A stretch of 25,237 bases of DNA, from NCBI GenBank assembly GCA_000388065.2, contig KB932203.1; one strand, 5' to 3'. Each line of letters begins with the position of its first letter. The first letter of the stretch is position 1. The notes beneath the pieces are model-generated. The model made no database searches. It saw only the letters and a list, made by a program, of their open reading frames with translations, and had not been told where the DNA came from. The stretch is from Fonticula alba ATCC 38817 (taxonomy: Eukaryota > Protista > Nucleariida). Below, in pieces: positions 1 to 25,237 of this stretch. A program made the translations under genes and the position numbers.

Positions 1-2334
1 ACACACACACACACACGCACGCACGCGCGCGCACACAGCTTCGAAATGAATTTTTCAGCAAGTTCAGCGCTTCACTGGCGCAGCTGCAGCAGGAGTACCT
101 GGATTTGGCGGCGGCGCTGGACGGGTCGGTTGATCCGGTCCACGATCCGACCCTGGCCCCGCTGCGCGGCCGCATCCGCATGGTCCTCATCCGGAGCCTC
201 CAGATGAGTGCCTACTTCTATGATCGGGAGTTCATCAGCATGATTGACAGCATTATCGAGGTGCGTGGGTCTTGCCATTCCTGCCCTTTGGCCTGGCGTG
301 TGCGCCTTCCGCGCGCGGAAAGCCAGCCACTGCCTCCGCCCCTTCGCTGGCCGGCCTTCTCGGCGATGTGTCGCATCTGGCGGCTGCCGGCTCGTGGTCA
401 CTTACCCTCCCTTTCAGAAAACCCACTTGACCGAGGACCGCCTGCTGATGCGCCTGCGTCTGCACAGCACCACCGCCCTCCAGGATCCCTCCATGGTTGT
501 CGAGGCGACGCGTCTGTTCCAGCACGCCGAGCGCAATGGTGCGTGCCGGCCCTGACCATGATCGGCACACGCTGGCCCGCGCTCTTTCTCTTGTCTCCCT
601 CTTACCAGTTGCCTCGGCCGTGCTTCACGGGCATCTCCGCGCGTGCCCCTCTCCCCCCCCCCGCCTTTCGATAATGACCCCCCGCAGGACTGTTCGAGGG
701 CCCCTTCTTCAGCCGCACCGATGCGGCCTCCTCCCTGGCCAAGGTGTACTACCGCAACCGGGACTTCGACCAGGTGGTCAGCATCCTACTCAAGGAGAAG
801 GCTCTCTCGGAGAAGAATCTCACCCTGCTGATGCACATTTGCCTCCTCCGACGTGACTACCACTCCATGTGGGTGCTGTGGGATCAGTTGAACCTGATCA
901 CCGCGCACCTGGGCGGCCCGGACTTCGTCTCGTTCAACTACGCCATCAAGTGCGCGTCGATGGTGCGTGCTCCGTCATCCATCGACCCTGGGGCCCGGGC
1001 CGGCCTCCCCTCCTTTGTCCTCCACACGCGCACACGCGCACACGCGCACACGCTAGACCGCTTGCTAATGTGCCCTGCTCGGTGCCGGCCTCCCCCTCGC
1101 TCCCCAACCACAAAGCAACAAGACCCGGCCCGCGCGTCTGGTCTCTTCCTGCGCATGCTCAACAGCTGTGGGCTTCCGCCGTCCTCCATCTTGCTCGAGA
1201 TCTTCACCTCGTTTACCCGCTGCCAGGGGGCCTTCTCCACTGTGCAGGAGATCGCCGCGCACCTCCGGCGCCATGGGACCACCATCACCCGGGACATGGC
1301 GCTCCAGATGATGGAGTCAGCCAGCCGGTCGAGCGACTTTGTCGGCCTGGTCAATCTATGGAACGAGTACTTCACCCTGTGCGTGCCAGCCCCCCCCCCC
1401 CCCCCCTCCCTCCCAAATCGGGTTTCGGCCTTCGGATATGCCGTCATGCCCGCGGTGCCCTTTTCCTTCAATACCATCACCACTGACCGGGCTTTGGCAT
1501 TCCTTCTGTCGGGCCTCTCCTCCGCTGGCGCGCTCCCTCTTGTAGGACCCCTTCTGAGAGCGACCCGCGCATTCCGGTGGACTTCGTCACCCTAAAGGCC
1601 CTGCTTGAGAGCATGAGTATCCACTGGATGCTCCCGTACATGCGCTCCATTCGCGCCAAGGAGAGCAGCGGCGACACGAAGAGTTCGTTTCCCGATCGAC
1701 CACCCCATCGCACTCCGTCCCTCGACACTTCCTTACCGGCTGCTCCTTTGCCCCCGCCCTCCCCCCTCCCCCTTTTCTTTTCCCCCTTTCGCCCTGCTCG
1801 GGTCCTTGCCCGCTCGCTTGGCTGCCTGTGTGGCCCGATGGACGCAGTTCCGGCGATGCACCACCCGCTGCACTTCCTCGAGGGGCTTCGCCAATCGCTG
1901 AACGACGCCTCCTTCCCCATCTCGCGGTCCCTGTTGCTCCTCTTTGCGCAGGTCTACTCGTCGATGTCGCGTCCGGACAAGGCGCTGGAGGTGCGTTCCG
2001 TCGGCTCTCTCGCCTCCTCGCCGGAAGGCGGAAAAGCGTCCTGGCACATCCACGAAAAGCTGACCCGATCTCCGTGCTCTCCCACTGGCCCCTGTCTCCC
2101 ACTTGCCTCCTCCCCGCCGGCAGGTCATCTTCAAGGATGTCAATCGGATGGGCGCCTTCCCCTGCTCGGGCATGATCGAGTCCCTGCTCAGCGCCCCCGG
2201 CTCCCCCATGTCAGTTTACTATGAGTCGCTGGCTCTGGCCATGACACATTGCACGCCTCTGGCCCTGGCGTATCCTGACTCGGTGGTGGCAATGGCCTTC
2301 CGTCATCCCACCCCGGGTGCCATTTTCCGCGATG

Positions 2335-2353
2335 CACGACGCTCTTCCGATCT
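2335..2353 (+). other. Illumina adapter remnant CACGACGCTCTTCCGATCT
   Basis: Exact 19-nt match to the 3' end of the Illumina read-1/universal adapter (...CTACACGACGCTCTTCCGATCT). It is absent from the clean copy at about 7560 and translates to the tell-tale RRSSDL and DALPI peptides. Confidence 0.97.
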
Positions 2354-2704
2354 TGATCGAGTCCCTGCTCAGCGCCCCCGGCTCCCCCATGTCAGTTTAC
2401 TATGAGTCGCTGGCTCTGGCCATGACACATTGCACGCCTCTGGCCCTGGCGTATCCTGACTCGGTGGTGGCAATGGCCTTCCGTCATCCCACCCCGGGTG
2501 CCATTTTCCGCGATGTGGCCACCTACACCAAGCTCTTCCCCACCACCCTGCGCAACAGCAGAGCCGGTGTTCCCTTCTTCCGGGCGCAGCCATCGCTGGC
2601 GTCAAATTTGGTGCCGCTCATGGAGAGTGCCGGGGCCCAAGAGTCGCCCCTTCGACATGAACTATCCTCCGAGTACAACAACCTCTTCAAGTGGTCTCCG
2701 CCAG

Positions 2705-2723
2705 AGATCGGAAGAGCGTCGTG
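2705..2723 (-). other. Illumina adapter remnant AGATCGGAAGAGCGTCGTG
   Basis: Exact reverse complement of the 19-mer at 2335-2353 and the standard adapter read-through sequence. It translates to RSEERR, DRKSVV and EIGRAS in the ORF track. Confidence 0.97.
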
Positions 2724-3617
2724 AGCAGAGCCGGTGTTCCCTTCTTCCGGGCGCAGCCATCGCTGGCGTCAAATTTGGTGCCGCTCATGGAGAGTGCCGG
2801 GGCCCAAGAGTCGCCCCTTCGACATGAACTATCCTCCGAGTACAACAACCTCTTCAAGTGGTCTCCGCCAGGGTCTCTGCCCGTGCGGGCGCACACCCGC
2901 TTTGCCCCGAACCGGGATCGCCGCCACACGAAGTGAAGCACCCCCCCCCCCCCCCCCGGGAGGCTGAGCCCTGGGAGCGGGGGCCTGACGCTCGACCCCT
3001 CAAGAGCCGCCAAGGCCCAGCGCCCTTCGGGGGAAGGTCTGCCTTAGATTGACCGCCGACGATGGAGCGCCACGTGCCTGCGGTCTGTGCACGCTCGCAA
3101 GCATGGGAATCTCGACCGGTCGCCTCGTGCGCCTTGTGCACAGCGTGTGCATGCGCAGGCAGGGGCATCGGGCCCTTTCGCGCGCACGCACGCACCTGCA
3201 CCCAATATACCCGCATTTCCCTTGACCCCCCTCCGCCCGCAAAGTGTCCCACGCCGCCCCGCGTCCTCCCCCTTCCCTCGTCTTGCTCACCGCCTGGCGC
3301 CGCTCTGCGATCGGACGGGGAACGCGAGGCCCGTTCCTGGTACTCCAGTACCGGCGGTCTGTTTTGCGCGTGATACTCGAGCACGCGAGCCACGCCTCTA
3401 GCCATTCCCGCTTGCTACTGCCGACTGATTCGCCCTTGTCCATCCGGTCACCGAACGCCGGTCTCTGTCCTTTTTGCGCGGGTGTCTGTGCGCGCGCGCG
3501 CGCGCGAAAGCGCGGGCTAGGAGGAGCGAACTCGCCCGCGCGCACAGCTCCGCCCATTTTTGCCTTTCGCTGGGGGTCCCGGCAGAGCCCCCCNNNNNNN
3601 NNNGGGGGGCTACGTAC

Positions 3618-3768
3618 CGGCCTCCGGGTCGTCGAGGTTCTTGTCCGGATGCAAGATAAGTGCTCGGCGACGGTACGCCACCGTCAGGCGATCCTGCGGC
3701 AGGTCGAAGGGGATGTCGAGCAGCTCATAGGGGCACTTGCCGCCAAGCTGGTCCTCGGGGGTGGCCAT
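3618..3768 (-). CDS. Exon 1 of a J-domain (DnaJ/Hsp40) protein; the rest is lost at the gap
   Basis: ATG at 3768 gives MATPEDQLGGKCPYELLDIPFDLPQDRLTVAYRRRALILHPDKNLDDPEA. This has J-domain helices I-II (YELL...AYRRRAL) and the HPD motif, followed by a phase-1 donor GTACGT at 3617. It resembles the DNAJC17/Cwc23-type start from memory, but the subfamily is not assignable. It is missing from the ORF track. Confidence 0.88.
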
Positions 3769-4302
3769 GGCGCTGGGGGGAGGGGGAGGGGGCCGCGCGC
3801 GTGGAGACGTGCGAGCGCGTGCCTATGTCCTGATGTGGGGTTGCCCGTGTCACGGGGGCGGGCGGCGAGAGGCAGGAAGGGGAAGGGGAGGCGCCGGGAG
3901 AAGAGGCAAGAAAGGCAGGGAGGAGAAGGGACGTGTTGTCGACCAGCCAGGCCGGACAGGGCCGCGGAGTGGGACGCTAAAAGGCGCCCGACCGCCGTGG
4001 GCAGTTTGGCTCACAGTGCCAACGGATGGCCGCTATTTGAGCCACGCAGGCATCCGGCGGCCCGGGCTCCCGCCGGGGCGTGTGCAGCATGTCCCCCCCT
4101 CCTCCCCCCTTCCCCCTCCCCTGCCGGTCTTCTGTTTCGCCCGTTTGTGTGTTCTCTCGCCCTTTCTTTTGTCCTGCTTCTCCTCCCCTCTTCCGGTGCT
4201 CTGCTGCATTCGCCTCCCCGACGCTTCGCCCTCCCTCCTCTGCCCCCTGTCGCCTCTTCGCGCATCGCCTCCTCCTTCCTCTTGCTCAGGGATCCCGGAC
4301 AC
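3769..4302. promoter_or_regulatory. Putative bidirectional promoter / 5' UTR region between head-to-head DnaJ and PPR-like genes
   Basis: 534 nt separate the divergent start codons (3768 minus, 4303 plus). It is purine-rich on the left and pyrimidine-rich on the right. An acceptor-like ctcag at 4290 suggests a 5' UTR intron. No specific element was identified. Confidence 0.45.
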
Positions 4303-7300
4303 ATGATGCTTTCACATGTGCTTGCCCGTGGGCCGGTCTTCGCGACGTCGCGCGCCGCGGCCCTTGCCGCCCGGGCATCGTCGGCGTCCGTGGCGCGCTT
4401 CAGCACCAGCATGCCCTACGATGACGATGGTGACGCCAGTCGGGGTGGCCATGGCAGCCACCAGCACTACGAGGACGACACGCTGGACCGGTCGATCTTC
4501 GATGACCCCAAGCAGGGGGACAACAGCTGGACCAAGAACCGGCCGCGGAAGACCGACGCCCCGCACGGCTTCGGGCTCGGGTACGGGTCACGCCCGCATG
4601 TGGGCGAGATTTCCGTGCAGCCGGCACATGCTCAGACATCCTTCCGTCGGCGGTCGGATTCCCGCCGCGACGCGGCCCCTCCCCGGCCGGAGCCCACGCC
4701 CGTGGTCAAGCAGCACCCGGTCCCGATGAACGAGGTACGCTCTCGGCACAGGCACACATGGTCGCACGCCCGCACGTGCAGTTGTCGGGGCATGAAACGA
4801 AGGGAAGGCCCCGCACGGCCAGGCACTCATGGGCTCCCTGCATGTGACCCGACCGCCCGGGACATCTGTCACTGACTTGGAGCCGCTATTTGCTTCCCGG
4901 TGTGGCAGTTTGAGCCCGACAACTCCGGCAACTCGGTCACCAGCCAGGCGTCGTATTACGGGATCCTGCCGGACGAGGTGAGCACCCCGGCCCAGGACTC
5001 CCCGTCCCATGCGTTGGATGACACGTCGGCCGTATCGAGCGACCCACTCGAGGCGGTTCTCTTCTCGACGAATGACTTCGAATCGCCGGCCGAGGCCGAG
5101 CGCTTCTTCGCCTCGCTGGAGCGCGATGGCATCCAGGTGCGTACATCGGCGGGGTTGCCTCGGCTTTTGGCTTTTTCCCGTGCCCTTGTTCGAGTCACTG
5201 GTGCATCTATGTATTAACACACACACACACACACACACACGCACGCACGCGCGCGCACACAGCTTCGAAATGAATTTTTCAGCAAGTTCAGCGCTTCACT
5301 GGCGCAGCTGCAGCAGGAGTACCTGGATTTGGCGGCGGCGCTGGACGGGTCGGTTGATCCGGTCCACGATCCGACCCTGGCCCCGCTGCGCGGCCGCATC
5401 CGCATGGTCCTCATCCGGAGCCTCCAGATGAGTGCCTACTTCTATGATCGGGAGTTCATCAGCATGATTGACAGCATTATCGAGGTGCGTGGGTCTTGCC
5501 ATTCCTGCCCTTTGGCCTGGCGTGTGCGCCTTCCGCGCGCGGAAAGCCAGCCACTGCCTCCGCCCCTTCGCTGGCCGGCCTTCTCGGCGATGTGTCGCAT
5601 CTGGCGGCTGCCGGCTCGTGGTCACTTACCCTCCCTTTCAGAAAACCCACTTGACCGAGGACCGCCTGCTGATGCGCCTGCGTCTGCACAGCACCACCGC
5701 CCTCCAGGATCCCTCCATGGTTGTCGAGGCGACGCGTCTGTTCCAGCACGCCGAGCGCAATGGTGCGTGCCGGCCCTGACCATGATCGGCACACGCTGGC
5801 CCGCGCTCTTTCTCTTGTCTCCCTCTTACCAGTTGCCTCGGCCGTGCTTCACGGGCATCTCCGCGCGTGCCCCTCTCCCCCCCCCCCGCCTTTCGATAAT
5901 GACCCCCCGCAGGACTGTTCGAGGGCCCCTTCTTCAGCCGCACCGATGCGGCCTCCTCCCTGGCCAAGGTGTACTACCGCAACCGGGACTTCGACCAGGT
6001 GGTCAGCATCCTACTCAAGGAGAAGGCTCTCTCGGAGAAGAATCTCACCCTGCTGATGCACATTTGCCTCCTCCGACGTGACTACCACTCCATGTGGGTG
6101 CTGTGGGATCAGTTGAACCTGATCACCGCGCACCTGGGCGGCCCGGACTTCGTCTCGTTCAACTACGCCATCAAGTGCGCGTCGATGGTGCGTGCTCCGT
6201 CATCCATCGACCCTGGGGCCCGGGCCGGCCTCCCCTCCTTTGTCCTCCACACGCGCACACGCGCACACGCGCACACGCTAGACCGCTTGCTAATGTGCCC
6301 TGCTCGGTGCCGGCCTCCCCCTCGCTCCCCAACCACAAAGCAACAAGACCCGGCCCGCGCGTCTGGTCTCTTCCTGCGCATGCTCAACAGCTGTGGGCTT
6401 CCGCCGTCCTCCATCTTGCTCGAGATCTTCACCTCGTTTACCCGCTGCCAGGGGGCCTTCTCCACTGTGCAGGAGATCGCCGCGCACCTCCGGCGCCATG
6501 GGACCACCATCACCCGGGACATGGCGCTCCAGATGATGGAGTCAGCCAGCCGGTCGAGCGACTTTGTCGGCCTGGTCAATCTATGGAACGAGTACTTCAC
6601 CCTGTGCGTGCCCGCCCCCCCCCCCCCCCCCCTCCCTCCCAAATCGGGTTTCGGCCTTCGGATATGCCGTCATGCCCGCGGTGCCCTTTTCCTTCAATAC
6701 CATCACCACTGACCGGGCTTTGGCATTCCTTCTGTCGGGCCTCTCCTCCGCTGGCGCGCTCCCTCTTGTAGGACCCCTTCTGAGAGCGACCCGCGCATTC
6801 CGGTGGACTTCGTCACCCTAAAGGCCCTGCTTGAGAGCATGAGTATCCACTGGATGCTCCCGTACATGCGCTCCATTCGCGCCAAGGAGAGCAGCGGCGA
6901 CACGAAGAGTTCGTTTCCCGATCGACCACCCCATCGCACTCCGTCCCTCGACACTTCCTTACCGGCTGCTCCTTTGCCCCCGCCCTCCCCCCTCCCCCTT
7001 TTCTTTTCCCCCTTTCGCCCTGCTCGGGTCCTTGCCCGCTCGCTTGGCTGCCTGTGTGGCCCGATGGACGCAGTTCCGGCGATGCACCACCCGCTGCACT
7101 TCCTCGAGGGGCTTCGCCAATCGCTGAACGACGCCTCCTTCCCCATCTCGCGGTCCCTGTTGCTCCTCTTTGCGCAGGTCTACTCGTCGATGTCGCGTCC
7201 GGACAAGGCGCTGGAGGTGCGTTCCGTCGGCTCTCTCGCCTCCTCGCCGGAAGGCGGAAAAGCGTCCTGGCACATCCACGAAAAGCTGACCCGATCTCCG

Positions 7301-7814
7301 TGCTCTCCCACTGGCCCCTGTCTCCCACTTGCCTCCTCCCCGCCGGCAGGTCATCTTCAAGGATGTCAATCGGATGGGCGCCTTCCCCTGCTCGGGCATG
7401 ATCGAGTCCCTGCTCAGCGCCCCCGGCTCCCCCATGTCAGTTTACTATGAGTCGCTGGCTCTGGCCATGACACATTGCACGCCTCTGGCCCTGGCGTATC
7501 CTGACTCGGTGGTGGCAATGGCCTTCCGTCATCCCACCCCGGGTGCCATTTTCCGCGATGTGGCCACCTACACCAAGCTCCTCCCCACCACCCTGCGCAA
7601 CAGCAGAGCCGGTGTTCCCTTCTTCCGGGCGCAGCCATCGCTGGCGTCAAATTTGGTGCCGCTCATGGAGAGTGCCGGGGCCCAAGAGTCGCCCCTTCGA
7701 CATGAACTATCCTCCGAGTACAACAACCTCTTCAAGTGGTCTCCGCCAGGGTCTCTGCCCGTGCGGGCGCACACCCGCTTTGCCCCGAACCGGGATCGCC
7801 GCCACACGAAGTGA
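4303..7814 (+). CDS. Mitochondria-targeted PPR-like (alpha-solenoid) protein, about 761 aa, 9 exons
   Basis: Exons 4303-4734, 4909-5136, 5263-5484, 5642-5762, 5913-6187, 6341-6603, 6772-6908, 7074-7216 and 7350-7814, with all GT-AG phases compatible. The N-terminus MMLSHVLARGPVFATSRAAALAARASSASVARFSTS is R/S/A-rich and acid-free, like a transit peptide. PPR-like units include PDFVSFNYAIKCASMQQDPARASGLFLRMLNSCGLPP and LLLLFAQVYSSMSRPDKALEVIFKDVNRMGAFP. Confidence 0.78.
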
Positions 7815-8465
7815 AGCACCCCCCCCCCCCCCCCCGGGAGGCTGAGCCCTGGGAGCGGGGGCCTGACGCTCGACCCCTCAAGAGCCGCCAAGGCCCAGCG
7901 CCCTTCGGGGGAAGGTCTGCCTTAGATTGACCGCCGACGATGGAGCGCCACGTGCCTGCGGTCTGTGCACGCTCGCAAGCATGGGAATCTCGACCGGTCG
8001 CCTCGTGCGCCTTGTGCACAGCGTGTGCATGCGCAGGCAGGGGCATCGGGCCCTTTCGCGCGCACGCACGCACCTGCACCCAATATACCCGCATTTCCCT
8101 TGACCCCCCTCCGCCCGCAAAGTGTCCCACGCCGCCCCGCGTCCTCCCCCTTCCCTCGTCTTGCTCACCGCCTGGCGCCGCTCTGCGATCGGACGGGGAA
8201 CGCGAGGCCCGTTCCTGGTACTCCAGTACCGGCGGTCTGTTTTGCGCGTGATACTCGAGCACGCGAGCCACGCCTCTAGCCATTCCCGCTTGCTACTGCC
8301 GACTGATTCGCCCTTGTCCATCCGGTCACCGAACGCCGGTCTCTGTCCTTTTTGCGCGGGTGTCTGTGCGCGCGCGCGCGCGCGAAAGCGCGGGCTAGGA
8401 GGAGCGAACTCGCCCGCGCGCACAGCTCCGCCCATTTTTGCCTTTCGCTGGGGGTCCCGGCAGAG

Positions 8466-8506
<41 letters not shown>
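8466..8506. repeat. Poly-C homopolymer (about 41 nt)
   Basis: Read directly. It is the same run in which duplicate copy 1 terminates at 3593. Confidence 0.95.
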
Positions 8507-8507
<1 letters not shown>

Positions 8508-9038
8508 TTACCCCGCCCAGGTTCCTGTAATCCCCCCGGACCTGTGGCCCCGTCTGGGCGGTTGTCCGGTTGGCCCGCGGTTAGCCTCCATTTTCTCGTC
8601 TGGCATGCATCCGCTTTTTGGTGTGGGCGTCCTGGTGAGCCAGGGGCGGCGTGAGCAGGGGGGGGGGGAATAACGAGACGGACAGAAGCACAACGAGGAC
8701 GCGACGAGGGCGGCGTGGTGCTGGTGTGCGGGCAGCTGTATAAGGCACTGCCAGCCGACCGTTGCGCGCCCGCGCGATGCTTCCTCCCTCTCTCCCTCCC
8801 CCCTCGCCCTTCCTCCTCCTGCCTCTCTCCTAGCACCCTTGCTCCTTCTCCCCCTCCTCCTCCTCCTCCTCCTCCTCCTGCCCGTCCCCCCTGCTCCCCG
8901 CCTTCGCCTCCCTTCGTCCGCCCGGCCCACTTGAGGGGTTGGCCGCTGAGAGCCGACTCGCCGCGCCCTACACTGGCTTCGGCCCCCCACCTACCCCCCC
9001 CCCCCCCCCGCTCCTTTTCTTCCCACTCCCGTCAGAGT

Positions 9039-11854
9039 ATGACCGACACATCCAGCCACCGGTACGGCGAGATGTCGTCGTCGTCGCGCTCCTCCGGCTC
9101 CGGTGCGCCCCCGCCCCTTCTCCCCCTCTCTCTCTTTCTTCCTGCCCCCTATGTCTACTATTCAGCATCTCACCGCGCCACTTGTGCTAACCCGTGTGTC
9201 CGGGTCCTCGCTGCCGCTTCTCGTTGGGCTGGCCATGGTCGATGCAGGCCGCGACCGCGAGCGCAGCGACCGTGACCGTGGTGACCGCGGCGACCGTGAC
9301 CGCGAACGCGACCGTGAGCGCGACCGCGATCGTGACCGTGACCGTGAGCGCGACCGTGAGCGCGACCGCGAACGCGACCGTGACCGTGAACGCGACCGCG
9401 ACCGTGAACGCGACCGCGACCGTGAGCGCGACCGTGATCGTGAGCGCGACCGTGAGCGCGACCGCGACCGCGGCCGCTCGTACGACAACGACGACCGCGA
9501 TCGGCGGGCTCGGTCGCGCTCGCGCTCGCCCACGCGCGACACCTACCACCGGCCTTCATCCATGGCTGGCAGTGGGTCCTCCTCGCGGCATCGGTCGTCT
9601 TCGCACACGCGTGGCCGGTCGCGCTCGCCGTCGTCCGCCACCGCTGCCACCACTCCGGGCGCCGAGTCCGGCATGCCGGACAGCCTGTGGGGCGTCCTGC
9701 CGATCGGCGTGCATGATGCCAGCATCCATGCCGATGCCTGGCTGGCCAGCTTCCAGGGGGACCTGTCGCACCTGCCCTCGGCCCTGGTGTCGCCACAGGA
9801 CTTCCCATCCCTGCTGCGCGGCGGCGGCCCCCATGGGATGGATCCATTGGCGGCGCATGCGGCCGCTGCGGCGGCCGCCGGGCACCCACTCCTGGCGGGC
9901 CAGCATCCGGGGGTGGGACTTGGGGGGCTTCCCCCGGGGGCGGCTTCGTCCATGGCGGCCGCCTATGGGATGGCCGGCATGCCGGTGGATCCGCTCATGA
10001 TGCCGTATGTGGCGGCGGCTGCAGCAGCCGCCGGCGGCCCCGGCATGATTCCCATGATGTCTCCCATGATGCTGGGGGCGACCATGCACCCTGGCCTGCC
10101 AGTTGGGGCCTACCCTGGCGGGCATTTGTCGGTGCCGTATGGCCACGGGATGGCCGGGCTCCCGCCCCCGCCACAGGGGATGCTTTTCCCCGGGGCTCCT
10201 GGCCGCGCTGGACTCGGGGGCGCCCCTCCTGGCGAACAACGCTTCCAGCGCCAGGCCAAGCGCATCCACGTTGGCAACCTCCCGCCCAACATCGAGCCGG
10301 TGCGTCAGCACGAGGGGCCCGGCAAGTCTTCATGCCGCGCCCTGTCTCTTGTGTGTGTGTGTGTGTGTGTGCCCCATCTCCAGCTGTCTGACCTTGGTGT
10401 GCCCTTTCTCCCCCTCCCCTGTCCGGCGTCTTGGATGGGTGTGCGCGGGGGCGGGGTGCCTTTCGCTGTTAGGCTCGCTTGGAGGACTTCTTCAACAAGG
10501 CGCTGGCCGAATTGCCAAATCCCCCTCCGGCCGTCAACGGGACTTATGTCATCAGCTCGCAACGGCCACTGGACAAGCAGTTTGCCTTTATTGAGGTATG
10601 CGTGCGCGTGGACCGGTGGATGGCTCTTTGTCCTTCTCCTCTTGCCGGTCCCCTGCTCAATCGCCAGACACTTGCCCGCTGACCTCCCCCCACCCTCTCC
10701 TCCACACCCGCCGCCTGGACGTGCTCAGTTCGCCACTCCCCAGATGGCAACCGCCTCGCTGAACCTCACCAATACGTTGATAGACAGTTACTCCATTCGA
10801 ATCAGCCGACCGAAGGAGTACCACGCCTTGGCCAGCCAGGGGCTGGCCACCGGGCCAGCTGCCGGGGCCGGCGGCCCGATCGGCTCCGGCACCGGGGCCG
10901 GGCCCTACGACTCGCCGGCCCCTGTGGCCCCGCCCGGCCCGGGCAAGCTCCACATCAATTCCATCCCCCGGACCATCGGCGAGAGCGAGCTCCGCACGGC
11001 CCTTGGAGCCCTGGGCCGGCTGCGGACCTTCAACCTGCCCATCAACCCGAGCAACAACTCCCACCGGGGCTTTGCCTTCGCGGAATTCGAGACCGAGGAG
11101 GAAACCCAGGCGGCCGCTCAGCGCATCAATTCGGCCCCCATCTTCGGGGCGCAGTTGTCGGCGGCTCCGGCCAATGGCCCGCTGCGGCCGGGGCCCGGGA
11201 TTTTGGGCCCCAGCGGTGTCGGGTCGGGGCTCGGTGTACCGGGAGCGTCGATCGGCGGGGTTGGCCCCGGCGGGGCCCCGGTTGTCACGTCCCAGTCACA
11301 TTCCGACCCGGGGTATGTCTCCACGGTGCTGGTCCTGGAAGATGTGCTGAGCAAGGAGGATCTGGACAACGAGGAGGAGTACAATGGTGCGTGCTTGGCC
11401 CCCGCCTGTGCCTCCCCGAACAGCGCACGCCGCATATGCACATGATGGGGGGGGGGGGGGAGGGGGGCTTATTCCAGGCTCCTTGGACAAAGGGGGTGCC
11501 TCGCGCGTGCTCTCACTCACACACGTACACACACACACACACACACGTACACACGCGCGCGCGCCTGCCGACACAGACATCGTGGCCCAGATCCGCGAGA
11601 AGTGCATGACCTACGGCTATGTGTCGAATGTGCTGATCCCCCGGTACCCGCCCTTTGGCTCGGAGGAGACGCTCGACCAGGTGGGCAAGATCTTCATCGA
11701 GTTTGCCAATGTTGAGGCGGCCCGCGAGGCTGGCGCGTCGCTATCAGAGATCCACTTCAACGAGAAGCGCATCATCACCTCCTTCCTGGACCCGGAGGAC
11801 TTCGTCAAGATCCGCAACGCGTTGTTGTCGCGCTCGCGCGGTCGGCAGATCTGA
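9039..11854 (+). CDS. U2AF2: U2 snRNP auxiliary factor large subunit (U2AF65-like), 5 exons
   Basis: Exons 9039-9102, 9248-10299, 10473-10595, 10729-11386 and 11577-11854, phases compatible. It has an N-terminal R-dipeptide domain. RRM1: AKRIHVGNLPP...LEDFFN...DKQFAFIEF...IRISRPKEY. RRM2: KLHINSIP...LRTFNL...RGFAFAEF. C-terminal UHM: VLVLEDVLSKEDLDNEEEYNDIVAQIREKCMTYGYVSNVLIPR...VGKIFIEF. The domain order and motifs match U2AF65. Confidence 0.93.
9250..9480 (+). repeat. Hexamer-based coding repeat (GACCGY/GAGCGC/GAACGC) encoding (RD/RE)n
   Basis: Visible tandem array translating to RDRERDRDRERD... in U2AF exon 2. Confidence 0.95.
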
Positions 11855-12451
11855 TGGCCGGCCCCGTCGCGGCGAGCAGGGCGAGCCTTGTCGACAGGGC
11901 AATGCCACACGAAGGGGANNNNNNNNNNNNNNNNNNNNNNNNNNNNNNNNNNNNNNNNNNNNNNNNNNNNNNNNNNNNNNNNNNNNNNNNNNNNNNNNNN
12001 NNNNNNNNNNNNNNNNNNNNNNNNNNNNNNNNNNNNNNNNNNNNNNNNNNNNNNNNNNNNNNNNNNNNNNNNNNNNNNNNNNNNNNNNNNNNNNNNNNNN
12101 NNNNNNNNNNNNNNNNNNNNNNNNNNNNNNNNNNNNNNNNNNNNNNNNNNNNNNNNNNNNNNNNNNNNNNNNNNNNNNNNNNNNNNNNNNNNNNNNNNNN
12201 NNNNNNNNNNNNNNNNNNNNNNNNNNNNNNNNNNNNNNNNNNNCCCCCCCGCCCACCCGGCACGATGCCTTTGGGCTGGCGGCCTGCATGCCGGGAATGC
12301 CGATCGTGCAGGCACACACCCACACCCACGCACAAACATCCCCCCTCCCCCGCTTCTCCTCCCTCTCCCCCTCTTCCCCTCAACAGGGGCCTGTCCTTTC
12401 CTTGCTTTCTTCTCCCCTCCCCCCCCCCTTCTTGCAACACGTTTGGGAAGC

Positions 12452-14592
12452 ATGGCAGCCCCCCCGGCCCGGCACCTGGACTTTGGCACCCTGGCCAGGC
12501 AGGGCCGCGCAGTGGATGACGGCTTGGTCCGGCTGCAGCGCCTGCTGGCATCGGCCGGTGATCCGGGCCTGGCATCGGCTCTCAGCTCCTCCTTCATGCC
12601 GACCGACCACGCTGATGCCGAACACCCGACGACACCGGCCACCGTGGCCACCGTGGCCACCGGCGATCCGGCGGCCGCTGTGCGCCAAGTGGCCGAGCAC
12701 CTGGAACGCTCGGGCAATGAAATGGCCAGCGAGCTGGGCCTGGCCCGACAGGCACTCGCCCGGGCGCAGCTTCGTGATCCCTTCCGGGCCGCATGCGACT
12801 TGAGCCGGGAACTGGCCGGCTGGATGCGTACTTGTGAGCAGCGTGTGGTCGCTTTCGGCTTTGAGGCGATCGGTGCGCACATGCATGGCCTCTTTGTGTG
12901 CGGGCGCCCGCCCTGTCCCTGGTGACTGACCTCCGCCCGCGGGGATACATGTTAGAACTGCCGGAAGTCCTATTTGTGGACCCCCTCACGTATGGTGCTG
13001 CCAACCGGGCGCATGCCTCCAAGATGGCACAGCCACATGCGGAGCCCGGGCTCTCCGCCACCGGGCCAGCCTCGGACTTGAGCCGGTCGCAGCTCGCATC
13101 CAGCCACCATGGGCTGACGGCTTTCAATCGGTCGCAGCTGAGCACCAGCCAGGGCCCCGGCTCCTTGGGGCCCAATTCGCACCTGAGCTCCAGCCAGCAT
13201 GTGGCCCAGGATCCCGATCGGTCGCACCTGGGCACCAGTCAGTATGGCGGCTCGGGGCTTTCTTCCCATCCACCAGCGATGGCCAGTCAGTCGCATGCGG
13301 CCGCGGTGCTCGGGCGCTCGCAGCTCGGCACCAGTCACGGCCCCTCGGCATCGGCGCACTCCCACATGGCGGCCAGTCGCCAGCATGATGTCGCGGACCT
13401 TTCGCGCTCGCACCAGGGCCCAAGCCAATGTGGCAGTTCGACCCGCGGGCGGTCGCACGCCGCTGGCCAGGCCACTCTCAAGTGCGAGCCCCATGCCACC
13501 GAGGGCCCGAGCTTCCAAATGCCCTCGGAATTCCTTTCCCGATCGCTCAACGGCCCGGAGCAGCCAAGCCTGGCCCCGGCACATGCCGCCACTCCGCGCA
13601 GTCAGTCCTTCCTGGCGGCCTCCGGCAGCATTCATCGGCCCACTCCGGGGCCCGGGCCCTCGCGTCCGGGTGAGCGCCCTTCACTGACGCTGGCCGACCT
13701 GGCCGGGCCCTCGCCCCCGCCCGCCGGGGCCGAAGAGGAAGCCGCGGAGGAGGCTCGCGCCGGTGCTCCGGGGTCCGACAGCCTGCGCAAGGTTGATCGC
13801 CCCTCCTTTTCGCAGTCCATGCGTGCTGGCAAGGCCTCCGCGTCGGCCGCCGATTCCCGAGACAGGGGCCTCCATGCCTCGGTAGGGTCTCTCTCCCGGT
13901 CCCTCGGTCTGAGCGGTGGTCCAGATGACCACCGGCCACGGCACGCTGACGCGTCGACCGTTAGCCGGCCCCCTGCGCTGCCTGTGCGGCCCCCGGCTCC
14001 GGGCCCCTCTCGGCCGGTCACTGCTCCGAGCATTCTGCTGGAGTCCCTGCCAGCCAGCCTGGTGTCCTCCCTCTCGCAGGTGGCACTGGCGGCCTTGCTG
14101 GACAACTCGACGCACGAGCTGGGCCGGTCCTTCGGCCAGGCGTCATCCAGCCGCCGGGCGTCGTTGGTGTCGGACTCGGGGTCCGGGCTGCCGGTCGTAG
14201 CCACTTCGAATTCGGCAGCTGAGGCGGCGATCGCAGTTGCCCCCTCGCCGGCACCCTCGCCGGCACCCTCTCGGGGCCCGTCTCCCGCCCCCCCCTCTCC
14301 GTCATCCCTCTCGGCCTCCTTTTCGACATCGGTAAACCGGTCGGCTGCCACCGGGGAGGGGGACTCTTTGGCGCCTGCGGCACCGCTGGCCGCTTCAGCC
14401 GTCCAAACTACCTCGCTCTCGTCGTCCCTCACAACTGTACGCACCTCCTCGGCTCGGTTCACCTTTTCACGATCGACATCGGAGAACAATGAGGCCCGGC
14501 CCTCTGCGCCGCAGGCCAGCCATCGGGTCGATTTGCAGCAACTCGGCCTGTCAGAGGAGTCGCTGCTTTTCCTCCAGCAGAACATGCCGTGA
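12452..14592 (+). CDS. Protein with a helical N-terminus and long S/P/A-rich disordered tail, tentatively Ska3-like; 2 exons
   Basis: Exon 1 12452-12872, donor GTGCGC, branch-like GACTGAC at 12924, acceptor TAG at 12955, exon 2 12956-14592; phase 1 matches. The gene model is solid. The Ska3 resemblance rests on short remembered motifs only (confidence about 0.3). Confidence 0.7.
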
Positions 14593-15181
14593 ACGCCAAT
14601 ATATGCCCCCACCTGTACATGAATGCGCATGCACACACGCACACACANNNNNNNNNNNNNNNNNNNNNNNNNNNNNNNNNNNNNNNNNNNNNNNNNNNNN
14701 NNNNNNNNNNNNNNNNNNNNNNNNNNNNNNNNNNNNNNNNNNNNNNNNNNNNNNNNNNNNNNNNNNNNNNNNNNNNNNNNNNNNNNNNNNNNNNNNNNNN
14801 NNNNNNNNNNNNNNNNNNNNNNNNNNNNNNNNNNNNNNNNNNNNNNNNNNNNNNNNNNNNNNNNNNNNNNNNNNNNNAAGGAAAGTACGCTCTACAAGGC
14901 TGACATTCGGCGCCACATCCGGGTGAGGCGGGAGACGGAAAGGCCCCCTATGCCTCTCTCGAGCCGGGAAGGACCACAATATGTGTGTGCATGTGCGCGT
15001 GTATGCATGCGTGTATGTGTATATGTGTGTGCGTGTGCTGTGCGAGGGTGTAACGACGACTGGTAGGGGGAGGGGGGGGGGAGATTCCCTCTTCTGCGCG
15101 ATTATCTGGGAGTTGAATCTCGCACAAGGGTCCATACAGGAGGGGGAGCACAGGTGGGCGACCATGCGCACACATTCACAT

Positions 15182-15185
<4 letters not shown>

Positions 15186-15220
<35 letters not shown>
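15186..15220. repeat. (CA)n microsatellite
   Basis: Read directly. Similar (CA)n/(GT)n runs occur at 1-16, 5218-5240, 10351-10370 and 11520-11555. Confidence 0.9.
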
Positions 15221-15226
<6 letters not shown>

Positions 15227-15564
15227 TACACACATCCACATGCAGACCTATGCACCCCTGCACGCATCAGAATGCGCAATTCAAAAGAGGCAACCGGGTG
15301 GTGGGAAATACAATACAAGTACAAGGAACGGGGGAAGGAGCGGCCAGAGGTGGGAGGGGAGGAGACGGAACAAGAGGGGAAGGAAAAGAGGAAGGAGGAC
15401 AGCCAAGAGCCAAGAGCCAGGAGCTGGAGCCAAGACCAGGACAAGGAAGGACCAACACAGAAGGAACATTGCCTGTCTTCCGTCCCGCATCAGGATGCAA
15501 AGGCCGACACATGTCACCAGCTGCCGGCCCTTGCGCTTCACACCCGGCAAGAGGGCGGCCGCTC

Positions 15565-18187
15565 TCAGGAGCTGGAGCCTTGCTCGGGCTCGACATTCAC
15601 CACATCCAAGGACCGAGCGAAAAGGGTTCGCAAAGGGACGTGGCACAGAGGGCACGAGGGAGGAGTGGGCTTGCCGCGCTCTGGGGGGACCAACACCGAC
15701 GCACAGCCCATGGTCAGCCACGGGTCGATGCAGTCACGGTGATACCGGTGGAAGCAGGGGAGGGTCCGAACGACATCGCCATCCTGGATCGAGGATCAGG
15801 CAGGGAGAACAAGGCATGGGGGGGGGNNNNNNNNNNNNNNNNNNNNNNNNNNNNNNNNNNNNNNNNNNNNNNNNNNNNNNNNNNNNNNNNNNNNNNNNNN
15901 NNNNNNNNNNNNNNNNNNNNNNNNNNNNNNNNNNNNNNNNNNNNNNNNNNNNNNNNNNNNNNNNNNNNNNNNNNNNNNNNNNNNNNNNNNNNNNNNNNNN
16001 NNNNNNNNNNNNNNNNNNNNNNNNNNNNNNNNNNNNNNNNNNNNNNNNNNNNNNNNNNNNNNNNNNNNNNNNNNNNNNNNNNNNNNNNNNNNNNNNNNNN
16101 NNNNNNNNNNNNNNNNNNNNNNNNNGGTCCATCTCCTTCTTCTTGGGGGCCTTAAGGGGCTTCTTCTTACCAGCTGAGAGAGCGCGCATACGAGAGGGGA
16201 GGGGGTGATGCATGTGTGAGACATTGGAAGCGAGGGCGGGGAGGGGCACGTACGTCGAAAGTCCACCGGCACACTTGGCACATGTCAATCTCCTCGGTGA
16301 CATGCTCGCTGGTGGGACCGGCCCCGGCACCGCCGCACGTGCAAACCGTCGTCGCGTCGGAGTCCGTGGTGGCCATGGTTGCCATGGCTTGGCAGGCACC
16401 GCATGGAGCCGCTCCCCGACTGGGAGCCGAGTACAATGACAATGGCAGCGCATACAGCAGCTGGTCGATGTTCTTGTCCAGCCCCTCCAGGTCTAGTGTC
16501 TCCGGGGCCAGGTACTCCGAATCTTCGGAGTCCGAGTCACTGTAGAACAGCTGGTCCAGGTAGTCCTGGTCCAAGTCACTGGAGTTGTTCGGGTCCGTGG
16601 CGAAGGAGCTGTCACCCAAGCCGGAGCTGCTCGAGTCATCCTCGGTTCCGGTTGTGCGCAGCAAGAGCCCGCTGGCGTCCGGAGGCGAGAGAGGCCGGGC
16701 CCCAGGGTGGGACCCGGACCGGCTACCATCGACTACCAGCAGGCTGGAATCGCTTCGAGCAAAGGCGGAATTCCGCACCTGGCCAAGAGGCCGGGAACGG
16801 CTGGGGGACTGCAGGAGAGAGAGAGAGAGGGAGGGAGAAGGAGAGAGAGAGAGAGAGAGGGAGGGAGAAGGAGAGAGAGAGAGAGAGAGAGGGAGGGAGA
16901 AGGAGAGAGAGAGAGGGGGGGGAGGGAGAAGGAGAGAGGGGGAGGGAGAAGGAGAGAAGGGGAGAGAAGAGAAGGAGAGAGAAGAGAAGGAGAGAGAGGA
17001 GAAGGAAACAGAGAGAGAGAGAGAGAGAGATGGGAACGAAGATCAGCATGATGCTAAACCACAAGAAAGGGAGGGAGGCAGACAGCAACAAGCCACACAA
17101 TCGACGGAGAATGAATACGTACACTCAGGCTGGATGACCCGCCGATGGGCTGACTCGGGGCGCGGGGACGGCTGCCACCGATATTCCCATCGGCCGAGGC
17201 CCAAGAGGCCCTATTCGGGCCGGTATGGCTGCCGGTTGCTGACAGCGAATGGGCCGAGCTGGCCGACGAGACGGACCCCGATGAGAAGGCCGGGCTCCCA
17301 GGCCGGCGGCTACCGCCACGCAGCCGGCGCAGATTCAGCGACAACGAGTGCCGGCCGATGCGCGAGCGCGAGCGAGCACGCGGCGCCCCGCCCTCCGCCT
17401 CAGGGGCACCGCCGGCCCCGGGGCCGCTGGTGGTGGCGGTCGCGGTCGCGGCGCCGGCCGAGGAGGTTGAAGGAGTCCGCCCAGCAGGGCCCGGCCGTCC
17501 GGTGGACCGGGTCCGGCGCGCCGGCTTCACCGGATAACTGAAGGGGTCTTCATCCTGATCGGCGGCAGGGCCACCGCCTGGGCCACGTCCCGAGCCGGAG
17601 CCCTGGTCCGCAGTGCGCCCAGAGTCCGAGGCCTGGACTTCCGAGCCGGAGGCAATTTGCAGCAGCGGGTCGTCCGGACGCACCACCGAATCCAGATTAA
17701 TCTGCGCGGCGGCGGAATCATCATCCCCGGCCGACATGAGGGCCATCTGCAAACGCCGAGCCAGCTCGAAGTCGGCGGCCTCGCGGCGCTGGCGCTCGGC
17801 CCGCTCGGCAGCCTCCTGCCGCGCGGTGATGGCCTGCTCCGACTCGCTGGACGACCCTGTGACATTCGCCGGGTCAGCCTCAAGCCCGGCATCCTGCAGC
17901 AGCAGCGGTGACAGGGGCGGCGGAGCGTCCCGCGCCGCGTGTTCCATGGCCGTGGCCAGGTCCGGGGCGGTTTCATACTCGAACACCAATGCAAAGCCGG
18001 CCGGATACCGCGGGTCGGCGGCCGACTTGTCGATGGCTTCGCGTCCGATGCGCAACGATGAGAAGGCAGGATCAAAGAAACCTGCAGACCGCATGTACGA
18101 TGGCCCAGGCGTAGGGAAGGGGGGAGGGGAGGACAGAGAGAGAGGCAGGGAGAGAGAGGCAGAGAGAGAGAGNNNNNNNNNNNNNNN

Positions 18188-18272
<85 letters not shown>

Positions 18273-21200
18273 AGCGGCGGCTTGGTGCTTGGGAAGGAGT
18301 CTGTTTTTGGCAGGGGGGGGAGGAAAAAAGACACCAGAGTGACACTGAGAAGAACAAACGCATGCGAGCCCCCGCCCATGCAGGTACACGCGCATGCACG
18401 CGTACGCACCGGCATGCAGTGTGAAGGTAAACATGAGCTTCGGCGGCCCGGAGCTCCGGCGATGATAGAAGCGCATGGTGACCTCGCCATCGAAGATGAC
18501 CGCGCTGGTGGCACCGCTCAGCGGCCGCAGGTCGAAGCAAATGTCCTCGGCATTGCTCAGAACAATGCGGGCCCCGCCACGGCTCGAGGGCAGGAGCAGC
18601 GTATTGAAGAGGACACCGGCGGTGCCGCCATCAGCCGGCCGGGTGCGCGCCGTGGCAATGACAAAGAGCCGCACCGTGGTCGGCTGATCCGGGTTAATCA
18701 GGTCCGCCAGGGTGGGCCGCGGGGCTGGGACCACGGCCGTGGCGGCCGTGGCGCCGGTCGTCCCCGCGGCGCCGGCAGCCCTGGTGCCCGGGTCGGCGCC
18801 GGCACCACCAGCGCCCGGGGTCTGGCTCGCAGAGGACCCATCGCCGGCTGGCGAGCCCGGGCCACTGCCACCACTGGCACCGCCACCACCGCCACCGAAG
18901 CCCAGGATCGATCGGCCCCCGGTGAAGGAGGATACACTCCGGCGAATGCTGAGCAGCCGCGACCGGAAGAAGGACATGCCGCCGGGTGGCGGGGAGTCGG
19001 CCACATCGCCCGGGCTGCCGGCTGCCAGCGTCGGTGTCGGTGTTGCTGGCGTGGGGGCGGCCGCCGCCGCCGCCGCCGCTTCGGCAGGGGCAGCAGCAGC
19101 AGGCCGACCGGGCGGGATGTGAGACTGATGATCCGGTCCCGAGCCTGGGCCCGGGGGAGCGGCCGTAGCCGAGGCCTCGGAAACCACCGGCGCCGCCGAG
19201 ACGACCGGCGTCACAGCAGCGGCGGCATCCTCGACGAGGGGGCCCGCCGCATCCGGAACCGCTGTGCCAGATGCATCGCTGCCCGCCGGGTCCACTGCCG
19301 GGGCGGTCGCGGCATCGGCGGCCGTGGTCCCGGGCTCAGATGCACCGGGCTCCGGATTGGCGGCGGTGGCGGCCACCGCAGGGGGGGCGGCCGCCGGGTC
19401 CGGGATGAAGCGCCCATAATGCGGCACACGGGCAAGACAAATGGACCGCAGCCGGACGAAATGCACCGCACGCTCGCGCACCTCCGGCAGGAAGAGCCCA
19501 TCCCCAATGAGGAGATTCGGGTCGATCGGCCGCGAGGACAGGGCCGCCCCGGGGTCGCCCATGGCCTGGGCCGACGCATGGCCGGCACCGCCGCTGCCAC
19601 GGGCGAATCGCGAAAGCGAGAAGCGCCGGCGCGAGGACGACGCCATGCTGCTGGAACCACGCGGCGAGGCGGGCCGCATCGAGGAGACACCGGCCGCCAC
19701 CGAGGGGGGGACATTCTCCGCGCGCGGGGTCCCGGGCAGCGAGGACCCCGGGGGCTGGAGCTCCGGGCTACCTGCCGGCGGGATCGGGCTATGCGCGATC
19801 GCGGGCGTGGCCGCGGCCACAGCCATGCTCATGCTGCCGGCAGGCACACCCGGCCCCGGTGACAAGTGGGACACCGTCTCATCGGACTGCTCGGCAGGGA
19901 GGCCGCCTCCCGGGGGACCACCAGTGCCGGCGGGGCCCTTGGTCGTGGGCTGCCGACCGGCCGGGGGGCCAGCGGTCTCCTCGCTCAGCATGCTGGAGAG
20001 CGCCACTCCCGGGACACTGAGAATCTGCGATGCGCCTGGTGCCCCGGTTGCCGATGACGACGAGCAGGGGGTGATCTCCTCCTCGGTGCCGGATAGCCCG
20101 GGCTCGGGGGGGATCTCGGCCGTGGCGGCGGCGGCCGCCGCCGCCGCCGCAGCCGCCGCCGCCGCCGCCACGGCCGCAGGGTTTTCCGGGATGTCGAGCA
20201 GTCGCGATGACCGATCAGCCGGCGAGGGTGACCGGCTACGCGTGGACCCGGTCGATTGCGATGCGCGACGGAGCCCGAACGACTGGACGGGAGACCCGCC
20301 GCCCGACCGGGGTGACCGGTGGCCGGAGGAGGGAGATGGCGAACCACCGGCAGCCAAGTCGCCACCCGGCGCCGGGGTGCTGGCATGGATCAGGCGCCAG
20401 AAGGAGCGCACGAAGGACAGTTGCGAGGGAGGCGGATGCCGGCCAGCCCGGCGGGGCTTCTCCGTCGAGGAGAGATAGATCTCCGAAAAGAGGAGCGCGA
20501 TCTGACCAGGGCAGGGGGGNNNNNNNNNNNNNNNNNNNNNNNNNNNNNNNNNNNNNNNNNNNNNNNNNNNNNNNNNNNNNNNNNNNNNNNNNNNNNNNNN
20601 NNNNNNNNNNNNNNNNNNNNNNNNNNNNNNNNNNNNNNNNNNNNNNNNNNNNNNNNNNNNNNNNNNNNNNNNNNNNNNNNNNNNNNNNNNNNNNNNNNNN
20701 NNNNNNNNNNNNNNNNNNNNNNNNNNNNNNNNNNNNNNNNNNNNNNNNNNNAGGGGCATGACACCGGTCAGCAAAAGGGGGCGGAGATGCTCCCCTTGCG
20801 GGAAGCTGCTGCGCATCGGGGCGGGAGGGCAGCAAAGAAGAAAGAGCCGCTGCGGAGCAGTGGGCCAGGGGGCCGGGCGAGACGCACCGACTCCGGACCG
20901 CCCATGTCGGTCAGATTGCCAATCTGGTCATTGGGCAAGTAGCCGAGCGTGTCCTGCAGGGGGAAGTGACAGTACTCGCAGGCATTCACCGGGGTGTCAT
21001 GCTCGGCCTGCTGGCTGGCCAACGGCATGTGACACCGATGGGCTGGCCGTTCGGGCCCCCCCTCGGCGGGGGGAGCCGCCGTGCCGGGCGTCAGCAGGCC
21101 CGGCGGCTGGGGCCGAGCGTCGGCCTGCGCTCGCACACAAACCGGCCGGGCACACTGGCGCAAGGACAGATGATGAGGCAGGGGGACATGCGGCAGCAGG

Positions 21201-22975
21201 GCAGCCGTGATGCAGGCCGCCACGAGGGCTGTCTCGCCCTGATCGCCGGCGCGGCCGCCGGATATCAGCACCACATGGCGAATGTCGGTCGCAAGCCAGG
21301 CACGAACCAGACTGCATTGATGGGTGACCAAAGCAGCAACATGGCCAGGGGAGAGTCAGACGCGGGTGCCGGCAGGCAAGTGTGAAGAGCAAGCAGGCAA
21401 GCAAAACAAGAGGCAGAGGCCCTGACGGGCACGCACTGGCAAATGCCGAGAATGGAGCTGAGGGTGCGCTCGGTGGGAGCACCACCGGCTGTGGCCGAGG
21501 CGCCAGAGCCATCGGCCGCTTCGGAGATGATGTCCACCGTCTGGGGGAAGGCCACACTGAGATTGCGACCGAGGCGCTCGGCCAGCTTGGCGTCGATGGA
21601 CATGCGCTGGGGGTTGGGAGACGGGGCGGCGGCCAGAAGGCCCGACAAGGCGGTGCTCGACAGGGGGAAGGCCTTGTCGCTGAGGCGCAGAATCATGACA
21701 TGCTCGGCGGCCACGGGACCAGACTCATACTCCTGGAGAATGTGTTGGATCTGTTTGGGTGGAGGGTGGAGGGGGGAGGGGGCGGACAGAGCGGACAATC
21801 GCCAGATGGTTAGAGGACTCGGGCAAGTACACTCGCGCAGATGTGCACGCGTGGGGGGGAGGGGGAGTTCATGTGTGTGTGTGTGTGGCCGACTGTCCTG
21901 CACACCAGAAGGGGCCAGCCGGGAGGACGCCCGGAGGATGGCAACACAAGGACAGGGATCCGGAGCGAAGAGGGGGAAGGGGAGGAGAAAGAGGCAATGG
22001 GCATACCGCTTCCAGGCGGGACACCTCGGCCGAAACTATGGCCGAGATGCTGGGCGCCGGCACCAGGCAGGGATCGGACCGAGTGCGCCAGAGGATGCCG
22101 ACACGCCGGGCGGCCGGGCTCTCCACCACCGCGCCCAAGGCGCTCGGGGGAACCGGGAAGGATCGGCCGAGATCCGTCACATAGGGCGAGGAATAACTCC
22201 GATAGGAGGGAGATCGACTGTCAGGGGAGGTTTGGAGATCGCCGTTCAGCAGCGAGGCAGCCAGCTCGGCGGACGAGGGGGACGTCGCGCGGGGGGCCGC
22301 AACCACGGCGGCGGCGGCGCCGCCGCCGCCGCCGCCGGGGAGGGTGCCGGAGCCCGGGTCCCCGGGCCCGGCCGAGGGGCTGCTGGCCATGCCGAGGCTG
22401 ACCGAGAGCCGGCGCATGCGCGACTGGAAGCCTGCCACCAGGGGGGATGCTTGCGACGACCGGGGCGGGCTGTTTGGGGCGGATGCCGGCCCGACCGGGC
22501 GCAAATGGTGCACCTCGGCCAGCGACGGACGAACCGGGTCCACGGCTCCGGGAGACAGTGACGGCAGGGAACTGGACGGATGTGACAGGTCATCCAGGGG
22601 GGGGATGGTCGCGGTGGCTGGCTCGGAAGATGCCGACATCATGAGGAGACGCCCGTCGGAAGGGTCCCCCGGGCATGGGGAAGGGGCACACGGAGCCCCG
22701 GTGCCTGGGCGCTCGAGGACATGGTCATACGGGACAAAGCGCAGGAAGGGGGACATCATGTGGAAGCTGGACAGCCACGCGACGGACCGGCGACCGGTTG
22801 AAGAGACGCGCGGACGTGTGGCCGCACCACCGGGCGAGAGGATCGGACAGTCGGCCGTTGGGTCGGCGGTTGCCGTGGCCGCCGACGGGGTGGCGGAAGT
22901 TGAAGCCGCTGCCGGGGTCGCTGCCGGCCCCGTGGTCGATGTCGGGGGCGGCAGAGGGAGGATCGAGGAGAACAT
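15565..22975 (-). CDS. About 1,843-aa protein: PTEN-like pseudophosphatase + PTEN-type C2 + MIU-like motif + C-terminal RING-H2 (putative E3 ubiquitin ligase); 7 exons
   Basis: Exons 22975-22007, 21750-21437, 21311-20888, 20501-18410, 18081-17123, 16808-16254 and 15783-15565. All six introns are GT-AG with compatible phases (0,2,0,1,0,0). PTEN-like motifs: ICHLVRAWLATDIRHVVLIS and PPSQLSFVRSF. C2 motifs: DGEVTMRFYH...KLMFTFTLHAGFF...IGREAIDK...RYPAGFALVFEY. RING-H2: CQVC-RWTFDDGDVVRTLP-CFHRYHRDC-IDPW...CPLC. The start codon is uncertain, and two introns span N-gaps. Confidence 0.82.
16126..16189 (-). CDS. TMA7: N-terminal segment of translation machinery-associated protein 7, running into the gap
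   Basis: Minus strand reads MRALSAGKKKPLKAPKKKEMD. GKKKPLKxPKK...KEMD is the hallmark TMA7 N-terminus (human [23 protein letters not shown], from memory). It starts either at ATG 16189 or at the acceptor ctctcAG (exon from 16173, phase 1). It is truncated by Ns at 16125. Confidence 0.78.
16814..17030. repeat. Composite (GA)n / GGGAGGGAGAAG purine repeat in intron 5 of the PTEN-RING gene
   Basis: Visible (GA)n runs with an imperfect higher-order unit of about 30 nt. It reads as (TC)n on the transcribed strand just upstream of the acceptor at 16809. Confidence 0.9.
18135..18268. repeat. (GA)n microsatellite containing a 15-N gap, in intron 4 of the PTEN-RING gene
   Basis: Read directly; Ns at 18173-18187. 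Confidence 0.9.
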
Positions 22976-23819
22976 CCTTGGAGGAGATCCGACGAGATGC
23001 GGCGAGATGCAGCACGCGCGCGCACGCGGGGAGAGGGGGGGGAGGGGGAGAGAGAGTGGGGGAGGGGGGGGGGGGAGTGGAAGCAAATACAGGGCTCACG
23101 CTTAGGCTGACACGCTCACTCTCGTTGTGCTACTCTTGTTCGCTCGCCCTCGCCGCCCTCGGGGATGGATCGGCAGGCAAGAGGGGTTAAGCTAGGGGAG
23201 GAGGGGGAGTGGGGTCAGTGGGCTTGTCCGCGTGTGGGCATGCCTCGCTTGTTGACAGTCCCACGAGGCGGGTGCGCTCCGGAGGGGGGCTGGACGCGGC
23301 TGTGGGGGAGGGGGGATCAGGCGTGTTTGGCCGGAGACCGCGAGACAGGAGATCGTGAGGAGACGGCGTGTGCGCGCGCGTGCGCGAGAGAGAGAGAGAG
23401 AGGGGGGGGAAGGGAGAGGGAGGGGAAGGCAGATCCTTCGGAGACCGGGCGGCGAGGTCCGGAGCTCGGCGCGTAGGGCGAAGCGGAAGCAGAGGGAGGA
23501 TGGAGGAGGGATCAGGGGGAGGGAGGAGAGGGAGGAGAGGGAAGGGAGGAGGGGGGATGTACTCGACACCAGTCCGGGAGGGTGCGGGGGACCGGCTTCA
23601 AGATGCGCCCGGGCGCGAGGGGGATCACACGTCTCCCACCCCGCCCGGGGGGGGGGGGGGAGGGAGACAGAACAATCCGGACATTCTCGGGGGGCCGCCT
23701 CGAGCGACGCCCAGCCTCCCTGCCCGGAGGTGCGAAATGCGGGCATTCCTTGCACCTTGGTGGCCGGGTTGAAGGCCGATCGGGCAAGGAACCCAAGCGA
23801 GGCCTAGAGAACAGAAATG

Positions 23820-23822
23820 GAG

Positions 23823-23879
<57 letters not shown>

Positions 23880-23892
23880 CAGAGAGAGACAG
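23820..23892. repeat. (GA)n microsatellite
   Basis: Read directly. Confidence 0.9.
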
Positions 23893-25237
23893 AAGGACAG
23901 GTGGCGAGACAGGCGGGGGAGAGACTGTGGAAGATCAAGCAGATGGGAAGAGATGGTTGGCAGCCAGCCGGGCATCGCGCGCCGGCCCCCGGCGGTTCGC
24001 CCGGGAGAGACGGCCGGCGAGCGATCGTCCGAGCCCTGTCCGCCCCCGTCCGCCCCCCTCCCTCGGCCTCCGCTACACCCACACCCCGGGGGGACGGCGT
24101 CCCAGTTTGCGCCTCCAGGCGTGCATTATCTCTCGGTCGACTCCCTGGGGGGCGCCGGGGGCAGGGCCCGGGGCCCGGGGCCCGGGGCCGGGGGGCGCCG
24201 GGCGCGGGTCGGCCCGAGGGGGCGGGGGCCCGGGGCCGGGAAGACGGCATGGACGCGGCTCCTGGCCAACCGCGAAGGAGCAAGGGGGTGGGGAGGGGGG
24301 GGGGCGGAAAGCAGATCCGGTGCCTCGGCGTTTCGACGCCCATCCGCAGGCACCAACGAATTGGGCCAGGGGCGTTTTTGCTATCTCGCTCGGCCCTTCG
24401 TCGGAGGAGTACGAGGCCGTGCCGGCGGCCGGGCGGGCGAGCGAGCACGGGCACGCTGGCGCCGGCCCCCGGGCCTGAGGGCGTAGTAACATGCGCGCCG
24501 CGCGTCCGGTCCGTCGACACGCGCACCGGCAGCGCCGGACCCCATGCTGTGGCCATCCGGCCGCGCGAACGAGCGTGGCCATCCGTCTGCCCGTGCCCCC
24601 CGACTCCGGAGCACGGGGCGGAGGGGGGGGGGGGGGGCTGCGACAACATATTGCCAAGTATCGCCCGGCCAGCGTCATCGGCGCGGCCCCGACGATCGGG
24701 GCATATCCGCTCGCAGTTCGGCGAGCACGCACATACGTGCACGGGGCTCCGGGGCAAGAAACTGACGAGGGCGGGGGGGGCCGGGGCCGGGGCCGGAAGG
24801 GCGTGGGTGCTGTCATCCGCGTGTTAATGTGAAATTGCGCATCTGTCGATGGGCGCCTCGCAGGCGTCTCTGTCCCCCCCCCCCCACTCTCGCGCCCATA
24901 CGCGCGCCCGTGCCCTCACCCGCGCACCCATCTCCAGGCGTGGTCGGGGCACGCTGCATGCGTGCGTGCGAGAAAAAAAAGGTCCCACGGCCGAACACCG
25001 ACGAAGGGCATCGGAAAAACGCGCGACCCTGGCCCGGGCGGGCCTGATCCCCCCACCCCTCCTCTTTCTCCGATGCGCCCTCCTGGCGGGACGCCGCCGT
25101 CCGGGGATGCGTAGCCATGTTTCAAACGACAATGGCCCGGATGGCGCTCCGGCGGGCCCGAGCTAGGCTGGGGGCCGCGCAGCGGGGGCCAGGGGCGCAG
25201 GGGGGGGGGGGGGGGCCGCCTGGCCGCCTCTTCCTGG

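Follow-up and report, generated by a model that had tools for sequence, protein, structure and literature searches.

Here, we provide genomic and transcript evidence that a minus-strand gene of the nucleariid Fonticula alba ATCC 38817 is real, expressed and spliced, and that it encodes a RING-H2 finger. Its 1843-aa product probably (roughly 0.6) combines, in one chain, a PTEN-type phosphatase-like module lacking the catalytic HCX5R motif, a C2 domain, an MIU-like helix, an LP-x3-Y element and the RING-H2, with the PTEN-type module acting as a membrane localiser. The gene runs from position 22975 to 15565 of the window, the whole analysed stretch of 25,237 nucleotides from contig KB932203.1 (assembly GCA_000388065.2); all features below lie on its minus strand. 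The sequence-only reading had proposed a lipid-sensing, ubiquitin-binding E3 ligase, terms that we use by analogy with better-known proteins.

The proposed seven exons, splicing in phase into one open reading frame, were reproduced: every intron is bounded by GT..AG, the phases match, and the spliced sequence, read directly, translates into 1843 aa and has only one stop, at its end. On the 3' side, the junctions across introns 4, 5 and 6 are all confirmed by RNA contigs, which come from four runs (two samples of one study). Junctions 18410/18081 and 16254/15783 are joined exactly in contigs of all four runs, with CT..AC intron ends on the plus strand, and 17123/16808 is seen in a 1614-nt contig from which intron 5 is removed and which spans exons 7 and 6 and a portion of exon 5. 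The contigs tile from the 3' UTR to the C2 part of exon 4, with the introns at zero depth. Exon 4 (18410-20501, aa 570-1266.33) is one open frame, with RNA contigs over much of 18408-20092. It first encodes what would be the closing helices of the PTEN-like domain and then most of the C2, whose initial strands are separated from its core by an Ala/Gly/Pro insertion of ~230 aa. Exon 5 (17123-18081, aa 1267.33-1586), with both junctions in RNA contigs, completes the C2 and continues with the MIU-like helix and a linker of low complexity. It is followed by exon 6 (16254-16808, aa 1587-1771), which is covered by contigs in 4/4 runs and encodes an acidic, Ser-rich stretch, then the pre-RING segment and the opening Cys pair of the RING, and by exon 7 (15565-15783, aa 1772-1843 plus TGA), which is joined to it in RNA and supplies the remainder of the finger. 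The 3' UTR extends at least over 15300-15564; contigs reach 15456 and 15300, the latter being the end of the stretch examined with RNA, so that its length is a lower bound. Three assembly gaps fall within introns of the model (15827-16125 in intron 6, 18173-18187 in intron 4, 20520-20751 in the proposed intron 3).

When a C2 piece was compared exhaustively with 1.84 billion representatives by phmmer, a single relative emerged, located on a 51.6-kb eukaryotic contig from a bioreactor metagenome with a RING ORF ~800 nt downstream. We modelled this orthologue as a compact 2-kb gene of six exons encoding 580 aa, collinear with the Fonticula protein and with the same order of a ~185-aa N-domain, C2, D[FY]ELARxLQ, pre-RING segment and RING-H2. 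The two proteins align by blastp at 3e-23 in the C2 and 2e-13 in the RING. In shuffle tests, blocks of the N-domain reached z values of 4.1 and 3.1 and the first C2 strands one of 7.1, and the local alignment of exon 3 (z 4.1) was matched by one of 300 shuffles. Two intron positions and phases are common to both genes, the intron after Fonticula exon 2 being equivalent to orthologue intron 1 and Fonticula intron 4 to orthologue intron 3. The Fonticula protein amounts to the 580-aa core stretched by ~1260 aa of low-complexity insertions. Because a second organism has the same domain order, the PD-C2-MIU-RING architecture is strengthened. The claim that all modules share one transcript holds for exons 4-7, which are joined in RNA, and agrees with the order in the orthologue, whereas the 5' exons come from the predicted model.

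The C2 domain (17966-19466; aa ~915-935, 1165-1266 and 1267-1305) is interrupted by a low-complexity insertion and intron 4, and was therefore given to the tools in pieces, never whole. Its assignment to the PTEN type, as originally read in exons 4-5, is supported by three weak but concordant lines, namely Pfam, language-model features and the sequence-plus-shape comparison of Foldseek. PTEN_C2 (PF10409) was the top Pfam match of the 83-aa exon piece of the orthologue, in register over profile positions 24-93 of 133, with a score of 16.3 bits that lies below the curated cut-off of 27.1 and an E-value of 0.0084 over 24,736 families (~3e-7 if counted for one pre-specified family); the Fonticula C2 pieces gave no PTEN_C2 match in Pfam. 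Sequence divergence would explain both the low score and the return of no canonical PTEN by phmmer. In Atlas feature space, the ten best named matches of the C2 were all PTEN_C2 (score 0.86). Foldseek against Swiss-Prot placed C2 domains of PTEN and tensin-1/2/3 at 12 of the best 30 matches (probability 0.96-1.00, TM by query up to 0.59). When only shape is compared, the 83-aa model fits PTEN no better than generic Ig/FnIII sandwiches (Z 5-6), and no PTEN chain is among the best 50 matches listed in either VIA listing. Shape-only searches are thus not discriminating, and the structural support leans on Foldseek's sequence-aware score. PDB sequence searches with the C2 pieces and the C2 profile A1 gave no match.

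The most conserved stretch of the protein is FYHRRSSGPPKLMF (18429-18470), an invariant run in alignment A1 that, compared by eye, appears to sit where PTEN has its basic CBR3 membrane-binding loop. We propose that the dead phosphatase-C2 unit could serve as a localisation module for an anionic or phosphoinositide-rich membrane, comparable to its counterparts in auxilin/GAK, tensins and plant class II formins. Conserved basic residues would make this contact, in an RRR-type patch at the N-terminus and in the C2 loop HRRSxGPPK, which is invariant. The RING would recruit an E2 for ubiquitination of membrane-proximal targets, and the MIU-like helix might bind ubiquitin, which would either keep the ligase on cargo that already carries ubiquitin or lead to coupled or self-ubiquitination. 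A more specific proposal, which we put forward tentatively, is that the two proteins represent an undescribed, lineage-restricted PD-C2-MIU-RING E3 family in which the dead PTEN module reads PI(4,5)P2 or PIP3 and directs the ubiquitination of membrane-proximal proteins.

It is also conceivable, if rather unlikely, that the dead PTEN-C2 unit recognises proteins as the substrate adaptor of the ligase and is not a lipid sensor, for instance trapping phosphoproteins or docking on a cytoskeletal or adhesion partner in a tensin-like manner. Both orthologues lack the catalytic Cys and Arg, as pseudophosphatases do, tensin, which is linked to actin and adhesion, has a PTEN-related domain (PMC2386819), and lipid binding by the present module is something we infer. 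However, it is the basic loop of the C2 that is best conserved, the N-terminus of the orthologue has a basic RRR patch, and by eye both basic sites seem to match membrane-contact places of PTEN, which favours the membrane localiser.

For the ~185-aa N-terminal domain, a PTEN-type phosphatase-like fold is only indicated, by language-model features and motif matches made by eye. Every named Atlas match of orthologue exon 1 belongs to the Cys-phosphatase clan (Tc-R-P, PTP-SAK, Y_phosphatase, DSPc and CDKN3; 0.80-0.82, recognition 2771), and Tc-R-P and PTP-SAK also accompany PTEN_C2 in the Atlas matches of the C2 piece. By eye, the motifs L-T-Y...I..., LE.I...C..L..WL and PS(E/Q)..F...F are collinear with PTEN. 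In the orthologue the C2 begins near residue 187, directly after the N-domain, a layout resembling that of PTEN itself, whose C2 starts near residue 186; to our knowledge, PTEN_C2 is always preceded by a phosphatase-type domain. These observations argue against a 'C2 plus RING' ligase, in which only the C2 would be PTEN-related and the preceding ~185 aa would adopt another fold. We consider such a protein unlikely, even though the N-domain has no profile, PDB or structural match: the phosphatase-domain pieces matched no Pfam family at E<=10, a PDB sequence search with the N-domain pieces gave no match, and for the P-loop-side piece (second half of the N-domain) the AF2 model was unusable (pLDDT 41) and the Atlas look-up gave nothing named and relevant.

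The place of the PTEN signature HCKAGKGR, in a register against PTEN set by eye only, is taken in Fonticula by HVVLISGGRAGDQGET (21230-21277), which contains no Cys and no CX5R and is aligned with VAVLHMASEECP of the orthologue; at the aligned P-loop position, VLISGGRAGDQGE stands opposite VLHMASEECP. By regular-expression search, neither protein contains HCX5R, the Fonticula N-domain is also free of CX5R, and the one CX5R of the orthologue N-domain (CAIKRVR) is not conserved. Since HCX5R is absent from both, any phosphatase fold there would be dead. For the pseudophosphatase read in exons 2-4, the catalytic motif is absent and the Atlas matches of the orthologue point to the clan, but neither a profile nor a structure has matched it. 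Among the profiles expected in HMMER searches, zf-RING_2 was clear, PTEN_C2 stayed below the cut-off and on the orthologue piece only, and no PTP/PTEN-like profile matched.

MIU motifs are helices with a central Ala, a Leu-Gln pair and flanking acidic residues that bind the Ile44 patch of ubiquitin. The putative MIU-like motif of Fonticula, REAADFELARRLQ (17747-17785), is assigned by a 9-residue motif match, a type of motif that has no profile model to score against. Each orthologue has one copy of D[WFY]ELA..LQ, placed between C2 and RING and with the core D-[FY]-E-L-A-R-x-L-Q, and tblastx pairs the two regions. Conserved Leu-Gln is a feature of canonical MIU motifs (PMC5824887). The pre-RING segment GLDKNIDQLLYALPLSLY (16431-16484) has its counterpart in ...GLLPVTQY of the orthologue, LP-x3-Y being common to both proteins. 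Both elements that had been read between C2 and RING in Fonticula were hence located there, at the motif level, in both orthologues.

The identity of the RING-H2 finger (15643-16280, composed of 16280-16254 and 15783-15643 and split by intron 6) is firm. Both spliced products contain a complete C3H2C3 arrangement, C-x2-C...C-x-H-x2-H-x2-C...C-x2-C. Fonticula exon 7 matches Pfam zf-RING_2 at 1.5e-5 over profile positions 13-43 of 44, so that the first RING Cys pair must lie elsewhere, in exon 6, and the two halves are joined in RNA; the unsplit RING of the orthologue matches at 7e-14. PDB relatives of the latter are RNF126, ARK2C/RNF165, Arkadia, RNF13, RLIM and RNF38 (2e-15 to 1e-10), and the closest solved relatives are active E3s. 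Both RINGs retain all eight zinc ligands, together with C-x-V-C, LPC-x-H and DPWL, which are characteristic of RING-H2 domains that bind an E2. The last Cys is followed by His in Fonticula and Leu in the orthologue, as opposed to Arg in RNF126 and ARK2C, the two closest solved relatives among the alignments compared, and in the absence of this Arg intrinsic ligase activity could be low. Yet the retained elements and the strong similarity to active E3s make it improbable that the finger has a structural or binding role, its ligase activity being low or absent, and that the whole protein acts as a ubiquitin-binding scaffold.

Exons 1-3 are joined to exon 4 as a predicted model. Exon 1 (22007-22975, aa 1-323; GTATGC donor, GC3 0.80 in frame) presumably starts at 22975, the first ATG of its ORF, and is mainly Ser/Pro/Ala-rich low complexity, with the PTEN-like N-domain beginning in its final ~35 aa. 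Exon 2 (21437-21750, aa 324-427.67) would encode the N-terminal half of this domain, with AG/GT boundaries in phase and GC1/2/3 of 0.64/0.53/0.80. Exon 3 (20888-21311, aa 428.67-569), likewise placed by boundaries and phase, contains the degenerate P-loop place followed by a ~100-aa insertion missing from the orthologue. We give very little credence to a chimera in which exons 1-3 stem from another transcript, or exons are hidden in the gap at 20520-20751, with the protein in fact beginning in exon 4: RNA junction evidence is limited to junctions 4-6, contig depth is zero at 20079-20600 and the predicted acceptor of exon 4 (20501) lies 18 nt from the gap, but the last phosphatase-domain helices and the C2 already share one frame within exon 4, the 5' exons have coding-type GC1/GC2/GC3 periodicity in the proposed frame, 60% of the words sampled from 20888-21180 are present in RNA run X4, and the compact orthologue gene carries the same N-domain, with an intron equal in position and phase (...VC(R)|PLRSWL versus ...IC(H)|LVRAWL) and no conserved segment missing across the gap.

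Eroded PTEN-like domains are used for localisation in class II formins, and tensin and auxilin/GAK contain PTEN-related domains (PMC2386819). The protein described here would share with these families and with VSP/TPTE a PTEN-type C2 straight after a ~185-aa phosphatase-type domain and, with class II formins (PMC2386819), an eroded catalytic site and fusion to an unrelated effector. Where those families carry a J domain, SH2-PTB, FH1-FH2 or a voltage sensor, its effector is a RING-H2 accompanied by an MIU-like helix. C3H2C3, C-x-V-C, LPC-x-H-x-F/Y-H and D-x-WL are shared with RNF126, Arkadia/RNF111, ARK2C/RNF165, RNF13, RLIM and RNF38, which differ in their N-terminal partner domains and, in the case of RNF126 and ARK2C, in the Arg after the last Cys, and from which the Fonticula RING also departs by a 26-residue loop between its sixth and seventh ligands. 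A pre-RING LP-x3-Y/F segment is presumably also present in RNF38-type proteins. In Pib1 and RFFL/RNF34 (FYVE-type plus RING) and in the NEDD4 family (C2-WW-HECT), a lipid-binding domain tethers the ligase to a membrane. The same tethering logic would apply here with a PTEN-type pseudophosphatase-C2 in place of a FYVE or Ca2+-type C2 domain, homology to these proteins being confined to the RING. RNF168 and Rabex-5 act on chromatin or as a Rab5 GEF, and the D-[FY]-E-L-A-R-x-L-Q core resembles the Rabex-5 MIU. These two likewise combine an E3 finger and an MIU-type helix in one chain, with RING and MIU in RNF168 (PMC2699339); here the helix is putative. Order and context differ: the RING is N-terminal in RNF168, Rabex-5 uses an A20 finger, and the RING follows the MIU-like helix in the present protein.

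In the literature searched, no family that combines PTEN_C2 with a RING is described, in agreement with the earlier statement that no characterised family pairs a PTEN-like/C2 module with a RING. Two members are known so far, both from obscure organisms, and functional statements about them are all inferred; at 580 aa, the orthologue lends itself far better to experiments than the Fonticula protein with its 1843 aa. Few membrane-reading modules have been reused with catalysis switched off, and the PTEN phosphatase-C2 pair is one of them (auxilin/GAK, tensins, class II formins). A version linked to a RING and a ubiquitin-binding-like helix would add ubiquitination to its outputs and be a straightforward natural system in which to learn what such an inactive PTEN module recognises. 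If the family exists as proposed, it would constitute a ubiquitin-based output of phosphoinositide signalling, unlike every characterised use of the PTEN module.

Seven exons on the minus strand of this eukaryotic, GC-rich DNA, separated by introns with GT..AG ends and matching in phase, make up the gene: exon 1 at 22975-22007, exon 2 at 21750-21437, exon 3 at 21311-20888, exon 4 at 20501-18410, exon 5 at 18081-17123, exon 6 at 16808-16254, and exon 7 at 15783-15565. Direct reading of the spliced frame (5532 nt) gives 1843 codons followed by one terminal TGA, in line with the seven exons spliced in phase into one ORF of the sequence-only reading. The boundaries of exons 2, 3, and 4 lie 1-3 bases off those of a naive reading, and the frame is open only with the adopted set. 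Three runs of N fall within the gene (15827-16125, 18173-18187, and 20520-20751), each in a proposed intron.

RNA-derived contigs from four runs, representing two samples of one study, were mapped to 15300-20600. In all four runs, position 16254 is joined to 15783 across the gap 15827-16125 and position 18410 to 18081 across the gap 18173-18187; the segments removed at both joints have the plus-strand ends CT..AC, i.e., GT..AG on the coding strand. A single contig of 1614 nt consists of 15456-15782, 16253-16808, and 17123-17853 and thus unites exons 7 and 6 with a portion of exon 5; the MIU-like motif and the two RING halves accordingly share one assembled RNA. A series of overlapping contigs crosses the joint between exons 5 and 4 and reaches the C2-coding part of exon 4. 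The three junctions previously proposed at 18410/18081, 17123/16808, and 16254/15783 are hence all present in RNA contigs, and contig depth over the intron stretches of the mapped interval is zero. The third gap, 20520-20751, sits in intron 3, and contig depth is zero at 20079-20600. Support for junctions 1, 2, and 3, which connect exons 1-4, is indirect, as they are predicted from frame periodicity, RNA words, and homology to a metagenomic orthologue. The proposed 5' frame has GC1/GC2/GC3 values of approximately 0.64/0.53/0.80, the same pattern as in the RNA-confirmed exons, one RNA run (X4) contains 60% of the words sampled from 20888-21180, and the order of the 5' exons is supported by homology to the orthologue. 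One further RNA joint, 17425/18878 (1452 nt skipped), was rejected as an intron; its ends are GC..GG, one side spans only 20 nt, and additional letters lie in between, which resembles an assembly artefact in GC-rich, low-complexity sequence and not splicing.

Intron 6 contains a TMA7-type coding exon (..AGKKKPLKAPKKKEMD..) at 16126-16175 on the minus strand, adjoining the gap 15827-16125. This segment belongs to a far more abundant mRNA (RNA contig depth of 53-68 versus approximately 6 for the RING gene), which extends on both sides into letters not in the window, with its downstream part falling in the gap. An upstream TMA7 exon with ATG TCT GGC CGC is found nowhere in the window; the mRNA of the RING gene skips the segment cleanly. 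Either the segment is a nested gene on the same strand whose 5' exon is missing from the assembly, or a contig end was mis-joined locally. Elsewhere in the window, 1-3593 and 5225-8471 form a direct duplication of approximately 3.3-3.6 kb (99.7-100% identical) that ends at a 10-N gap (3594-3603); it reflects a segmental duplication of recent date or else an artefact of assembly. A neighboring long ORF on the plus strand (9103-11445) encodes one RRM_1 domain (4.4e-10).

Sequence searches recovered one relative of the Fonticula gene. When the C2 piece (aa 1160-1266) was compared exhaustively with 1.84 billion representative proteins in phmmer, exactly one match reached E<=0.001, a 95-aa ORF of 46% identity on a 51.6-kb eukaryotic contig (L001) from a bioreactor metagenome, with a RING-finger ORF approximately 800 nt downstream. 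Near-identical short contigs are present in other metagenomes, which suggests a wider environmental occurrence. Modeled with six exons and GT-AG introns of 45-54 nt, the orthologue is a protein of 580 aa that is collinear with the Fonticula protein. On L001, the modeled exons span 9301-9569, 9616-9966, 10021-10271, 10317-10701, 10754-10998, and 11045-11286. The two proteins match in blastp over the C2 core (3e-23) and the RING (2e-13), and shuffle tests were run for the first C2 strands (z 7.1, 0/300 shuffles) and two blocks of the N-terminal domain (block 1, z 4.1, 1/300 shuffles; block 2, z 3.1, 4/300 shuffles). Both proteins carry one copy of D[FY]ELAR.LQ in the interval between C2 and RING, and they share a phase 2 intron (...IC(H)|LVRAWL in Fonticula, ...VC(R)|PLRSWL in the orthologue) and a phase 1 intron within the C2 domain (HA(G)|FF and NS(A)|FM, respectively). 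Collinearity and common introns indicate that the Fonticula protein is the 580-aa core plus insertions rich in Ala/Ser/Gly/Pro that total approximately 1260 aa. Short motifs of the clathrin-box and DPF-like kinds are not conserved in the orthologue pair and were set aside. Apart from the gene itself, the two loci show no synteny. Homologue searches with the whole of exon 4 were swamped by low-complexity words and gave no match, those with a two-sequence C2 profile and with orthologue exon 1 found the orthologue itself only, and a metagenome scan with the C2 profile found the same organism only. Positions 1-20288 of L001 have 61% GC, introns of 45-54 nt, and GTACG/GTGCG donors as in Fonticula; neighboring genes encode myosin-PH, WD40, F-box, EF-hand, and AAA-bromodomain proteins.

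The RING-H2 finger is complete, in line with the initial description. All eight zinc-ligand positions are present in the spliced Fonticula product, the splice between exons 6 and 7 is present in RNA, and the last exon of the orthologue matches the full zf-RING_2 profile (7e-14) as well as the solved RING-H2 domains of RNF126, ARK2C/RNF165, Arkadia, RNF13, ZNRF3, RLIM, and RNF38 (2e-15 to 1e-10). Fonticula exon 7 alone matches profile positions 13-43 only, because the first Cys pair is encoded in exon 6, and this partial RING was the sole Pfam match when each Fonticula exon was searched separately. Among the alignments listed, the two closest solved relatives carry Arg directly behind the last Cys, where Fonticula has His and the orthologue Leu, a caveat on the predicted activity of the RING.

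Three lines of evidence, each weak alone, agree that the C2 domain is of the PTEN type. First, PF10409 (PTEN_C2) is the top Pfam match of the 83-aa exon piece of the orthologue (E 0.0084 over 24,736 families), aligned at profile positions 24-93 of 133, the expected place for that piece; for PTEN_C2 alone, the one family named beforehand in the sequence-only reading, E would be approximately 3e-7, but the score (16.3 bits) falls short of the curated value of 27.1. Second, the ten best named clusters retrieved with language-model features of the Fonticula C2 piece from the Atlas library are all PTEN_C2 (0.86). Third, the AlphaFold model of the 83-aa piece (pLDDT 73, four strands) retrieves C2 regions of PTEN (frog, rat, and mouse) and of tensin-1, -2, and -3 as 12 of its best 30 Foldseek matches in Swiss-Prot (probability 0.96-1.00, TM by query <=0.59, rmsd down to 2.8), to which the cluster library adds formin, CnrN, and a tensin-like protein. 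In shape-only searches with this model (Foldseek against PDB, VIA, and Atlas by shape), Ig/FnIII beta-sandwiches scored equally high (Z 5-6); such matches of the model are generic sandwiches and not diagnostic. As an intron splits the domain in both genes, C2 was searched as exon pieces. Searches of PDB sequences with these pieces and with the two-sequence profile A1 (phmmer/hmmsearch) gave chance antibody/CitE matches or nothing.

The phosphatase-like domain is the weakest part of the architecture. No Pfam family matches any piece of it at E<=10, phmmer/hmmsearch of the orthologue exon 2 piece against PDB sequences yielded no match, and an Atlas look-up with exon 2 found no relevant family; the AlphaFold (AF2) model of this piece, on the P-loop side, has a pLDDT of 41. 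Atlas recognition of orthologue exon 1, however, is high (2771), and its named neighbors are all Cys-phosphatases (Tc-R-P, PTP-SAK, Y_phosphatase, CDKN3, DSPc, and PTP-like phytase), of which Tc-R-P and PTP-SAK also accompany PTEN_C2 among the neighbors of the Fonticula C2 piece. By-eye comparison with human PTEN suggests three collinear matching stretches: a basic patch that leads into L-T-Y...I...P, then LE.I...C..L..WL directly before a V-A-V-L-H strand, and P-S-(E/Q)..F...F preceding C2. At approximately 185 aa, the domain is about as long as its counterpart in PTEN. In the by-eye register, the position of PTEN HCKAGKGR is occupied by VLISGGRAGDQGE in Fonticula and VLHMASEECP in the orthologue, and a motif search of both proteins found no HCX5R. 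Should the fold prove to be phosphatase-like, the domain would be a pseudophosphatase. Between the helices flanking the presumed dead P-loop region, Fonticula has a specific insertion of approximately 100 aa (20888-21180, minus strand; aa ~471-569), which is absent from the orthologue, not of low complexity, and represented by words in RNA run X4; its Cys/His cluster (H-R-C-H ... C-E-Y-C-H) could bind a metal.

Every part of this protein is of a known kind, and the combination of PTEN_C2 and RING is new to us. No description of such a family was found in the literature searched, and the combination is possibly undescribed. Conservation across the protein peaks in C2 at FYHRRS.GPPKLMF, which sits by eye at the basic CBR3 membrane loop of PTEN. 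Tensin and auxilin/GAK contain PTEN-related domains, and plant class II formins use eroded PTEN-like domains for localization (PMC2386819). RNF168 combines a RING with an MIU (PMC2699339), and canonical MIUs conserve a Leu-Gln pair (PMC5824887). From the formin, tensin, and RNF168 precedents and the conserved basic stretch in C2, we infer that the whole protein is most likely a membrane-recruited RING-H2 ligase, in which the dead PTEN-C2 unit would provide the membrane address and the MIU-like helix would bind ubiquitin.
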